A stretch of 64,000 nucleotides of DNA from an uncultured Acidobacteriota bacterium (GTDB lineage: Bacteria; Acidobacteriota; Thermoanaerobaculia; Gp7-AA8). Location of the stretch: NCBI GenBank assembly GCA_963741955.1, contig CAVUKB010000004.1, positions 608,001 through 672,000 of the forward strand. The letters are read 5' to 3'. Numbering within the stretch: the stretch's first letter is position 1; each line of letters starts with the position of its first letter. A model generated the notes under the pieces. That model searched no databases and was not told where the DNA came from. It worked only from the letters and a program-made list of their open reading frames with translations. Position numbers and translations under genes: made by a program. Below are positions 1 to 64,000 of the stretch, in pieces.

Positions 1-1
1 G

Positions 2-91
2 GCGTACGGTGACCGCTGTGCGGGGATCGAACGTGAATGGTGGGGAGAGAACGAGTGGGACGAGTTCGACGAGCACATCGGCGCGAGTTGA
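2..91 (+). CDS. 3' end of a gene entering the window (AYGDRCAGIEREWWGENEWDEFDEHIGAS*)
   Basis: Open frame from position 2 to TGA 89-91, abutting the convergent EAL gene; product unknown. Confidence 0.4.
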   Translation, partial: AYGDRCAGIEREWWGENEWDEFDEHIGAS

Positions 92-898
92 TCACGCTTC
101 GAGGTACTCACGCTCTCCTGCGGTTCGTCCGCGCTCCGAAGCGATGAACTGGCTGGCATCGGCAGGGCGCGAGAAGTGATACCCCTGACCGAATCGGATT
201 CCGAACTCCTGCGCCGCCTTCAGAGTGTGCTGGCTCTCGATCCCTTCCAGAACGACCTGACACTCGAATTCAGCGGCGAGTGAGACGATGTTGCGGATGA
301 TCTTGCGTTTGGTCGGATCGTCTTCGAAGCCGGTCCCGAAGTTCTGGCTGATCTTCAGAAACGAAGGCTGAATTCGGTCGATCAGAATGAGGTGCGAATG
401 CGCACTTCCAACATCGTCGAAGGCGAAGCGGACGCCGAGGGAGCGGAGTACGTGGACCGACTCGATCACCGTGGCGGTCGGTTCGATCGGAGCCTGTTCG
501 GTGAGCTCGATCACCAGCCTCGACATCGGGATGCCGTGAAGCTCGGAGTGAATGAGGAGCGTTTCGTTCAGCCGGTCGGCAGATCGCCCGAAGACGTCGG
601 GATGGACGTTGAGGAAAAGAAACTGGCTCTGCGCCAATGCGCGGCCGTGCTCCAGCGACCGCTCGATGCAGCGCAGGTCGAGATCGTCGAGGCGATTTTT
701 CCGGCTCGCGTAGTCGAACAGGAGGTCGGGCGAAGTGAAAGGGTGATTCGCGCGGACGCGTGCAAGTGATTCGAATCCGTAGAGCTCTTCCCGCTTCCCG
801 TCGATACGCACGATCGGCTGGAACATCGGAATCAGGTCGGGACCCGCGAGGATGTCATCGAGAGTTGGAACGTGGATGATCCGTGGCGTGCTCATCAT
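92..898 (-). CDS. Stand-alone EAL-domain protein (c-di-GMP phosphodiesterase family)
   Basis: FQPIV, ESLAR (EAL variant), FLNVHP, IELTE, AFDDVG, LKI, LEGIE and QGYHFSRP motifs. Confidence 0.9.
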   Translation of the reverse strand: MMSTPRIIHVPTLDDILAGPDLIPMFQPIVRIDGKREELYGFESLARVRANHPFTSPDLLFDYASRKNRLDDLDLRCIERSLEHGRALAQSQFLFLNVHPDVFGRSADRLNETLLIHSELHGIPMSRLVIELTEQAPIEPTATVIESVHVLRSLGVRFAFDDVGSAHSHLILIDRIQPSFLKISQNFGTGFEDDPTKRKIIRNIVSLAAEFECQVVLEGIESQHTLKAAQEFGIRFGQGYHFSRPADASQFIASERGRTAGEREYLEA

Positions 899-1272
899 GC
901 CGCGCGGCTCCCGCCCTGGAGCAGCCGTTCGAGATCGATTGAATCGAATGGCTTCTCGAGAAAAGCGGCTGCACCGCGCCGGGATGCTTCTTCCCGGAGC
1001 TCCTCACTGTGGACGCCGGTCATGAGAATCACCCTGCAACCAGGCTGTTCAGTGAGGGCATGCCCGACGAAGTCGAGTCCTTCGTGCCGGAACGGACCGG
1101 ACAGGCGAATGTCGCTGACGATGGACGAGAATTCGAGGTTCTCGACCAGAATCTCGGCGGATTCGATGTCGCTGCAAACGACGATGGTTCGCTCTCCGTC
1201 ATCGAGGTATGCGGCCAGCCCTTCCGCGATGGCGGTTTCGTCGTCGATCAACAAAATGGTTTCATGGCTCAT
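895..1272 (-). CDS. Single-domain response regulator (receiver)
   Basis: ILLIDDE...VSDIRL...ILMTG...FLEKPF; ATG at 1272; stop overlaps the EAL start (ATGA). Confidence 0.85.
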   Translation of the reverse strand: MSHETILLIDDETAIAEGLAAYLDDGERTIVVCSDIESAEILVENLEFSSIVSDIRLSGPFRHEGLDFVGHALTEQPGCRVILMTGVHSEELREEASRRGAAAFLEKPFDSIDLERLLQGGSRAA

Positions 1273-1370
1273 GGTGACCTTCTCATCCGTGAGTCGTTCC
1301 GCCTCGACCGAAAATACACTCTTTGCGGCGCCGCTCGGCATCGAATGTGTAATGAAAGGATTCGGGAGGC

Positions 1371-1616
1371 ATGATGAGCGATATTCCTTATCGGCCGATC
1401 TCGTGCGATGAACACGACCGGCTCGAAGCCGCGGCCGTCGAAAAGCGGGAAGTGGAGATCGAATTCGAGCAGAAAGGCGTACGGCAACGGGAGCGGGGCC
1501 GGATCGACGACATCTTTTCCACGGAGGGAGAAGAATTCCTCCGTTTCCGCGCGGACAATGGCACGGTGGAGATCCGGCTCGACCGGATTCGGGACGTCCG
1601 CGAGATCGGTGGGTAA
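1371..1616 (+). CDS. rof: Rho-binding antiterminator Rof/YaeO family
   Basis: YRPISCDEHDRLE...EFL...EIRLDRI matches the Rof pattern; GGAGG RBS upstream. Confidence 0.8.
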   Translation: MMSDIPYRPISCDEHDRLEAAAVEKREVEIEFEQKGVRQRERGRIDDIFSTEGEEFLRFRADNGTVEIRLDRIRDVREIGG

Positions 1617-1720
1617 TCCCGAATTCGCGCACTGAACTCTGGCGCAATGCGCAGAATGGACGGATAATCGGAAAGGCCCCGACCGAGGCGTGGGGGGGCC
1701 GGATGTGCGGAGCTCGATCG

Positions 1721-2470
1721 ATGCCGAAAACTCTCTTCTACGCAGGAGTCGTCTCTTGTGCCGTTTTTTCCTGGCTCGGACTTCGTGATGCGGCTGCCTG
1801 TCTGGTCCGCGTTCTTCGCGGGGAAGCGGTCCCCGGCACTCTTCCGGGGATTCCCGGCGGCCTGATTCTTCTTCTGGCTCTTCTGGTGATGATCACCGCA
1901 GTGTCGGCGCTCCTTCTTCGGATGGCCTCCCTTCTCGCAGCGAGGAATCTCTTTTCCTCGTTTTTTGCCGCATTCTCGATTGCCGGCGCTGCGCTTCTTT
2001 CGGTGTTCACGACGGCACTCGGATATCGTGTCGCGACGCTCGCATCGTCAGCCGTGCCCACCCCCGACATCTCCGCCATCCGGCAGATTCACGCGGCGGC
2101 CGCATGGGGCACCGCGTTTTTCGTCAGTCTGATGATTCTGTCGCTGCGGCCGTATTTCCGGATTCACGCCAGGCTGCTCACGTCGATCTCTCTACTCCCG
2201 GCCTCTTTCTTCGTCCTGGCTCTGGCCCAGGAGATCGCCCTTCCGCAGTCGGTCGGAGTATTCGGTCTCCGGAGCTGGTCGGCGGCGCTCTTCCTCGTCT
2301 CCATCTCGCTCTTCCTCCTGTCGATTGCGGTTCACTGCACGTTTCATCGGCACATGTATGTCGAAGTGACGAACCTGCGGCTTCTGCTCGAATCGCGATT
2401 CGATGCTTCGAGCGGAAAGCGGGACCGGTTTTCGTTCGGCAACGGCGGCATCGCGTACAACAGCCACTGA
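1721..2470 (+). CDS. Hypothetical polytopic membrane protein
   Basis: About 6 hydrophobic segments; no family recognised; start uncertain (1703 or 1721). Confidence 0.55.
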   Translation: MPKTLFYAGVVSCAVFSWLGLRDAAACLVRVLRGEAVPGTLPGIPGGLILLLALLVMITAVSALLLRMASLLAARNLFSSFFAAFSIAGAALLSVFTTALGYRVATLASSAVPTPDISAIRQIHAAAAWGTAFFVSLMILSLRPYFRIHARLLTSISLLPASFFVLALAQEIALPQSVGVFGLRSWSAALFLVSISLFLLSIAVHCTFHRHMYVEVTNLRLLLESRFDASSGKRDRFSFGNGGIAYNSH

Positions 2471-2541
2471 CAGCGTCGTTCGACGTGGCCCCCCGTGCGC
2501 TCGCGGATCTGCCCGCGACGCGGTGATTCGGGAGAGACCTA

Positions 2542-2702
2542 GGAGTCTGCGCGGTAGAAACGTTCGTAGCGAGAAAGCGGAGCAGCGAGGCCAAATTCGT
2601 TCGGATTTGAGGTGCGTAGCGGTGGCTACTCGCCGAAAATCCGGGCGGATTTGGACCGCTGATCCGCTTTCGCAGTAGGACAGTTTCTATCGCGCAGAGT
2701 CC
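2542..2702. mobile_element. MITE family A, copy 1 (161 bp)
   Basis: 20-bp TIR GGAGTCTGCGCGGTAGAAAC / GTTTCTATCGCGCAGAGTCC; palindromic interior; near-identical inverted copy at 57635-57795. Confidence 0.85.
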
Positions 2703-2827
2703 TGGCGCGATCTCCGCCGGTCAACAGCACAATTCTTGCACTTCGGGTCGACGTACTGATCCGTGGATCGGAACGACGGATGTGCGTCTCTGTCGCGACG
2801 AACATCGGATCTTCGGAAGGCCGACGG

Positions 2828-5800
2828 ATGAAGAGACTGAGGGAAAGGGGCACAGCGATCCGCTATGCGATCGCGGTTGGTGCCGTGGCGGTCGCTGCCG
2901 TGGTGACCTGGGCCTTGTCGCCGTCATTCAGTGTCGCTCTCTTCCCCTTCTTCTTTCTCGCCGTGGTGATCGGATCGACGTTCGGAGGCATCGGCCCCGG
3001 ACTCCTCTCGACTGCATTGAGTGCGGCGGCGCTCGAATTTCTCTTCATCGCCCCCGGGGGAGTCGGATGGAGCTCTCGAGAGAGCCTGATCCGGATCTCG
3101 GTATTTCTGGTAATTGCGCTGGTGGTCAACTGGATCTCTGAGGCGGCAGATCGAGCCCGAGGTCTGGCCGTGCTCCGTGGAAGGGAGCTCGAGATCACCC
3201 TCGCGAGCATCGGCGACGCCGTAATTGCGAGCGATTCCTCGGGGCGGATCACGTTCATCAACCGCGCTGCTGAACGGCTGACGGGATGGAGCGACGGAGA
3301 GATTCACGGCCGCGACTGCGACGCCGAGCTTCCGCTGATCAGCGAGGAGACGCGAGAGAAGCTCGAATCCCCGGTCGCTCGCGTCATCAGCGAAAGTGTG
3401 ACCACCGGTTTCGCCAACCGTACTCTTCTCATCGCGCGGGATGGAACGGAGATCCCGGTCGCAGGGAGCGCGGCTCCGATCGTCGATTCCGGAGGGCGGA
3501 TCCTGGGCGCGGTGCTCGTCATCTCGGATGCGCGCGAAGAGCGAAAGGCGCGAAGGCGGGAGAGAGTTCAGTCTGCCGTCTCGCGCCTCCTCGCCGAGTC
3601 CCGGCCTCTCGAGGAGAGCAGCGAAGAGCTGCTGCGCGTGATCTGTGAGGAGATCGGCTGGATCGCGGGTGAGTTCGGGGTGGAGGACCAGGGGACGATT
3701 CGGATCCTGGAATTCTCTTCGCGCAGCCCCGACCTCACTGCGGCGTTCGAGGACATCGCGCGAAAATGGCGATTCAAGCCCGGGGAAGGAGTGACGGGCC
3801 GGGTTCTGGAAACGCGGAGCGCGGTCTGGGTCCCGGACGTTCAGGCCGACTCCGGCTTTCCGCGGGCGCTCTCCGCGAACCAGGCGGGGATTCACGGCGG
3901 ATTCGGCGTGCCGATCCTCTTCGACGACCGGATTCTGGGATCGCTCTCTTTCTACTCTGATCGACTCGAGGAGAGAGACGATCAGCTCCTCGCAGTGATG
4001 CAGTCGCTGGGAGCACAGATCGGACAGTTCATACAGCGACGGCGAGCCGAGGCTGCGCTGCGAGACAGCGAAGAGCTTCACCGGCTGATTACCGGCGCCG
4101 CGTCGGACGCGATCCTGACCATCGATCAATCGGGTTGCATCGTCTTCGCGAATCCTGCCGCAGGATCGCTCTTCGGATACGCGCCTGATGAGCTGGTGGG
4201 AAGGGACCTGAACGTCCTCGTTCCCGAGGAGTACCGGAGCCGCGACACGACGGGGCTGCAGCGTTACATCGAGACCGGTGAGAAGCGGATGTCATGGGAA
4301 CGGATCCGGTTCCCGGGACTCCGTCGCGACGGAACACGGATGGAGATGGAAATCTCTCTCGGCGAGCTCGATCGCGGAGGAATGCGGTTCTTCACGGCGG
4401 TCGCGCGCGACGTCACCGAGCGGGAGCGGTTCATCGCGGAGCGGGAACGGTTGACGCGGCAGTTCGAGCTCCTGATGGATTCGACCAGCGAGGGGATCTA
4501 CGGGACGGATCTGGATGGTCGCTGCACGTTCATCAACTCTGCGGGGGCGAGAATGCTCGGATACCCGCCGGAGGAGCTGATCGGCCGGAACATGCACGAG
4601 CTGGTGCACCACACCCGCAAGGACGGTCGGGCCTATCCCGAGTCAGAGTGTCCGCTCACCCGCGCACTCAGCTCGCGCGAGCCTGACCGCGCGGATCACG
4701 AAGTCCTCTGGAAGAAGGACGGCACCTGGTTCTATGTCCAGTACACGGCGAACCCGATCGTCGAGAACGATCGACTCCGCGGAGCCGTAGTCACGTTTCT
4801 GGACAACACCGAGCAGAGGCTGTACGAGCAGGAGCTCAGGAATCGTGAGACCCAGCAGAGCGTGATCGCACATCTGGGGACCCGAGCGGTGACGGGGATC
4901 GACGTCGACACGCTGATGCAGGAATCGGTGAAGAAGATCGCAGAGACCTTCGACGTCGGATTTGCGAAGATCCTCGAGCTTCTCGCCGACGGCAGGTTCC
5001 TGGTGAAGGCGGGAGTGGGATGGAAGCCCGGGCTGGTGGGGAATCTCGTCGTGCCGGCCGGCGAGCGATCCCAGGCGGGTTACGCGGTACTGACGAAGGC
5101 GCCGGTGATCGTGGAGAACCTCGAGGACGAAAAGCGGTTCGAGGATCCGACCATGCTCGAGGAGCACGGCGTGGTCAGTGGTCTGAGCGTCGTGATCGAA
5201 GGAGAGGAAGGTCCGTACGGAGTCCTGAGCGTCCACTCGCGGGAGCCGCGCAGGTTCAGCGAAGACGACATCAGCTTTCTGCAATCCGTGGCGAACATCG
5301 TCGGGGAAGCGACGGAACGGAAACGTCGCGAGCTTCTGGTGATCGAACAGAGACGATGGCTGGAGGCGACTCTTTCGGGCATCGGGGACGCGGTGGTCGC
5401 GACCGACGCAGCAGGAGTGATCGTCTTCATCAATCCGATCGCCGAGCGGCTCTCCGGCTGGTCGAGGCTCTACGCTGTCGGACAGCGCCTGCGGCGGGTG
5501 TTCGATGTCCGGGAGGAATCGGACGGAAAAGCGGTCGGCGATCTGATCGAAATGGTGAAGCAGAAGGGAGAGCCTTTTCGATATCGGGGCGATCTCGTCC
5601 TTCGGTCAGTCGACGGTCAGGCCACGCCGGTCGACGTGAGCGGATCACCACTGCGCGATCCGACCGGGACAATCGTCGGAATCGTGATGGTGTTCCGCGA
5701 CATTGCCGAGCGGCGACGGAACGAACGGGAGAAGACCGCCTTGACTCTGCAGATCGAAGCCGAGCGCGAACGGCTGGTCAACATCGTCGCCAACGTGCCG

Positions 5801-7891
5801 GGAGTGGTCTGGGAGGCGTGGGGCGCACCGGATCGTGCCACACAGAAGATCAACTTCGTGAGCAACTACGTGGAGTCGATGCTCGGTTACTCGGTCGACG
5901 AATGGCTCTCCACCGAGAATTTCTGGTTGAAGATCGTCCATCCCGAGGATCGGGAACGTGCGGCGGCGGAAGCGGCAGCCAAATTCCGCAGCGGCCGGGG
6001 CGGGACCAGCGAGTTTCGCTGGATGACGAAAGACGGCCGGGCCATCTGGGTGGAAGCGACTTCGGTCCCCATCCCGGACGAAAAGGGGAATTCGATCGGA
6101 CTGCGGGGCGTCACTCTCGACGTCACCGCCAGAAAGGAAGCAGAGCAGGAACGTCTGCGGCTGCTGGAAAACGAACGGAAGGCGCGGGAACAGGCCGAAG
6201 TCGAACGGGCACGTTCCGCATTTCTGGCCGAAGTCAGTACGGAGCTTGCGGGATCTCTCGATTACCGGGTGACGCTCGGTAAGACTGCGCGGCTCACGGT
6301 TCCCCGGATCGCCGACTGGTGCGCGATCGACGTGCTGGATGACGATGGTCTTCCCCAGAGGCTCGCGCTCGAGCATACCGATCCGGAGAAACTCGCTCTG
6401 GTTCGTGAGATCGAGCAGCGCTACCCGCCGGCTCCCGGCGCGGAAACGGGCGTACCCGGCGTGCTTCGCTCCGGGAGATCGGAGGTCTATCCGGCGATCG
6501 ATGACGCGATGCTGAAAGAGGCGGCGCGTGATGAAAAACACCTGGAGCTCCTTCGCGCACTGGGATTCCGCTCTGCCATGATCGTTCCCCTGATCGCTCG
6601 CGACCGGACCCTCGGCGCGATCACGCTCGTGACGGCCGAGTCCGACCGTCATTACGGACGCGACGATCTCTCATTGGCGGAGGAGATGGCCCGCCGGGCC
6701 GCGCTCGCCGTCGACAATGCGCGCCTCTATGCGGTCACGCAGCAGGCGAACCGGGCGAAGGACGAGTTCCTCGCCACTCTCTCCCACGAGTTGCGGACAC
6801 CGATGACCTCCATTCTCGGTTGGGCGAGGATGATGAACATGGGAGAGCTCGACGAGGAGACGCAGATGCTTGCGCTGGAGACGATCGAGAGAAGTGCATC
6901 GGCGCAGGCCCAGATGATCGAGGATCTTCTCGACGTATCCCGGATCGTGCGTGGCCGGCTTCACCTCGAAATGAAACCGGTCCGGCTGGATAGAGTGATC
7001 GCGTCGGCAATCGAGACAGTGAAGCCGGCTGCGGAGGCCAAGGATGTGACCCTGAGGACGGAGCTCGATGAGGAGGCGGGAGATGTGATCGGTGATGACG
7101 GCCGGCTGCATCAGGTGATCTGGAACCTCCTCTCCAACGCGATCAAATTCGCCCCGAAGGGAGGATGGATCGAAACGCGGCTCGAGCGGGTGGAGTCGGT
7201 TGCCCGCGTCTCGGTCTCCGACAATGGTGTCGGGATCCCGCAGCAGTTCCTTCCGTACGTATTTGAGCGCTTCCGCCAGGCGGAAAGCTCGACCACGCGG
7301 AGCTATGGCGGGCTCGGGCTCGGGTTGGCGATCGTACGGCATCTGGTGGAACTGCACGGCGGGACCGTCTCGGCCTCGAGTGAGGGCGAAGGGAAAGGCG
7401 CGACATTCACCATCGAGCTGCCGATCATGGCCGTTCAGTTGGCAGAGGCGCTCGCGGGCGGTGAGGGGACGGCGGAGCATGAGCCGGAGAGCGAACCGGG
7501 AGTCGAGATGCCGGAGCTCGATTCGATGCGGGTCCTGGTGGTCGATGATGAGCCGGACGCGCGGAAGCTCATCTCGACCGTCCTCGAGCGGGGAGGAGCG
7601 GATGTGCGGAGCGCACCGTCGGCCGCCGAAGGGCTGGAGGCGTTCCGTCGATGGCGGCCCGATGTGCTGGTCAGTGACATCGCGATGCCGGGGGAGGACG
7701 GTTTCGCGCTGCTGAAGGGGATCCGCGAGAACGGAGGAGAGACCATTCCGGCGATCGCCCTGACGGCGTACGGACGCCCCGACGATGAACGCCGTATCCT
7801 CGAGGCGGGTTTCGACACGTACCTGCGGAAGCCGGTCGAGCCGACGAGACTCGCCTGGGCCGTCGCGAGGTTCCGGAAAGCGGTCAGGTGA
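2828..7891 (+). CDS. Hybrid sensor histidine kinase (DUF4118-like membrane domain, multiple PAS and GAF, HisKA, HATPase, REC)
   Basis: FLATLSHELRTPM H-box, NLLSNAIKF N-box, GGLGLGL G-box, C-terminal VVDDE...SDIAMP receiver. Confidence 0.95.
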   Translation: MKRLRERGTAIRYAIAVGAVAVAAVVTWALSPSFSVALFPFFFLAVVIGSTFGGIGPGLLSTALSAAALEFLFIAPGGVGWSSRESLIRISVFLVIALVVNWISEAADRARGLAVLRGRELEITLASIGDAVIASDSSGRITFINRAAERLTGWSDGEIHGRDCDAELPLISEETREKLESPVARVISESVTTGFANRTLLIARDGTEIPVAGSAAPIVDSGGRILGAVLVISDAREERKARRRERVQSAVSRLLAESRPLEESSEELLRVICEEIGWIAGEFGVEDQGTIRILEFSSRSPDLTAAFEDIARKWRFKPGEGVTGRVLETRSAVWVPDVQADSGFPRALSANQAGIHGGFGVPILFDDRILGSLSFYSDRLEERDDQLLAVMQSLGAQIGQFIQRRRAEAALRDSEELHRLITGAASDAILTIDQSGCIVFANPAAGSLFGYAPDELVGRDLNVLVPEEYRSRDTTGLQRYIETGEKRMSWERIRFPGLRRDGTRMEMEISLGELDRGGMRFFTAVARDVTERERFIAERERLTRQFELLMDSTSEGIYGTDLDGRCTFINSAGARMLGYPPEELIGRNMHELVHHTRKDGRAYPESECPLTRALSSREPDRADHEVLWKKDGTWFYVQYTANPIVENDRLRGAVVTFLDNTEQRLYEQELRNRETQQSVIAHLGTRAVTGIDVDTLMQESVKKIAETFDVGFAKILELLADGRFLVKAGVGWKPGLVGNLVVPAGERSQAGYAVLTKAPVIVENLEDEKRFEDPTMLEEHGVVSGLSVVIEGEEGPYGVLSVHSREPRRFSEDDISFLQSVANIVGEATERKRRELLVIEQRRWLEATLSGIGDAVVATDAAGVIVFINPIAERLSGWSRLYAVGQRLRRVFDVREESDGKAVGDLIEMVKQKGEPFRYRGDLVLRSVDGQATPVDVSGSPLRDPTGTIVGIVMVFRDIAERRRNEREKTALTLQIEAERERLVNIVANVPGVVWEAWGAPDRATQKINFVSNYVESMLGYSVDEWLSTENFWLKIVHPEDRERAAAEAAAKFRSGRGGTSEFRWMTKDGRAIWVEATSVPIPDEKGNSIGLRGVTLDVTARKEAEQERLRLLENERKAREQAEVERARSAFLAEVSTELAGSLDYRVTLGKTARLTVPRIADWCAIDVLDDDGLPQRLALEHTDPEKLALVREIEQRYPPAPGAETGVPGVLRSGRSEVYPAIDDAMLKEAARDEKHLELLRALGFRSAMIVPLIARDRTLGAITLVTAESDRHYGRDDLSLAEEMARRAALAVDNARLYAVTQQANRAKDEFLATLSHELRTPMTSILGWARMMNMGELDEETQMLALETIERSASAQAQMIEDLLDVSRIVRGRLHLEMKPVRLDRVIASAIETVKPAAEAKDVTLRTELDEEAGDVIGDDGRLHQVIWNLLSNAIKFAPKGGWIETRLERVESVARVSVSDNGVGIPQQFLPYVFERFRQAESSTTRSYGGLGLGLAIVRHLVELHGGTVSASSEGEGKGATFTIELPIMAVQLAEALAGGEGTAEHEPESEPGVEMPELDSMRVLVVDDEPDARKLISTVLERGGADVRSAPSAAEGLEAFRRWRPDVLVSDIAMPGEDGFALLKGIRENGGETIPAIALTAYGRPDDERRILEAGFDTYLRKPVEPTRLAWAVARFRKAVR

Positions 7892-7913
7892 GGGCGCTGG
7901 CCCCGCCGCCGCC

Positions 7914-8058
7914 AGGAGTGGGGTCAGGCCGGTTTTCCAGGAGTGGGGTCAGGCCGGTTTTCGGTTCTGGGTCCGGGAGTGGGGTCGGTCCGGGAGTGGG
8001 GTCAGGCCGGTTTTCGGTTCTGGGTCGGTCCGGGAGTGGGGTCAGGCCGGTCTTCCGA
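7914..8058 (+). repeat. Array 1 of the GGGGTCAGGCC motif (4 full copies, 1 partial)
   Basis: Copies at 7920, 7945, 7998 and 8038, partial at 7981; G/T-rich linkers. Confidence 0.9.
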
Positions 8059-8220
8059 ATCCCGCTTTTCGCGATCCACCTTCGACCGCCGGAGTCGCCC
8101 ATCCTCCTCCTCGAGCGGTGGCGGTTCGACTTCGCGGACTCCGCAGTGAGGAGAGTATTTCTGGCCCCTTCCCCTCTCGAAAGATGTTGCCCCACGACCT
8201 GCCGGAAGCCTCTCCGGGGA

Positions 8221-8229
8221 TGCTAGAAT
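8221..8229 (+). promoter_or_regulatory. Putative extended -10 (TGCTAGAAT) for dnaE
   Basis: TGn-TAGAAT about 65 bp upstream of the ATG. Confidence 0.5.
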
Positions 8230-8293
8230 CGCCTCCAAGCTCCGGTTGTTGAACCCAGAGACGCGTCTCGCCTCGACTGGATCCCGAAAAGCC

Positions 8294-12076
<3,783 letters not shown>

Positions 12077-12097
12077 GCCGCGCACCTCGCTTTGACC

Positions 12098-12306
12098 GGG
12101 GTCAGGCCCGTTTTCCGCGCTTCGCGTGTGGGGTCAGGCCCGTTTTCGCCTCCAGGACCATGACTCCGCCTCGATTGTTTCCGGCTCGATGTTGTTGCCG
12201 TGTTGGGTCAGTTGCTGGGTGGGGGTCAGGCCCGTCTTTCGCGTTGAGTTGCTGGGTGGGGGTCAGGCCCGTCTTTCGCGTTGGAGCGGGGTCAGGCCCG
12301 CCTTCC
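12098..12306 (+). repeat. Array 2 of the GGGGTCAGGCCCG motif (5 full copies)
   Basis: Copies at 12098, 12130, 12222, 12259 and 12288 with variable spacers. Confidence 0.9.
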
Positions 12307-12612
12307 ACGGTAGAAGGGGCCCGGGGCGATCTTTCTGCTTCGAGGGCTTTCTGCAGCGTGTCCGGGGTGCGTCTGGTCGAATTCGGGGCTCGGCGTCGAG
12401 TACGTCAGTGTTCGCTGGAAGTCACCTCTCTGTTCTCCCCGAGATCGCCGGAGCAGAGCCTGTCCGGACCGCCCGCAGGCCTCGAGACCCTTGTTGGGAG
12501 GTTTCGTACACTCACGGAGATGAGAGAGAAGTACCGGAGGCGCGGTTCCGATCGAGGCCCCGTACGCATCCGAGGGATCCCTCGGATCCGTGACGGGTCG
12601 ATGCTCCAGCCA

Positions 12613-12654
12613 GGATCGCGCTCCGCAGCAGAAGTCACGTGAATCGTCCGGGCT
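12613..12654. repeat. Right-end fragment of MITE family B
   Basis: GATCGCGCTCCGCAGCAGAAGTCACGTGAA...CCGGGCT matches 29992-30032. Confidence 0.65.
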
Positions 12655-12710
12655 CAGGAGCGTCGCAAAAACGCTTTTCTCAACGCGGACTCCGAGGTAC
12701 GCTCGTATTC

Positions 12711-13766
12711 ATGAGTAGACCTTTGAGGCTCGATTTCGAGCATGCGGTTCATCACGTTACCAACAGAGGAAATGACCAGAGAGATATCTTTCGGGATGAC
12801 GGAGATCGGATCAGGTTTCTGGATCTCTTCGCGGAGACGGTCATACGGTACAAGTGGATCGTCTATTCGTGGACGTTGATGGACAACCATTTCCATCTCG
12901 TCGTCGAGACGGTCGAACCGACCCTGTCACGTGGAATGCACTGGCTGTTGACGGAGTATGTGAAGTACTTCAACAGGAAGTACAAACGGCACGGCCACCT
13001 GTTTCAGGGACGCTTTCATAGTGTACTGGTCGATTCTGAAGCATACCTGAAGAACCTCACTCGGTACGTGGCGACGAACGCCGTGCGTGCAGGACTCGCG
13101 AGAAGTATCGAGCAGTGGGAATGGAGCAGTTTCTTCAGCACGGCGGGCATGCCTACGCGAGCGCCGGCTGTTCTGTCCAACGGAACGGCGAAGATTCTGG
13201 CCCAGTTTCACGCCACCGATATGGACGAAGCGCGGAGGCTCTACCTCGAATTCATGCGGGTTGCGGTCGATCAGATCGAAGACCCCTGGAAGAACCTGCG
13301 AAACCGCATTTACCTCGGAGACGAGGAATGGATCGAGCAGATCCAGAGAAAGATCGACGAGAAGCCTCGCAGTAGCGATCACGCCAAGGCGGAGCGTCAT
13401 CTGTTCCGGCCGACGATGAAGCAGGTGGTGGAAGCAGTCGCGCAGACGTTCCGAACGGGTCCGGACGCGGTTCGAAGAGGCCATGGTGGTCGCGCGAGGA
13501 TGCTCGTGGCTCATCTCGCTGTCTATGAAGGGGTGCACCTGAGAAGGACGATCGCCACGACTCTCCGACTGAAGAGTGCCTCGAGAGTATCAGCTTTACT
13601 TCGCGAATGTAGAGAGGCGATTCGGAGCGACGACGAGTTCCGCGCGGTCGTGAAGCAGGCGAGGGAGTTGCTGGATCACCGTCCACCCGCGGGTGCGTAC
13701 CAACTTCAGCGGCCAGTCAGGGATTTGACGAGAGAATCGACGGACTCCGCCTTCACTCGAACGTGA
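12711..13766 (+). CDS. REP-associated tyrosine transposase-like protein (Y1 HUH, IS200/RAYT family) with C-terminal helical extension
   Basis: MSRPLR...HHVTNRGN...IF...LMDNHFHL (HUH)...HLFQGRF...YVATNAVRAG...WSS; about 150-aa tail resembling DnaA-C/HTH. Confidence 0.9.
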   Translation: MSRPLRLDFEHAVHHVTNRGNDQRDIFRDDGDRIRFLDLFAETVIRYKWIVYSWTLMDNHFHLVVETVEPTLSRGMHWLLTEYVKYFNRKYKRHGHLFQGRFHSVLVDSEAYLKNLTRYVATNAVRAGLARSIEQWEWSSFFSTAGMPTRAPAVLSNGTAKILAQFHATDMDEARRLYLEFMRVAVDQIEDPWKNLRNRIYLGDEEWIEQIQRKIDEKPRSSDHAKAERHLFRPTMKQVVEAVAQTFRTGPDAVRRGHGGRARMLVAHLAVYEGVHLRRTIATTLRLKSASRVSALLRECREAIRSDDEFRAVVKQARELLDHRPPAGAYQLQRPVRDLTRESTDSAFTRT

Positions 13767-13991
13767 CTTCGTGCTCGGCTTCTTTTCCGGCGCAGGAAGG
13801 AGAAGTCGGTCTCTTGAAGTTAGGACTATCTCCTCATCGACGTTCATCCGAGACGAGAGATATCCGGATCGTCGATGGTTGCGTATGACGCGCTCTCAGG
13901 CGAAATCGACGGTCGGAATGTTGAGAGAACATGTCGACCTCCAAATCAGACTCACGAGGTGCGCTCTTCTCGAACATGGCCCGACGAAGAG

Positions 13992-14054
13992 GAGCCTGAC
14001 CCCCAAGCGGAGCGCGCAGGTGAAGCCTGCCGAACCGAATACGGGCCTGACCCC
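13992..14054 (-). repeat. Array 3: two GGGGTCAGGC copies in reverse orientation
   Basis: GAGCCTGACCCC at about 13992 and GGGCCTGACCCC at 14043-14054. Confidence 0.8.
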
Positions 14055-14149
14055 GTTCAGACCGGTACGTTTCAGGCCTTGGTACGTTGGAGCAAAGTGG
14101 GCTGCCTCTCCGCCGACTGACGAAGAGGCAGCGATTCGGCAAGGGACTG

Positions 14150-14719
14150 TCAGGATCGCGACAAGGCGTTGTCGGGAACAAAGTAGAGATCGAGTGCGGT
14201 GTGGGTGGCCAGATCGCCCGTGCGGAAAGCAGCCCTGACACCTTGCCCAATGCGTAGGGGTGCGTTGGCTCCGACGAGGTAGCTCTTCACAATCGTGCAC
14301 AGGCCCGGAATGCGGACGTCGATCTGGTAATACGGAGTGGGGATCTCGAGGCCGGTGCCCCCACGTTCGACGAGGGTGTAGGTGTAGACATAACCGCGCG
14401 GCTCGGGAACCTCGTGCCAGACCATCGGCTGATGGCAGTCGGGGCAGTCGGCCCGCGGCGGCACCCAGAGCTCGCCGTCTCCCCTGCTGATCGGGCAGGC
14501 TGCGTTGATGCAGCGCGTCGCCATGAGCCGACCTTCAGTAAGACCTTTGAAATAGGGTGTGAGCATTCCGTACGTGTGGTAGTGCGTTCCCTCTTCAGCG
14601 AAACGTGGAACGTGGAGAACCCAGGTTCCCTTCACGAGATCGACCGATGAAGGGGCGATGAGGGGAACGCTCCGCGGCCTCGACGGGACCGATGAGTCAA
14701 CGACGTTTTTCTGGGACAT
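14150..14719 (-). CDS. Zn-ribbon/OB-fold protein (DUF35 family), thiolase partner
   Basis: ATRC...C, PPRADCPDC, GYVYTYT, IGQGVRAAF; directly downstream of the thiolase-like gene. Confidence 0.85.
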   Translation of the reverse strand: MSQKNVVDSSVPSRPRSVPLIAPSSVDLVKGTWVLHVPRFAEEGTHYHTYGMLTPYFKGLTEGRLMATRCINAACPISRGDGELWVPPRADCPDCHQPMVWHEVPEPRGYVYTYTLVERGGTGLEIPTPYYQIDVRIPGLCTIVKSYLVGANAPLRIGQGVRAAFRTGDLATHTALDLYFVPDNALSRS

Positions 14720-14728
14720 TATTCTCTC

Positions 14729-16129
14729 CTACCATGCCTTTTCGAGGACGGCGCAAGTGACGTGACTTCCCACCCCGGCGTGGGAAATTGCAAGTCCGCG
14801 CCGAGGATTCTGCACCTGAAGGTTCTTCCAGTCGGAAGGCTTCTGCTTCCCATATCTCGCCCACAGTTTCGGATCGCCGTGGAACTGCTCATACTTTTCC
14901 TGGATCTGCCATGCTGCTTCGGCGCACTGGAAGATGCCGGTGGCACCGACGGCGTGCATGGTGCCGAGCAGACCCCCGGAGAGATTCGCCGGACATTTGC
15001 CAGGCTGCCCGTTCTTGGGGTTCTCGAGATACGACTCGCCCGAGGTGACGAACTCCTGCTCGTGTCCATACTTGGTCAGGCCGACGTCTCCGTACGTCTG
15101 GAGGTCGGAGATTGTGAACGCGTCGTGTGTCTCGACGAGGTCGAGATCCTCGATTGGTACGTGAATCCCCGCCATCCGGTAAGCCATGTACGCCGCGAAT
15201 CGCGTTGCTCCGAAACTTTCGAAGCCCGGCCATCGCCCATCCTGGCTTTTCATTTCCTCGTAGAGATGGTCGTACTCATGTGCGCTCTCATTGGGGAGCA
15301 AGGGGATCTCCATTGGTCTGCGGTCACCGGTCCGGAGCGTGTGGGAGCCGGCGGCTATGTAAAGTCGGACCGGCCGATCGGTGAGCTCGTAGGCCACCTT
15401 CTCGGAACAGAGCAGTGCGGCACTGGAACCGACGCTCATGGCGCAGCATTCGAGAAACCGGAGCGGGTCCGAGACGATCTCGCCCGACAGCACTTCTTCG
15501 ATGGTGTGGTGCCCCGGCTGCTGTGCGTACGGAGACGAGCAGGCGTTGCCGCGATTCCGGACCGCGATCTCGGCGCGTACGCGTTCATCCACGCCGTACA
15601 TCTCCTGAAAGCGTCGCGCCATCGGCGCGTAGTAGCTCGCGTAGTTGCGGGCAAGCCTGGTCTCGAAATCCTTACAGGCTGCAGACGCGATGTAGTAGTT
15701 GCCGGTCCAGGTCTTCACCTCGTCCATCCGCTCCCATCCGAGTACGAGGGTGCAATCACTCATTCCGCTGGCGATCGTCGTTGCACCCATGAGCATGGCG
15801 GAGCCGCCCGTCGCGCCTCCTGTCTTGACCCCGACGTTCGGGAGAGGGTCGAGGCCCAGGTAGTCGTGGACCTTCGCCTCGCAGAGGAGCTGGTCCTGGA
15901 AGTGATCTGCGAACTCCCCATACACGGCGAAATTGAGCATTTCCTTGACGGCAAGGGGCTCCTTTTTCAGATCGTTCTCTTCGAGAAGCATACGGAACGC
16001 CATCATGGAAAGCTCTTCGAGTCTCTTCTCGGGATACCGTTTTCGGAAATCACTCGTACCTGCGGCGACGAGGTACACCGCGCGGGTCCACTTCGGAACC
16101 CTGAGATTTCCCTGTCCGAACTTGATCAT
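14729..16129 (-). CDS. Thiolase-like protein (SCP2/non-decarboxylating type), canonical Cys apparently absent
   Basis: VETHDAFT and NLSGGLLGTMHAVGATG motifs; GGAGGAG RBS; KTGGATGG where ExACASG is expected. Confidence 0.85.
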   Translation of the reverse strand: MIKFGQGNLRVPKWTRAVYLVAAGTSDFRKRYPEKRLEELSMMAFRMLLEENDLKKEPLAVKEMLNFAVYGEFADHFQDQLLCEAKVHDYLGLDPLPNVGVKTGGATGGSAMLMGATTIASGMSDCTLVLGWERMDEVKTWTGNYYIASAACKDFETRLARNYASYYAPMARRFQEMYGVDERVRAEIAVRNRGNACSSPYAQQPGHHTIEEVLSGEIVSDPLRFLECCAMSVGSSAALLCSEKVAYELTDRPVRLYIAAGSHTLRTGDRRPMEIPLLPNESAHEYDHLYEEMKSQDGRWPGFESFGATRFAAYMAYRMAGIHVPIEDLDLVETHDAFTISDLQTYGDVGLTKYGHEQEFVTSGESYLENPKNGQPGKCPANLSGGLLGTMHAVGATGIFQCAEAAWQIQEKYEQFHGDPKLWARYGKQKPSDWKNLQVQNPRRGLAISHAGVGSHVTCAVLEKAW

Positions 16130-16380
16130 CTTTCTCCTCCTGAGGTGACGAGACCTGGTGCGCCGGTGGCGGTTGCGTCGCCGGACGTGCGGCGAGTGAA
16201 TTCCGCCTGCGGCGTGATGCGAAGCTCTGAGCTCATGGAGAGGAGGGCTTCCGCCGCGACGATCGCGGAAGGAGCGGGAGATCTCCGAAAAAACGTGACC
16301 GTGTTGACTGAAAAGTAAGTCCGCGGAGGAGGCAGGCGCCAGTCCTAGTGGAATTTCGGGTGTCGAGCTGGACCTGCAGC

Positions 16381-16720
16381 ACGGAAAACGGGCCTGACCC
16401 CGCGTTGGTCGACCCCGCGTTGGTCGCCGAGTCGATCTGGAGTTGGGGGAATAGACGAACCTGGATTTGCCGAAGAAAGCGCGAATGTACGGAAAACGGG
16501 CCTGACCCCGAGTTTCCCCGAGTTTCCGGCTGACCCCAATTCTCCGGCTCGACGGAACAGAGAGCGGGCCTGACCCCGACGGGAAACCGAAATCCGGCCT
16601 GACCCCCGGCCACGGGTAGACGGAACAGAGAGCGGGCCTGACCCCGGCGGGAAACCGAAATCCGGCCTGACCCCCGGCCACGGGTAGACCCCCGGCCAGG
16701 GGTACCGGCCGACCCCCGGC
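16381..16720 (-). repeat. Array 4 of the GGGGTCAGGCC motif (6 full copies plus partials, reverse orientation)
   Basis: GGCCTGACCCC at about 16390, 16498, 16566, 16596, 16634 and 16664; includes a 68-bp tandem duplication. Confidence 0.9.
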
Positions 16721-16764
16721 GCGAGGCCGCCGCCACCGTCCCGCACGTGTAGAATGGCGCGCTC

Positions 16765-17505
16765 ATGGGGGACGACGCTGCGATCCGGGTCGAGGGGCTC
16801 CGAAAGCGATTCGGTGAGGTGATCGCCGTCGACGACCTGTCGTTCGCCGTCGGACGCGGCGAGATTCTCGGGCTGCTCGGCCCGAATGGGGCCGGCAAGA
16901 CCACCACGATTCAGCTGCTCCTCGGCCTCACCACACCGGATCGCGGCTCGATCCGGATCCTCGGACTCGACCTCGCGAGCAGCCGCCTCGCCATCCTCCA
17001 GCGCGTGAACTTCTCCTCCGCCTACATCGCCCTCCCGTCCAATCTCACCGTCCGGGAGAATCTGAACGTCTTCGCCCGGCTTTACGGCGTGGAGGGGAGG
17101 ACGAGGAAGATCGACGAGGTCCTCGAGCTGTTCGAGATTCCGGAAGTCAAGCATCAGGTCAGCGGCGCACTCTCGTCCGGACAGCAGACGCGCCTGAACC
17201 TCTGCAAGGCTTTTCTGAATGACCCCGAAGTCCTTCTCCTCGACGAGCCGACAGCGAGTCTCGATCCGGACATCGCGGACAAGGTACGAAAGACCCTTCT
17301 GCGCATCCAGAAGGAGCGCGGAGTGACGATCCTCTATACCTCCCACAACATGCGCGAGATCGAGCTGATGTGCGACCGGGTGATCTTCCTCTCCCACGGA
17401 CGGATCGTCGCCGAAGGCTCGCCACGCGAAGTCGTCGAAAGGAGCCGTTCCGGCGACCTCGAGGATCTCTTCATAAGCATCGCGAGAGGAGCACATCGCG
17501 AATGA
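16765..17505 (+). CDS. ABC transporter ATP-binding protein (ABC-2 exporter)
   Basis: GPNGAGKTT, LSSGQ, LLLDEPT, TSH. Confidence 0.95.
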   Translation: MGDDAAIRVEGLRKRFGEVIAVDDLSFAVGRGEILGLLGPNGAGKTTTIQLLLGLTTPDRGSIRILGLDLASSRLAILQRVNFSSAYIALPSNLTVRENLNVFARLYGVEGRTRKIDEVLELFEIPEVKHQVSGALSSGQQTRLNLCKAFLNDPEVLLLDEPTASLDPDIADKVRKTLLRIQKERGVTILYTSHNMREIELMCDRVIFLSHGRIVAEGSPREVVERSRSGDLEDLFISIARGAHRE

Positions 17506-18299
17506 GCGCTTCCGACTCCGTCCGAAGGATCTCCGCTCTCCTCCTTCGCTATCTCTACCTCTACCGCCGGAGCCTCGCCCGTATGGGCGAGATCTTCTTC
17601 TGGCCGGTCATGGATCTGGTGGTGTGGGGATTCGTGATCGCGTACCTGGAGCGGATGGTCCTCCCGAAGACGGTTCTCTTCTTCCTCGGCGGCGTGATCT
17701 TCTGGGACATCCTCTACCGCGCACAGCAGGCGATCACTCTGACCATCACCGACGAGATCTGGGTTCGGAACATCATCAATATCTTCATTGCACCTCTTCG
17801 GACCGGAGAGCTCCTCGCCGCCACCGCCCTGATGGGCGTGATCCGCGCAATCACCAGTGCGGTGGTCCTGGGGTCGCTGGCGTGGGCGCTGTACCACTTC
17901 AACCTCCTGCACGTCGGGCTCCTGCTGGTTCCATTCGTCGGCTCTCTCCTCCTCTTCGGCTGGGCGGTAGGGATGTTCACGACCGCTCTGATTCTCCGCT
18001 TCGGGCACGCGGCGGAAGCGCTGGTGTGGGGAGTCCCGTTTCTGCTCCAGCCGATCTCCGCTGTCTTCTATCCCGTGGATGTCTTCCCCGCCTGGCTTCG
18101 TCCGGTGGCGCTGGCACTCCCGTCGACGCACATCTTCGAAGGAATGCGTTCCGCGCTCCAGGGGCATTTCGCGATCACCGCACTCCTGACCGCCGTCGCG
18201 CTCAACCTGGTCTATCTCGTCCTGGGCGCGCTCTTCTTCGGATGGATGCTGAACGTGGTCCGCCGTCGGGGACTCCTCTCGCGTCTCGCGATGGAGTGA
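17502..18299 (+). CDS. ABC-2 type permease
   Basis: Six TM segments, VFYPVDVFPAWL; ATGA overlap with the ATPase gene. Confidence 0.9.
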   Translation: MSASDSVRRISALLLRYLYLYRRSLARMGEIFFWPVMDLVVWGFVIAYLERMVLPKTVLFFLGGVIFWDILYRAQQAITLTITDEIWVRNIINIFIAPLRTGELLAATALMGVIRAITSAVVLGSLAWALYHFNLLHVGLLLVPFVGSLLLFGWAVGMFTTALILRFGHAAEALVWGVPFLLQPISAVFYPVDVFPAWLRPVALALPSTHIFEGMRSALQGHFAITALLTAVALNLVYLVLGALFFGWMLNVVRRRGLLSRLAME

Positions 18300-18363
18300 A
18301 TGCGGGTCGGCCCGACAGCGGATCGCCGCTGCCACTCCGAAGTCCGTGAGAAATGACTCGCCG

Positions 18364-20637
18364 TCATTTCCTGCCGTAGCGGAGCGACCACTCGGTCCAG
18401 CGCGCGAGGGCGCGCATGGCACGATCCGCACTCCGGAACGACGGGATGCCTCCCCCCTCGAGTCTGAGCGCCATCGCGTCGTAGCGTGGACCGGCGTCGA
18501 CCACTGCAGCCCACGGGATCGAGGTCGTCCGCCATAACCCGACCAGACGCTCGACGACCGACTCCTCGCTGCCGATGTCCTCTGTGTGGCCGGCTCCTTT
18601 CGGCAACGTCTGCAACGCGCCGGTCAGCGGTACGCACCCGATGATCCCGAGATCGACGCTCTCGTCCCCGAGAAGTGCCGCTGCGACTTCAGTGAATGCA
18701 GAGTCGCCGAGCATTGGATTGACGTCGAGCGGATTGTCGATGGTGACGATCCGTTCGAGCCGGCTGAGGGAGAGGAGCCGTTCGATCTCCTCCCTCGTGC
18801 CAGGCGCGAGAGGTGCGAACGAGAATGGGCCGGTGTTGTCGGCAAACGAGACGCTTTCGAATCCCGCATTGGACATCGCCGCGAGGCGCAGCCCACGAAC
18901 CGGGCGGCTCCTGAGCATGGTGGCGAGTCGGATCAGATCGCGGAATTCGTCCATGCTCTCCGCGAGGAGCACGCCGGCGGCGCGTGCGAGCTCGCGGGTC
19001 ACGACGTAATCGCCGGCGATCGCGGCGGTGTGCGATGCCGTCGCCCTCGCGCCCGCAACGGTACGGCCGGCGCGATACAGGATGACTGGACGTCCCTGTT
19101 TCACGATGCGAGCCGCCGCCTGCATCCACTCCAGCCCGTCCATCGGACGAAACCCTTCGACGTAGAACGCGAAAACCTCGACCGAACCATCACCTTCCAG
19201 AAAGCGGAGGTAATCACCGACAGTCAGGTCGACCTGATTCCCGATCGAGACGAGGTACCGCGGAACGATCCCTCCCAGCTCCGTCGCCAGCGCGACACTC
19301 AGCGCGCCACTCTGGGACACCAGAGCGAGCGGCGCTTCGACCGGCTCGACACCACGCGGTTCCTCGAGCTTGTATCGTGGCAGGAATACCGTATTGACCT
19401 TCCCGGGTCTCGACTGAACGCCGAGGCAGTTTCCGCCATTCACGACAGGTCCACCCCAAGTCGACTTCCGGGAGTTCGCGAGAGTCGTTCGGATGTGCTG
19501 CTCGAGACTCTCCGAACCGTGGCGCTCCCCGAGTCCCCCCGGGATCACGATGACGCTCTCCGCGGCGCGAGCGTTCACCACCCGCTCAATGGTGTCGGGA
19601 ACCTGATCCGCTGCGATGCTCAGCACCAGAAGGTCGGCTCGTTCGGGCAACGACTCGACGTCGGGGACACAACCGCACCCGTCGATCTCCGTTTCGGCAG
19701 GTTTGATCACGTGGATGTGCGCGGGATCGAACCCTTCGTCGAGAAGATTGCGTACGATCACGTGTCCCGGATTCATCGCCTTCGACACTCCGGCGATCGC
19801 GATCGATCCGGGACGGAGAAGACGTCCGATCTTTTCGATGGGACGGGGCGCCGGGGCGACGACTTCGTCCGGAGCCGAAAGACGGACCAGCGCATCGAGT
19901 GCCACCGGTCCACTCTCAGTGGGAATGAGCGGATTGATCTCCAGCTCGGAGAAAGGGGAGGGGCAGTACTCTGCCGCGAAACTGAGGAAACGTTGAATCA
20001 GTGCCACGAGGTCTCTCGCGGCCATCCGCTGCCGCTGCCGGCGGACGCCTCCCGTGACGAGCGGTGTGATTGCGCACTCGCCGAGGATCCGTTCGATCTG
20101 CTCAGGCGGGGTGAGCTCGGGAGAGAAGATCGCGATCTCCCGCGATGCTCGGATGTTTCGGGTCATGAATTCGGTGGTGACTCCGCCCGGTCCGAAGCTG
20201 ACCACCGGACCGAAATCGGCAGTCCACCGGAAGCCGAGGAGAAGCTCTCCCCCGGGCGCTAGGTCGTGCTCGAAGCACTCACTGATCAGGATGCCTTCGA
20301 GATCCGCCTCTGCGAAATCTTCCTGCATCTGGTCGAGCGCATCTGCGATCCGATCCGGTTCGCGCGGGACGAAGCGGACCCCTCCGATGTCGCTCTTGTG
20401 AAGGATCGTGGGAGAGACGATCTTCAGCACGACGCGCTCGCCCTTCATCGACGTGAACGCCTCGGCAGCGGCACGAAGGTTGTGCGCCGGATCGGTGACG
20501 TGAATCTGCCGGGGGAGCCTTACTCCCAGGATCTCCAGAAGCACTGCGGCTTCGGGCTCGAGGAGGACGTCTCGCCCGTGACGGCGAGCGTTCGAGATCA
20601 GAGGATCGATGGCAAAAGATCGGACGATGGAGCTCAT
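18364..20637 (-). CDS. ADP-forming acyl-CoA synthetase (ATP-grasp N-terminal, CoA-binding C-terminal)
   Basis: KIVSPTILHKSDIGGV, ELEINPL, GGNCLG, SQSGA, ASHTAAIAG phospho-His; alternative start 20685. Confidence 0.9.
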   Translation of the reverse strand: MSSIVRSFAIDPLISNARRHGRDVLLEPEAAVLLEILGVRLPRQIHVTDPAHNLRAAAEAFTSMKGERVVLKIVSPTILHKSDIGGVRFVPREPDRIADALDQMQEDFAEADLEGILISECFEHDLAPGGELLLGFRWTADFGPVVSFGPGGVTTEFMTRNIRASREIAIFSPELTPPEQIERILGECAITPLVTGGVRRQRQRMAARDLVALIQRFLSFAAEYCPSPFSELEINPLIPTESGPVALDALVRLSAPDEVVAPAPRPIEKIGRLLRPGSIAIAGVSKAMNPGHVIVRNLLDEGFDPAHIHVIKPAETEIDGCGCVPDVESLPERADLLVLSIAADQVPDTIERVVNARAAESVIVIPGGLGERHGSESLEQHIRTTLANSRKSTWGGPVVNGGNCLGVQSRPGKVNTVFLPRYKLEEPRGVEPVEAPLALVSQSGALSVALATELGGIVPRYLVSIGNQVDLTVGDYLRFLEGDGSVEVFAFYVEGFRPMDGLEWMQAAARIVKQGRPVILYRAGRTVAGARATASHTAAIAGDYVVTRELARAAGVLLAESMDEFRDLIRLATMLRSRPVRGLRLAAMSNAGFESVSFADNTGPFSFAPLAPGTREEIERLLSLSRLERIVTIDNPLDVNPMLGDSAFTEVAAALLGDESVDLGIIGCVPLTGALQTLPKGAGHTEDIGSEESVVERLVGLWRTTSIPWAAVVDAGPRYDAMALRLEGGGIPSFRSADRAMRALARWTEWSLRYGRK

Positions 20638-20681
20638 CAGGACTCCCGCTCGTGCAGAATCTGTTTCCGAAATGCAGCCGC

Positions 20682-21296
20682 TCAAGGTGTGGCGAGAGTC
20701 TCGAAAGCGTCCACCATTTCCGCAAAGTGAACCGACGTTCTTCCCTCTTCGAATGCGTCGAGATTCACCCGGACGAGCTTTTCACCCTTTGACCGGAACG
20801 TTTCTTCGATAGTCGCCTTCAGGCGCGAAGCGTCGATGGGGAGAAAGTCCGTCGCGGCGCCGACCATCACGACGTTGGCGGCGCGGACCGACCCCGCCTC
20901 GCGGGCGAGTCGCATCGCATCCACTACCGCGCTCCGCGGAAGGGCAAGGATCGCCGTAGTCAGCTCTTCGAGAGCCGGGTAGTCGGGAATGTTACGAGTC
21001 GGATCGGTGGAGGAGAGAACGGCTCCAACCGGCGAAAGATAGTCGAGATACCGAAGGCTCTCGAGCGGTTCCATCGAGAGGATCAGGTCGGCCTGTCCGA
21101 GTGCGATGGTCGGGCTGTGAATCGGATGGTCGGCGAGGCGAAGGTGCGCCACCACTGCGCCGCCTCGCTGCGACATTCCGTGGACTTCCGACTGCACCGC
21201 ATGCAGTCCACTTTCCATCGCGGCGCGGGCGATGATCGCAGCGACCGAAAGTACGCCCTGTCCTCCCACTCCGGCGATGATGATGTCGTACTTCAT
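20682..21296 (-). CDS. iorB: Indolepyruvate:ferredoxin oxidoreductase beta subunit
   Basis: IIIAGVGGQG, SEVHGMSQRGG. Confidence 0.93.
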   Translation of the reverse strand: MKYDIIIAGVGGQGVLSVAAIIARAAMESGLHAVQSEVHGMSQRGGAVVAHLRLADHPIHSPTIALGQADLILSMEPLESLRYLDYLSPVGAVLSSTDPTRNIPDYPALEELTTAILALPRSAVVDAMRLAREAGSVRAANVVMVGAATDFLPIDASRLKATIEETFRSKGEKLVRVNLDAFEEGRTSVHFAEMVDAFETLATP

Positions 21297-22945
21297 TGCG
21301 ACTCTCCCTTCGGGTTGATCGCAGGCGATTTCTTGATCTTCTTCACGGCCTCGATGCATGCGCGGTGTGCGATGACCACCGACAGTCCGCGATGGTCGAT
21401 CTCCTCACGAAGCAGCTCCGCGAGCTCGGCGACCTTTCTGGGATGAAGCTCGAAACTGCAGACGTGATTCGGATCGGCACCGAGTCCGAGGACTACGTCT
21501 TTCAGCTTCTCGGCGGGAAGAATGGTCGGCTGCGATCCGGTCATCGCCACGACGTCGTTGTCGAGAATGATCAGAGTCATGTTCGCGTCGGCAGTGATCG
21601 CATCCATCAGCGGAGTGATTCCGGAATGAAGGAACGTGCTGTCGCCGATCACCGCCACACATGGATGGACGCCGGCTTCCGACGCTCCTTTGGCCATTCC
21701 GACGGAGGCTCCCATACAGACGCAACTGTCTCCGACGGAATGCGGAGGAAGCACGCCGAGCGTGTAGCATCCGATATCAGAGGTGACGATCGGAGCTTCG
21801 AATCCTTCGAGCGCCGTAGAGAGAGCATCGTAAGCGTCGGTGTGAGGGCAGCCGTCGCAGAGGCGCGGAGGCCGCTCCGGAACCGGGAACCGGCTGACGA
21901 TGCCTGACGCCGAGGGAAGCCCGAGCGCTTTGCGTACCAGATCCTGAGAGAGCTCCCCGTCGGGTGGGACATCACCGCTCTCCCTCCCCCGGATCAGGAC
22001 CGCGGGAGGAATGATCCCGCGGAGATATCGCTCGAGATAGGGATACCCTTCCTCGAGGACGAGCACCTCACTCACGCTCGAGACGAGCTCGCGGATTCTT
22101 CCGACCGGAAGCGGGTAGGCGCCCACGTGAAGGTGCGAGGGCTTCTGCTCGACGTCGTCGACGACGTCGAAGTAGTAGTTTCTGGCAATTCCGGTGGTGA
22201 TGACGCCGAACGACGAGCCGGGGCTGATGTCGAGGTGGTTCCACTCCGATCCGGCGGACCACTCACGGACCTCGGCGCTCTGTTCCAGCCGGCGCTTCCA
22301 GTTTTCGCGTGCGAAAGCGGGAAGCAGAACCCACTCCTTCCGATTCATGATCGGGTCGGTCGGATTCTCGAGGCGCGGCTCGACTGGCCGGACTTCTGCG
22401 CGCTCATGCGCGAGTCGCGTCACGAGGCGAAGGAGGACCGGCGTGCGGAACCTCTCCGAGATGTCGAACGCTTCGAGAGTCATCTCGTACGCTTCCTGCG
22501 GTGTGGCCGGTTCGAGGCAGGGTATCCGCGCGAAGTCCGCGTAATACCTGCTGTCCTGTTCGTTCTGCGAGCTGTGCATTCCCGGGTCATCGGCCACCGC
22601 GAGGACGAGGCCTCCCTTCGGCGCGACGACGGCGGAATTCATGAACGGATCTGCGGCCACGTTCAGGCCGACGTGCTTCATCGCGACGAGTGCACGGCGT
22701 CCGGCCATCGACATCCCGAGCGCTTCCTCGTAGGCCGTCTTTTCGTTCGCACACCAGGAAGCTCTCGGCGCGCCGACGCTTCGAGAGTAGGCGATGAGAG
22801 CTTCGAGGATTTCTGTGGAAGGTGTTCCTGGATAGGCATAAGCCCCCGAAATTCCGGCATGGACTGCTCCGAGTGCGACCGCTTCGTCGCCCAGGAGCAT
22901 CAGTGCGGAAACCTCGCGGGTCAGGAGTCCGGGCATCGGTCTCAC
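21293..22945 (-). CDS. iorA: Indolepyruvate:ferredoxin oxidoreductase alpha subunit
   Basis: YPGTPSTE, MKHVGLNVAAD, LCDGCPH, DIGCY, GDSTF TPP motif. Confidence 0.93.
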   Translation of the reverse strand: MRPMPGLLTREVSALMLLGDEAVALGAVHAGISGAYAYPGTPSTEILEALIAYSRSVGAPRASWCANEKTAYEEALGMSMAGRRALVAMKHVGLNVAADPFMNSAVVAPKGGLVLAVADDPGMHSSQNEQDSRYYADFARIPCLEPATPQEAYEMTLEAFDISERFRTPVLLRLVTRLAHERAEVRPVEPRLENPTDPIMNRKEWVLLPAFARENWKRRLEQSAEVREWSAGSEWNHLDISPGSSFGVITTGIARNYYFDVVDDVEQKPSHLHVGAYPLPVGRIRELVSSVSEVLVLEEGYPYLERYLRGIIPPAVLIRGRESGDVPPDGELSQDLVRKALGLPSASGIVSRFPVPERPPRLCDGCPHTDAYDALSTALEGFEAPIVTSDIGCYTLGVLPPHSVGDSCVCMGASVGMAKGASEAGVHPCVAVIGDSTFLHSGITPLMDAITADANMTLIILDNDVVAMTGSQPTILPAEKLKDVVLGLGADPNHVCSFELHPRKVAELAELLREEIDHRGLSVVIAHRACIEAVKKIKKSPAINPKGESQ

Positions 22946-23031
22946 CCCCGTGGGTAAATTCTGCTAGGGATATACATCCTTGCCGCAGAAAACCCAGCGA
23001 CGAAGATCACAGCGAAGAGTGACTGAGAGAC

Positions 23032-23171
23032 ATCGAGGATCGTTGATCGAGGATCGAGGATCGAGGATCGAGGATCGGGGATCGAGGATCGGGGATCGAG
23101 GATCGGGGATCGAGGATCGGGGATCGAGGATCGGGGATCGAGGATCGGGGATCGAGGATCGGGGATCGAGG
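23032..23171 (+). repeat. Heptamer tandem array (GATCGAG/GATCGGG), about 20 units
   Basis: Directly visible; A/G alternation gives a 14-bp period in the distal part. Confidence 0.95.
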
Positions 23172-23260
23172 CCAGATCGAGATATGGAGAAGCCGGGAGC
23201 CGTCGAAACTTGAACGCACCGGGCAAGTCGCGTTTCTGGATCCTCGATCTTCGATGATTC

Positions 23261-26200
23261 TCAGGCTTCGCCGAACGTGAGGTCGGGAGGGATGGGGGGG
23301 CGGTCGGCTCCTTCCTCCGGCATGTTCCTTCGGAGGAACTCCTCGAATTCGGCCGGAGGTATTGGTCTCTCGAAGAGGAATCCCTGCATCCGGTCGCAGA
23401 GACTGCGGTCGAGGAAATCTCTCTGTTCCGCGGTCTCCACCCCTTCGGCGACCACGCGCAACCGAAGCTTGTGCGCCATGGCGATGATGGCAGTGACGAT
23501 ATTCGCGGTGTCGGGGTCGGTGGAGATGTCGCGTACGAACGACTGGTCGATCTTCAGCGTATCGATCGGAAAGCGTTTCAGGTAGCCGAGCGATGAATGG
23601 CCGATTCCGAAGTCGTCGAGTGAGATGCGCACCCCCAGGGCCTTGATCTCATTGAGGACGGTGATGCTGTTTTCGGGGTCCTGCATCGCGCTCGTCTCGG
23701 TGATCTCGAGCTCCACCTGGCTCGGATCCATCATCGTCTCCTCGAGCACGGAGCGAACGAGGTGGACGAGGCTGGTCTGCTGAAGTTGGGTGACCGAGAG
23801 GTTGATGGAGACCGAGAGAGAGCGGAACCCGCAGCGCTGCCACTGAACGGCATCGCGGCACGCCCTTCTGAGAGCCCATGCACCGATCGCTCCCATCAGC
23901 CCCGTGGTCTCCGCGATGGGAATGAAGTCGGCGGGATGAATCAGGCCCAGTTCCGGATGACGCCAGCGGATCAGTGCCTCCATGCCGTGGACGCGCCCGA
24001 GATTGCGATCCAGGATCGGTTGATAGTGGAGGACGAACTCTTCGTTGATCAGAGCCTTCCGGAGGCCGGTCTCGAGGGCGAGCCGCTCGAGGGCGCGGGC
24101 GCTGATGGTCGCGTTGAAGAGCTGATACGTGTCGCGTCCGGCGTCTTTCGCCTGATACATGGCGGTGTCCGCGTTCTTGATCAGCGTTTCCGCGTCCTCT
24201 CCGTCATCGGGATGGACGCTGATCCCGATACTGGTCGAAATGAACGTCTCCTTACCCGAGAGGTGGAACGGGTGGCGAATCGACTCGAGGATCTTCGTGG
24301 CGATGAAGACCGCGTCGTCGGCCCGGGTGAGAGTCGAGAGAAGCACGGTGAACTCGTCCCCACCGAAGCGGGCCACGGTGTCACTTTCCCGGATACAGGC
24401 CTGGATGCGGCTGGCGACGTGCTGGAGCAACTGGTCGCCGACGTTGTGTCCAACCGAGTCGTTGATCTTCTTGAAGTGATCGAGATCGAGAAAAAGGACT
24501 GCCACTTTCCGGCCGGTGCGCTGCGCTTGAGCGATGGCGACCGACAGCCGATCTTTGAAAAGGAGCCGGTTCGGCAGACTGGTCAGGACATCGTGATACG
24601 CGAGGTGTTTGATCTGTTCTTCGGCATAGGTTCGCTCGGTGATGTCGCGTACGACGCAGACGAAGCCGCCGTTCTCGATGACCGTGAGCGAGAGCTCCTG
24701 AGGAAAGACGCTCCCGGAGCGCCGTCGTCCGGCCGACTCACCGCGCCACTGACCCTGTTTTCGGAAATCCGGCATGACGTCGTTCACGAAGCGGCGGTAT
24801 TCACGCGCATCGAAAAGCATCGTCCACCGCCGCCCGAGCAGATCCTCGGGGTCTGAATATCCGTAGAGCCGGACGAACGCCTGGTTGACGTAAGTGAACT
24901 GCCCGTGATCCGAGAGGATGGCGATGCCGTCCATCGAAGCTTCCATCGCGGCGGACTGCGACTGCATGGTCGATTCGGCGCGCTTTCTCTCGGTGATGTC
25001 GTAAACGAAACCTTCGAAATAGAGAGTCTTACCTTCCTCGTCTCGAATGGCGTGGGCGTTGAGCTGTACCCAGATCGCCTTTCCGTCCTTCTTCTTCCAG
25101 ATGACCTCGAGATCGGCGGCGCGGCCGGTGGACTCGTACCTCGAGACCACGGCGAGCCTGTCTTCCGTAAAGAAGTAGATATCCTCGCCGAGGTGCCGCG
25201 ACATCACCTCGTCGGGAGATTCGTAGCCGAGAATTCTGGCCAGGGTGGCGTTGACGGTGAGGAATTCGCCTTCGGGAGTGGACTGGTAGATTCCAACCGG
25301 AGCGAAATCGAAAATGCTGCGGAACTTGGCTTCCGATTCGACCAGAGCACGTTCGGTCTGTTTTCGATCGGTGATGTCGTGAATGATCGAGTAGAGCAAC
25401 TGGCGTCCTCGAATGTGGATCGGTCCGGAATGCACCTCGACGTCACGCATCTCGCCGTTCGCGAGGCGGTGCTGAAAAAGAAAGAAACTGCGATTCTGGA
25501 GCTTCGCCTTCTGCATCTCCGCCTCGATCACTTCGCGCGGGAGGGGATTCAAGTCCCACACGTACATCGAGGCAAGCTTCTCACGGCTGTATCCGTAGAA
25601 ATCGCAGGCGGCGAGGTTCGCGTCGGTGATCTCTCCCGTATCCGGATCGATCACCAGTTTCACGGCCCGGTTGTTCTCGAACATCTGCCGGTACCGCGTC
25701 TCGCTTTCGACGATGGCTTCTTCCTTCGTCTTGTGCTCGATCGCGGCAGCCACGTGCTGCGAGACGAAAAGAAGGAGGTCTTTCTCCCTCTCGCCGAAAC
25801 GGACCTCTTCGGTGTAGCTCTGGACGCCGAGGACACCGAAAGTCCGATCCCCCGACTTGAGTGGCACGCCGAGCCAGTCGACGCTCGGCGCCCCGATGCT
25901 CTCGACGTCTCCGGCGGAGACCATCTGCTGGAACGCCTCGGGTCCGACCAGCAGCGGGGTTCCCGTCCGAAGTACATAGCCGGTCAGCCCTCGGTCGGAC
26001 GGTTGTTCCGGGGGGGCGGCATCGATCTCATCGACGAAGTAGGGAAGATCGATATGGCGCTTCTTTTCGTCGTACAGCGCGATGTAGAAGTTCCGCGCGT
26101 ACATCAATTCGCCAACGATCTGGTGCAGTGATTCGAAGAGCGCACCGAGATCGCTCGCTTCACGGGTGACTTCCGAGATTCGAAAGAGCGCCCGTTCGAG

Positions 26201-26725
26201 TTTTTCCGCCCTCTTCGCCTCGGTCACGTCGGTGAAGTACCACGCTCGTCCGATGACCTGCCCGAGATCCGAGATCACCGGAATCGAGGTACGCGAAAAG
26301 ATGCTCCCGGACCTCATCTCGATGATGTCGCCGGTTCGAATCACGTCCGGATGGGCGTAGAGCCACCGGACATTGGCGAGAAACGCCGCCGGGTCGGCGA
26401 CCTGGGAGACGGCGTGCTGGAGGAGCGCATCGTTGGTTCCGGTCGGATCGAATCCGGTCGGGAGATTCCAGATCTCGAGAAAGCGGCGGTTGCAGGAAAG
26501 GACCGTTCCGTCCGTGGCGACCACGAGGATTCCGTCGAGCGTGGCGTTCTGCTGAGCCTGGAGGATGGCGAGGGTGGTTCGAAGCGAGCGGCGTCGCTGG
26601 TCCCGCCCGGCCGCGAACCGCCTCAGCCGGCGCAGCATCGTAGCGGGATCGCCGAAGCGTTTTCCGTTCCTCGGGTCCGCCTTGCGCCCGTCTCGTGCCT
26701 CACTCGGCTCGATCAGTTCCTTCAT
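23261..26725 (-). CDS. PAS/GAF sensor diguanylate cyclase/phosphodiesterase (GGDEF-EAL)
   Basis: ARFGGDEF, MEALIRW, LDDFGIG, AEGVE, several PAS/PAC (DITE) motifs; start approximate. Confidence 0.95.
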   Translation of the reverse strand: MKELIEPSEARDGRKADPRNGKRFGDPATMLRRLRRFAAGRDQRRRSLRTTLAILQAQQNATLDGILVVATDGTVLSCNRRFLEIWNLPTGFDPTGTNDALLQHAVSQVADPAAFLANVRWLYAHPDVIRTGDIIEMRSGSIFSRTSIPVISDLGQVIGRAWYFTDVTEAKRAEKLERALFRISEVTREASDLGALFESLHQIVGELMYARNFYIALYDEKKRHIDLPYFVDEIDAAPPEQPSDRGLTGYVLRTGTPLLVGPEAFQQMVSAGDVESIGAPSVDWLGVPLKSGDRTFGVLGVQSYTEEVRFGEREKDLLLFVSQHVAAAIEHKTKEEAIVESETRYRQMFENNRAVKLVIDPDTGEITDANLAACDFYGYSREKLASMYVWDLNPLPREVIEAEMQKAKLQNRSFFLFQHRLANGEMRDVEVHSGPIHIRGRQLLYSIIHDITDRKQTERALVESEAKFRSIFDFAPVGIYQSTPEGEFLTVNATLARILGYESPDEVMSRHLGEDIYFFTEDRLAVVSRYESTGRAADLEVIWKKKDGKAIWVQLNAHAIRDEEGKTLYFEGFVYDITERKRAESTMQSQSAAMEASMDGIAILSDHGQFTYVNQAFVRLYGYSDPEDLLGRRWTMLFDAREYRRFVNDVMPDFRKQGQWRGESAGRRRSGSVFPQELSLTVIENGGFVCVVRDITERTYAEEQIKHLAYHDVLTSLPNRLLFKDRLSVAIAQAQRTGRKVAVLFLDLDHFKKINDSVGHNVGDQLLQHVASRIQACIRESDTVARFGGDEFTVLLSTLTRADDAVFIATKILESIRHPFHLSGKETFISTSIGISVHPDDGEDAETLIKNADTAMYQAKDAGRDTYQLFNATISARALERLALETGLRKALINEEFVLHYQPILDRNLGRVHGMEALIRWRHPELGLIHPADFIPIAETTGLMGAIGAWALRRACRDAVQWQRCGFRSLSVSINLSVTQLQQTSLVHLVRSVLEETMMDPSQVELEITETSAMQDPENSITVLNEIKALGVRISLDDFGIGHSSLGYLKRFPIDTLKIDQSFVRDISTDPDTANIVTAIIAMAHKLRLRVVAEGVETAEQRDFLDRSLCDRMQGFLFERPIPPAEFEEFLRRNMPEEGADRPPIPPDLTFGEA

Positions 26726-26914
26726 GCGTTCAATCGATCGTCCGTTCCTCACGGAGATATGCCGGAATCGCAGCGCCGCGACTGCGAAGGGCATCCACGT
26801 GACGCCGGGCGAGTCAGCGTACGCGACAACGATCGAAGCGTTGCCGTTCGGGGCCACGGAATCGGATGCCTCCCGATTGTACGGTACGTCTGATGGTTTC
26901 GGAAAGCGTGGAGG

Positions 26915-27628
26915 TCAGGAGCCCGGAGGAGGTCCCGCCCCCGGCCCCCCTTCACCGTCTCCTCCGGAACGGAAGAACGACCAGCGCTGGAAATTCTGCA
27001 TCAGCAACATCCCTGCGACGATGGCGATGAAGAACTGGCGAAACCAGAGCGAGAGTGCGACGAGAATGCCACCGAAAATCATCGAGATCCATATGGAAGC
27101 GATGAGAGCACGCCGGGGGGAGGTGAGTATCCGGAGGAAGTTCTCCAGGATTCCTCCGCCATCCAGAGGATAGATCGGAAGGAAATTGAAGATCGCCCAG
27201 ACCAGATTGATCTGTGACATGAGCGGGAAGAGCGCGGCGAGCATCGGGTCGTGCCGCACGATCGGGACGGTGCGATACATCGCACCGAACGCCCACCAGA
27301 GGAAGACGCTGGAGATCGGTCCGGCCGCGCTGATCAGAATGTCCTGCCATGGCCGGGCTTTGCGCCGGTTCACGGTCACTCCGCCGAAGGAGCTGAGGTA
27401 AACCTCGCTGGTGCCGAATCCGAGCGCGGAGATCGTCGCCGCGTGAGCGAGCTCGTGGACGAGAATGCTGACAAAGAGAGTGGGGATCCAGAGGAGTGCC
27501 AGTCGGAGCTCGACTCCCCGTTCGAGATCGAGAAGCATGAAGATCCCGATCAGGATCAGGAACCCGGCTTCCACGTACACCGTGGTGAAGCCGAAAGATC
27601 CGATGTGCCAGCCACGCCGTCCGTTCAA
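26915..27628 (-). CDS. Site-2 protease (M50 family)
   Basis: HELAH, AAGP, FNFLPIYPLDGG. Confidence 0.9.
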   Translation of the reverse strand: MNGRRGWHIGSFGFTTVYVEAGFLILIGIFMLLDLERGVELRLALLWIPTLFVSILVHELAHAATISALGFGTSEVYLSSFGGVTVNRRKARPWQDILISAAGPISSVFLWWAFGAMYRTVPIVRHDPMLAALFPLMSQINLVWAIFNFLPIYPLDGGGILENFLRILTSPRRALIASIWISMIFGGILVALSLWFRQFFIAIVAGMLLMQNFQRWSFFRSGGDGEGGPGAGPPPGS

Positions 27629-27755
27629 AGAGTACTCCCCCGTGCTCGATGTCGAGCGCGCATCTTACTGCGAGCCTCGCCGATTGGCTACCGTACGGGG
27701 CCGGGTCTGGAGCCGAAAAACGGAGTGAAAGGGCATTCCTCCAACACCGGGACGA

Positions 27756-29834
27756 TCATCTGCGCGGCGGTGCCGGCAACCGTGCGGTCTTTTCGAAGGG
27801 ATCTGCGGGAGGCGTCTCTCCCGGCATCGGCAGGCGGACCTGGAACGTCGCCCCTGCGCCGGGAGTACTTCGCACCGAGATGCTTCCCCCCTGCGCCTCG
27901 ACGAAGCGTTTCGCTACGGCGAGGCCAAGGCCCGTCCCCGCGGAATAGGAGCCTCGAGTGTGAATCTGCTCGAAGTCTTCGAAGATCCGCTGATGATCCT
28001 CCGCGGCGATCCCGATTCCGCGATCCTCCACCTCGATGACGCAGTCGTTCCCTTCCTGCGTGACTCGGACTTTGATCACGTCTCCATCAATACTGAACTT
28101 GTTCGCGTTCGAGAGGAGATTCAGGAGAACCTGCTCGAGTCGGCGCGCATCCGCCCAGGTGATTACCGGCTGGTCGGGGAGCAGCAGCTCTACATTCTGG
28201 CCACGCTCCCTGAACAGCGGCATGGTCGATGCCACGGCGTTCCGCGCGACGTTCCCGATGTCGATCATTTCGTATTCGAGGCTGATCCGGCCCGATTCGA
28301 TCCTCGCGATGTCCAGCAGGTCGTTGATCAGGTGCAGCAGATGTTTCGCGCTTCGGGAGACGTTCTCGAGGAAGTGGATTCGCCGAGAGGAATCGAGCTC
28401 ACCCTCCTGCTCGATCATCAGCTCGGTAAAGCCGACGATCGAGTTCAGGGGAGTCCGCAGCTCGTGCGACATCTTGGCCAGAAATTCGTTCTTGTGGCTC
28501 GACGCGTCCATCGCCCGCCGGGTCTGATGGATCAGTTCACGTTCCCGCTCCGCGAGTACGGCGGACATCCTCCCGAGTCTCTCCGTCAAGGTCTGCAGCT
28601 CCTTGAAATCGGTCCCGATCTCACTGGTGTCGAAGAACGCTCCCTCGGTCATCGACACCACTGACTTCTCGAGATTCCTCAGGGGAGTGGAGAGCCGGCG
28701 GATCAGATAGCTGAGGGCCAGAACGAGAATCATCAGCACCATCACGTCCGTCGCGATCGAGATCGTGGCGATGCGGTCTCGCCGCCGAGAGAAAGCGGTC
28801 CACGACATTTCGTCGTAATGCTCGAGCGCATTTCTCAGCTGCAGGAGCGGTTGTTCGAGGAGCCGCGATCCGAGCACCGGATCGGTGACGATCGGTTCGG
28901 ATCCCGGGTCTGCGAACCAGCGCCGGCTCCGTCGCAGCAGGGTCGAGTGAGCGGCGGCCACATCTGCGGACGCGTGGCGGGCGAGAGGCGCGAGCCGGTT
29001 CATCAGCATCTCGTTCTGCCGCCGGGCAAGCTCGAACTCGCGCTTCGCTGCTCCGGTGGTCCGGTCGGCTCGGAGCGCGAGCCCCGACGCATAGGTCAGA
29101 TTTCTCTGGAGCTGATTCAGAACCCGATCCGACTGATGCGACTCTTCCTCCTGTCGCAGCCACTGGCGCTCGACGTCCGCGGAGAGGGAATGCCGGATCC
29201 CCGCCGACGCGGCCCACCCGAGGAGTATGGTGACGAAGGTGAGTTGAAGGGCACTGAGGATCGTCCGCGGGCGCCGGGGGGTCGTCCCCCGTCGGGCTCC
29301 GTCCATCAGAGCGGTGCCGAAGGCGAGGAACGGAGTCGCGATCATCAGTGCGGCGGTGAAATCCGCAACCCACCAGACAGCGAACGAATTCAGGCTCCAC
29401 AAGGAGCGGCCGGTGACGAAGAGGGAGCCGAGAATCGCGCTCACGCCGGTATTGAGGATGGTGCCGAAGAGAAGGAACATGATGAGCGATTTTCCATCGC
29501 TCAGATCTTTCGAGAGCCGGGGATTGAGCCGGAAGACGAGCCATGGGATCAGCCCCTCGACGGCATTGACCGCACCACTGAGGAAGAGATGGAACATCGT
29601 GGCGCCTTCCCACGGTGTGAGGAGTGTTCCGACGAAGACTCCGAGCGCTCCTCGAAAGCCGAACAGAATGCAGGAGACCACCGCGACCGCGGAGCCGGGA
29701 AAGAGGATCGAGATTCCCGGCTCGACCTGGAACGCGGCGCTGAAGCGGTTCAGGATCGAATACGCGAGGACCGTCCCGCCGAACTGCAGCAGGGGAACGA
29801 CGATCCTTTCTCGACGGGAAAGCCCGTTCATCAC
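27756..29834 (-). CDS. Membrane sensor histidine kinase (MASE1-like N-terminus, HAMP, HisKA, HATPase)
   Basis: FLAKMSHELRTPL, NLLSNANKF, GTGLGL; multiple N-terminal TM segments. Confidence 0.92.
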   Translation of the reverse strand: MMNGLSRRERIVVPLLQFGGTVLAYSILNRFSAAFQVEPGISILFPGSAVAVVSCILFGFRGALGVFVGTLLTPWEGATMFHLFLSGAVNAVEGLIPWLVFRLNPRLSKDLSDGKSLIMFLLFGTILNTGVSAILGSLFVTGRSLWSLNSFAVWWVADFTAALMIATPFLAFGTALMDGARRGTTPRRPRTILSALQLTFVTILLGWAASAGIRHSLSADVERQWLRQEEESHQSDRVLNQLQRNLTYASGLALRADRTTGAAKREFELARRQNEMLMNRLAPLARHASADVAAAHSTLLRRSRRWFADPGSEPIVTDPVLGSRLLEQPLLQLRNALEHYDEMSWTAFSRRRDRIATISIATDVMVLMILVLALSYLIRRLSTPLRNLEKSVVSMTEGAFFDTSEIGTDFKELQTLTERLGRMSAVLAERERELIHQTRRAMDASSHKNEFLAKMSHELRTPLNSIVGFTELMIEQEGELDSSRRIHFLENVSRSAKHLLHLINDLLDIARIESGRISLEYEMIDIGNVARNAVASTMPLFRERGQNVELLLPDQPVITWADARRLEQVLLNLLSNANKFSIDGDVIKVRVTQEGNDCVIEVEDRGIGIAAEDHQRIFEDFEQIHTRGSYSAGTGLGLAVAKRFVEAQGGSISVRSTPGAGATFQVRLPMPGETPPADPFEKTARLPAPPRR

Positions 29835-29860
29835 TCGCTGAATGCTTTCCGGGCCATTCT

Positions 29861-30032
29861 AGCCCGGAATACTCACGGGATCTCGTCGCGAGGAGGCCTG
29901 GATGCAGGGAAGATGGCGATTTTGCGACGAGACGTAGTCGCGCCACTACGTTGAGGAGCAAGATCGTCGTCTCACGCCCCAGAGAGGCCCGGATCGCGCT
30001 CCGCAGCAGAAGTCCCGTGAACACTCCGGGCT
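29861..30032. mobile_element. MITE family B copy
   Basis: Ends AGCCCGGAATACTCACGGGA / TCCCGTGAACACTCCGGGCT; interior matches the reverse complement of 44235-44408. Confidence 0.75.
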
Positions 30033-30119
30033 GATCCGATCCGCCCGGACTTCCTGATGCTGCCCGAAGCTTCGGCGTCGGATAGACTTCCGGGCGACGT
30101 TTTGATGGAGGAAGAGCCG

Positions 30120-31238
30120 ATGCGATTCGAGACGACTGCAGTGCGAAGCGGAGGAGAGGTCGACGAAGAGACCGGGGCGATCGCTCCACCGATCCACCTT
30201 TCGACCACCTTCGAATTCGGAGCCGACAGCAAGCTGATTCATGGGTATCGCTACGCGCGCGAAGCGAATCCGACCCAGAGCCGTCTGGAGAGCGCGCTCG
30301 CGGCGATCGAAGGAGGGGAAGCGGCGCAGGCGTTCGCCTCCGGGATGGCCGCAGGCGCCGCGGTGCTGCAGTCGCTCCCGGCCGGTTCGCACTTCATCCT
30401 CCCGGACGACTGCTATTACGCGTACCGGCTTCTCTCCCACGACTTCCTCGAAAAGTGGGGGATGAGTTTCGATGTGGTCGACATGTCCGATCCCGGAGGG
30501 GTGCGGGCGGCAATCCGCGACACCACGCGCCTGATCTGGGCGGAGACGCCGTCGAATCCGCTGATGAAGGTGGTCGATCTCCAAGCGCTCTCTCGCGTCG
30601 CGCGCGAGGCCGGCCGGATGTTTCTGGTCGACAACACATTCGCCACTCCCGCCCTCCAGCAGCCCCTCGCGCTCGGTGCGGACGTCGTTCTCCACTCCTC
30701 CACCAAGTACCTGGGCGGGCACAGCGACGTGCAGGGAGGTGCGCTGATGTTCCGGGCACGCGACGCGTTCTTCGATTCGGTGATGCACACGCGGCGACTG
30801 ATCGGGGGCGTCGCCTCACCGTTCAACAGCTGGCTCGTACTGCGCGGAATCCGCTCTCTCTCGGCGCGTGTGCGCGTGCATTGTGAGAATGCCCGTGCAG
30901 TGGCGGAGTTCCTCGAGTCGAGCTCGAAGGTCGAAGCAGTGCACTATCCCGGCCTCGAATCGCACCCCGGTCACGACGTCGCCGCAAAGCAGATGAGCGA
31001 CTTTGGAGGAATGATCTCATTCCGGGTGCGCGGCGACGACCAGGACGCCATTCGGGTCGTCGCAGCTCTCCGGCTCTTTACCCGTGCGACGAGCCTGGGC
31101 GGCGTCGAGAGTCTGGTGGAGCACAGATTCTCCACAGAGGGACCAACCTCGCCGACGCCGAAGAACCTGATCCGTCTCTCGATCGGACTCGAGCACCCGG
31201 ACGACCTGGTGGAGGATCTGCGAGAGGCGCTGGGGTGA
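30120..31238 (+). CDS. PLP-dependent trans-sulfuration enzyme (cystathionine gamma-synthase/lyase family)
   Basis: PIHLSTTF, YAREANPT, ETPSNP, DNTFATP, HSSTKYLGGHSD, SLGGVES. Confidence 0.93.
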   Translation: MRFETTAVRSGGEVDEETGAIAPPIHLSTTFEFGADSKLIHGYRYAREANPTQSRLESALAAIEGGEAAQAFASGMAAGAAVLQSLPAGSHFILPDDCYYAYRLLSHDFLEKWGMSFDVVDMSDPGGVRAAIRDTTRLIWAETPSNPLMKVVDLQALSRVAREAGRMFLVDNTFATPALQQPLALGADVVLHSSTKYLGGHSDVQGGALMFRARDAFFDSVMHTRRLIGGVASPFNSWLVLRGIRSLSARVRVHCENARAVAEFLESSSKVEAVHYPGLESHPGHDVAAKQMSDFGGMISFRVRGDDQDAIRVVAALRLFTRATSLGGVESLVEHRFSTEGPTSPTPKNLIRLSIGLEHPDDLVEDLREALG

Positions 31239-31402
31239 GAGACGAGCGGCGAGAGGCGAGAGAAGAGAGACGAGAGGCGAGAGACGAGAGACGAGAGGCG
31301 AGAGGCGAGAGGCGAGAGACGAGAGACGAGAGGCGAGAGAAGAGAGACGAGAGGCGAGAGACGAGAGGCGAGAGGCGAGAGACGAGAGGCGAGAGACGAG
31401 AG
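31238..31402 (+). repeat. Heptamer tandem array (GAGAGAC/GAGAGGC), about 23 units
   Basis: Directly visible immediately after the stop codon. Confidence 0.95.
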
Positions 31403-31408
31403 AAGATG

Positions 31409-31450
31409 GCGGACCTGTCGGACAGGTCAGACCTGTCGGACGGTCGGACC
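31409..31450 (+). repeat. Nonamer repeats (GTCGGACNN type)
   Basis: GGACCTGTC GGACAGGTC AGACCTGTC GGAC; related copies at 51088 and 57804. Confidence 0.7.
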
Positions 31451-31513
31451 GGGCCTCTCGAAATCCGATCCACGCGAGCGCTGTTGCTACAATCGCCCAG
31501 GAGGACCACCACC

Positions 31514-31801
31514 ATGGCAGACAAGCTCGAGATCACCTGTCCGTGCTGCGACGCGAAGCTGACCATCGATACGCAGTCGGGCGCCATCCTCTGGCACGAG
31601 AAGAAAGCGGCGCCGGCGAAAACGATCGAGGGGATGCTCTCGCAGCTCGAGTCGCAGAAGTCGGAGATCGCGAAGAAGTTCGAGAAGGAGATGGAGTCCC
31701 ACAAGGACCGCAGCCGCCTCCTCGAGGAAAAGTTCAAGGAAGCACTGCAGCGGGCGGAGAAGTCGAAAGAGAAGCCGATCAACCCGATGGATCTCGACTG
31801 A
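31514..31801 (+). CDS. Small Cys-motif/coiled-coil hypothetical protein
   Basis: MADKLEITCPCC...; GGAGG RBS and TGCTACAAT at 31485 upstream. Confidence 0.8.
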   Translation: MADKLEITCPCCDAKLTIDTQSGAILWHEKKAAPAKTIEGMLSQLESQKSEIAKKFEKEMESHKDRSRLLEEKFKEALQRAEKSKEKPINPMDLD

Positions 31802-31816
31802 GGGGAGGCCGATCTC

Positions 31817-32881
31817 TTGTCGAAGAACGATCCCGCACCAGGATTCGCCGCTCCTTCACTTCCGTCCGATTTCGATCCCGATGCCGCAGCGTCGGGATCG
31901 GGCATCTACGGTCTTCCCTTCACCGCGAACGAATCGTACGTGGTGGTGATCCCCGTCCCGTTCGAGGCGACCACTTCGTACGGAGGAGGCACGGCGCGGG
32001 CGCCGCAGGCGGTGCTCCAGGCCTCACGACAGGTCGATCTCTTCGACCACGAGACGGGAAAGCCGTACGCGGCGGGAATCGCCATGCTCGACGTCCCGGA
32101 GGAAATCATCCTTCTCAACCGGAACGGCCGCGCGGCTGCGCTCCCGATCATCGAGAGTGGCGGCGCGATCCACTCGGAGAGCGAACGGCGCGAGCTCGAT
32201 TCCGTGAACGCCGCGAGCGAGAGCGTCAACCGGTGGGTTCACGAGACGAGCCGCTCGCTCCTCGAACGAGGGAAGATGCCGGTGGTCCTCGGCGGCGATC
32301 ACTCCGTCCCCTTCGGTCAGATCGAAGCGTATGCGGAGAGATATCCGGGGGTGGGGATCCTCCATCTCGATGCGCACGCCGACCTCCGGGAGTCGTACGA
32401 AGGTTTCACCTGGTCGCACGCCTCGATCTTCCACAACGTGATGACCCGGATCGAAGGCGTGGGGAAGCTCGTGCAGGTGGGACTGCGCGACGTCGGCTCG
32501 GCCGAGAATGCGATGATCGAATCCTCCAACGGGCGGATCGTCGCGTACTTCGATGCGGATCTCTCCGCGAACCGTGACGAGGGGGTGCCGTTCGGCGAGA
32601 TTGCAAACGCGATCGCCGAAGCTCTTCCGGAGAACGTCTACCTCTCCTGGGACATCGATGGCCTCGAGCCGACGCTCTGTCCGAACACCGGCACTCCGGT
32701 GCCGGGAGGACTCTCGTGGAACGAAGCGATCGCGCTCCTTCGCGCGGTGGTCCGCTCCGGGCGGAGAATCGTCGGGCTCGATCTGTGCGAAGTCACGCCG
32801 GGCGAGACGGAGTGGGACGCAAACGTCGGCGCGCGTCTGCTCTACAAGATGATCGGCTTCGCCCTCATGAGCCAGAGGTGA
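31817..32881 (+). CDS. speB: Agmatinase/ureohydrolase family
   Basis: LGGDHS, HLDAHADLR, SHAS, SWDIDGL, TGTPVPGG. Confidence 0.88.
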   Translation: MSKNDPAPGFAAPSLPSDFDPDAAASGSGIYGLPFTANESYVVVIPVPFEATTSYGGGTARAPQAVLQASRQVDLFDHETGKPYAAGIAMLDVPEEIILLNRNGRAAALPIIESGGAIHSESERRELDSVNAASESVNRWVHETSRSLLERGKMPVVLGGDHSVPFGQIEAYAERYPGVGILHLDAHADLRESYEGFTWSHASIFHNVMTRIEGVGKLVQVGLRDVGSAENAMIESSNGRIVAYFDADLSANRDEGVPFGEIANAIAEALPENVYLSWDIDGLEPTLCPNTGTPVPGGLSWNEAIALLRAVVRSGRRIVGLDLCEVTPGETEWDANVGARLLYKMIGFALMSQR

Positions 32882-32897
32882 TTGGCCGAAGACTCCC

Positions 32898-33078
32898 AGC
32901 CCGTATTTCTCACACCGTCTCGACGCGAGGAGGCGAAGAGCGGCCTGGATGCAAGGCGCGCGCAGCTTCGTCGACGAAGGCAGGGTGGTGACTATGTCGA
33001 GGACCCGAAGATGTGCGCAACGCGGTAGACAGGCCGCTATCCGTCTCCGCAGCAGAGATGGTGTGAGAAATGCGGGCT
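32898..33078. mobile_element. MITE family B-related copy
   Basis: TIR AGCCCGTATTTCTCACACCGTCTC / GAGATGGTGTGAGAAATGCGGGCT; shares CTGGATGCA and CTCCGCAGCAGA with the 29861 copy. Confidence 0.75.
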
Positions 33079-33556
33079 ATCCGCGATTCTCGTCCTGCAC
33101 GGCGAGCTTCGCTTCGATCATCTGCGGGTGGTCGACGCCGAGGAGATCCGAGAGCTTCCGGACCAGATAGCCTTCGTACTGGTGGAGATTTCCGTCGACG
33201 TACACCAGCCGCCACATGGTTTTCACGATCTCGATCCGCTCCTGATGGGTGGTGTTCTTACGAACCATGTTGGTCAGGGCGAAGTGGTCGATCGTCCGCG
33301 TGCGGAGCTGGTCTGCGGACTCGATCAGATCGCGCGCTTCCTCGTCCGTCAGGTCGAACGCGCTCTTCAGATAACCGGAGAGATTCTTCTCTTCGGCCAT
33401 GGAGAAAGACTGATCGGCGTAAGCGATCTCGAGCAGAATGCCGGCGGTCGCGAGTCTCAGCGACCGCTGTTTCGCATCGGTCTGCTGTTCGGCGCGCCCC
33501 TCGGGACTGAGACGATCGCGGAGGGAGTTCATGAAGGATCCGATTGCCATGGGCAA
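33077..33556 (-). CDS. TerB-family protein
   Basis: LLEIAYAD...EE, MWRLVYVDG.LHQYE...RKLSDLLG. Confidence 0.85.
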   Translation of the reverse strand: MPMAIGSFMNSLRDRLSPEGRAEQQTDAKQRSLRLATAGILLEIAYADQSFSMAEEKNLSGYLKSAFDLTDEEARDLIESADQLRTRTIDHFALTNMVRKNTTHQERIEIVKTMWRLVYVDGNLHQYEGYLVRKLSDLLGVDHPQMIEAKLAVQDENRG

Positions 33557-33715
33557 AGTCTATCGGTTTGTCGAATCTTCGCCAACCATCTGGAATTCCC
33601 CGGCGAAACCGGACGGTTGTCCGATTCGGGAACGAGAAGCAGGAGCGGGTCTTGCGTGACCCACGTTCTCAGACTACGACGCGTTCGGTGGACGAGCGCA
33701 ATTCCGAGGAGAGCG

Positions 33716-34225
33716 ATGCCCAGGACTGATTTTCAGCAGGTTTCCGATTCCGCACGGGTGTGGGTGTTCGGCGCGGACACGCGCCTCGAGGGGGAGACGG
33801 CATCCGGACTCCTCGAAGCGATGGACCGGTTCCTCGAGGAGTGGAACGCGCACGGGGCTCCAGTGACTGGAGCACGCGAGCTGCTGCACGGCTGCTTTCT
33901 CCTCGTCGCAGCAGAGGAAGCCGACCTTCCCTCGGGATGCTCGATCGATTCGCTCTACCGGACGCTCGCGGAAGCCGGACAACGTCTCGGCGTCTCGATG
34001 CTCCGCCCGCTCGTCTTTTACCGGACGCGCGAGGGCGAGATCCGCGGCGTCACCCGCGACGAATTTCGCCGGGAAGTGGAGCAGGGGAGAGTCGATCTCG
34101 AGACGGAAGTTTTCGACACCACGATCGAATCGATGAAGCAGCTCCGAAGCGACGGTCTCGGCCGTCCTGCCGCTGAATCGTGGCACGCGACGGCGTTTCC
34201 GTTTCCGCAGAACGCGAAGCGGTGA
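33716..34225 (+). CDS. Conserved hypothetical protein
   Basis: ARVWVFG, WNAHG, PSGCSID and VFDT motifs; GAGGAG RBS. Confidence 0.75.
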   Translation: MPRTDFQQVSDSARVWVFGADTRLEGETASGLLEAMDRFLEEWNAHGAPVTGARELLHGCFLLVAAEEADLPSGCSIDSLYRTLAEAGQRLGVSMLRPLVFYRTREGEIRGVTRDEFRREVEQGRVDLETEVFDTTIESMKQLRSDGLGRPAAESWHATAFPFPQNAKR

Positions 34226-34937
34226 TCGCCGTCCTGTCGTTCGGGGAGAGGGGAGGATGAGGCGCCTCCGAAAGTCGGACTCGACTCCTCAGCCACTTGC
34301 TTCATCCCAACGCAGCATCGTCCGCTCGGCTCGAAGGACCGCGGGCTTCCGAACCGGCTGCGGTCAGGCTTCGCCGTGTGGCCGAACTTTCGAATCTCGG
34401 CGGCGTGGGCGGCGGACTGCCGATCACCGGCATTCTGGAGTTTCCGATGAGCGACTACATCGACGGCGACGACGCGCCGCTGGTCGCACCCGATCTCGAT
34501 CCGCAGATCGTTCTTCCCTGACGATCCATCGCATCCCCGGGCCACCCTCGGCCCACGAAATCACTAAGAGCGACCGTCGCGCTCGCAGCAGGAGCATACG
34601 CGGGGTCGGGTGGTGGAAAGGAGCGAGCTCCAGAGACGGAGCGATGTGCGGTCATGTCGACGAGAGCTCGTGCAGTCGCGCCGTGGTTGTGTGGCGGCCC
34701 AACGCAGCAGCGGGCCGGCCGGCGCGGGTGGGCGGGTGTGGGAAGCGCCGGCCAGAAGCGGAGCGCGGCGAGGAGAGAGCGAGGGGGCGCGCGTGGGTGT
34801 GAAGCGAACGCTCGCCGCGCGGAGCGACGCGCGCGCAGACGGCGCCAGCCGGCGAGCACGCGCGGCCCGCGGCCACCCGCCACGAGCGAGGTTTTCCGCG
34901 GGACAGGGCGGTGGACCGTACGAGCGACGCGGAACCA

Positions 34938-35046
34938 GTCGGCCTAATCCCGCGTTCGCCGGCGCGGCACCGCACGCGCTCTCGCGTGCAACTGCCAGCA
35001 CGAGCGACGCGGTGCCGTGTCCGGCGCAACGCTGGATCAGGCCGAC
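34938..35046 (-). other. Decayed integron attC-like hairpin
   Basis: Minus strand GCCTGAT-CCAGC-GTT[G]CGCCGG[A]C...CCGGCGAAC-GCGGG-ATTAGGC: two extrahelical bases 6 bp apart; R boxes deviate from RYYYAAC/GTTRRRY. Confidence 0.55.
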
Positions 35047-35082
35047 CCACCGGCGCAGAACGTACGACCGAACGGTCGGGCG

Positions 35083-35212
35083 GCGGAACGATCGATTCAC
35101 GCTGCACCAAGCGTGGCGCGCCGCTTGCCCGCCGCACTGCCGCTCACCTTTTCGCGGCGGCCTGCAAGCGGCGCGACACGCGAATCACAGGCGTGACTCG
35201 CGCCATCGACAT
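35083..35212 (-). other. Second, more degenerate attC-like hairpin
   Basis: Long imperfect palindrome (CGCGCCGCTTGC...GCAAGCGGCGCG) ending GTTCCGC on the minus strand, just after the immunity gene stop. Confidence 0.35.
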
Positions 35213-35215
35213 GCT

Positions 35216-35521
35216 TCAATCAAAAGGTTTAAGCAGACTCTTTGCTTCCGACTCTCGTAAGAACCGAGAAAACAGCTCGGCCCCATCTCGAAGCTCTCCT
35301 TCGATTTGGCACAACCGTTCAACGCGCACGAACTCCCATCGAACAGTGCCGGAACTCGTTTGATATTCGTGCTCGTACTCCCGGCCAAGCGCTTCCCCGC
35401 GCTGTTGCGCCATGTCCTCATCCGAGACATTCATCAGCACAATTCTGTCTTGCCACAGCCAATCGGAATCCCGATCAGTCGGATGCACTGCACGGAAGAG
35501 CAAACTCGCCGAGTACCACAT
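35216..35521 (-). CDS. DUF4288-like protein, probable Rhs immunity protein
   Basis: MWYSASLLF...DRIVL...A...G...EHEY...VRWEF...DGAELFSR; 3 bp after the Rhs stop; lower GC. Confidence 0.75.
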   Translation of the reverse strand: MWYSASLLFRAVHPTDRDSDWLWQDRIVLMNVSDEDMAQQRGEALGREYEHEYQTSSGTVRWEFVRVERLCQIEGELRDGAELFSRFLRESEAKSLLKPFD

Positions 35522-35524
35522 GCA

Positions 35525-37287
35525 TCACTTCCTAAGTCTCGAGTCGGAAAGCAACTTCTTCGCAGTCTGTGCGGCCTTATTGCCCTCGCGAGCTTCCTTC
35601 CATATTTGCGAGAGGCTTTTCTCCCGCAACTGCTCCGGAAATTCTCGGTTGATGGATCCTTTACATTCCTTCGAAATGACGTCTTTGGCCTTCGATCTAA
35701 AACGCTGAAGTGCTTTCTGTGCCGCCGCGCGCAGCTTGTCTGGAAGCGTTTCGCCCGCTTCGTCCAAGATCTGAGCAATTTCGTCGGCGTCACCTCGTGC
35801 GATCGCCTCCTGCATACTTCGACTGACCGAATCCATCTCGAGACCGGATGGATCAAAGAAGTTGACCGGGTCGCCGTCACAATACTGGTAGATGTTTGCG
35901 GTCCAATCGTAGAAGCTTCGACTGTTGCCCCAGAAGAGAAGCGGATCCTTGGATGTCCATCGTCCCGTATGCGGGTCGTAGTCCCTAGCGCCGAACCTTA
36001 CGAGCCCCGTGTCCCGATCGTAGAGTCCACCGGCGAACCCGAAAGGCTGGAAGCCGGGGTTGGAGTCGGATCGTACGTTCCCGAATTCGTCGTAATCGAC
36101 GGAGTCCGTGATGGTGCCGGTCGTGGTGTCGAGGACGTATCGGACGCTTCCGAGGTGATCCACGACCAGACGGTACGTAGTGCCACCGGCGATCATGAGG
36201 TCTGGGACATTCGCGCGGGTCGCATAGACGAACCGCTTCGTGATTGTCCCCGTGCCGTCGGTTTGGGCTGCGATCTGGAGCTGGTTGCGCCAGAGCCAAC
36301 CCTGGAGGAGCGTGCCGTTCACCTTCTTTCCGACGCGGCGGTTCAGGCCGTCGATCACATATTCGATGACCGTGCCGTCGGCTTTGGTGACCTTGAGGAG
36401 GTTCCCGAGCTCATCGTACGAGTACGACGTCGTCCCGGTGGTGTCGGTCTTCGTCGCGAGCTCGCCGTTGGGAGCGTACGTGTAGGTCGTGCCGTCCGAG
36501 CTGGAGATGAGCCGGTCCTGGTCATCGACGGTGTACGTGATGGTTCCTGACGTGGTGGTCTTCGCTTTCCGGTTGCCGTTGTCGTCGTACTGGTACTCCG
36601 CGTCGAGCTGTCCGTTCGTGTACGCCTTCCAGAGCCGTCCGGCGGTGTCGTAGTCGAAGTTCCTGGTGAACGTGAGCCCGTACCGGCTCTCGTCGATCTG
36701 CGTGATCCGTCCGCCGTCGTCGCGCGTGAAGGACTCGCCGAAAGCCGGCGAGCCTTTGGCCGTGTACTGATCCGTATGCGGTTCGGCGTACCCGTTCCAC
36801 CCGATCGTCTCGTCGATGATGCCGGCCGTGGTGCCGCTCGGCAGGCCGTTGCCCGGATCGCGGGTGATGGTGAGCGGGCCGGCGGTGGTGAGGAGCGAGT
36901 CGGGATCGTACCCGTAGGTGGTGGTGTTGCCGGCGAGCGTTTCGGTGTGGAGGCGGAAGTCGTTGTCGTACGTCCACCCGATGCTGCCGCTGATGGTTCC
37001 GGTCGTGGTTTCGCTGGTCACGAGGCTTCCATCATACCCGAACGTGGTCGAGGCGCCTTCGGGCGCAGTGACGGTCTCGAGGTTTCCGCTCGTGCCCTCG
37101 TACGCGTAATCGTAGGTTCCTCTGCCGATGGTGAGGGTCGAGAGGCGATTGCCGAAGTACCCGAAGCCCACGGTCTTGCCGTCGGGGCGATTGATGGTCT
37201 GGAGGCGGTGGTCGTTGTCGTAGTGGTACGTGGTGCTGCCGCCGCTCGGGATGCTCGGCGGGTCGTACGTTTGGACGAAGTCATCAA
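35525..37287 (-). pseudogene. 5'-truncated (orphan) Rhs core with C-terminal toxin domain
   Basis: YD repeats, FGFAGGLYD.DTGL.RFGARDYDP.TGRW.SKDP, NIYQYC.GDPVN.FDPSGL, then about 105-aa tip; YD-like frame continues upstream of GTG 37171 to about 37287 with no proper start. Confidence 0.85.
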
Positions 37288-37493
37288 GATCACTCAGGAT
37301 ACGAGCCTGAGTCTCAGGTCTGCCCGTGGTCTACGCCGGCATCGCGAATCGGGTGACCGGCGTAGCTCTTCTTCGCACGCTCACAGGCGAGGTTGGCCTG
37401 TTCAGCCGACCGGCGGACGGTGTCGATTCGCCTGCGATCTTCCTGAGTAAAGAGACGCGAACCAACCGCAGCGCGAGAGGAACGGGTGGCGCG

Positions 37494-37555
37494 TCGTTGC
37501 CGCCATCGCTTGCCGGCGCGACGCCGCCAAGCCTCGTGCGAGACGCACGACCCAC
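37494..37555. repeat. Degenerate copy of the REP unit of the 46.4-49 kb array
   Basis: GTTGCCGCCATCGCT...GCCTCGTGCGAGACGCACGACCCAC resembles 48643-48701. Confidence 0.6.
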
Positions 37556-37572
37556 TCGCCGAGGCTTGCGCA

Positions 37573-40500
37573 TCAGCTCTGGGCGCGTTCACCGGTGATC
37601 GACCAGATCGCCAGGGCCTTCTGTTCCGTCTCGTGCCGGTGATGGGATCCCGTCGCCGGTGACGCGCTGACCGGACGCCCGACGTAGTGGAGCTTCTCCT
37701 GACCGACCATCTGGAGGAGGCGCTCCTTCACGAAGTCCCACCCCCCCATGTTGCGCGGCTCTTCCTGCGTCCACGCGATCGATCTCGCGTTCCGGTATTT
37801 CGCGAAAATCTCGTCGAGCATCGCTTCGGGAAAGGGATAGAACTGCTCGAGCCGCACGACGGCGACGTCGTCCCGCCCGAGCTCGTCCTTCGCCGACGCG
37901 AGATCGTAGTAGACCTTCCCCGAAGCGAGCACGATCCGGGTGACCGCATTCGCCGCAGCTTCGTCCGCGGCCGCGAGCTTCGGATCGTCGAGCACCGGCT
38001 CGAAACGCCCCTGCAGGAGCTCCGAGCTCTGCGAGACGGCGGCCGGATGACGGAGGAGCGACTTCGGCGTGGTGATGATCAACGGTTTCCGCGGCTGCAC
38101 CCGCACCTGCCTCCGCAACAGATGAAAGTACTGCGCGGGAGTGCTCGGATTCGCGACCTGCATGTTTCCTTCCGCGCAGAGCGTGAGGAAGCGCTCGAGC
38201 CGGGCACTGGAATGCTCCGGCCCCTGGCCTTCGTATCCGTGAGGGAGAAGGAGCACCAGCCCGCTGTGCTGATCCCATTTCTCCTCGGCACTGGAGATGA
38301 ACTGGTCGATGATGATCTGCGCGCCGTTCATGAAGTCGCCGAACTGCGCCTCCCAGAGAACGAGGGCAGTCTTGTCGACGACGGAGTATCCGTACTCGAA
38401 ACCGAGTGCTCCGTATTCGGAGAGGAGGGAATCGTAGACGGCGAACGTGATCGGGCCGGCACTCTGAGCGACTTCGCCATTCGGCAGCTCGACCGATTCT
38501 TCGCGGTTCGCGAGCTGGTTGAGCGGGATGAAGCGCTCACCGCTCTCGTAGTCGTAGAAGATCGCGTGGCGCTGGGAGAAGGTGCCGCGTGCGCTGTCCT
38601 GACCGCTGAGACGCACTCGATGTCCCTCGAGCAGGAGTGAGCCGAACGCGATCGATTCGGCGGTCGCCCAGTCGAGAGGATCGTTCCCTTCGACCATCGA
38701 CGCGCGCCTCTTGACGAAAGGCTTGAGTTTCGGATGCAGGGTGAACGTTTCGGGGACGGTGGTGAGAGCTTCTCCGATCCGCCGCAACTCGTCCGTCTCG
38801 ATGCCGGTATCGGGCGACGGCTCGTTCTGCAGTCCGGTGATCTCTTCGTCACTCCAGAGCGGTCGGTGAGCCTCGGGCGGTTTTCCCTCCCCGTGAGTCT
38901 TGTCGAATGCTTCCTGGAGTCGCTGGCGGAACGAGTCGAGCCACTGCTCGGCTTCCTGCGGTCCGAGATCTCCCTTGCGCAGGAGCGATTCGGTGTAGAG
39001 CTTCCGGACCGAGCGATGATCCTTGATCAGCTTGTACATCTTCGGCTGGGTGAGCGACGGATCGTCCGCCTCGTTGTGGCCGTGCCGGCGGTAGCAGATC
39101 ATGTCGATGACCACGTCCTTCTTGAACTGCTGCCGGTACTCGAACGCGAGCTTCACTACGCGGATGCACGCTTCGGGATCGTCGCCGTTGACGTGGAAGA
39201 TCGGTGCCTGAACCATCTTCGCGACGTCGGTCGCATAGACGGTCGAGCGGGCGGACTCCGGTCCGGTGGTGAACCCGATCTGGTTGTTCACCACGATGTG
39301 GATCGTTCCGCCGGTGCGGTAGCCCTTGAGCTGCGAAAGGTTCAGCGTTTCCGCGACCACGCCCTGGCCGGCGAACGCGGCGTCGCCGTGGAGGAGGATC
39401 GACATGACGCGACGGCGCTCGGTATCCCGAAGGAGTTTCTGCGTGGCGCGCGTCATTCCTTCCACGATCGGATCGACCGCTTCGAGATGGCTGGGATTCG
39501 AAGCAAGGGTGATCCCCACTTCTCGTGACGAGGGGGCGACGTGGGTGCCGCGCGCGCCGAGGTGGTACTTGACGTCGCCCGATCCCTGGGTGGTGTTCGG
39601 ATCGATGTCGCCTTCGAATTCGTAGAAGATCTTCTCGTACGACTTTCCGACGATGTTGGCGAGCACGTTCAGACGTCCGCGATGGGACATCCCGAGCACG
39701 ACTTCTTTCATCTCGCTGTCGGCGGCCTCGGAGAGGAGTGCGTCGAGCATCGGGACGAGGGTCTCGGCTCCTTCCAGTGAGAAGCGCTTGTGCCCCACGT
39801 ACTTGGTGTGGAGGAACTTCTCGAAGGCCTCGGCGTCGTTGAGCTTCAGGAGAATCCGTCGCTTCGTGGCATCGTCGAGGGGAGTGCCGTTGCGCGACGG
39901 CTCCATCCGTTCCTGCAGCCACTTCTTCTCGACCGGATTCTGGATGTGCATGTACTCCGGGCCGATCTTCCCGCAGTAAGTCTCACGGAGTACGTCGAGG
40001 ATCTCGCGGAGCCTGGCCTTCGGTTTTCCCGACAGGCCCCCGGTGATGAACTCACGATCGAGATCCCAGATGGTCAGCTTGTAGTAGATCGGATTGAGCT
40101 CTGCATGGTGACCGACATGGTATTCGAGCGGGTCGAGATCACCGAGCAGATGTCCGCGTACGCGGTACGCGTTGATCATCTGCAGCACGCCTGCTTCCTT
40201 GCGGATGACTTCTTCACTCCGGGCGCCGGAGAGGAATGAGACGCCGAGATCTCGGGACCAGGAGACCGGCTCGTAGGGAATCCGGAGATCGCGGAAGATC
40301 TCGTCGTAGAAGTTGTCGGTTCCGAGAAGGAGGGCGTGAATGCGGGCGAGAAACTGTCCCGATTCTGCCCCCTGGATGATCCGATGATCGTAGGTGCTGG
40401 TCATCGTCATCACTTTCGAAATTCCGATCTCCGCGGCGACCCGGGGATCCGTGCCGGCGTATTCGGGGGGGAAGTCGATCTGGCCCGTGGCGATGATGCT

Positions 40501-41304
40501 GCCCTGACCCTGCATCAGCCGGGGGATGGACGAGACGGTGCCGATCGTGCCGGGGTTGGTGAGGGAGATCGTGGTTCCTTCGAAGTCCGGGATCTGAAGG
40601 GATCCGCTGCGCGCCTTCCGGACGAGATCGTTGTAGCTCCGGAGGAAGTGCCAGAAATCGAGACTCTGAGCGTTCTTGACGTTCGGGACGAGAAGCGATC
40701 GCGATCCATCCTTCTTTTCGACGTCGATCGCGATGCCGAAGTTGACGTGATCGCGATCGATGCGGACCGGCTGACCGTCTTCCATCGCGAAGGAGGAGTT
40801 CATCCGCGGAAATTCGTTCAGGGACTTCACGATGGCCCAGGCGATGATGTGAGTGAACGAAGCCTTCGGCTGTCCGATCAGCGAAAGGTGCTGGTTGATG
40901 ATGCGGCGGTTCTCCTCGAGCACCTTGACCGGGATGTTTCGTACCGAAGTCGCAGTGGGTACGGTGAGCGAAGCCTCCATGTTCTGAACGATGCGAGCGG
41001 GTGCGCCGCGCAGAGGAGTCAGTGTGCCGGACGGAGGGACTGCTGCGGGAGCGGGCACCGGAGCGAGCGCGGGACGCGCCTGTACCGGAGCGGGACGGCT
41101 CGGAATCGGAGCGTGCATCACCGTTCTGGCGGGTTGCGGCGTCTCCTCCTCAGGCTGGCCGTCGGGACCGGGCTGCTCTTCGGGGACGTAGTCCTGAAAG
41201 AACTCCCTCCAGCTCTCACTGACCGAGGAGGGGTCGTGCTGATACTTCTCGAAGAGCTCTTCGATGAAGGCGATGTTCGTACCGTACGGTGATGCAGTCG
41301 ACAT
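37573..41304 (-). CDS. kgd: Multifunctional 2-oxoglutarate decarboxylase/dehydrogenase (fused E2-like + E1, Kgd/OdhA type)
   Basis: TYDHRIIQGAESG (E2), KRFSLEG, GMSHRGRLN, HGDAAFAGQG, WEAQFGDF, HGYEGQGPEHSS. Confidence 0.95.
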   Translation of the reverse strand: MSTASPYGTNIAFIEELFEKYQHDPSSVSESWREFFQDYVPEEQPGPDGQPEEETPQPARTVMHAPIPSRPAPVQARPALAPVPAPAAVPPSGTLTPLRGAPARIVQNMEASLTVPTATSVRNIPVKVLEENRRIINQHLSLIGQPKASFTHIIAWAIVKSLNEFPRMNSSFAMEDGQPVRIDRDHVNFGIAIDVEKKDGSRSLLVPNVKNAQSLDFWHFLRSYNDLVRKARSGSLQIPDFEGTTISLTNPGTIGTVSSIPRLMQGQGSIIATGQIDFPPEYAGTDPRVAAEIGISKVMTMTSTYDHRIIQGAESGQFLARIHALLLGTDNFYDEIFRDLRIPYEPVSWSRDLGVSFLSGARSEEVIRKEAGVLQMINAYRVRGHLLGDLDPLEYHVGHHAELNPIYYKLTIWDLDREFITGGLSGKPKARLREILDVLRETYCGKIGPEYMHIQNPVEKKWLQERMEPSRNGTPLDDATKRRILLKLNDAEAFEKFLHTKYVGHKRFSLEGAETLVPMLDALLSEAADSEMKEVVLGMSHRGRLNVLANIVGKSYEKIFYEFEGDIDPNTTQGSGDVKYHLGARGTHVAPSSREVGITLASNPSHLEAVDPIVEGMTRATQKLLRDTERRRVMSILLHGDAAFAGQGVVAETLNLSQLKGYRTGGTIHIVVNNQIGFTTGPESARSTVYATDVAKMVQAPIFHVNGDDPEACIRVVKLAFEYRQQFKKDVVIDMICYRRHGHNEADDPSLTQPKMYKLIKDHRSVRKLYTESLLRKGDLGPQEAEQWLDSFRQRLQEAFDKTHGEGKPPEAHRPLWSDEEITGLQNEPSPDTGIETDELRRIGEALTTVPETFTLHPKLKPFVKRRASMVEGNDPLDWATAESIAFGSLLLEGHRVRLSGQDSARGTFSQRHAIFYDYESGERFIPLNQLANREESVELPNGEVAQSAGPITFAVYDSLLSEYGALGFEYGYSVVDKTALVLWEAQFGDFMNGAQIIIDQFISSAEEKWDQHSGLVLLLPHGYEGQGPEHSSARLERFLTLCAEGNMQVANPSTPAQYFHLLRRQVRVQPRKPLIITTPKSLLRHPAAVSQSSELLQGRFEPVLDDPKLAAADEAAANAVTRIVLASGKVYYDLASAKDELGRDDVAVVRLEQFYPFPEAMLDEIFAKYRNARSIAWTQEEPRNMGGWDFVKERLLQMVGQEKLHYVGRPVSASPATGSHHRHETEQKALAIWSITGERAQS

Positions 41305-41400
41305 GAGGAATCCTTCGTAACGCTCTGAATACAAAAACAACTGAGTCGCCGCGCCGATCATTTCGCCCGCCGGCAACGGCATTCGGGCTCCGCGCTTCGA

Positions 41401-42135
41401 TCATGCCCCGATCGCGCGTGTGCGTGCAGTTCGCCTCTGTTGGCTCCGGTCGAAAAACGTGTGTGACAGCGCGGTCAGTCCGAGCCAGCCGAAGCCGGCA
41501 GCGAAGCCGCCGAGCACGTCCGAAGGGAAGTGAACCCGAAAATAGATCCGGGAGAATCCGACCGAAAGGATCACGATGGCTGACACCGAGTGCGCGCACA
41601 GCTGTACGATCGTCGAACGTGATTCTACAAGATGATGCGCCACGATCGGATAGGTAGCGGCGGAAAGGAGCGAATGTCCGCTCGGAAAGCTGTGCGAGCG
41701 GGGAAGCTTGATCTGTCGGTAGAGCTCCTGCGGGCGCTCGCGCTGGAAGATCGCCTTGAGGGCCGAGTTGAGCGCCAGCGCTCCTCCCGTGCTGATCAGC
41801 ACCGTCCACGCGTCCTGAGCTTTCCCTTTGCGAATCATCGCCAGTGCGGTCAGACCGGTGGCGGTGATGATGGCGGGATGAGAGCCGAGATGGGTGACGA
41901 GCTCCATCGCCTCGAGAACGCTCTCGTTGTCGAGGGTGCCCACTGCTTCCAGAATCGCGCCGTCGTAAACGTCCGCCTTTCCGGTCACCACCCGTTTCGC
42001 CTGATGGCGGAAGAACCAGAAAGCGACGCTCGCAAGAGCGATTCCGCCGCTGATGCCGATAGCACTGGGGAGAAAACGCTGCCGTCTTTTCGGCCTCATC
42101 TTCTTTGGCTGCTGCGGCCTCTTCTCGTGATTCAC
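41401..42135 (-). CDS. PAP2-family phosphatase
   Basis: K...R.RP, SFPSGH, SRIYFRVHFPSDV. Confidence 0.9.
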   Translation of the reverse strand: MNHEKRPQQPKKMRPKRRQRFLPSAIGISGGIALASVAFWFFRHQAKRVVTGKADVYDGAILEAVGTLDNESVLEAMELVTHLGSHPAIITATGLTALAMIRKGKAQDAWTVLISTGGALALNSALKAIFQRERPQELYRQIKLPRSHSFPSGHSLLSAATYPIVAHHLVESRSTIVQLCAHSVSAIVILSVGFSRIYFRVHFPSDVLGGFAAGFGWLGLTALSHTFFDRSQQRRTARTRAIGA

Positions 42136-42199
42136 GAATCCCTTACCTTTCGCTGGAGAGGCTCGAGAGTCGAGATCGTGAAGCGAGGAGGAATCCTTC

Positions 42200-42277
42200 G
42201 TTGCCGAAGCCGTGCGCGCCTTCCATCCAAGCCACTCTCCGCCTCCTCGTGACGAGACGGTGTGAGAAATGCGGGCT
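42200..42277. repeat. Half copy of the MITE at 32898
   Basis: GCCTCCTCGTGACGAGACGGTGTGAGAAATGCGGGCT is the reverse complement of the 32898 left end. Confidence 0.65.
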
Positions 42278-42333
42278 GGGGGCAGGGTCTTTCATCACGC
42301 CGGAACGATACCAGATCCTGAGATCCGAGCGAA

Positions 42334-43185
42334 TCACCGCGTGTACACGAGAAAACGGTGTGCGGGTTTCGCGCCGACTCTCCGATACATCGAAGTTTCC
42401 GCGACCCACGGAATGATCGCTTCCTGGTAGCCACGCGCGGAGAGCTCGCCCAGAACCCGGGAGAGGAGAGCCGAACCGATCCCACAGCCGCGCGCCGCTC
42501 GAATGGTTCCGGTCGGGCCGAACCCACCGAGTCCGTGATTGTTCGCGTCCCCCGCGGCGAACGCCACGTAGCTCCCCGAGCGCCCGGCGACGTGGAGGAT
42601 CGGATCGGGGTGATCGAGAGCGCGGAGAGCCTCGAGCGCCCACGCTCTCCCGAATTGCTCTTCGATGAACCGCCGGATGGCATCCCGCTCGTGCGTCCCG
42701 GCCCGGCGGATGACGATCGTCGCGTCGGGGAGAGGTCCGGGTTGTTCCCTTGGAGGGAGCGGGAGAACGAGGTCGATGTTGAGGCGGTCGCTCGGGCGGA
42801 AGCCGCGGGCGTGGAAGAAAGAGGTCGACTCGAAGTCGTCGCTCGCAACGCCGGGAGTGAAGTAGTTGCCCGGCTCCGCGCCGACGGTCTCGCACGGGCC
42901 GACCGCTTCCAGAAGGGAAGAGCCGATGCCTTCCCGCCGTGCGTCCCGGGCCACGAGGAGGAGGCGGAGAAAGCGACCGCAGCGGACCGCCATTCCGACG
43001 CATTTGCCGTTTCGGAACGCGCCGAGCGTCTCCGGTTCGCCGCTCACCCCCGGCCCGAAGATCTTCTCGTCGAGCACGGCTGCGAGGTCGTAGGGACCTT
43101 CGTTCGATTCGCGAGCGAGGGAGAGGAGAGACGACAGATCGGATCGGTCGAGGCGGCGGATCGTGGAGCCGGAATGTAGAGGCAT
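42334..43185 (-). CDS. Tandem GNAT acetyltransferase
   Basis: Two motif-A copies (RREGIGSSLL; RGCGIGSALL), FGPTG. Confidence 0.85.
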   Translation of the reverse strand: MPLHSGSTIRRLDRSDLSSLLSLARESNEGPYDLAAVLDEKIFGPGVSGEPETLGAFRNGKCVGMAVRCGRFLRLLLVARDARREGIGSSLLEAVGPCETVGAEPGNYFTPGVASDDFESTSFFHARGFRPSDRLNIDLVLPLPPREQPGPLPDATIVIRRAGTHERDAIRRFIEEQFGRAWALEALRALDHPDPILHVAGRSGSYVAFAAGDANNHGLGGFGPTGTIRAARGCGIGSALLSRVLGELSARGYQEAIIPWVAETSMYRRVGAKPAHRFLVYTR

Positions 43186-44171
43186 TACTGGTTCTCTCGA
43201 TTGTGCGGAGCCTGCGAAGGAGTGAGCTGTTGGAGCAGAGCACGCAGCTCGCGCCGGGCGGCGGCCTGCTGGTCCGGAGTCCCGTCGAGAAGAGCGGCAA
43301 TCCGTTCGAGCTCTTCGGCCAGGGAGGGCGACGCATCTGCCGGAGAAAGCGCGGGCTGGATCCCGGACTTCTCGAGCAATTCGCGCCTCTTCCGCGCCGC
43401 CGCGTTCCGGCTGGTGACGCGTTCCGCGATTTTTTCCGGAAGAGTGGTGGCCGCGGTTTCCACACTGTGGATGAGCGCATCACGATCGAACGGCACGTCG
43501 GCGAGAGAGGCCCGAATGGTCCGCAGGCGCTGAACCGCGGGCGCCCAGGGACTTCTCGGGTCGTCGTCGAGCGGAGCCGCGATCAACGCGACACGGACGC
43601 GGGAACGATTCTTCGGCCGATGGATCACGACGTTCACGGTCGCGTTCTTCGCGATGTCGGCGAGAGGGACGTCACGTGGCGTGCCCGCGGTCACGAGCTC
43701 ATTCACAGGAATGGTGTTGGTGCCGTCACGGCCGTCGAAGTAGTGCATCGTCGCCACGACTCGATCGAAGAGGAGCGGAGGACCGTTCTCGACGGTCACT
43801 CTCACCAGCCAGGCTCGCGGGGCGGAGAGTGTCACCGTCGTGGTCTCGGCGGCACTCTGATCGAGCGCGAGATCGCGGATCACCGCCGGCCCTTCCTCCC
43901 GCTGAAGCGACGCCCATCGCCACCGGCCGTCAGTGCGGGGCTCGCGGAGAGCGTCGATCTCGGAGTCGAGAAGCGCAGAAACGACGGCGCGGAGATCGGA
44001 TGGATCGTTCACGCGCCGTGCGATCTCGGCCGTGGCATCGAGAGTGGCGGAGAGGCGCACGATCTGAGCGGCCTCACGATCGACGTCCCGGGCAGAAGAG
44101 GCGGCGGACGCGATCCCCGGGAGGGCGGTCAGGATCGGGAAGAGGAGTGCGATGGGAAGGGACCGTTTCAT
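43185..44171 (-). CDS. Hypothetical secreted protein
   Basis: MKRSLPIALLFPIL... signal peptide; TAATG overlap with the GNAT gene. Confidence 0.65.
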   Translation of the reverse strand: MKRSLPIALLFPILTALPGIASAASSARDVDREAAQIVRLSATLDATAEIARRVNDPSDLRAVVSALLDSEIDALREPRTDGRWRWASLQREEGPAVIRDLALDQSAAETTTVTLSAPRAWLVRVTVENGPPLLFDRVVATMHYFDGRDGTNTIPVNELVTAGTPRDVPLADIAKNATVNVVIHRPKNRSRVRVALIAAPLDDDPRSPWAPAVQRLRTIRASLADVPFDRDALIHSVETAATTLPEKIAERVTSRNAAARKRRELLEKSGIQPALSPADASPSLAEELERIAALLDGTPDQQAAARRELRALLQQLTPSQAPHNRENQ

Positions 44172-44234
44172 GGCGACCGGCGAGAGTTTACCTTCGGAAG
44201 ATCCCGTTGTGGAACAGAGATCTCGACTCTCGGG

Positions 44235-44408
44235 CGGATTGTTCACGGGATTTCTGCTGCGGAGCGCGATACGGGCCCGTCTGCGGCGTCAGACGGTGAT
44301 TTCGCTCCTCAACGTAGTGCAGTGACTACGCCTCGTAACGAAATCGCCGTCTTCCTTGCATCCGGACCCGCCTCGTGCTCCTTGCGACGAAATCCCGTGA
44401 ATAATCCG
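44235..44408. mobile_element. MITE family B copy (inverted)
   Basis: TIR CGGATTGTTCACGGGATTT / AAATCCCGTGAATAATCCG; interior homologous to 29861-30032. Confidence 0.75.
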
Positions 44409-44493
44409 CGCAGGCTCGGCTGAATCTGGCTTCCGATTCGCATTATGGGAAGAGGGGGATCTCCAAACCCGAACAGAAGGAGGACCCGCAGGA

Positions 44494-44937
44494 GTGGAAG
44501 GAACACTGATCCGTTGCCCTGAATGCGGGCGCACGAACCGCATTCCGCCGAACGCCGCAGGGAAGACGGTGGTATGCGGCGGGTGTAAGTCTGCGTTGCA
44601 GGTTTCCGGCGGCCGGCCGGTGGCTCTCGACCGATCGAGCTTCGACGGTGCGTTGCAGCGTCCCGAACCTCTGGTGGTCGATTTCTGGGCCGGGTGGTGC
44701 GGCCCGTGCCGGGTCGTGGCGCCGGTCATCGAGGAGCTCGCACGAGAGCGGCGCGACGTCATCTTCGGAAAGGTCGATGTCGATGCCAATCAGGAGATCG
44801 CAGCGCGTTTCCGGGTGAGCGGGATTCCGACGCTGATCTTTTTCCGCGGCGGCTCGGAGGTCGGGCGGCTCGTCGGAGCGGTGCCGCGCTCGCAGATCGA
44901 GCAGGCGATCGGTCAGTACTTCTCAAAGAGCGCGTGA
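44494..44937 (+). CDS. trxC: Zn-binding thioredoxin 2
   Basis: CPEC...CGGC plus WCGPC, GIPT. Confidence 0.92.
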   Translation: MEGTLIRCPECGRTNRIPPNAAGKTVVCGGCKSALQVSGGRPVALDRSSFDGALQRPEPLVVDFWAGWCGPCRVVAPVIEELARERRDVIFGKVDVDANQEIAARFRVSGIPTLIFFRGGSEVGRLVGAVPRSQIEQAIGQYFSKSA

Positions 44938-46016
44938 ACAGCGGAACCGACAGGGGCGACGATCTCGGCCGTTTTGCGCGGCGCGTCGCGGTCGTGGCTC
45001 TCTTCGTGATCGGGCTCCTCTTTCTCTGGGCAGTCCGCAACGTTCTGGTGCTGATTTTCATCTCCGCGGCGATCGCGGCCGGAATCGCGCCGACCGTCCG
45101 CCGGGTGCGAGCGCGGGTGCGGGCTTTCACCGGGAGACGGATCAACAGGGGCACCGCGGTGCTCCTGGTGTACTTTCCTTTCCTCCTCATCGCAGTGCTG
45201 TTCGCGGTTCTGATCGTTCCGCAGATGCTGGTGCAATCGAGGGGGCTGATCCAGGAGCTTCCGACGGTGATCGACCAGCGGATCATCACGCCGATCGAGA
45301 AGTTCGTTCCGATCCGGGAGATCGTCGCGAACGTCGATCTCGGCTCGGTCTCGAAGAATGCGCCGGTCTTCGGGTACGTGAAGGGGGCGGCGACGGGGCT
45401 CGCGTCGATCATCGCCATTCTCTTCCTGGTCTTCTACATGTTGATCGATGCCCCGCGGTTGGGGAGTCTGCTTCTCCTGCTGTTTCCGGAAGAACACCGC
45501 GCCATGTGGCAGCGGATGATCACCAGGATGGCGAAGCGGATGAGTTACTGGCTTTCCGGGCAGCTGATCCTCGCCATCACGGTCGCGGGCCTGATGTTCG
45601 TGACGCTACTCGCTCTGAGGGTTCCGTTCGCCGTCCCTCTCGCGTTCATTGCGGGGGTGGGCGAGCTGGTCCCGGTGATCGGGCCGATCATCGGCACCAC
45701 CCCGGCGATGATCGTGGCCCTGATGCAGTCGTCGTGGCAGTTCTGGTCCGCACTGCTGGTGGTGATCCTGATCCAGCAGCTCGAGAACCACATCCTCGCA
45801 CCGAGAATCCTCGGGTCGAAAGTGTCGGTCTCTCCTCTGACGGTGTTCATCGCGTTCATGATGGGGGCGGCGTTGCTCGGAATCGTCGGAGCGGTGATGG
45901 CGATTCCGGTGGCCGCGATCGCACAGGTCGCATTCGAAGAGGTGTTTCTTTCGCGGCGCGAGCGGAGAACGGACGGACGCCGGAAGGCGAGTCTGCTCTC
46001 GCGCCGGCGTGGATGA
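44934..46016 (+). CDS. AI-2E family transporter
   Basis: WLSGQ, VPVIGP, QQLENHILAPRI, GIVGAVMAIP; GTGA overlap with trxC. Confidence 0.9.
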   Translation: MNSGTDRGDDLGRFARRVAVVALFVIGLLFLWAVRNVLVLIFISAAIAAGIAPTVRRVRARVRAFTGRRINRGTAVLLVYFPFLLIAVLFAVLIVPQMLVQSRGLIQELPTVIDQRIITPIEKFVPIREIVANVDLGSVSKNAPVFGYVKGAATGLASIIAILFLVFYMLIDAPRLGSLLLLLFPEEHRAMWQRMITRMAKRMSYWLSGQLILAITVAGLMFVTLLALRVPFAVPLAFIAGVGELVPVIGPIIGTTPAMIVALMQSSWQFWSALLVVILIQQLENHILAPRILGSKVSVSPLTVFIAFMMGAALLGIVGAVMAIPVAAIAQVAFEEVFLSRRERRTDGRRKASLLSRRRG

Positions 46017-46125
46017 GAGTGGATGAGATGCGGTCTGGACCTTGCACTTTTGAGGTGAGCTCCGTGCCTGCCGGACCTCTCGTCCGGCGCCGATTCTCCC
46101 GGCGCGGGGAAGGAGGCAATCCGAC

Positions 46126-46362
46126 ATGAGAAACGAAATGATCGGCGCGGTGGTGCGCCGCGCGCTCGAGCATCCTGAGTTTCGTCGTCATCTGCTGGCC
46201 GATCCGGAAGTGGCGCTCTCGCAGCATGGTTTCGCGCTCGAGAGCAACGAGATGGACGAGATCCGCCGGATACGAGGTGAGATGATGCGGCACGAGTCGC
46301 AGGACGTGGAGCAGCGGCTCCGTTCGATCGCAGAGGAGTACGGAGTGCGACCAGGGTCGTAG
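46126..46362 (+). CDS. Small NHLP-clan (nitrile hydratase leader-like) protein
   Basis: AVVRRALEHPEFRRHLLADPEVAL..HGFAL..E; AAGGAGG RBS. Confidence 0.7.
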   Translation: MRNEMIGAVVRRALEHPEFRRHLLADPEVALSQHGFALESNEMDEIRRIRGEMMRHESQDVEQRLRSIAEEYGVRPGS

Positions 46363-46640
46363 CCCGGCCCATGGGTTGGACGTCCCGTCCGATGCAGGGC
46401 GGCCCAGTGGGTTGGACGTCCCGTCCGATGCAGGGCGGCCCAGTGGGTTGGACGTCCCGTCCGATGCAGGGCGGCGTCCCGCGCCGCCCTGTCCGGTGCG
46501 AAATGCGAAGATCGTCCCGAGAGTCGAGAGACGAACGGACCGCATCGCGAGAGGTACGATCCGCGTTTGGTTGCCGCCATCGCTCCCCGGCAGGATGCCG
46601 GGGAGCCCTGGAGTTTGGCGTTTCTCGAGCAAGGCGCGAG

Positions 46641-48053
46641 CTACGAAGTGGCGTACTGGACAGCCATTTCGGGGGTGACAGCGGATTTCGAGCGCTTCAG
46701 GTGTCGTGCGACGGGGGTCTGGAAGTCGGTGAAATTGGGGGGTTCGAAGTTGCGGATGTGGCGAATGCAGGCGGATCGCATCGCGCGAAGGTACTGGCCG
46801 GTGGGTATTCGCCACTGATCGGGGATATCGTTGTCTCTCCACTTGGGCATCAGTTCGGGGGGCGCAGTGGAGCCGAGGCCGAAGCAATCGGCGGCAGCGA
46901 GGAGCATCATCGAGTAGACGGCTACGGCGAAAGCGGGCAGCGAGTCGACCGATCGCCGGTTGCGCACCTGCGCCTGGCCGACACCGAAGATCTGCTTTTC
47001 GTCGCGGTGATTGACCTCGATATCCCAGCGGCGGAAGTAGGCTTGGACGAGCTCGACGAGCGAGAGTTTCAGGTCGGTACAGATCAGGAACGCCGGTTTG
47101 CGATACAGCAGGCGTGATTTCTTGCGGAGCCGATAGCCCAGTGGCCGGATCACGACGAGCCGCAGAGGCAGTTCATAACCCGAAGTTTTCCAAAGCACGG
47201 GACCGATGGTCTTGATCGAACAGGCGTGTTCACGACCCGAGGCCCAGACTTGGACCTGTTGCCAGTCGATGGATTGGTCCACGCGGAGTTGATCGGGTGT
47301 TGGGGCCTGATCGCCATACCAGCGCTTGCGTCCGCGAAGCGGTTGAGAGTTTGGAGGAAAGAACAGCTTCGCGTCGCCTCGGATGCGACCGATCAGGATC
47401 GTTCGTTCCGGCAAGTTCCGCAGAACCGTACGGTTGGTGTAACCGCCGTCAACCACCGGCATCAGCACGCGCTCGCTCGCTCCGAGCTGGTCAAAGTCCT
47501 TGCGAGTTTGGATCAGCAGACGCGTTGCACCGATGGAAAGATTCTGCTCTTTCTGCTGGCGACGATACTCGGCACGTTCCTGCTCGGTTGCTCCGGCCCC
47601 CGGGCGAACCGCCGGAGGCTGGTGATTGAACCGGATCGGGAAGCTGCGCGCCGGACCGGCAGACTGGCCAGTTAAAGGAACACTGATCGCAGCCTGAATG
47701 AACCGTTGGGCGCGGATCAAGTTCGTGTGGAAAGGCGGCGACATCGGATCGCGCTGATAACTCACGCCTGGGATCTTCATGCCCGTCTTGCGCAACTTCG
47801 TGTCATCCAGCGGCAGCACCAGCGGTGCGTCGAGCGGCAAGTACGCGAGCAGGTGTCGTTCGATGACTCTGAACATCTCGCTCACATCGAACCGACCCTC
47901 CGAGAAAACGCGATAGTCTGCCGACCAGTCCTGCTGCGGATCGCGGCCTGCTTCAATCATTCCGCTTACCGTGTGTCGCCCGGTGCAGTTGAGCAGGCCG
48001 ATGGCCAACCCACGAACCCGCTGAAGCACCCGAGCATCACAGGATCCATTCAA
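46641..48053 (-). CDS. DDE transposase (IS701/IS4-like)
   Basis: LDDTKLRK, VVDGGY, YFRRWDIEVNHRDEK; frame open upstream through the A9 run; only a weak TTG start. Confidence 0.9.
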   Translation of the reverse strand: MNGSCDARVLQRVRGLAIGLLNCTGRHTVSGMIEAGRDPQQDWSADYRVFSEGRFDVSEMFRVIERHLLAYLPLDAPLVLPLDDTKLRKTGMKIPGVSYQRDPMSPPFHTNLIRAQRFIQAAISVPLTGQSAGPARSFPIRFNHQPPAVRPGAGATEQERAEYRRQQKEQNLSIGATRLLIQTRKDFDQLGASERVLMPVVDGGYTNRTVLRNLPERTILIGRIRGDAKLFFPPNSQPLRGRKRWYGDQAPTPDQLRVDQSIDWQQVQVWASGREHACSIKTIGPVLWKTSGYELPLRLVVIRPLGYRLRKKSRLLYRKPAFLICTDLKLSLVELVQAYFRRWDIEVNHRDEKQIFGVGQAQVRNRRSVDSLPAFAVAVYSMMLLAAADCFGLGSTAPPELMPKWRDNDIPDQWRIPTGQYLRAMRSACIRHIRNFEPPNFTDFQTPVARHLKRSKSAVTPEMAVQYATS

Positions 48054-48093
48054 TTCGTCGAAGATCGCGTTGAATGAGCGAAGAAGATTTCGA

Positions 48094-48303
48094 TCAGCGT
48101 TTTTTTTTGACCCGCTTCGCTTCGACGGTTCCGGTCGGATCCTTTGCCCGCTTGAGGATCAGCGTTCGCTTGTCCTCGATGACCCATTCGACGATCTCAC
48201 CGCGAATGAATTCACAAGCTTGGGCCACGGCCGCGGGAAGGTTCACGTACCACTGCCTGCTCTTTGCACGAGCGATCAGCTGCACTTTGGTTGGAAATCC
48301 CAT
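48094..48303 (-). CDS. Small AbrB/MazE/SpoVT-like DNA-binding protein inside the IS
   Basis: MGFPTKVQLI...QWYVNLPAAVAQACEF.RGE.VEW.IED...LILKR; AAGGAGG RBS. Confidence 0.75.
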   Translation of the reverse strand: MGFPTKVQLIARAKSRQWYVNLPAAVAQACEFIRGEIVEWVIEDKRTLILKRAKDPTGTVEAKRVKKKR

Positions 48304-48319
48304 GGTGACCTCCTTCTGG

Positions 48320-48337
48320 TCTAGTGATATAACTAGA
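48320..48337. promoter_or_regulatory. Palindrome just upstream of the IS ORF RBS (candidate operator)
   Basis: TCTAGTGATATAACTAGA. Confidence 0.4.
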
Positions 48338-49172
48338 TACCACGGGACGAAAAAAAAGTCCAGAATTCCTGGACTTCCGCCCAACGACTCCGAGTTCCGC
48401 CAAACTCCAGCGCTCCCCGGCAGGATGCCGGGGAGCCTCGCGCGAGACGCGCGACCCACGCGGCGCGACCCACAGGGCAGTGGGTTGGACGTCCCGTCCG
48501 ATGCAGGGTGGCCCAGTGGGTTGGACGTCCCGTCCGATGCAGGGCGGCGTCCCGCGCCGCCCTGTCCGGTGCGAAATGCGAAGATCGTCCCGAGAGTCGA
48601 GAGACGAACGGACCGCGGCGCGAGAGGCGGGATCCGCGTTTGGTTGCCGCCATCGCTCCCCGGCAGGATGCCGGGGAGCCTCGCGCGAGACGCGCGACCC
48701 ACGCGGCGCGACCCACAGGGCAGTGGGTTGGACGTCCCGTCCGATGCAGGGTGGCCCAGTGGGTTGGACGTCCCGTCCGATGCAGGGCGGCGTCCCGCGC
48801 CGCCCTGTCCGGTGCGAGATACTCGGATTGTCCCGAGATAAGAGAAGAACGGACTACGGCGCGAGAGGCGGGATCCGCGTTTGATTGCCGCCATCGCTCC
48901 CCGGCAGGATGCCGGGGAGCCTCGCGCGAGACGCGCGACCCACTGACGCGCGACCCACCGGACGCGCGACCCACTCGGCGCGCGACCGACGCGGCAGATG
49001 CGAGGATCGTCCCGAGAGAAGAGCCGAACGCCCCGATCTCCCATCCCTCCGAAACCTCTTCGCGACTCCATCGTCTTCAAGTAGAGGAATTTGTCTGATA
49101 ATGGTCCGGTTCGATTCGGCTGGTGCGGCAGCATCGGACGACAATCCCATATCAATCCGAGGTGACAACCTG

Positions 49173-51065
49173 ATGGCTTCACCTGCACGCCGGCTGGGGA
49201 GACGATTCGCACTCATCGCTCCAGTCCTTCTCCTGGCGCTTTCGACGACTGCTTACGCATATCCGACCGCTCGGACCCAGACCCACATGGTCTACGACGC
49301 GGCGGAGGGAAACATTCTCCTCTTCGGTGGGGTGACCGGGACCGACTCGGGCAACAAGAGAGTCTTCCTCAACGACACCTGGGAGTGGAACGGGAAACGG
49401 TGGATCGAGGTTCGACCGGCTCACCAGCCGAGTGGCCGTTCCGCCGGCGGGATGATCTACGACTCGAACCACGATGACGCGGTCCTCTTCGGCGGCTTCG
49501 ACGGCACAAACTACCTGAACGACACCTGGTTCTTCGTCGACGGTGACTGGCAGCGGCAGTCGACGGCCGATGCTCCGACGCCGCGGCGTCTGTTCGGGAT
49601 GACCTACGATCCGGTCATGGACCGGACCTTCGTCTTCGGCGGATCGAACGCGACCGCAAATCTCTACGATACGTGGACGTTCGACGGAACCACGTGGACC
49701 AGAGTCAACGAGACCGGGCCTTCGGTGAACACTCCGTTCCTGGTGTACGACGCGGCGCGGGATCAGGTTCTCCTGATCGGGCAGACTGCGGAAGCGGTGA
49801 CTCAGATGTACCGCTGGAGCAGCGATCACTGGGAGCAGCTGACGCCGGACACACTTCCCACCTGCATCAACTCGACTTCGATCGTCTACGAGCCGAACAA
49901 CCAGAAGGTCCTGATGGTCGGCGGCTTCTGTTCGAACGCCTTCCCGAGCAGCGACTCGTGGGAGTGGGATGGCACCAACTGGACGAAGCTGACCACCAGC
50001 CCTCCGATCGGATTTCTCTACGGAGAGGCGATGGCCTACGACCCGAATCGGGAAGAAGTCATCGTGTTCGGCGGAATCGATTCCCTCACCCGGAACGAAA
50101 CCTATCGCTACCGGGATCTGAAGTTCACCCAGGCCTCCGACACGTTCACTCCGGGGCCCCGCTCACTTCCGGTGATGGCGACGGATCCCGAGAGCGGCAC
50201 CATCTGGATGTACGGGGGACACAACGTCCGGCGGGACTTCTTCGATCTCTGGCGCTACTCGAGCGGCCGCTGGGTGAGGGTCAACGCGTCGAACACCCCG
50301 GTCTGTACCTATGGGGCGGGGACGTGGGATCCCAGCCGCAAGAAGATGGTTCTCCTCTGTGAGGATTCGACGACCTACGAATGGGACGGATCGAGCTGGA
50401 AAGCATTTCCCGATCTGAAAAATCTCCCACCCGGCCGTCGATTCAGCTCTCTGGCCTACGATCCGGCGCTGAAGAAGGTTCTTCTCTTCGGCGGCTGGGA
50501 GACGATCAACCGGTACCTGAACGACATCTGGGAGTGGGACGGCACGAACTGGACGAAGGTCGACCGGAAGGGGAGTGCTCCCGATCCGCGATCTTCCGCC
50601 GCATTCTTCTGGGATCCTTCGACCCAGAAGATGATGGTGTTCGGTGGAATCGGACGGCCGACGCAGGAGGACAGCGCCCGCCGCTACGGCGACATGTTCA
50701 GCTGGGACGGCTCGCGATGGAACGAGGTGAAGCCCTCCACCGCGCCTTCGATCCGCTACGCGATGACGACCGGCACGGATCCGCTCACGGGACAGCCGAT
50801 GATCTTCGGCGGGAAAGACCAGAACGAGAACTACCTCGCCGAGCAGTGGAGCTGGGATGGCTCGAAGTGGCTGAAGGTCGAGCCGGGTCAGCATCCGGAG
50901 GCTCGTATCAACAGTGCGATGACCATCGATCCCATCACTGGTGACCTGACCCTCTACGGCGGATACGACGGCCGTTACTTTCAGGATACGTGGACCTGGG
51001 ACGGTACGAACTGGACCCTCGTTCCGGTTCCTCCCGGGAAGCAGCGCGGAATCGGGTTTCCGTAA
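49173..51065 (+). CDS. Secreted kelch-repeat beta-propeller protein
   Basis: Signal peptide; about 12 repeats of YD...LFGG...DTWEWDG..W. Confidence 0.85.
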   Translation: MASPARRLGRRFALIAPVLLLALSTTAYAYPTARTQTHMVYDAAEGNILLFGGVTGTDSGNKRVFLNDTWEWNGKRWIEVRPAHQPSGRSAGGMIYDSNHDDAVLFGGFDGTNYLNDTWFFVDGDWQRQSTADAPTPRRLFGMTYDPVMDRTFVFGGSNATANLYDTWTFDGTTWTRVNETGPSVNTPFLVYDAARDQVLLIGQTAEAVTQMYRWSSDHWEQLTPDTLPTCINSTSIVYEPNNQKVLMVGGFCSNAFPSSDSWEWDGTNWTKLTTSPPIGFLYGEAMAYDPNREEVIVFGGIDSLTRNETYRYRDLKFTQASDTFTPGPRSLPVMATDPESGTIWMYGGHNVRRDFFDLWRYSSGRWVRVNASNTPVCTYGAGTWDPSRKKMVLLCEDSTTYEWDGSSWKAFPDLKNLPPGRRFSSLAYDPALKKVLLFGGWETINRYLNDIWEWDGTNWTKVDRKGSAPDPRSSAAFFWDPSTQKMMVFGGIGRPTQEDSARRYGDMFSWDGSRWNEVKPSTAPSIRYAMTTGTDPLTGQPMIFGGKDQNENYLAEQWSWDGSKWLKVEPGQHPEARINSAMTIDPITGDLTLYGGYDGRYFQDTWTWDGTNWTLVPVPPGKQRGIGFP

Positions 51066-51087
51066 CGCCGAATGATCGGGATGAAGG

Positions 51088-51123
51088 CGTCGGACTCGTC
51101 GGACCTGTCGAACGAGTCCGACG
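51088..51123. repeat. Nonamer-family hairpin downstream of the kelch gene (possible terminator)
   Basis: Perfect 12-bp stem CGTCGGACTCGT/ACGAGTCCGACG. Confidence 0.55.
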
Positions 51124-51219
51124 GTTCGTCTCCCGGGGCGTGGCTTACTCGCTCCCGTTCACGTTTCCCGCTGCTCCCTACTCTTTCCGATTTCCGCTCC
51201 CGGTGCTAACCTCTCCTCG

Positions 51220-52173
51220 ATGACCGAGACCATGATCACTCCAGCGGGCGGCAGGGCCTCGACCCCCGGCCGCACCGTTCACGACGCCATCGCTGCGTTC
51301 GTTCCGGTGGACGCCGTAGCGGCTGAAGAGCGAGCTGCGTCGCTGGCAAAACGCTCACTGAAAAAGGACGCGAAGGTCTGGGGCCTGAGGACCATCATCA
51401 GCATGATCGACCTCACCACCCTGGAAGGAAAGGACACCCGCGGTAAGGTCTTCGCGCTCTGCCGGAAAGCACGCCAGCCCGACCCCGCGGATCGCTCGAT
51501 TCCGCACGTCGCCGCGGTCTGTATCTACCCGGCGATGGTGCCGTACGTCAAAACGGCACTGGAAGGATCGGGAGTGAAGACCGCCTCCGTGGCGACCGGT
51601 TTTCCGAGCGGCCAGACGTTCCTGGAGGTCAAGCTGGACGAGACGCGGAGGACGGTGGCGGCCGGAGCGGACGAGATCGACATGGTGATCAACCGTGGCG
51701 CGTTTCTCTCCGGCGACTACGACCGGGTCTTCGACGAGATCGTGGCGGTGAAGGAAGCGAGCGGACCGGCTCATCTGAAAGTGATTCTGGAGACGTCGGA
51801 GCTCGGGAGCTACGACGAGATCCGCCGGGCTTCGATGATCGCCATGTACGCGGGCGCTGATTTCATCAAGACCTCCACCGGCAAGGCATCGAAGGGAGCG
51901 ACGCTTCCGATCACGCTGGTGATGCTCGAAGCGATCCGCGACTTCTACCAGATGACCGGCCGCCGGATCGGAATGAAGCCGGCGGGCGGCATCTCGAACG
52001 CGAAACTCGCACTCGCCTATCTCGTGATGCTCTACGAGACTCTGGGGGGAGAATGGATGACGCCGGAGCTCTTCCGCTTCGGCGCCAGCTCGCTGCTCAA
52101 TGACGTTCTGATGCAGATCCAGAAGGAGCGGAGTCACGCCTACCAGTCCGGCGACTACTTCACACTCGACTGA
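51220..52173 (+). CDS. deoC: Deoxyribose-phosphate aldolase
   Basis: IDLTTLEG, GADEIDMV, HLKVILET, DFIKTSTGK, KPAGG, RFGASSL. Confidence 0.95.
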   Translation: MTETMITPAGGRASTPGRTVHDAIAAFVPVDAVAAEERAASLAKRSLKKDAKVWGLRTIISMIDLTTLEGKDTRGKVFALCRKARQPDPADRSIPHVAAVCIYPAMVPYVKTALEGSGVKTASVATGFPSGQTFLEVKLDETRRTVAAGADEIDMVINRGAFLSGDYDRVFDEIVAVKEASGPAHLKVILETSELGSYDEIRRASMIAMYAGADFIKTSTGKASKGATLPITLVMLEAIRDFYQMTGRRIGMKPAGGISNAKLALAYLVMLYETLGGEWMTPELFRFGASSLLNDVLMQIQKERSHAYQSGDYFTLD

Positions 52174-53693
52174 TGACAGAGATGACTGAAACCGAAATTC
52201 AGAATGAGCGCGAAGCGCTCGAGCGCCTCGCCCCCGGACCCGCCTCGCCGATGCCCATCACCTGGGAGTACGCTCCGGCGCTCGAATCGACCGACCACGT
52301 CAAGCTGCGTCCCCGGTACGGGCTGTTCATCGGTGGACAATTCGTCGAACCACTCTCCGGGAAGTACTTTCCCACCATCAGCCCGTCGACGGAGAGCGTT
52401 CTCGCCGAGATCGCCGAGGGAGGAGAGGCGGACGTCGATGCGGCGGTGAAGGAAGCGCGGCGCGCGTACGACCGCTACTGGAAGAAGCTCTCGCCGACCG
52501 AGCGTGCGAAATACATTTTCCGGATCGCGCGTCTGATCCAGGAGAAGGCGCGGGCGCTCGCAGTGGTGGAGACGATGAACGGCGGCAAGCCGATCAAGGA
52601 GTCTCGCGACGTCGACATCCCGCTCGCCGCGGCCCACTTCTTCTACTACGCCGGATGGGCGGACAAGCTGGAGTATGCCTTTCCGGGAAGGCGCGTCGCT
52701 CCGGTCGGCGTCGCCGGACAGATCATCCCGTGGAACTTCCCTCTGCTGATGGCGGCGTGGAAACTCGCGCCTGCACTCGCGGCCGGCAACACCGTGGTGC
52801 TCAAACCCGCCGAGACCACTCCGCTCACAGCGTTGATGCTGGCGGAGATCATCCAGGAGGCGGAGCTTCCGCCCGGCGTGGTGAACATCGTGACCGGAGG
52901 AGGGGAGACCGGGGCGATGCTGGTGCGCCATCCCGAAGTCGACAAGATCGCGTTCACCGGGTCGACCGAGGTGGGGAAGAAGATTCAACGGACGATCGCC
53001 GGATCGAAGAAACGTCTGACCCTCGAGCTCGGGGGAAAGGCGCCGAACATCGTCTTCGAGGATGCTCCGATCGACCAGGCGGTGGAAGGGATCATCAACG
53101 GGATCTACTTCAACCAGGGTCACGTCTGTTGCGCCGGGTCACGCCTCTTCGTCCAGGAGTCGGTCTTCGAGAAAGTGATCCGGAAGCTCGGCAGCCGCAT
53201 TCAGACGCTCCGGGTCGGCGATCCTCTGGACAAGAACACCGACGTCGGCGCGATCAACTCGCGCGCACAGCTGGAGAAGATCCGTGAGCTGGTCGGCAGT
53301 GGAGTGGAAGAAGGGGCCGAGATCCATCAGTCGTCGTGCGATCTTCCCGACCGTGGATTCTGGTTCGCGCCGACCTTCTTCACCGGAGTCGCGCAGTCGC
53401 ATCGCATCGCGCAGGAGGAGATCTTCGGTCCGGTCCTTTCGGTGCTGACCTTCCGCACCCCGGAAGAAGCGATCGAGAAGGCGAACAACACCCCGTACGG
53501 ACTCTCGGCGGGAGTCTGGACCGAGAAGGGTTCGCGCATCCTCCGGATGGCACAGAAGCTCCGGGCCGGCGTGATCTGGGCCAACACTTACAACAAGTTC
53601 GATCCTTCGTCGCCCTTCGGCGGTTACAAGGAGTCGGGATTCGGCCGCGAAGGGGGACGTCACGGGCTTTCCCCGTACGTCGAGCTTCAGTGA
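52173..53693 (+). CDS. Aldehyde dehydrogenase
   Basis: PWNFP, FTGSTEVG, LELGGK, GHVCCAG, EEIFGP, PFGGYKESG. Confidence 0.95.
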   Translation: MTEMTETEIQNEREALERLAPGPASPMPITWEYAPALESTDHVKLRPRYGLFIGGQFVEPLSGKYFPTISPSTESVLAEIAEGGEADVDAAVKEARRAYDRYWKKLSPTERAKYIFRIARLIQEKARALAVVETMNGGKPIKESRDVDIPLAAAHFFYYAGWADKLEYAFPGRRVAPVGVAGQIIPWNFPLLMAAWKLAPALAAGNTVVLKPAETTPLTALMLAEIIQEAELPPGVVNIVTGGGETGAMLVRHPEVDKIAFTGSTEVGKKIQRTIAGSKKRLTLELGGKAPNIVFEDAPIDQAVEGIINGIYFNQGHVCCAGSRLFVQESVFEKVIRKLGSRIQTLRVGDPLDKNTDVGAINSRAQLEKIRELVGSGVEEGAEIHQSSCDLPDRGFWFAPTFFTGVAQSHRIAQEEIFGPVLSVLTFRTPEEAIEKANNTPYGLSAGVWTEKGSRILRMAQKLRAGVIWANTYNKFDPSSPFGGYKESGFGREGGRHGLSPYVELQ

Positions 53694-53701
53694 GGAACGG
53701 A

Positions 53702-54586
53702 ATGAGAGCGAGAGCATCGACGTCACGACTGAACGTTCGCAAGACTTACAAGCTCTACATCGGCGGCGAGTTCCCTCGCACCGAGTCGGGCCGTTCCTAT
53801 CCCGTACAGAATGCGAAAGGCGCGCTGGTCGCGAATGCCTGTCTCGGCTCACGCAAGGACGTCCGGAATGCCGTCGTCGCGGCGCGGAAGGCGCTGGCCG
53901 GATGGAGCGGAAAGACTGCTTACAATCGAGGGCAGGTGCTGTATCGGATCGCCGAAGTCTGCGAGTCACGCGCGAGTGAGCTGGAGAACGAGCTGCGCCA
54001 GATGGGTGCGAGCAAAGGGGAGGCGACGAAGGAAGTCGAGCGCACCATCGACCGCTGGGTCTACTACGCCGGATGGTGCGACAAGTTCGCGCAGATCCTC
54101 GGCTGTGCCAACCCCGTCGCCGGTCCGTACTACAACTTCAGTGTCCCCGAGCCGACCGGCGTCGCGGGCATCGTCGCTCCGGACGCGATGCCGCTGCTCG
54201 GTTTCGTCAGCCGCGTCGCTCCGGCGATCGCGGGTGGCAATACGGTCGTCGCGATTCCCTCCGAGCCTCGCCCCCTCGCTTCCATCACCATGAGCGAGAT
54301 CCTCGCGACCTCGGATGTCCCGGGAGGCGTGGTGAACGTCATCACCGGGAAGAAGGACGAGCTGATCCCCTGGCTCGCGTCGCACATGGACGTCAACGCG
54401 ATCGACTGTACGGGAGTCGCTCCCGACCTGCTGGCGAAGGTGCAGGAGCTCGCGGCGGAGAACGTCAAGCGTGTGGTCGGCGGGCCGGAAGGGGTACGCG
54501 CGATCGACTCCGACCAGGGACAGTCGCTCTACGCGATCTCCGACTTCCTCGAGATCAAGACCGTATGGCACCCGACGGGCATCTGA
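53702..54586 (+). CDS. Truncated aldehyde dehydrogenase-family protein (no catalytic domain)
   Basis: KTYKLYIGG, WVYYAGW.DK, EPTGV, PGGVVN, EIKTVWHP; lacks ELGGK and the catalytic Cys. Confidence 0.85.
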   Translation: MRARASTSRLNVRKTYKLYIGGEFPRTESGRSYPVQNAKGALVANACLGSRKDVRNAVVAARKALAGWSGKTAYNRGQVLYRIAEVCESRASELENELRQMGASKGEATKEVERTIDRWVYYAGWCDKFAQILGCANPVAGPYYNFSVPEPTGVAGIVAPDAMPLLGFVSRVAPAIAGGNTVVAIPSEPRPLASITMSEILATSDVPGGVVNVITGKKDELIPWLASHMDVNAIDCTGVAPDLLAKVQELAAENVKRVVGGPEGVRAIDSDQGQSLYAISDFLEIKTVWHPTGI

Positions 54587-54644
54587 TATCTGATATCTGT
54601 TATCTGGGTCAGATCAGCGATATCAGATGAGCGATATCAGATCT
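54582..54644. repeat. Inverted heptamer cluster (TCTGATA / GATATCA) between convergent genes
   Basis: TCTGATATCTGATATCTGTTATCTG followed by CAGCGATATCAGATGAGCGATATCAGA. Confidence 0.65.
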
Positions 54645-54653
54645 GCGATGCCC

Positions 54654-56663
54654 TTACCGTACTTTCGTTCCGTTCGGGACGGAGGGGTCGACGGAGAGAA
54701 GGCTCGGCTCACCATCGATGGAAGCGGCGAGGACCATCCCGTTCGATTCGATTCCCATCAGTTTCGCGGGCTGGAGGTTCGCGACGATGACGACCTTTCG
54801 GCCGACCAGTTCCTCCGGTTCGTACTTCGTCGCGATTCCCGCGACGATGGTCCGTTCCTCGTCGCCGGTCGTGATCCGCATCCTGATCAGCTTCTTCGAT
54901 TTCGGGACTCGTTCTGCTTCGAGCACCTGCGCCACGCGAAGATCAGTCTTCATGAACTCGTCGATCGAGATGCGTGAGGTGTCGGGCGCGATCGCTTCCG
55001 TGGTCTGAGGCGGCGGTCCGGCCTGTTGCGGAGCGCTGGTAACGTCCGGCGTGACGGGCGGATTCGGAGTCTCTGCGGGCTTCTTCTCTTCAGTCATCGG
55101 TGCTCCTTTGGCGGCCGGCGTCGGGGCGCCGGCGAGATACTCCGCGGTATCGACGCGCGGGAAGAGCGCGTCGCCCGCTTCGATGGGTCGGTTGTTCGGA
55201 AGGCGGCCCCACACCAGCGATTCGGTCCTGAGCGACTCTCCGGCCGCTCCGATCCGTGCGAGTGCAGTCGCGGAGAGCGAAGGCATGAAAGGGGAGACCA
55301 TCAGCCAGACCAGGCGCATCGACTCGAGAGTGTTCCAGATGATGCGGGAGAGCGACTCGTCGGCTCCCTTCTCCTTGTAGTGCTTCCACGGTTCGTGGCT
55401 CACGATGTAGCCGTTCACTCCGACCAGGGCCCGCCAGATCACTTCCAGTGCGCGCTGGAAGTTGAGGCGCTCCATCTCGCGGAAGTACTCCGGGATGAGG
55501 CGCTCGGCGTTCTTTTGCAGGTCGTTGTCGTCGCACGGAATCGGCGGTGTCTTTCCGTCGAAATACGAGGCACTCATCTTCAGAATGCGCGAGAGCGTGT
55601 TCCCGAGATCGTTTGCGAGATCGGAGTTGTAGCGCTGGAGGAACGATTCGTCGGAGTAGTTCGCATCCTGACCGAACGTCATTTCCCGCATCACGAAGTA
55701 GCGGAAGGCGTCGGATCCGAAGCGCTCGATGATGTCGTCGGGGCGGACGATGTTTCCGGTCGACTTGGAGATCTTCTGGTTGTCACGGAGCCACCATCCG
55801 TGGCCGACGATCGACTTCGGAAGCTCGAGCCCGGCGGCCATCAGGAAGGCCGGCCAGTAGACGGCGTGGAATCGGACGATGTCCTTTCCGACCAGGTGGA
55901 TGTCGGCAGGCCACCAGCGCTGGTAACGCGAGTCGTCGTCGCTCCCGAAACCGAGCGCGGAGATGTAGTTGGTCAGCGCATCCATCCAGACGTAGATCAC
56001 GTGGTTCGGTGCGCCGGGGAAAGGGATGCCCCAGGTGATCGAGGTGCGCGAGATCGACAGATCTCTGAGTCCGGCGTCGACGAACGAGGTGACCTCGTTG
56101 AAGCGCGTCTGCGGCTGAACGAAATCGGGGTGCTCACGGTAATACTTCATCAGGCGGTCCCGGTACGCGGAGAGCTTGAAGAAGTAGTTCTTCTCGGAAG
56201 TCCACTCGACGGGATGTCCTTCCTCGCATTTCCCGTTCGCGACCTGCGATTCGGGGATGAAGGTCTCCTCGCTCTGGCAGTACCAGCCGGCGTGCTCGCC
56301 GAGGTAGATGTCGCCCGGACTCTGCTCCTGGATGCGGCGAATCAGCTCGTACACGCCGATACGATGGCGGTCTTCGGTCGTGCGGATGAAGTCGTCGTTG
56401 GTGATCTCGAGCCGCGTCCAGTGAGCGCGGTGAGCGGCGACTACGCGGTCGGCCAGCTCGATCGGGCTGATTCCCTGCTTTGCGGCGGAGCGCTCGATCT
56501 TCTGGCCGTGCTCGTCCGTTCCGGTGAGGAAGAAGACATCGTCGCCCTTCATCCGGTGGAAGCGGGCGATCACGTCGGCCACGATGTTCTCGTAGATGTG
56601 TCCGATGTGGGGAAGGTCATTCACGTAATGAATGGCGGTGGTGATGTAGAACGGTTTGCTCAT
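54654..56663 (-). CDS. metG: Methionyl-tRNA synthetase with C-terminal tRNA-binding domain
   Basis: HIGH, TGTDEHG, YVWMDAL, GKDI, KISKS, NLQPAKLMGIESNGM. Confidence 0.97.
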   Translation of the reverse strand: MSKPFYITTAIHYVNDLPHIGHIYENIVADVIARFHRMKGDDVFFLTGTDEHGQKIERSAAKQGISPIELADRVVAAHRAHWTRLEITNDDFIRTTEDRHRIGVYELIRRIQEQSPGDIYLGEHAGWYCQSEETFIPESQVANGKCEEGHPVEWTSEKNYFFKLSAYRDRLMKYYREHPDFVQPQTRFNEVTSFVDAGLRDLSISRTSITWGIPFPGAPNHVIYVWMDALTNYISALGFGSDDDSRYQRWWPADIHLVGKDIVRFHAVYWPAFLMAAGLELPKSIVGHGWWLRDNQKISKSTGNIVRPDDIIERFGSDAFRYFVMREMTFGQDANYSDESFLQRYNSDLANDLGNTLSRILKMSASYFDGKTPPIPCDDNDLQKNAERLIPEYFREMERLNFQRALEVIWRALVGVNGYIVSHEPWKHYKEKGADESLSRIIWNTLESMRLVWLMVSPFMPSLSATALARIGAAGESLRTESLVWGRLPNNRPIEAGDALFPRVDTAEYLAGAPTPAAKGAPMTEEKKPAETPNPPVTPDVTSAPQQAGPPPQTTEAIAPDTSRISIDEFMKTDLRVAQVLEAERVPKSKKLIRMRITTGDEERTIVAGIATKYEPEELVGRKVVIVANLQPAKLMGIESNGMVLAASIDGEPSLLSVDPSVPNGTKVR

Positions 56664-56710
56664 CGGTTCCTTTTCACTTCCGGTGCGATGCAGGAGCCGC
56701 ACCGCGCGGC

Positions 56711-56736
56711 GCATTGTAGCAGGAGAGGGGTCGGGG
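56711..56736 (-). promoter_or_regulatory. Putative metG promoter, left arm of a perfect 26-bp inverted repeat
   Basis: Minus strand CCCCGACCCCTCTCCTGCTACAATGC contains the extended -10 TGCTACAAT. Confidence 0.65.
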
Positions 56737-56741
56737 GTTGG

Positions 56742-56893
56742 GAGAGGCGAGAGGCGAGAGACGAGAGGCGAGAGACGAGGGGCGAGAGGCGAGAGACGAG
56801 GGGCGAGAGGCGAGGGGCGAGAGGCGAGGGGCGAGAGACGAGGGGCGAGAGACGAGGGGCGAGAGACGAGGGGCGAGAGGCGAGAGGCGAGAG
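56742..56893 (+). repeat. Heptamer tandem array (GAGAGGC/GAGAGAC/GAGGGGC), about 21 units
   Basis: Directly visible. Confidence 0.95.
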
Positions 56894-57030
56894 GATGCAA
56901 TCACCGAGGAGCGCTGATTTGCAATCCGCCTCGAGGATCGGATCGCAGGGCACCGGGACGAGAGGCGAGCGCGAATGCTGGAGTGCCGCTTCGCGGCCGA
57001 ACCAACGATTTCCCGATGCTTCTCGCCGAT

Positions 57031-57056
57031 CCCCGACCCCTCTCCTGCTACAATGC
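57031..57056 (+). promoter_or_regulatory. Putative rmlC promoter, right arm of the 26-bp inverted repeat
   Basis: CCCCGACCCCTCTCCTGCTACAATGC, exact reverse complement of 56711-56736. Confidence 0.65.
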
Positions 57057-57077
57057 CGCGTCATTTTACGGAGTGAG

Positions 57078-57635
57078 ATGAAAGCGATCGAGACCAATCT
57101 TCCCGGCGTTCTGATCATCGAGTCGCGCTCGTTCGAAGACGAGCGCGGGTTCTTCATGGAGACGTGGCACCAGACGAAATTCGCGGAGATCGGGATCGAT
57201 GCGCGCTTCGTCCAGGACAACCATTCCCGATCGACCCGAGGAGTGCTGCGAGGTCTCCACTTCCAGCAGCCCTCACCGCAGGGGAAGCTGGTGCGGGCAG
57301 TCACCGGACGGATCTTCGACGTCGCGGTGGACATCCGCCGCGGTTCGCCGTCGTTCGGACGATGGACAGGTGTCGAGCTGTCGGAGGAGAACCGGTTCCA
57401 GCTCTGGGTGCCGGAAGGGTTCGCGCACGGGTTCGTGGTGCTCTCCGACGTGGCCGACGTGGTGTACAAGTGCACCGCGATCTACGACGCCCCCGCGGAT
57501 CGCGGAATCGCCTGGAATGATCCCGGGATCGGCATCGAATGGCCGGTACCGCGGCCGATCCTCTCGCCGAAAGATGCTGCGCTGCCGTCTCTGAAAGACG
57601 CGCCGGTACTGCCGGAGCTCGAGGCTGGAGGCTAG
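57078..57635 (+). CDS. rmlC: dTDP-4-dehydrorhamnose 3,5-epimerase
   Basis: DERGFFME, QDNHSRS..GVLRGLHFQ, QGKLV, DVAVDIR, GFAHGF. Confidence 0.95.
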   Translation: MKAIETNLPGVLIIESRSFEDERGFFMETWHQTKFAEIGIDARFVQDNHSRSTRGVLRGLHFQQPSPQGKLVRAVTGRIFDVAVDIRRGSPSFGRWTGVELSEENRFQLWVPEGFAHGFVVLSDVADVVYKCTAIYDAPADRGIAWNDPGIGIEWPVPRPILSPKDAALPSLKDAPVLPELEAGG

Positions 57636-57795
57636 GAGTCTGCGCGGTAGAAACTGTCCTACTGCGAAAGCGGATCAATGGTCCAAATCCGCCCGGATTT
57701 TCGGCGAGTAGCCACCGCTACGCACCTCAAATCCGAACGAATTTGGCCTCGTTGCTCCGCTTTCTCGCTACGGACGTTTCTACCGCGCAGACTCC
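57635..57795. mobile_element. MITE family A, copy 2 (161 bp, inverted)
   Basis: Perfect 20-bp TIR; overlaps the rmlC TAG stop. Confidence 0.85.
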
Positions 57796-57803
57796 CAGGA
57801 GAG

Positions 57804-57846
57804 CGTCGGACGCGTCGGACGTGTCGGACATGTCGGACATGTCGGA
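57804..57846 (+). repeat. Nonamer repeats (GTCGGACNN), about 5 units
   Basis: GTCGGACGC GTCGGACGT GTCGGACAT GTCGGACAT GTCGGA. Confidence 0.85.
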
Positions 57847-57889
57847 GGGTTCCGCTACGTGTGCTGTCGCATCTCATCCAACGATCTTC

Positions 57890-57918
57890 TTGACACTCCG
57901 GAGCGCTCTGTTTAGGAT
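57890..57918 (+). promoter_or_regulatory. Sigma70-type promoter for tRNA-Asp
   Basis: TTGACA-17 bp-TAGGAT followed by a GC-rich discriminator. Confidence 0.75.
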
Positions 57919-57974
57919 GGCGCTCCTTCGGGAATTCGGTCCGAGAGGAGCGAGTTTCGGAGGCAGTTGAATGC

Positions 57975-58051
<77 letters not shown>

Positions 58052-58067
58052 CCCCGAAAACGATCAG

Positions 58068-58092
58068 GAGCGGCCTCTGGGCCGCTCTTTTT
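58068..58092 (+). terminator. Intrinsic terminator after tRNA-Asp
   Basis: GAGCGGCC-TCTG-GGCCGCTC-TTTTT. Confidence 0.85.
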
Positions 58093-58096
58093 CGTC

Positions 58097-58534
58097 TCAG
58101 GCCGGATGCGGGTGCGGCTTGGGAGCGAGGGCCGGATTTCCGACTTCGGAGGTCGTCGCGTTCCTGACCTCCTCGGTGCAGGTCGCCACGAGTTTCGACA
58201 GATCCTCGAGATCGAAGGGCTTCGAGACGACCGCGTAGATCGATTCGCTCCGGAGCTCCTCGAGCCGCTTCGGAGAAACCGCCGAAATGACGATCACGGA
58301 TCGCTCTCCCGGCCGTTCCTTCTCCAGAAACCGGAGCACGTCGTCTCCGCTCGCCACCGGCATCATCAGGTCGAGCAGAACGGCGTCGTAGCTCTTCTCT
58401 CGCAGCGAAAGAATCGCCTGCTCGCCGTTCGCGACCAGCGCCGCGTCTAGACCGTACCGCTTCAGTGCGATTCCGAGGAGGTCACGAATGGCATCGTCGT
58501 CATCGACCACCAGCACGCTTCGATTCGTACTCAT
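58097..58534 (-). CDS. Single-domain response regulator
   Basis: VLVVDDD, LLDLMMP, IVISA, SKPFD. Confidence 0.88.
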   Translation of the reverse strand: MSTNRSVLVVDDDDAIRDLLGIALKRYGLDAALVANGEQAILSLREKSYDAVLLDLMMPVASGDDVLRFLEKERPGERSVIVISAVSPKRLEELRSESIYAVVSKPFDLEDLSKLVATCTEEVRNATTSEVGNPALAPKPHPHPA

Positions 58535-58639
58535 CAGGAGTGCCCCCGTACGATCTGGTGACAATTCAAGAATCCCACCAGTTGTGTCGAATCGCCCGGG
58601 ACTTTTTGGGGTGGCGGCGGGCTTACGCGCGTAACGGCT

Positions 58640-60976
58640 TCATTTGACGGTGATCTCGACCGCGTCAGCGTGGGCGCCCTCGACGATGGCCTCGACCCGG
58701 TGCTTTCCGGCACGGATGGGCCAGCGTACCGACGACTCCGAAGAGGCCGTTCCGACCGTTCGTCCGTCGACCCTCCATGTGACCATCCCCGAACGTCCGT
58801 TTGCGGTGGCCCGGAACGAAAGGGTCTGAAACTCTGACCGGAGCGTCGGATCGATCAGGTACGTCGCGCCGGGAGGGGGATTGGTGATGTGGACGGCAGG
58901 ATGGCGAGCAGCGAGTTGTGCTCGCACGACCGGGACATCGGCCGTACCGCGCTCTGCGGCCCACGCACGGTACTCCGCAGGCCAGAGCACACCACGCGAA
59001 GAGTGCCACGTGCAGGTTTCTACCGGCACGTCAGTGGCCACCCATTCCTGGCGGGTGGAAGGACAGAACGGTCCCGGCTGCATCCCTGTGAGCGCGCACA
59101 CCGGACGGAGCACCACGGCGGTCGGCACCGGAACGATCGGCGGATCGGTCACGGTGGGAAATCTTCCGAGCACTCGTTCCTCTGCGGCGAGCATGACCGC
59201 ATGGAAGATCGGCGCGGCTCCGGTGACTCCGCTCGAGCCCCGCAGGGGAGTCCGATCGAAATTGCCGACCCAGACGCCGACGGTGACCTCGCGCGTATAG
59301 CCGATCGTCCAGTTGTCGCGGTAGGCCTGCGAAGTTCCCGTCTTCACCGCAACCGGAAAGGGGAAATCGAGACTGCCACCTTCCCCGAATATGAACCGCC
59401 GGGCATCGGAATCGGAGAGAACGTCGGTGATCCAGAATGCCGTGCGTGCCGAGACCGTCCGCTCTCCGCTGCCGGCTTTGGGCGGTGTCGACTCTTGGCC
59501 ATCGATCCCGACCACGCGCTTCACGGAGCGCGGAACCACCGGAATGCCCCCACGTGCGAACGTCGCGTACGCTGCCACGAGCTCGTCGAGACGGACCTCG
59601 GCATCGCCGAGCGTCAGACCGAGACCGTAGTAGTCCGGCGTTCGATCGAGTGTGCTCACTCCGCAGGAGCGGAGCAACCGAAGGAGAGTCGGGACTCCCA
59701 CTTTCGAGAGGAGCCAGACCGCCGGGACGTTCTCCGAGCCTGCGAGAGCCTGCCTCGCCCGGAGCGGTCCACGGAATACGCCGTCATAGTTGCGCGGGAC
59801 GTAGTTCACGCCGCCGACGGCGGTGGGGAAGTGCTGGGGAACGTCGGGGAGAAGTGAGGCTGGCGACTCGCCGCGCTCGAACGCAGCCGCGTAGGTGAAG
59901 GGTTTGAGAGCCGAGCCTGGCTGTCGCGGCGTCGATGCTCCGTCGATCGCGCCGCCGTGCTCGGCGTCGAAGTAATCCCCTGACCCTTCCCAGGCGAGCC
60001 ACTCTCCGCTCGCGTTGTCGAGCACCACCACCGCTACGTTCGCTGCGCCGTGGCGCTGGAGATCCTTTTGCCGGGCCGCGATGATTCCGGCGACGCGCTC
60101 CTGCAGCGGCGCATCGATCGTGGTCACGATTCTTCGCACCCCGGGATCGGTGTACTTTGCGAGCGTCTCCTGGACGAGATGAGGCGCGAGGAAGGGTCGA
60201 TCGCGCCGTACGAACCGGAGGTGCTCTTCCTGCGCGGCGCGGAGCGCTTCGGGCGTGACGGCGTCACTGACCGCGATCCGGGAGAGAACCCGGCGCTGTC
60301 TCGAAAGAGCCCCGGAGGGATTTCGATAGGGATCGAGCGCGCTCGGTCTCTGTGGCAACCCGGCGAGGAACGCCGCCTGGGCGAGCGTCAGCTCGGAAGG
60401 AGCGATTCCGAAGTAACCACGACTCGCGCGGTCGACTCCGCGGAACTGGTTTCCATAGGGCGCGAGGTTCAGATAGATCGCGAGGATCTCCCGCTTCGAG
60501 AGGCGATGCTCGAGGCGGAGCGCCAGAACGATCTCGTGGAACTTCCGTGAGAAGCTCTTTTCATTCGTGGAGACATGACCCTCAGCAATCTCGATCTGCT
60601 TCACCGTCTGCTGGGTGAGCGTGGATCCCCCCTCGACGACGGCGCCGGTGACGAGGTCGTGCCACGCGGCACGGGAGAGCGCGAGAGGATCGATCCCCGG
60701 ATGCGAAAAGAAGCGTCGGTCTTCCGCCGCGATCGTCGCAGCGAGGACGTTGGGAGGAATCGCCTCAGGCGGAATCCAGTGACTCCGCTCACCGGTGTCG
60801 GAAAGCGCCTCGTAGAGGACCACTCCACCGCGGTCGGTCACCGTGACCGACGCGAAGCGCGAGCGGTCGAGGAAGCCGTCCGGCAAGGGCCCCATGCGGA
60901 TCCACGCACCGAGCGTCGCCAGCCCAGCCGTGAGGATGCCGCCGAGAAGGTACCATCTGGCTCTCTGCCGTCGGAT
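58640..60976 (-). CDS. pbpC: Penicillin-binding protein 1C
   Basis: AAEDRRF, GGSTLTQQ, RKFHE, PGSALKP, KTGTS; downstream of the a2M gene; first ATG at 60895 but the TM anchor lies upstream (candidate ATC start 60976). Confidence 0.92.
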   Translation of the reverse strand: MRRQRARWYLLGGILTAGLATLGAWIRMGPLPDGFLDRSRFASVTVTDRGGVVLYEALSDTGERSHWIPPEAIPPNVLAATIAAEDRRFFSHPGIDPLALSRAAWHDLVTGAVVEGGSTLTQQTVKQIEIAEGHVSTNEKSFSRKFHEIVLALRLEHRLSKREILAIYLNLAPYGNQFRGVDRASRGYFGIAPSELTLAQAAFLAGLPQRPSALDPYRNPSGALSRQRRVLSRIAVSDAVTPEALRAAQEEHLRFVRRDRPFLAPHLVQETLAKYTDPGVRRIVTTIDAPLQERVAGIIAARQKDLQRHGAANVAVVVLDNASGEWLAWEGSGDYFDAEHGGAIDGASTPRQPGSALKPFTYAAAFERGESPASLLPDVPQHFPTAVGGVNYVPRNYDGVFRGPLRARQALAGSENVPAVWLLSKVGVPTLLRLLRSCGVSTLDRTPDYYGLGLTLGDAEVRLDELVAAYATFARGGIPVVPRSVKRVVGIDGQESTPPKAGSGERTVSARTAFWITDVLSDSDARRFIFGEGGSLDFPFPVAVKTGTSQAYRDNWTIGYTREVTVGVWVGNFDRTPLRGSSGVTGAAPIFHAVMLAAEERVLGRFPTVTDPPIVPVPTAVVLRPVCALTGMQPGPFCPSTRQEWVATDVPVETCTWHSSRGVLWPAEYRAWAAERGTADVPVVRAQLAARHPAVHITNPPPGATYLIDPTLRSEFQTLSFRATANGRSGMVTWRVDGRTVGTASSESSVRWPIRAGKHRVEAIVEGAHADAVEITVK

Positions 60977-60997
60977 TGCCGTTCTCCCGTGAATTCG

Positions 60998-63900
60998 CTA
61001 TTTCGAAACGCCGACGACCACGCTGGCCGTTCTCCCGAAGACTTCCGGTTCGTACATCTCTTCGGCATGCGTCGGGCCGGTGATGAATGTTCCGGCGGTC
61101 GTGGCGCGCAGAACGTACGTGTACTCGTGGACTCCCTCGGAGAGACGGGTGGCGAAGACGTCGACGCGGTCGTCGTGCCGCTCGACGTGATCGAATCCGC
61201 CGCGCTTCCACCAATCCAGCCAGTCACCTTCGTTCGACTGCTGCTGGGCTTCCACCAGAGTGGTGGCAGTCGTGGCGAACATCGTCTCGACCGGCTCGAA
61301 GCCCGCCGGGATCGGATCCGTGACTGCCACCCATCGTCGCTCTTTGCTCAGGGTGAGACGCAATGTCACGCGTAGCAGGTCGCCCGCGGCAACGCTCGTC
61401 ACGTCCTTTCCGTCACCCTTCAGGAGGGTGTAATGCCGCTCCACGCGGATTCCCTGATCGAGAGCATCCAGGTGCGGGTCGGAGCTCGCGTAACGGAGAC
61501 GGGCGGCGTAGAAGAGGGTGCCGGTGCCGCTCTTGGAAAATACGAGCGGCTGCGCAGCTTCGTCGGTTGCGGCGAGAAGCTTCGACATCGGAACGTCGTC
61601 GGACTTCGATTCGGTCGAGCGTCCCTCGAAGCTGTCGCTCACCAGTGGCGTCTGGCCGAGCGAGACCGACGCCTGGAAGTCGGGGACCTCCGATTCATAC
61701 CGCTTGTAGTAGTCGACCAGAGCCTCCATCACCAACGCGTTCTCCTGGGTGTTGCTCCACCGACCTTTCTTTCTCTCGGAGAGAAGCCACCGCACCATCC
61801 GCGGCGCGAGCTCCGCATCCTGATCGGATTCGACGAGCGAACGGAGAACCACCGCCGTCGATCGCACGTTCGAGTTCCAGAACAGGAGGAGGTACGGGTC
61901 GTTGAGCTCTTCGACGTGCGCGGTCCCTCCTTCCGGGAGAATCGCGTTGGTCATCCGGCGTCGCAGCTCAGAGGCCCGGCTCGAACCGCCCTTCGTGGAG
62001 ATGGCATCGTGCAGGTACGCGAGCGCGAACACCGGCATCCGATCGAGTGAGGCCCAGAGCCGGTTGATCGCGCTCTCTTCGTTCCGGCCGCCGGCCGTGA
62101 GCACTTTCACCGCATACGCCTGCCAGGCGAGCCAGGAGGGTCTCCACGCCGGATCTTCCGGAGCGGACGCAGAGAGCTGGCGTTCGAGATAGTCGTAAGC
62201 CCGACCGAGTGCCGCCTGGTCGACGGTATACCCGAGCGTGCCGGCGCGCTGATAGACGTGAACGATGTAGCTGGTGAGGAACGGCGACTCGAACCTGCAC
62301 TCGCCTTTCCAGTATGCGAAGCCTCCGTCGTCGCACTGGAAGGTTTCGAGCTCGCGCAGCGACTGCTGAGCCGTCACCTTCAATTGGTCAGGCTCGATCC
62401 CCGGGAGGCGGAATGCTTCGCCGAGGTCGGAAGCGAGGATCAGCCCGAGCGTCCGCGATGAGCGCTGTTCCGCACATCCGTACGGATACTCGACGAGGTA
62501 ACGAGCACCTTCACCGAGTCCGACCAGGGCGGTCGATGAGAGCTCCACGTGCAGTCCCCCGAACGAGGGGATGACATCCTTCGGGGCGCTCAGTTGCTCG
62601 ACCGCCTTCTCTTTCGTCTGTCCGTAGGCCGCGACGGTTTCGGGTGAGACCGGGATCTCGACCGGGATGGAATCTTCGAAAGCGTCGCTCTCTCGCCCCA
62701 TCCGCACCGACATCTGCATTCGGGCACGACCGACCGCGCGTGCCACGGCGTCGAAGCGGACTTCGGCCGAGCCGTTCGCGTCGACATGCACGCGTCGAGT
62801 GGTCTCGGCCGGAAAATCGAGGATGGAAGGATCGAGACTGCGGATGGTGACGGTCGCGTCGCCGGCCCGTTTCAACTGGCTGTGGACCACCGCACCGAAA
62901 TGCGCCTTGTCGCCGACGTTGAGGAACCGCGGCCAGGTCGAGGTGAGAAGGACTGGCTTGTTGATACGGATCTCGCTCTCGCCGCGTCCGAAGCGCGATG
63001 CTTTGTCCGCTGCGACGGCCATGATCCGGTACGTCGTGAGCGATTCGGGGAGGGTGATGGTGGTGCGCGCGCGACCGCGGCGGTCCGTGATCACCGATCC
63101 GACCCAGAAAGCGAGAACGCGGAAGTCTTTCCGCACCATCCCCGGTCCGCCGTCCTGACCTCCTCCGCCACCCTCATCGGCCCCTTTCGGGGTGAGGACC
63201 CGACGGCTGATGATCTTCTGCCTCGAATCTTCGTTGAACACCTGGAGAGACTTCGGGACCCAGACCGACTCGAGAATATCCGGCGTCCGGTAGGCCGTGA
63301 GGGAGAGCACGCCATAGTCGACGGCCCACAAGGTCACTTCAGCGGCGGCAGGCTTTCCCGACGCGTCCTTCACCGTGACGTCGATTCCGGCCTTCGTCGC
63401 CGGACGGTATTCGTCGCGGTTCGCTTTCACGTCGACGTCGAGACGTTTCGACGCGTCGTCGACGGTGAGCTCTGTGTAACCGAGGCGGAACGCCGGCTTC
63501 CCGGGATCGTTCCCGCTCTCGTCGGCCGCCTCACGCGTCCGCCCTTTCACGAGGAGCACCGAGACGAAGACGTTCGGGATGTCGGCTTCGGTGACGGGGA
63601 TCTCGACCGTCTGCTGAGTCGACGTCAGCGTGAATTCGCGATGGGTGCGGACACCTTCGCGCTCGGTGGTGAGGAGAGCCGTCGCCGTCTCCCAGGGTGA
63701 CTTGATCATGATCCGCGCGTGCTCGCCCGGTTTGTAGTGCGTCCGTTCGGGCACGAGGTCGATCCGGTTGTGGTCGTACCGCTGCCACGCGGTATAGCCG
63801 GCACCGATGCCGTAGAAACTCGTATAGGTGCGGGTGAAGCGACCGTCGCCGTCGCGCGCGGTGGCCTTCAGGACGTAGTACCCACCCTCGTCGAGGGGAA

Positions 63901-64000
63901 TGTGGAGCGGCACCGGCTCGGCTCTGGTGGTGACCTTCCACTCTCCTGAAGGAACTGCCTCTCGTTCCCAGTCCCAGGTGTAGAACCCGTTGCCTTCGGC
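60998..64000 (-). CDS. Bacterial alpha-2-macroglobulin (5' part beyond the window)
   Basis: YPYGCAEQ thioester motif, VRKDF...LPESLTTYR, TQEN, EEMYEPE; frame open to the window edge. Confidence 0.95.
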   Translation of the reverse strand, partial: AEGNGFYTWDWEREAVPSGEWKVTTRAEPVPLHIPLDEGGYYVLKATARDGDGRFTRTYTSFYGIGAGYTAWQRYDHNRIDLVPERTHYKPGEHARIMIKSPWETATALLTTEREGVRTHREFTLTSTQQTVEIPVTEADIPNVFVSVLLVKGRTREAADESGNDPGKPAFRLGYTELTVDDASKRLDVDVKANRDEYRPATKAGIDVTVKDASGKPAAAEVTLWAVDYGVLSLTAYRTPDILESVWVPKSLQVFNEDSRQKIISRRVLTPKGADEGGGGGQDGGPGMVRKDFRVLAFWVGSVITDRRGRARTTITLPESLTTYRIMAVAADKASRFGRGESEIRINKPVLLTSTWPRFLNVGDKAHFGAVVHSQLKRAGDATVTIRSLDPSILDFPAETTRRVHVDANGSAEVRFDAVARAVGRARMQMSVRMGRESDAFEDSIPVEIPVSPETVAAYGQTKEKAVEQLSAPKDVIPSFGGLHVELSSTALVGLGEGARYLVEYPYGCAEQRSSRTLGLILASDLGEAFRLPGIEPDQLKVTAQQSLRELETFQCDDGGFAYWKGECRFESPFLTSYIVHVYQRAGTLGYTVDQAALGRAYDYLERQLSASAPEDPAWRPSWLAWQAYAVKVLTAGGRNEESAINRLWASLDRMPVFALAYLHDAISTKGGSSRASELRRRMTNAILPEGGTAHVEELNDPYLLLFWNSNVRSTAVVLRSLVESDQDAELAPRMVRWLLSERKKGRWSNTQENALVMEALVDYYKRYESEVPDFQASVSLGQTPLVSDSFEGRSTESKSDDVPMSKLLAATDEAAQPLVFSKSGTGTLFYAARLRYASSDPHLDALDQGIRVERHYTLLKGDGKDVTSVAAGDLLRVTLRLTLSKERRWVAVTDPIPAGFEPVETMFATTATTLVEAQQQSNEGDWLDWWKRGGFDHVERHDDRVDVFATRLSEGVHEYTYVLRATTAGTFITGPTHAEEMYEPEVFGRTASVVVGVSK

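Follow-up and report, generated by a model that had tools for sequence, protein, structure and literature searches.

TIRYTs (TIR-associated tyrosine transposases) and TIRtrons were named in 2013, for RAYT-like genes that lie between inverted repeats which are not REPs and have the sequence GGGGWSAS in common (Di Nocera et al., BMC Genomics 14:522, PMC3733652). According to the available parts of that paper, many TIRs occur in dimers or clusters and can form small genomic families, and the best-defined group of TIRYTs is acidobacterial. TIRYTs were later equated with TnpA_REP subclass 2.1, which has a Bac_DnaA_C-like C-terminus (Quentin et al. 2018, BMC Genomics 19:475, PMC6006769). As far as the available text of this second paper goes, the C-terminal HTH of subclass 2.1 is related to Bac_DnaA_C, HTH_23 and HTH_28, the vicinity of the genes of this subclass yielded no REP-like sequences, and its authors considered that the DnaA-like domain might play no part in target recognition. 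The same text describes the ends of IS200/IS605 elements as subterminal hairpins on one strand, not as inverted repeats. The accessible parts of both papers hold no biochemistry, cleavage site or mobility data for TIRYTs.

The locus analysed here lies in a 64-kb stretch of DNA (the window) and is very probably a TIRtron, a unit that moves or once moved, in which a TIRYT gene has inverted copies of its own terminal repeat on either side. The unit of a gene plus inverted repeats has been known since 2013, so that the locus is no new system but a well-developed case of a mobile element on which little work exists; the original prediction of an undescribed system was thus forestalled by the naming of 2013 and the equation with subclass 2.1 in 2018, as far as the available text of the two papers shows. 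The terminal repeat is about 20 nt long; its 8-nt head is conserved (GGGGWSAS, here GGGGTCAG), and its pyrimidine-rich tail differs between lineages (here GCC[CG]GTTTTC). The features of the locus are as follows.

7920..8055, plus strand: outer-left array, in the interval between a histidine-kinase gene and dnaE; 4 full copies at 7920, 7945, 7998 and 8038
8246..12076, plus strand: dnaE (DNA polymerase III alpha), with DNA_pol3_alpha (E 2.1e-103), PHP, finger and HHH_6 matches
12098..12305, plus strand: inner-left array, very probably the left end of a TIRtron; 5 copies at 12098, 12130, 12222, 12259 and 12288
12711..13766, plus strand: TIRYT gene coding for a RAYT-like Y1 HUH protein; the reading frame is open from GTG 12639, and the probable start is M25 at 12711
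13986..14054, minus strand: inner-right array, very probably the right end of a TIRtron; 2 heads at 13993-14003 (1 mismatch) and 14044-14054, inverted relative to the left arrays
14150..14719, minus strand: DUF35-type gene (ChsH2-like OB fold plus zinc ribbon), context only
14729..16131, minus strand: thiolase-like gene, probable start ATG 16129-16131 after aggagg, context only
16384..16720, minus strand: outer-right array; 6 full copies at 16391, 16499, 16567, 16596, 16635 and 16664

A pattern search for GGGGTCAGGCC with at most 1 mismatch returned 17 matches in the window, and dinucleotide-preserving shuffles gave a mean of 1.63 (sd 1.44, largest 8) and reached 17 in 0 of 100 cases. The 9 plus-strand copies all lie left of the HUH gene and the 8 minus-strand copies all lie right of it, and the rest of the window held no further copy at this threshold, which agrees with the count and the strand pattern noticed originally. 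The copies occupy four consecutive intergenic regions, namely those between the histidine kinase gene and dnaE, dnaE and the Y1 gene, the Y1 gene and the DUF35-type gene, and the thiolase-like gene and an ABC ATPase gene. The head GGGGTCAG is present in 17 of 17 copies and the motif is followed by a pyrimidine-rich tail, with the consensus GGGGTCAGGCC[CG]G[TC][TC]T[TC]. The repeat unit measures about 18-20 nt and the start-to-start spacing is irregular (25-108 nt). The spacers are variable and partly tandem-duplicated, with a 68-nt unit present twice at 16545-16680 and a 15-nt unit present twice at 16396-16425. The layout of the arrays thus bears out the description of four intergenic regions, a pyrimidine tract and partly duplicated spacers. 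A CRISPR array, with regular repeats of 24-48 nt and unique spacers of similar size, was rejected on account of the short unit and the irregular, partly self-duplicated spacing.

The arrays differ in subtype and in the presence of incomplete units. The outer-left array is of the subtype GGGGTCAGGCC-GGT[TC]TTC and carries a truncated head, GGGGTC, at 7981-7986 within a 17-nt tandem duplication. Truncated heads also occur in the outer-right array, in the 15-nt duplication and in GGGGTC-only units at 16680-16720; this array separates the divergent thiolase-like and ABC ATPase genes. The outermost arrays have the tail subtype GGCCGG[TA]TTTCGGTT in common (22 nt, 95% complementary), and the inner subtype GGCCCGTTTTCCG is found at 12098/12130 and at 16391/16499 (21 nt, 100% complementary), so that the order of subtypes across the locus is mirror-like. 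The longest inverted pair (28 nt, 86%) joins 12088-12115 with 14037-14064, and the innermost copy of the inner-left array is about 400 nt upstream of the ATG at 12711. The repeats are non-palindromic and lack the GTAG tag within the unit; single-stranded folding of the arrays gave no extra stability over shuffles (z = +1.00, +2.25 and +0.17), which upholds the earlier remark that they do not have the hairpin form of REPs. A known RNA family was rejected as an explanation of the arrays, because an Rfam scan of 7000-17500 with E up to 1 returned a sub-threshold snoRNA model (E 0.59) inside dnaE as its sole match. Contigs from the probable source sample and from two further runs in its study are interrupted at the arrays (7969/7997, 12239/12254, 16609 and 16677), and the contig joints that were listed lie inside dnaE, show low likeness and come from other organisms.

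The protein encoded between the two inner arrays has 351 aa and matches Y1_Tnp of Pfam (E 2.6e-10). It carries the HUH motif H84-F-H86 and the catalytic Tyr143, with a DnaA-domain-IV-like HTH spanning about residues 255-346. H84, H86 and Y143 are invariant across 32 aligned homologs, and the protein has an alanine where at least 90% of homologs have Pro148. Its AlphaFold model (pLDDT 82.9) found TnpA_REP 4er8 as the best PDB match (E 4.7e-6, TMt 0.70). For the C-terminus of the model the match was 3pvp, the DNA-binding domain of DnaA (TMt 0.88, rmsd 1.4 over 96 columns), and a profile of the protein aligned with DnaA 2hcb/1l8q on domain IV (E 1.7e-4). With the single sequence, Pfam searched at E up to 10 returned no C-terminal domain and no Bac_DnaA_C, so the relationship to DnaA needed the profile and the model to emerge. 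The score against NF047646 REP_Tyr_transpos, the NCBIfam model of RAYTs, was 61.4 bits and thus below the cut-off of 80. The gene has a GC3 of 0.68 as compared to 0.73-0.81 in the neighbouring genes.

Within 600 bp of the gene in 40 homologous loci from relatives, left copies of GGGGWSAS were 46 plus and 6 minus and right copies 63 minus and 6 plus, and at least one correctly oriented copy was present in 36 of the 40 loci, at least two on a side in 17 and at least three in 11. The flip across the gene is ordinary end polarity, which recurs in 36 of 40 homologous loci; on the TIRtron reading it marks the left and right ends of an element and is not a replication or transcription signal. Beyond 600 bp the 8-mer occurred at 0.33/kb, equal to background (0.38/kb in the genome of the window), and was unoriented (14 plus and 15 minus on the far left, 11 plus and 18 minus on the far right). 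GGGGWSAS is too degenerate to follow distal spread, so family-specific 17-20-mers were used for that. Head variants among homologs are TCAG, TCAC and ACAG, with several switches on the tree. The protein has more than 1,000 homologs, and the sources of close ones were named as Thermoanaerobaculia. A search of genome contigs for related loci yielded 11 loci, which were distant or partial relatives and were set aside.

In the 5.44 Mb of the genome, the 18-mer GGGGTCAGGCCCGTTTTC with at most 3 mismatches has 24 matches, of which 17 lie here within 8.8 kb, 4 form one other array (C4:435862-436027) and 3 are singletons, so that 21 of the 24 copies are in two loci. The repeat family is therefore not dispersed, and this distribution, together with the polarity in homologous loci, supports the view that the HUH gene is the one to which the repeats belong and around which they cluster. 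The other array is 185 kb from the TIRYT gene and upstream of an HTH gene; no Y1 gene was found near it. The closest paralog of the protein in this genome has 48% identity and is its sister in the tree (support 99/99). The gene of this paralog is flanked by its own repeat variant GGGTCAGAGCC, with 17 of 22 copies within 30 kb (C5:312-342 kb), and the clustering of a paralog's own variant at its own gene fits local (cis) seeding. Another genome (G006) has two TIRYT genes with separate repeat families of 24 copies each, of which 10-11 adjoin the respective gene. At the paralog locus, 2 of 5 distal arrays break the rule of plus on the left and minus on the right and one switch of strand occurs without an intervening gene, with both orientations within 400 bp at C5:320.4-320.9 kb; because of these wrong-way arrays the polarity rule is firm only for proximal copies. 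The proposal of a cis-acting HUH system that seeds its own arrays is accordingly borne out in part: the paralog-specific local variants fit it, but its rule of distal polarity is not general.

The duplications within the arrays point to a possible site of action. A survey of 50.7 kb of flanks found 52 short, exact tandem duplications, of which 31 contain a head, and the right boundary fell at head nt 6-8 in 18 of these 31, across 11 families and with a register ambiguity of 1-2 nt. This clustering suggests that cleavage or joining takes place there. The TIRYT protein would bind the head, plausibly through its DnaA-like domain and on duplex DNA, and would nick and rejoin one strand at about head nt 6-8. 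Repeated cleavage and strand transfer, mostly in cis, may have multiplied the ends into tandem arrays, and the same events may have seeded the satellite arrays in the next intergenic regions. As a tentative generalisation, TIRYTs may be HUH enzymes that read the unstructured duplex box GGGGWSAS through a DnaA-domain-IV-like HTH and not a hairpin, cut at head nt 6-8 and prefer to act in cis, and each gene would be surrounded by polar arrays of its own end that spread 10-30 kb into neighbouring intergenic regions. Inverted arrays nested in this way around dnaE or other essential genes would offer a lasting substrate on which inversions and duplications could arise.

The mobility of the class is clearest in the sister families, which have transposed recently in this and related genomes. 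One multi-copy TIRtron family in this genome has copies that are 85-98% identical and end sharply on either side, 7 nt beyond the head, and a 95%-identical TIRtron pair in a further genome (G024) is bounded by repeats. Sister families also left many decayed fragments, and their multiple copies, sharp ends and decay indicate an IS-like life cycle. The few aligned ends of sister families gave no evident target duplication. Where ends are definable, the mobile unit is 1.5-1.8 kb long and comprises the TIRYT gene only. dnaE is context that the arrays bracket, outside the demonstrated element: in the dnaE loci returned for 17 relatives, covering the dnaE match and about 1.5 kb on each side, tblastn found no TIRYT, DUF35, thiolase, HK or ABC gene, and the loci contained no repeat array. 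A conserved dnaE-associated element was rejected on this absence among relatives, which are themselves distant (55-57% identity in the dnaE C-terminus); the 41 genomes searched included none of the same species or genus.

Two other readings accept the link between gene and repeats. The TIRYT could be domesticated and no longer mobile, a DNA-binding factor that sits on iteron-like arrays through its DnaA-domain-IV-like HTH and organises or regulates dnaE and the thiolase operon, with an HUH activity that is vestigial or serves array maintenance only. The genome indeed holds no near-identical second copy of this element, its closest relative being the 48% paralog, and the arrays resemble clusters of iterons or DnaA boxes and lie in promoter-bearing intergenic regions upstream of dnaE, the thiolase-like gene and, at the second locus, the HTH gene; the C-terminal domain of the protein superposes on the DNA-binding domain of DnaA. 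We nevertheless consider domestication unlikely, for the HUH motif and the tyrosine are intact and invariant in the family, the gene does not keep its position (the dnaE loci returned for the 17 relatives yielded neither TIRYT nor arrays), the GC3 is lower than in neighbouring genes, and the sister families behave as mobile elements with many copies, sharp ends and decayed fragments. It is very unlikely that the outer arrays (7.9 kb, plus; 16.4-16.7 kb, minus) are the ends of a nested composite transposon of 8.8 kb that moves dnaE, the TIRYT gene and the DUF35/thiolase pair together. The tail subtype common to the outermost arrays and the inner subtype found on both arms in mirror-like order would suit such a unit, but with few subtypes a mirror order can also come from inter-arm exchange or inversion, and the definable mobile units of other families contain the TIRYT gene only. 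Moreover, the C-terminal 300 aa of dnaE had one match in its own genome, and relatives as distant as these would not reveal a vacant site. Beyond the mirror-like order, the earlier suggestion that dnaE or the thiolase pair is mobilised thus found nothing in its support.

The remaining two readings attribute the orientation to the host. The repeats might be 3' or 5' UTR or protein-binding elements oriented by the flanking genes, with the HUH gene a bystander. The informative arrays of this genome all point the same way as the gene beside them (7.9 kb, 12.1 kb, C5:320.4/320.7 kb, 333.4 kb and probably 341.5 kb), so a transcription-linked bias is conceivable, and the C4:435.9-kb array has no Y1 gene nearby. 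This reading was already disfavoured and we hold it to be extremely unlikely, as 36 of 40 loci show the association with TIRYTs, their right-end copies running antisense to the TIRYT gene, the repeat variants are specific to each paralog, neither RNA or DNA structure nor an Rfam family was detected, and only 24 copies occur in 5.4 Mb. The chance that the repeats are a replication-oriented polar motif of the KOPS or Chi kind, which flips at an origin or terminus, is practically nil. Strict strand polarity on either side of one point is what such a motif would give, but the copies are too few and not dispersed, the two orientations occur within 400 bp at the C5 locus, and the cumulative GC skew of the contig rises monotonically from 120 to 700 kb with no turning point near 621 kb; copy distribution, mixed orientation and skew together refute it. 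A TIRtron with multiplied ends remains our preferred reading.

If confirmed, this reading would show how a RAYT-type enzyme uses hairpin-free ends and how TIRtrons reshape intergenic DNA around core genes. The locus and its relatives yield predictions that can be tested, namely a substrate of about 20 nt (head plus tail), a nick at head nt 6-8 and a candidate duplex-binding domain, and they give evidence of repeat families that stay near their gene.

Among HUH systems, the Rep proteins of parvoviruses and geminiviruses are nucleases that work with short, directly repeated duplex binding sites beside the nick site, and in parvoviruses the terminal arrangement is inverted. They offer a functional analogy for the recognition of unstructured repeats; what relationship in sequence or fold is shown concerns the HUH core, and our data suggest no replication function. 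The TnpA of IS200/IS605 elements such as IS608 and ISDra2 has the same Y1 HUH fold (Pfam Y1_Tnp), and sister TIRtron families likewise behave as small insertion sequences. The ends here, however, are inverted and unstructured with a conserved 8-nt head, and multiple near-identical copies, absent for this element, are present for another TIRtron family in the genome. REPtrons, in which a classic RAYT (TnpA_REP, 4er8) accompanies REP/REPIN arrays, share the catalytic fold and the flanking of the gene by inverted cognate repeats, and examples of this type are also present in this genome (C7:941.6 kb, C10:469.9 kb and C6:499.9 kb). The locus differs from them in having no palindrome or hairpin and no GTAG tag, in a protein with an extra C-terminal region of about 200 aa that holds the HTH and with a score below the NCBIfam RAYT cut-off, and in its 24 copies as against REP families of about 100 or more dispersed copies per genome.

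The likeness to TIRtrons is the closest, since the RAYT-like Y1 HUH protein is longer than RAYTs and ends in a Bac_DnaA_C-like HTH, and the gene lies between non-REP inverted repeats whose head GGGGTCAG fits GGGGWSAS. The ends here are tandem arrays (5 + 2 proximal copies) and further arrays bracket dnaE and the thiolase pair, although grouped TIRs may already be depicted in Figure 9 or Additional file 5 of PMC3733652. The near-confinement of the repeat family to 8.8 kb around its gene goes beyond the TIRtron features in the available parts of the published accounts, as do the truncated heads and the duplication boundaries at head nt 6-8, of which those parts make no mention. The chief value of the locus as a scan result lies in tracing what looked like a new system to a known class.

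The repeat GGGGTCAGGCC was found 17 times in the window at ≤1 mismatch against 1.63 expected, a number reached in 0/100 shuffles, with nine copies on the + strand (7920-8048 and 12098-12298), eight on the - strand (13993-14054 and 16391-16674) and none elsewhere in the 64-kb window at this threshold. The copies form four arrays around the gene of a TIRYT, a RAYT-like Y1 HUH protein with a C-terminus like DnaA domain IV. The gene order, read from the four intergenic regions and a Pfam scan, was as follows:

2780-7891, +, histidine kinase (Pfam scan)
between histidine kinase and dnaE, array 1 (outer left), + copies
8246-12076, +, dnaE (Pfam scan)
between dnaE and the Y1_Tnp gene, array 2 (inner left), + copies
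12639-13766 (ORF), +, Y1_Tnp gene, encoding the TIRYT (Pfam scan)
between the Y1_Tnp and ChsH2/DUF35-type genes, array 3 (inner right), - copies
14150-14719, -, ChsH2/DUF35-type gene (Pfam scan)
14729-16131, -, thiolase-like gene
between the thiolase-like gene and the ABC ATPase, array 4 (outer right), - copies
16765-17505, +, ABC ATPase

The repeat unit measures ~18-20 nt with the conserved part GGGGTCAGGCC[CG]G[TC][TC]T[TC], comprising an 8-nt head and a pyrimidine-rich tail. Units start 25-108 nt apart at irregular distances, and the arrays contain tandem duplications, among them a 68-nt and a 15-nt unit, each present twice. Folding of the arrays as ssDNA was not better than that of shuffled sequence (z = +1.00, +2.25, +0.17) and an Rfam scan of the locus returned no relevant family. 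The original prediction had described the arrays correctly in all points checked. The histidine kinase directly upstream of array 1 is a hybrid protein of 1,703 aa that combines DUF4118, multiple PAS and GAF domains, a receiver domain and HisKA/HATPase. The probable TIRYT start codon is separated from the nearest left repeat by ~400 nt of unique sequence (12305-12710) without counterpart on the right side of the gene. Contigs from the probable source sample and one further run of the same study end at the arrays, and source-sample contig depth rises over 12612-12918 because other community TIRYT genes map there.

The probable start of the TIRYT reading frame is Met25 (12711). Pfam placed a Y1_Tnp domain at residues 38-146 (E 2.6e-10), and the NCBIfam RAYT model scored 61.4 bits, under its cut-off of 80. 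Of the 8,000 candidates scored in a protein database search, 1,284 had E ≤ 0.001; among the matches listed, homologs are mostly of 317-345 aa and most carry the source names 'REP element-mobilizing transposase RayT' or 'transposase [Thermoanaerobaculia bacterium]'. All of 32 aligned homologs share the HUH histidines H84 and H86 and Tyr143, and the profile of this alignment matched DnaA (2hcb, 1l8q) over domain IV (E 1.7e-4) and TnpA_REP (4er8; E 0.0087). In the profile alignment the family-conserved Arg287 aligns with the Arg of the DnaA '..ARKIAMYL' segment, and 'S.G.VS' stands in place of DnaA 'KDHTTV'. The AlphaFold model (mean pLDDT 82.9) has 4er8 as its best structural match (E 4.7e-6, TMt 0.70), while its C-terminus matches 3pvp, the M. 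tuberculosis DnaA DNA-binding domain, with TMt 0.88 and rmsd 1.4 Å over 96 columns. GC3 of the gene is 0.68 against 0.73-0.81 in its neighbours.

Repeat polarity was compared across 40 loci in 18 related genomes, chosen for a homolog of full or nearly full length and each oriented on its gene. The 40 do not include matches that are partial or short, a few of full length, or those of the unpublished G022; G022 and G030, likewise unpublished, enter only a tally of matches and one comparison row, and no claim depends on either. GGGGWSAS occurred in 46 + and 6 - copies within 600 bp upstream and in 63 - and 6 + copies within 600 bp downstream, its density being 2.6/kb within 600 bp against 0.33/kb farther away and 0.13/kb inside the genes of these loci. 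A correctly oriented copy lies left of the gene in 26 loci, right of it in 29 and on both sides in 19, so that 36/40 loci carry at least one. As 17/40 loci have at least two copies on one side and 11/40 at least three, end arrays are common in the TIRYT family. Units throughout the family combine the common head with a lineage-specific tail, often ..CTT[CT]G.TTT.., and repeat polarity is a trait of the family.

Other Y1 genes of the source genome (G000, contigs numbered C1, C2 and so on) have a like layout with their own repeats, and some are short RAYTs with GTAG-containing REP arrays:

C7:941.6 kb, short RAYT REP array, 7 left and 4 right
C10:469.9 kb, short RAYT REP array, 8 left and at least 6 right

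Y1_Tnp genes with their own flanking tandem arrays lie at C7:941113-942260, C10:469095-470823, C6:499700-501611 and C5:694969-697604. Two short Y1_Tnp genes of G000 (open frames of 163-164 aa) are flanked by arrays of opposite orientation left and right, and for one of the two the unit contains GTAG; REPtrons thus coexist in this genome with TIRtrons, the units of a TIRYT gene and flanking inverted TIRs.

In the tree the window TIRYT is sister to a paralog at C5:333901-334941 (support 99/99; 48% identity), whose flanks carry [AG]GGGTCAGAGC[CT] in seven + copies upstream and in - copies downstream. The motif GGGTCAGAGCC has 17 of its 22 G000 copies within C5:312-342 kb, across six intergenic regions. 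Arrays of [AG]GGGTCAGAGC[CT] span 29 kb (C5:312900-341708, six intergenic regions), and at C5:320428-320859 a + array faces a - array with no intervening gene, resembling an 'empty' TIRtron. The distal arrays of this locus are less regular in polarity than those of the window (+, +, +, - left of the gene and + right). Among the relatives, G006 has two TIRYT genes with a separate 24-copy repeat family for each; 10 or 11 copies per family lie within ~6-7 kb of the gene and the remainder mostly form -> <- pairs 50-450 bp apart. Of the 26 copies in G024, 19 share the contig of its TIRYT gene, G027 has 24 copies and G007 eight, and G019 has 118 copies with 21 TIRYT matches, many copies standing in single-orientation arrays of 4-9. 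The window locus, the C5 paralog and these families therefore indicate that every gene is accompanied by a repeat variant peculiar to it and most frequent in its vicinity, which supports the earlier suggestion of a system seeding repeats around its own locus.

In the G000 assembly (5.44 Mb, 16 contigs), where the window occupies C4:608001-672000, the exact 11-mer of the window's repeat occurs 35 times; outside the arrays its next base is mostly T, whereas array copies have C or G, and the pyrimidine tail is absent. The 18-mer at ≤3 mismatches has 24 matches: 17 at the window locus, four in a second array and three singletons. With 17/24 matches at the locus, the motif is not dispersed across G000; dispersal was the outcome which the original prediction had named as speaking against it. 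The second array has four + copies at C4:435862-436027 (L001:5862-6044), and no Y1 homolog was found close to it. This solo + array, which also contains truncated heads, lies between divergently oriented genes 185 kb from the window TIRYT gene; the gene downstream of it starts with a putative excisionase-type HTH.

Near-identical TIRYT pairs occur within single genomes (branch lengths 0.02-0.1 in the tree), and the class includes recently mobile members. A third G000 TIRtron family (type copy C12:4166-5919) is represented at 85-98% identity by copies and fragments on C4, C6, C7, C9 and C10, those on C4 lying at contig positions 14760-17225, 39186-40091, 143388-143990, 171710-172270 and 179632-180241. 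When its ends are aligned, the flanks on either side diverge exactly 7 nt beyond the head, the left end being GAACTTT-GGGGTCAG-GGCTTCG and the reverse-complemented right end GAAGATC-GGGGCCAG-GCCTTCG. The right-end head GGGGCCAG falls outside the published GGGGWSAS. In the C4:39186 copy the terminus-to-head piece is reiterated three times, and C12 and C7:443129-448131 are 98% identical over 5 kb. Two repeat-bounded copies in G024 are 95% identical across 1,462 bp and extend 8 nt and ~3 nt beyond the head. G000 holds many decayed TIRYT fragments and no near-identical second copy of the window element. In the dnaE loci returned for 17 relatives, which are distant (≤55-57% identity in the dnaE C-terminus), none of the TIRYT, DUF35 and thiolase genes and no repeat array was found.

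In many arrays, heads end after 6-8 nt and a repeat of the preceding sequence follows, as at 16396-16425, where GACCAACGCGGGGTC directly adjoins GACCAACGCGGGGTC-AGGCCCG. Across 15 families this tandem-duplication signature accompanied truncated copies matching 6 nt in 9/21, 7 nt in 6/15 and 8 nt in 4/12 cases, compared with 0/20 for chance 5-nt seeds and 1/18 for 9-11-nt matches. Exact tandem duplications of period 8-45, searched for without bias in 50.7 kb of flanking sequence, numbered 52, of which 31 contain a head. The right boundary of these fell at head nt 6, 7 or 8 in 18/31 (5, 7 and 6 cases; 11 families; register ambiguity 1-2 nt), at nt 1-4 in seven and at nt ≥13 in six. In the third multi-copy family the duplicated piece extends from the element terminus to the head, and two independent copies adjoin a flank ending GGGGTC. 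Besides, head-to-tail runs of the heptamer GGGGTCA, that is, head-only microsatellites, occur at C1:114176-114212, C4:124706-124726, C6:19890-19910 and C5:1192647-1192667 and may be an extreme form of head-bounded duplication.

These boundaries lead us to infer that the 3' edge of the head is where breakage and rejoining of the DNA take place; this edge would then be the likely Y1 nick site and a preferred target for insertions and end reiterations. Building on the directly observed architecture, polarity, specificity, local enrichment, sister-family mobility and boundary hot spot, we propose that the TIRYT protein would recognise the head, plausibly on duplex DNA through its DnaA-like HTH, the base-reading segment of which differs from that of DnaA. 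One strand would be cut at head nt 6-8 by Tyr143 and then rejoined; because the ends are inverted, the top strand would be cut on the left and the bottom strand on the right. Through repeated events, acting mainly in cis, the ends could multiply into arrays and satellites could arise in intergenic DNA close by. A possible analogy for such recognition is offered by those Rep proteins whose iterated duplex binding sites lie next to the nick site.

A transcription-linked host element oriented by neighbouring genes is contradicted by the association of the repeats with the TIRYT gene (36/40 loci), although every informative G000 array also points the same way as a neighbouring gene, in numbers too few to tell this rule from polarity about the TIRYT gene. 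A replication-linked polar motif is likewise contradicted, as the 24 matches of the 18-mer are not dispersed, a +/- switch occurs at C5 320.4/320.7 kb without a gene in between, and cumulative GC skew rises monotonically over 120-700 kb of contig C4, so that the orientation flip lies at neither origin nor terminus.

It is possible that the window TIRYT, a single divergent copy with arrays in promoter regions, has been domesticated for a DNA-binding role, but its catalytic residues are intact and the family behaves IS-like. A composite transposon including dnaE and the thiolase/DUF35 pair is an idea with one observation in its favour, that the tail subtypes succeed one another in mirror-like fashion: GGCCGG[TA]TTTCGGTT is confined to the outermost arrays on both sides (7920-8055 and 16596-16674), and GGCCCGTTTTCCG takes inner positions on both sides (12098/12130 and 16391/16499, within 12098-12150 and 16384-16510). 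This order points to exchange between the two arms, or to inversion involving arrays of opposite orientation. A search of G000 with the C-terminal 300 aa of dnaE gave one match.

The window system is a TIRtron and so belongs to a class already known though hardly studied; its end arrays are unusually developed and confined to the locus. It is of moderate interest: together with the related loci it allows substrate and cut site to be predicted, specifically and testably, for a branch of HUH enzymes that is uncharacterised. In the available part of Di Nocera et al. 2013 (PMC3733652), RAYT-like genes are bordered not by REPs but by terminal inverted repeats (TIRs), many of which share GGGGWSAS; the names TIRYT (protein) and TIRtron (unit) are coined there, and Acidobacteria are the source of the most sharply defined TIRYT group. 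Grouped TIRs like these may already appear in its Figure 9 and Additional files 4-5. The available part of Quentin et al. 2018 (PMC6006769) assigns 20/26 TIRYTs to TnpA_REP subclass 2.1, defined by a Bac_DnaA_C/HTH_23/HTH_28-like C-terminal domain, describes GGGG[AT][CG]A[CG] as unlike a DnaA box and reports that its authors found no REP-like sequences near subclass 2.1 genes. Our literature search found no later work on the class. The window head GGGGTCAG matches GGGGWSAS, and the system, suspected in the original prediction to be undescribed, matches exactly the TIRYT/TIRtron class of 2013 and 2018 as set out in these parts of PMC3733652 and PMC6006769.

Follow-up and report, generated by a model that had tools for sequence, protein, structure and literature searches.

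Target choice by DDE transposases is usually explained by short sequence preferences, DNA bendability or accessory proteins, and the length of the target duplication is usually taken as a family constant, determined by how far apart the two active sites lie. In the case of Tn5, 9 bp of ordinary duplex are duplicated, and members of the IS701 family have just one open reading frame (ORF). Long duplications, staggered attack on the two ends of a repeat, or symmetric nicking of four-way junctions occur in IS1634/IS1549, IS1202 (~27 bp), the repeat duplication by CRISPR Cas1-Cas2, and junction-resolving nucleases; we know of none among these in which duplications equal arbitrary hairpins. PMC2266710 gives duplications of 7–13 bp for the IS4 family and, for canonical IS701, duplications of exactly 4 bp, a length of 1400–1550 bp and a YREK motif from which the Y is mostly absent. 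The insertion sequences (ISs) ISPsy8, ISPa11, ISPpu9/10, ISRm22, IS1397 and IS621 insert in intergenic REP palindromes. As far as PMC1525189 describes them, each interrupts the REP at a single defined position, needs the REP sequence to be conserved and is flanked by repeats of 0–6 bp, and none of them duplicates the whole hairpin. For IS1272 and TnSha1 (IS1182 family, staphylococci), PMC4923244 and PMC5678879 describe targets that are hairpins or inverted repeats, in many cases terminators, and that are unrelated in sequence. The cruciform model in PMC5678879 contains a hypothetical "pathway b", offered as a possibility only, in which attack at the 5' feet leads to duplication of the entire stem-loop. 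Siguier et al. 2015 are quoted in the literature as stating, "without detailed data", that palindromes are targets of some IS1182 members. Searches confined to full-text papers found no IS described as duplicating an entire hairpin.

We analysed a window of 64,000 nucleotides from the genome of an uncultured Acidobacteriota bacterium. It contains an IS of 1803 bp at 46608..48410, with its genes on the minus strand. The element ends form a perfect 13-bp inverted repeat: CTGGAGTTTGGCG at 46608..46620, distal to the transposase start, and its reverse complement at 48398..48410, at the ORF1-proximal end. The termini of the element group read CTGGAGTTTGG. Each end adjoins one copy of a 27-mer (46581..46607 on the left, 48411..48437 on the right), and the two copies are perfect, in agreement with the original prediction of a 27-bp duplication equal to one complete REP hairpin. 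Folded as DNA, the 27-mer reaches -15 kcal/mol (z = -6.4) and forms a stem of 11 bp closed by a 3-nt loop, with one unpaired nucleotide at each end. It occurs exactly four times in the window, against zero expected from 100 shuffles. The window copy of the element sits in a tandem array of ~241-bp units, each with this hairpin. In the next repeat unit (48654..48680) and at a second unoccupied copy (48895..48921) the hairpin is single and its flanks are the same as at the filled site, so that both serve, as had been proposed, as internal empty-site controls. Across the genome the 25-bp core of the hairpin is found in 106 exact copies, which are never closer together than 60 bp, and the same flanks recur in the commonest contexts.

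The element is present in five identical copies in the genome. A Logan contig from a public soil run is exactly 1803 nt long and equals 46608–48410, at a depth of 62.5 vs ~10 for the flanks; its boundaries independently confirm the element ends. In three public soil runs, searched for positions 45800–49300 of the window, no contig spanned an empty allele across the element. A search for empty sites with the right flank of copy L003 covered 30 relatives, all from other genera, in which the flanking gene is 70–75% identical and the intergenic DNA is unconserved. The genome holds no miniature derivatives: the end motif was found only at the five copies and in one chance match.

The transposase ORF (46641..48053, minus strand) encodes 470 aa from a TTG start. 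Its best HMM matches are of IS701 type: it barely passed NF049999 transpos_IS701_3 (171.9 bits, cut-off 170) and matched PF13546 DDE_5 with 61.3 bits (cut-off 27). IS4 HMMs fell far under their cut-off (34.7 vs 250), as did the IS1634-type model NF033559 (15.1 bits vs 100), and no IS1182 model was among the eight NCBIfam and two Pfam matches of the protein. A complete Y-(2)-R-(3)-E-(6)-K signature (Y339, R342, E346, K353) is invariant in 21 sequences. In a structure model with a pLDDT of 78.5, the best solved fold by Foldseek was Tn5 transposase (1muh, E 5.8e-9), and together with four further Tn5 entries the matches span E from 6e-9 to 3e-8, at probability 1.00; a profile of the transposase gave no meaningful match against PDB sequences. 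The likeness to Tn5 / IS50 lies in fold and YREK signature, whereas identity is 13% and TM ~0.5. The element shares its HMM matches with IS701, but its clade differs from canonical IS701 in a length of about 1.8 kb, two ORFs, a complete Y-R-E-K and hairpin duplications of 16–28 bp. The element shares the DDE Y-R-E-K motif and the Tn5-like fold with IS4, but not the duplication of 7–13 bp.

Database homologues of the transposase number more than 3000 at E <= 1e-10. The plasmid collection holds relatives at about 25% identity only, with no close named relative among them. These plasmid relatives carry related termini (CTTGAGTTTGGCC...), and the two that were examined have repeats of 3–5 bp that are not hairpins. 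On the scale of identity to this transposase, the switch from short to hairpin duplications lies between about 39% and 25%. No clade-specific insertion in the protein was evident in comparison with a short-duplication relative, and a conserved RDP loop is common to both.

Upstream of the transposase lies ORF1 (48094..48303, minus strand; 69 aa plus stop), which is preceded by GGAGG and conserved in relatives. The Atlas feature search alone points to clusters named AbrB/MazE/SpoVT, so ORF1 is possibly AbrB/MazE/SpoVT-like, and we treat this as a lead only. Pfam returned nothing for ORF1, its profile reached a best E of 0.6 against PDB sequences, the confidence of its AlphaFold model is low (pLDDT 57.7), and Foldseek found no match in the PDB at E <= 0.001. 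At the end of ORF1 there is a conserved A9 run (48100..48108, minus strand; T9 on the plus strand), and the transposase frame is open upstream across it to about 48158. This run is a candidate programmed slippage site, at which slippage would fuse ORF1 to the transposase; a general precedent for programmed slippage is given in PMC1088944. Just inside the ORF1-proximal end, a terminator-like hairpin with a T-run lies in gene sense at 48344..48378 on the minus strand (coordinates converted from L003 and L001), and it could block read-through from outside.

All five identical copies in the genome are flanked by perfect direct repeats, of 20, 21, 24, 21 and 27 bp, and every one of these is a hairpin. 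The five copies occupy four different hairpin sequences, and three of them lie outside REP arrays. One REP hairpin hosts two copies in opposite orientations, with duplications of 21 and 27 bp. With only two of five copies in a REP, and with differing cuts, the element does not behave as a REP-specific IS that uses a fixed position in a conserved REP. Relatives were drawn from 80 of 172 genome loci. In 58 of the 80 we could recognise the element at both ends; seven were dropped for an end at a contig edge, and the remaining 51 together with the five own copies gave 56. Exact direct repeats of 16–28 bp (mean 21.4) flank 39 of the 56 copies; 35 of these repeats are hairpins with a perfect stem and four have one stem mismatch. 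The 39 copies span 14 assemblies from at least six phyla. Two more copies have repeats of 21–22 bp with one or two mismatches. In the other 15 the sequences differ between the two ends, and both flanks are hairpins in 13; we read these 15 as probable products of recombination between copies or of chimeric MAG contigs.

To count a hairpin at an element end, we required a perfect stem of >=6 bp starting 0–3 nt from that end. Hairpins defined in this way adjoin 102 of 112 element ends, as compared with 29 of 2160 control positions (1.3%) from the same loci, and eight of the ten exceptional ends are palindromes with one mismatch. The targets have no common sequence. As DNA hairpins they range from GC-rich REPs (-15 kcal/mol) to an AT-only palindrome of 16 bp (-0.9 kcal/mol), and they include terminator-like hairpins and other REP types. 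The expectation that other copies and homologues would carry hairpin duplications of matching length was borne out, and short, non-palindromic duplications were not what these copies had. As for structure-directed REP targeting, the structural part stood, since hairpins of unrelated sequence are used, while the target class proved to be any small palindrome and not REPs as such.

Cut positions were measured relative to the palindrome at the 39 exact sites. The cut lay 1 nt outside (+1) in 25 sites, at 0 in four and at +2 in three; the rest were at -1 (five), -2 (one) and -3 (one). When duplication lengths were shuffled among sites (20,000 shuffles), the mean number at +1 was 10.4 and the maximum 22. 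Duplication length was correlated with palindrome span (r = 0.77), which accounts for only part of the length variance (residual sd 2.1 vs sd 2.6). Duplication lengths (21.4 +/- 2.6 bp) are grouped near two helical turns, and the longest is 28 bp, even at a palindrome of 34 bp (L081). Given this maximum and this grouping, a length limit or a ruler component may contribute.

We consider it probable that this is an active IS4/IS701-type element of a widespread clade, whose transposase picks small palindromes by DNA structure and not by sequence, with a cruciform as the simplest geometry. A palindrome of about 16–34 bp would be recognised by its structure. The element, presumably moving by cut-and-paste, would have its two 3'-OH ends joined at the palindrome's 5' foot on opposite strands, mostly 1 nt outside the stem; we infer 5'-foot attack because it is standard DDE strand transfer. 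Through gap repair the hairpin would then be present in full on either side, as a duplication of 16–28 bp that tracks the length of each palindrome. The likeliest mechanism is that each arm of an extruded cruciform is attacked at its 5' foot. Such a cruciform is a four-way junction, in which the attacked phosphates would be ~2 bp apart across the junction and ~21 bp apart linearly. Insertion would likely be harmless, since both sides keep an intact terminator or REP hairpin.

Points against this account include the 14 of 39 cuts that are not at +1, the share of the length variance that palindrome span leaves over, the 15 of 56 copies without matching repeats, and the one REP hairpin at which an insertion with 21 bp and another with 27 bp are found. 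That one hairpin yielded both lengths would suit a symmetric dimer that makes staggered cuts ~21 bp apart on B-form DNA with a preference for palindromic sequence and without any cruciform. The closeness of the lengths to two helical turns would also suit such a dimer, as would their never exceeding 28 bp, even on the 34-bp palindrome. Against such a ruler, the palindromes run from AT-only to GC-rich and offer no common sequence for a protein to read, and palindromy would not be sensed on B-form DNA unless the bases were read. Moreover, the range of 16–28 bp exceeds one helical turn, and the cuts track the end of each stem more often than any permutation did. We therefore regard a ruler without a cruciform as improbable. 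Stems of 7–9 bp are short for a palindrome to extrude spontaneously, so a cruciform would need driving by the enzyme or by supercoiling. The poor extrusion of short stems from duplex speaks for a different target, a hairpin in DNA that is transiently single-stranded at replication forks, in transcription bubbles or in the course of repair, with the second strand joined later or in a coupled step. Single-stranded hairpins are used by other mobile elements, IS200/IS605 and integron attC, and most targets here are stable in this form (-4 to -15 kcal/mol, z -3.9 to -7.2). However, the AT-only target is barely stable, with 73 of 200 shuffles folding equally well, and the element is found in both orientations at one REP hairpin. 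Duplication of a whole palindrome should also need one joint per strand at opposite feet, which a junction would supply and a lone hairpin would not. A single-stranded target thus seems unlikely to us.

On a remaining view, the repeat is no target duplication at all, but arose by recombination between REP units, is a part of the element, or is a palindrome made by the reaction (cf. P nucleotides after hairpin opening). The location of the window copy inside a tandem hairpin-bearing array would fit such an origin, as would the 15 copies whose flanks differ between ends. But the five own copies, 100% identical over 1803 bp, have four different flanking hairpins, the assembly-graph contig stops exactly at the inverted repeats, and the pattern is repeated in 13 other assemblies. 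The hairpin also pre-exists singly, both at the two empty sites and in its exact genomic copies, among which there are no close pairs. Recombination between array units, moreover, does not explain insertions outside REP arrays and in other phyla, so this objection to the prediction falls away. We rejected all three versions on the varied flanks, the contig ends and the single pre-existing hairpins, and consider an origin of this kind exceedingly improbable.

With IS1272, the element shares a choice of hairpin targets by structure and not by sequence, which is shared behaviour and not family membership: the transposase families differ. What "pathway b" of PMC5678879 predicts is the pattern seen for this element, whereas IS1272 itself, as described there, removes or replaces part of the stem-loop without duplication, the opposite polarity. 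This suggests that hairpin targeting arose in two unrelated transposase families, once with duplication and once with deletion. Within one element, duplication length here ranges between 16 and 28 bp, in step with the secondary structure of the target, which raises the question of whether a transposase can read DNA shape alone. The duplication of a terminator or REP hairpin also offers an explanation of how ISs multiply in compact genomes with little damage. We give an even chance to the stronger proposal that this large Tn5-fold clade, in at least six phyla, is a shape-reading, four-way-junction-specific integrase that finds cruciforms, or itself extrudes them, at any small palindrome, and inserts the element at the junction. 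If so, each duplication would be the fossil record of a cruciform in vivo, and the element, which restores the hairpin on either side, would be close to neutral for terminators and REPs. Such an enzyme would offer a natural means of probing non-B DNA and a tool for structure-guided insertion independent of sequence.

The 1803-bp element at 46608-48410, both termini of which carry the perfect 13-bp inverted repeat CTGGAGTTTGGCG, lies directly between two copies of a 27-mer that start at 46581 and 48411. Two further copies in the window (starts 48654 and 48895) are single hairpins with flanks identical to those around the element, while 100 shuffled controls gave an expectation of 0 copies. The original prediction, a 27-bp target duplication equal to one REP hairpin with uninterrupted neighbouring units as empty sites, was thus confirmed on both points. 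As single-stranded DNA, the 27-mer is predicted to form an 11-bp stem closed by a 3-nt loop, with a single unpaired base at either end (-15 kcal/mol, z -6.4). Its 25-bp core has 106 exact copies genome-wide, 77 of them on contig C5 of the source genome; the prevailing contexts have common flanks, and no pair lies within 60 bp. In one public soil sequencing run, a Logan contig was exactly 1803 nt long and corresponded to 46608-48410, at a depth of 62.5 versus ~10 in the flanks. The breaks in the assembly graph thus coincide exactly with the assigned ends, which places the hairpin outside the element. A contig from a second soil sample (run X2) leads from the element end (48410) into another, hairpin-like flank, an additional insertion site in a related population. 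The surroundings of the element (46362-46580 and 48411-49000) form a tandem array of ~241-bp units, each with a REP hairpin and 2-3 copies of a 33-bp repeat (GGGTTGGACGTCCCGTCCGATGCAGGG...).

The source genome (5.44 Mb, 16 contigs) harbours five copies of the element, 100% identical across all 1803 bp. All five are bounded by perfect direct repeats, of 20, 21, 24, 21 and 27 bp, and every repeat is a hairpin, with four different sequences among them. The copy on contig C5 (442453) occupies the same REP hairpin as the window copy in the opposite orientation, and has a 21-bp duplication and cuts 2 bp inside the stem, as compared with 1 nt outside for the window copy. Under a definition of stem ≥8 bp, loop 2-5 and perfect stems, the genome holds ~1670 hairpins in 5.44 Mb; chance cannot explain why all five insertions are flush with a hairpin. 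Three of the five copies are located outside REP arrays. The target of one own copy (L001) is terminator-like by pattern scan, and that of another (L003), judged by eye, lies 6 nt past an ORF end, with four T in a row after it. Of the proposed structure-directed targeting of REPs, the choice of hairpins therefore stands, but REPs as the target class do not.

At E ≤ 1e-10, at least 3376 transposase homologues were found among 8000 scored candidates, mostly on contigs of ~1.8 kb. Scanning a single genome for each species yielded 172 loci, of which 80 were taken for analysis; a terminal motif like CTGGAGTTT was recognised at both ends in 58 of these. Seven loci with an end at or within 17 nt of a contig edge were left out (L019, L023, L030, L053, L056, L065, L082), and the retained loci together with the five own copies gave a set of 56. 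Exact direct repeats of 16-28 bp flank 39 of the 56, two (L012, L009) have a 21-22-bp repeat with 1-2 mismatches, and in 15 the two ends differ in sequence. The exact repeats average 21.4 bp (sd 2.6), with lengths of 16 (one copy), 18 (three), 19 (five), 20 (four), 21 (nine), 22 (seven), 23 (four), 24 (two), 25 (one), 27 (one) and 28 bp (two). Other copies and homologues thus duplicate hairpins of matching length, five of five in the source genome and 39 of 56 overall exactly. A perfect stem of ≥6 bp starting 0-3 nt away adjoins 102 of the 112 element ends; among control positions from the loci themselves, the figure is 29 of 2160. One-mismatch palindromes account for eight of the ten exceptional ends (L033, L037, L039, L041). 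Boundaries are ambiguous by 1 nt in L037 and L043. Among the 15 copies with differing ends (L017, L020, L024-L026, L028, L029, L052, L054, L059, L063, L066, L068, L073, L080), a perfect hairpin is present at both ends in 13 and at one end in two, as would be expected if copies had recombined with one another, by inversion or deletion, or if the MAG contigs were chimeric. For L066 the boundaries are in doubt, with agreement at just 8/14 end positions. L028 and L029 have one flanking hairpin in common.

By record titles, the 39 exact-repeat copies are distributed over 14 assemblies, from Thermoanaerobaculia, other Acidobacteriota, Bryobacterales, Planctomycetota, Opitutales, Akkermansiaceae, Kiritimatiellales, a PVC-group bacterium, Nitrospirales, Chloroflexi and one unclassified bacterium, which we take to represent at least six phyla. 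One Opitutales MAG alone contains 16 different exact-repeat sites. The targets have no sequence in common; one of them is a 16-bp palindrome made up of A and T alone, with hardly any stability as a hairpin (-0.9 kcal/mol). In other genomes, REP-like hairpin families are hit repeatedly and in both orientations, each with a constant duplication length (21 bp and 22 bp): L011, L013, L014, L018 and L012 in one Acidobacteriota MAG, and L045 and L046 in the Opitutales MAG.

To locate the cuts, the empty site was rebuilt for each of the 39 copies, and the palindrome was measured around the duplication centre with ≤1 internal mismatch allowed. Relative to the stem end, the cut lies 1 nt outside at 25 of the 39 sites, at 0 in four, at +2 in three, at -1 in five, and at -2 and -3 in one each. 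Shuffles of duplication length, confined to sites of equal parity, placed on average 10.4 sites at +1, with a maximum of 22 in 20,000 shuffles. Palindrome span correlates with duplication length (r = 0.77, residual sd 2.1 bp), and thus the individual hairpin sets the length. The fit is imperfect: one REP hairpin yielded both 21 bp and 27 bp, and in L081, whose 34-bp palindrome is the longest, the cuts lie 3 bp inside it and the duplication is 28 bp, the largest seen. An upper limit or a ruler component is possible, and both cases speak for a two-turn ruler acting on duplex DNA. As a full account such a ruler is nevertheless improbable, given the excess of cuts at +1 over the shuffles and targets that share no sequence.

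DDE transposases join the 3'-OH ends of their element to 5'-staggered positions of both target strands, and gap repair duplicates the interval. A duplication that comprises the hairpin and 1 further nt at either end thus implies one joint per strand, which would lie at the 5' foot of the hairpin formed by that strand. The attacked positions would be 16-28 bp apart on B-form DNA, whereas the junction of an extruded cruciform would bring them to about 2 bp from each other. Because a protein on B-form DNA cannot sense palindromy without reading the intervening bases, we favour junction-directed integration at an extruded cruciform, and consider it probable. A hairpin within transiently single-stranded DNA is an unlikely alternative target. 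That the repeat is an artefact of recombination, or of the transposition reaction itself, is hardly credible: the five identical copies adjoin four hairpin sequences, three outside REP arrays, the hairpin pre-exists singly, and the Logan contig ends exactly at the element termini. The cruciform attack first proposed thus fits the hairpin-matched duplications and the cut positions, the cruciform itself being inferred from sequence; with this caveat, and a target class wider than REPs, the overall interpretation is supported.

All genes of the element are on the minus strand. ORF1 (48094-48303, 69 aa) ends at an A9 run (48100-48108), through which the transposase frame is open. This ORF1 type (MGYPTKVQLI...) is conserved and small in relatives (about 65-83 aa), and occurs with an A-run in 15 of 22 relatives examined, A9 in 14 and A8 in one (listed loci: L006, L011, L019-L021, L023-L025, L030, L031, L049, L053, L064, L069). 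The shift into the transposase frame was read for 13 relatives, some of which need +1, like the window element, and others -1; transcriptional slippage therefore fits better than ribosomal frameshifting. Together, the reading frames suggest programmed slippage at the A-run that would yield an ORF1-transposase fusion, and A9 runs are described as serving orfA-orfB fusion in IS elements (PMC1088944). L069, the A8 case, has a single fused ORF of 549 aa, and L064 a 577-aa ORF. ORF1 may be AbrB/MazE/SpoVT-like, judging from Atlas feature scores of 0.94-0.96 and an agreeing predicted strand-strand-helix-strand-strand pattern; a fold search with ORF1 gave no match. A terminator-like hairpin followed by a T-run (about 48344-48378), 33-67 nt inside the ORF1-proximal end in gene sense, may shield the transposase from outside transcription. 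A second subgroup (L055, L059, L071, L072, L073, L075, L083), with termini CTGGAGTTTGGACAT or CTGGAGTTTCTACAT, lacks the A-run and carries upstream of the transposase a different protein of 112-129 aa with a HARE-HTH domain (PF05066; matches in five of five proteins tested, E 1.7e-8 to 1.2e-4, three above the curated cut-off). Hairpins are duplicated in the same way in this subgroup.

The transposase (46641-48053, 470 aa) matches PF13546 DDE_5 and the IS701-type model NF049999 (171.9 bits, cut-off 170), and gives only weak matches to IS4 and IS1634 models. Across 21 aligned homologues there is no variation at Y339, R342, E346 and K353, which form the Y-(2)-R-(3)-E-(6)-K signature of the IS4 type. 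A sequence search for a relative with a solved structure found none; the top structural match of an AlphaFold model (pLDDT 78.5) was Tn5 transposase 1muh (E 5.8e-9, TM about 0.5). Canonical IS701 elements are described as 1.4-1.55 kb long with 4-bp duplications (PMC2266710), in contrast to the 1803 bp and 16-28-bp hairpin duplications here. Known REP-targeting elements are reported to split the REP at a fixed position, with 0-6-bp repeats (PMC1525189).

Our full-text literature search found no report of an IS duplicating whole hairpins; ISfinder and TnPedia lay outside its scope, which is the main risk to novelty. The closest statements we found in print are in a paper on IS1272 (PMC5678879): its Discussion and Fig. 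13 draw the whole-stem-loop 5'-foot geometry as a hypothetical 'pathway b', and a remark quoted there has some IS1182 members targeting palindromes. Its authors argue that IS1272 attacks the 3' feet, so that the stem-loop is deleted, and insertion of TnSha1/IS1272 is reported to eliminate part of the hairpin without producing a duplication (PMC4923244). The present clade, with an unrelated transposase family and duplication instead of deletion, looks like a natural case of the opposite polarity. Every locus examined with at least about 39% identity showed hairpin duplication. Two alphaproteobacterial plasmid relatives at about 25% identity, L092 (Microvirga) and L093 (Rhizobium), have direct repeats of 3-5 bp that are not hairpins, which makes the duplication of hairpins a sub-clade trait. 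Since their termini (CTTGAGTTTGGCC / GCTTGACTTTG) are nevertheless related to those of the element, the mode of targeting has switched inside one superfamily of ends.
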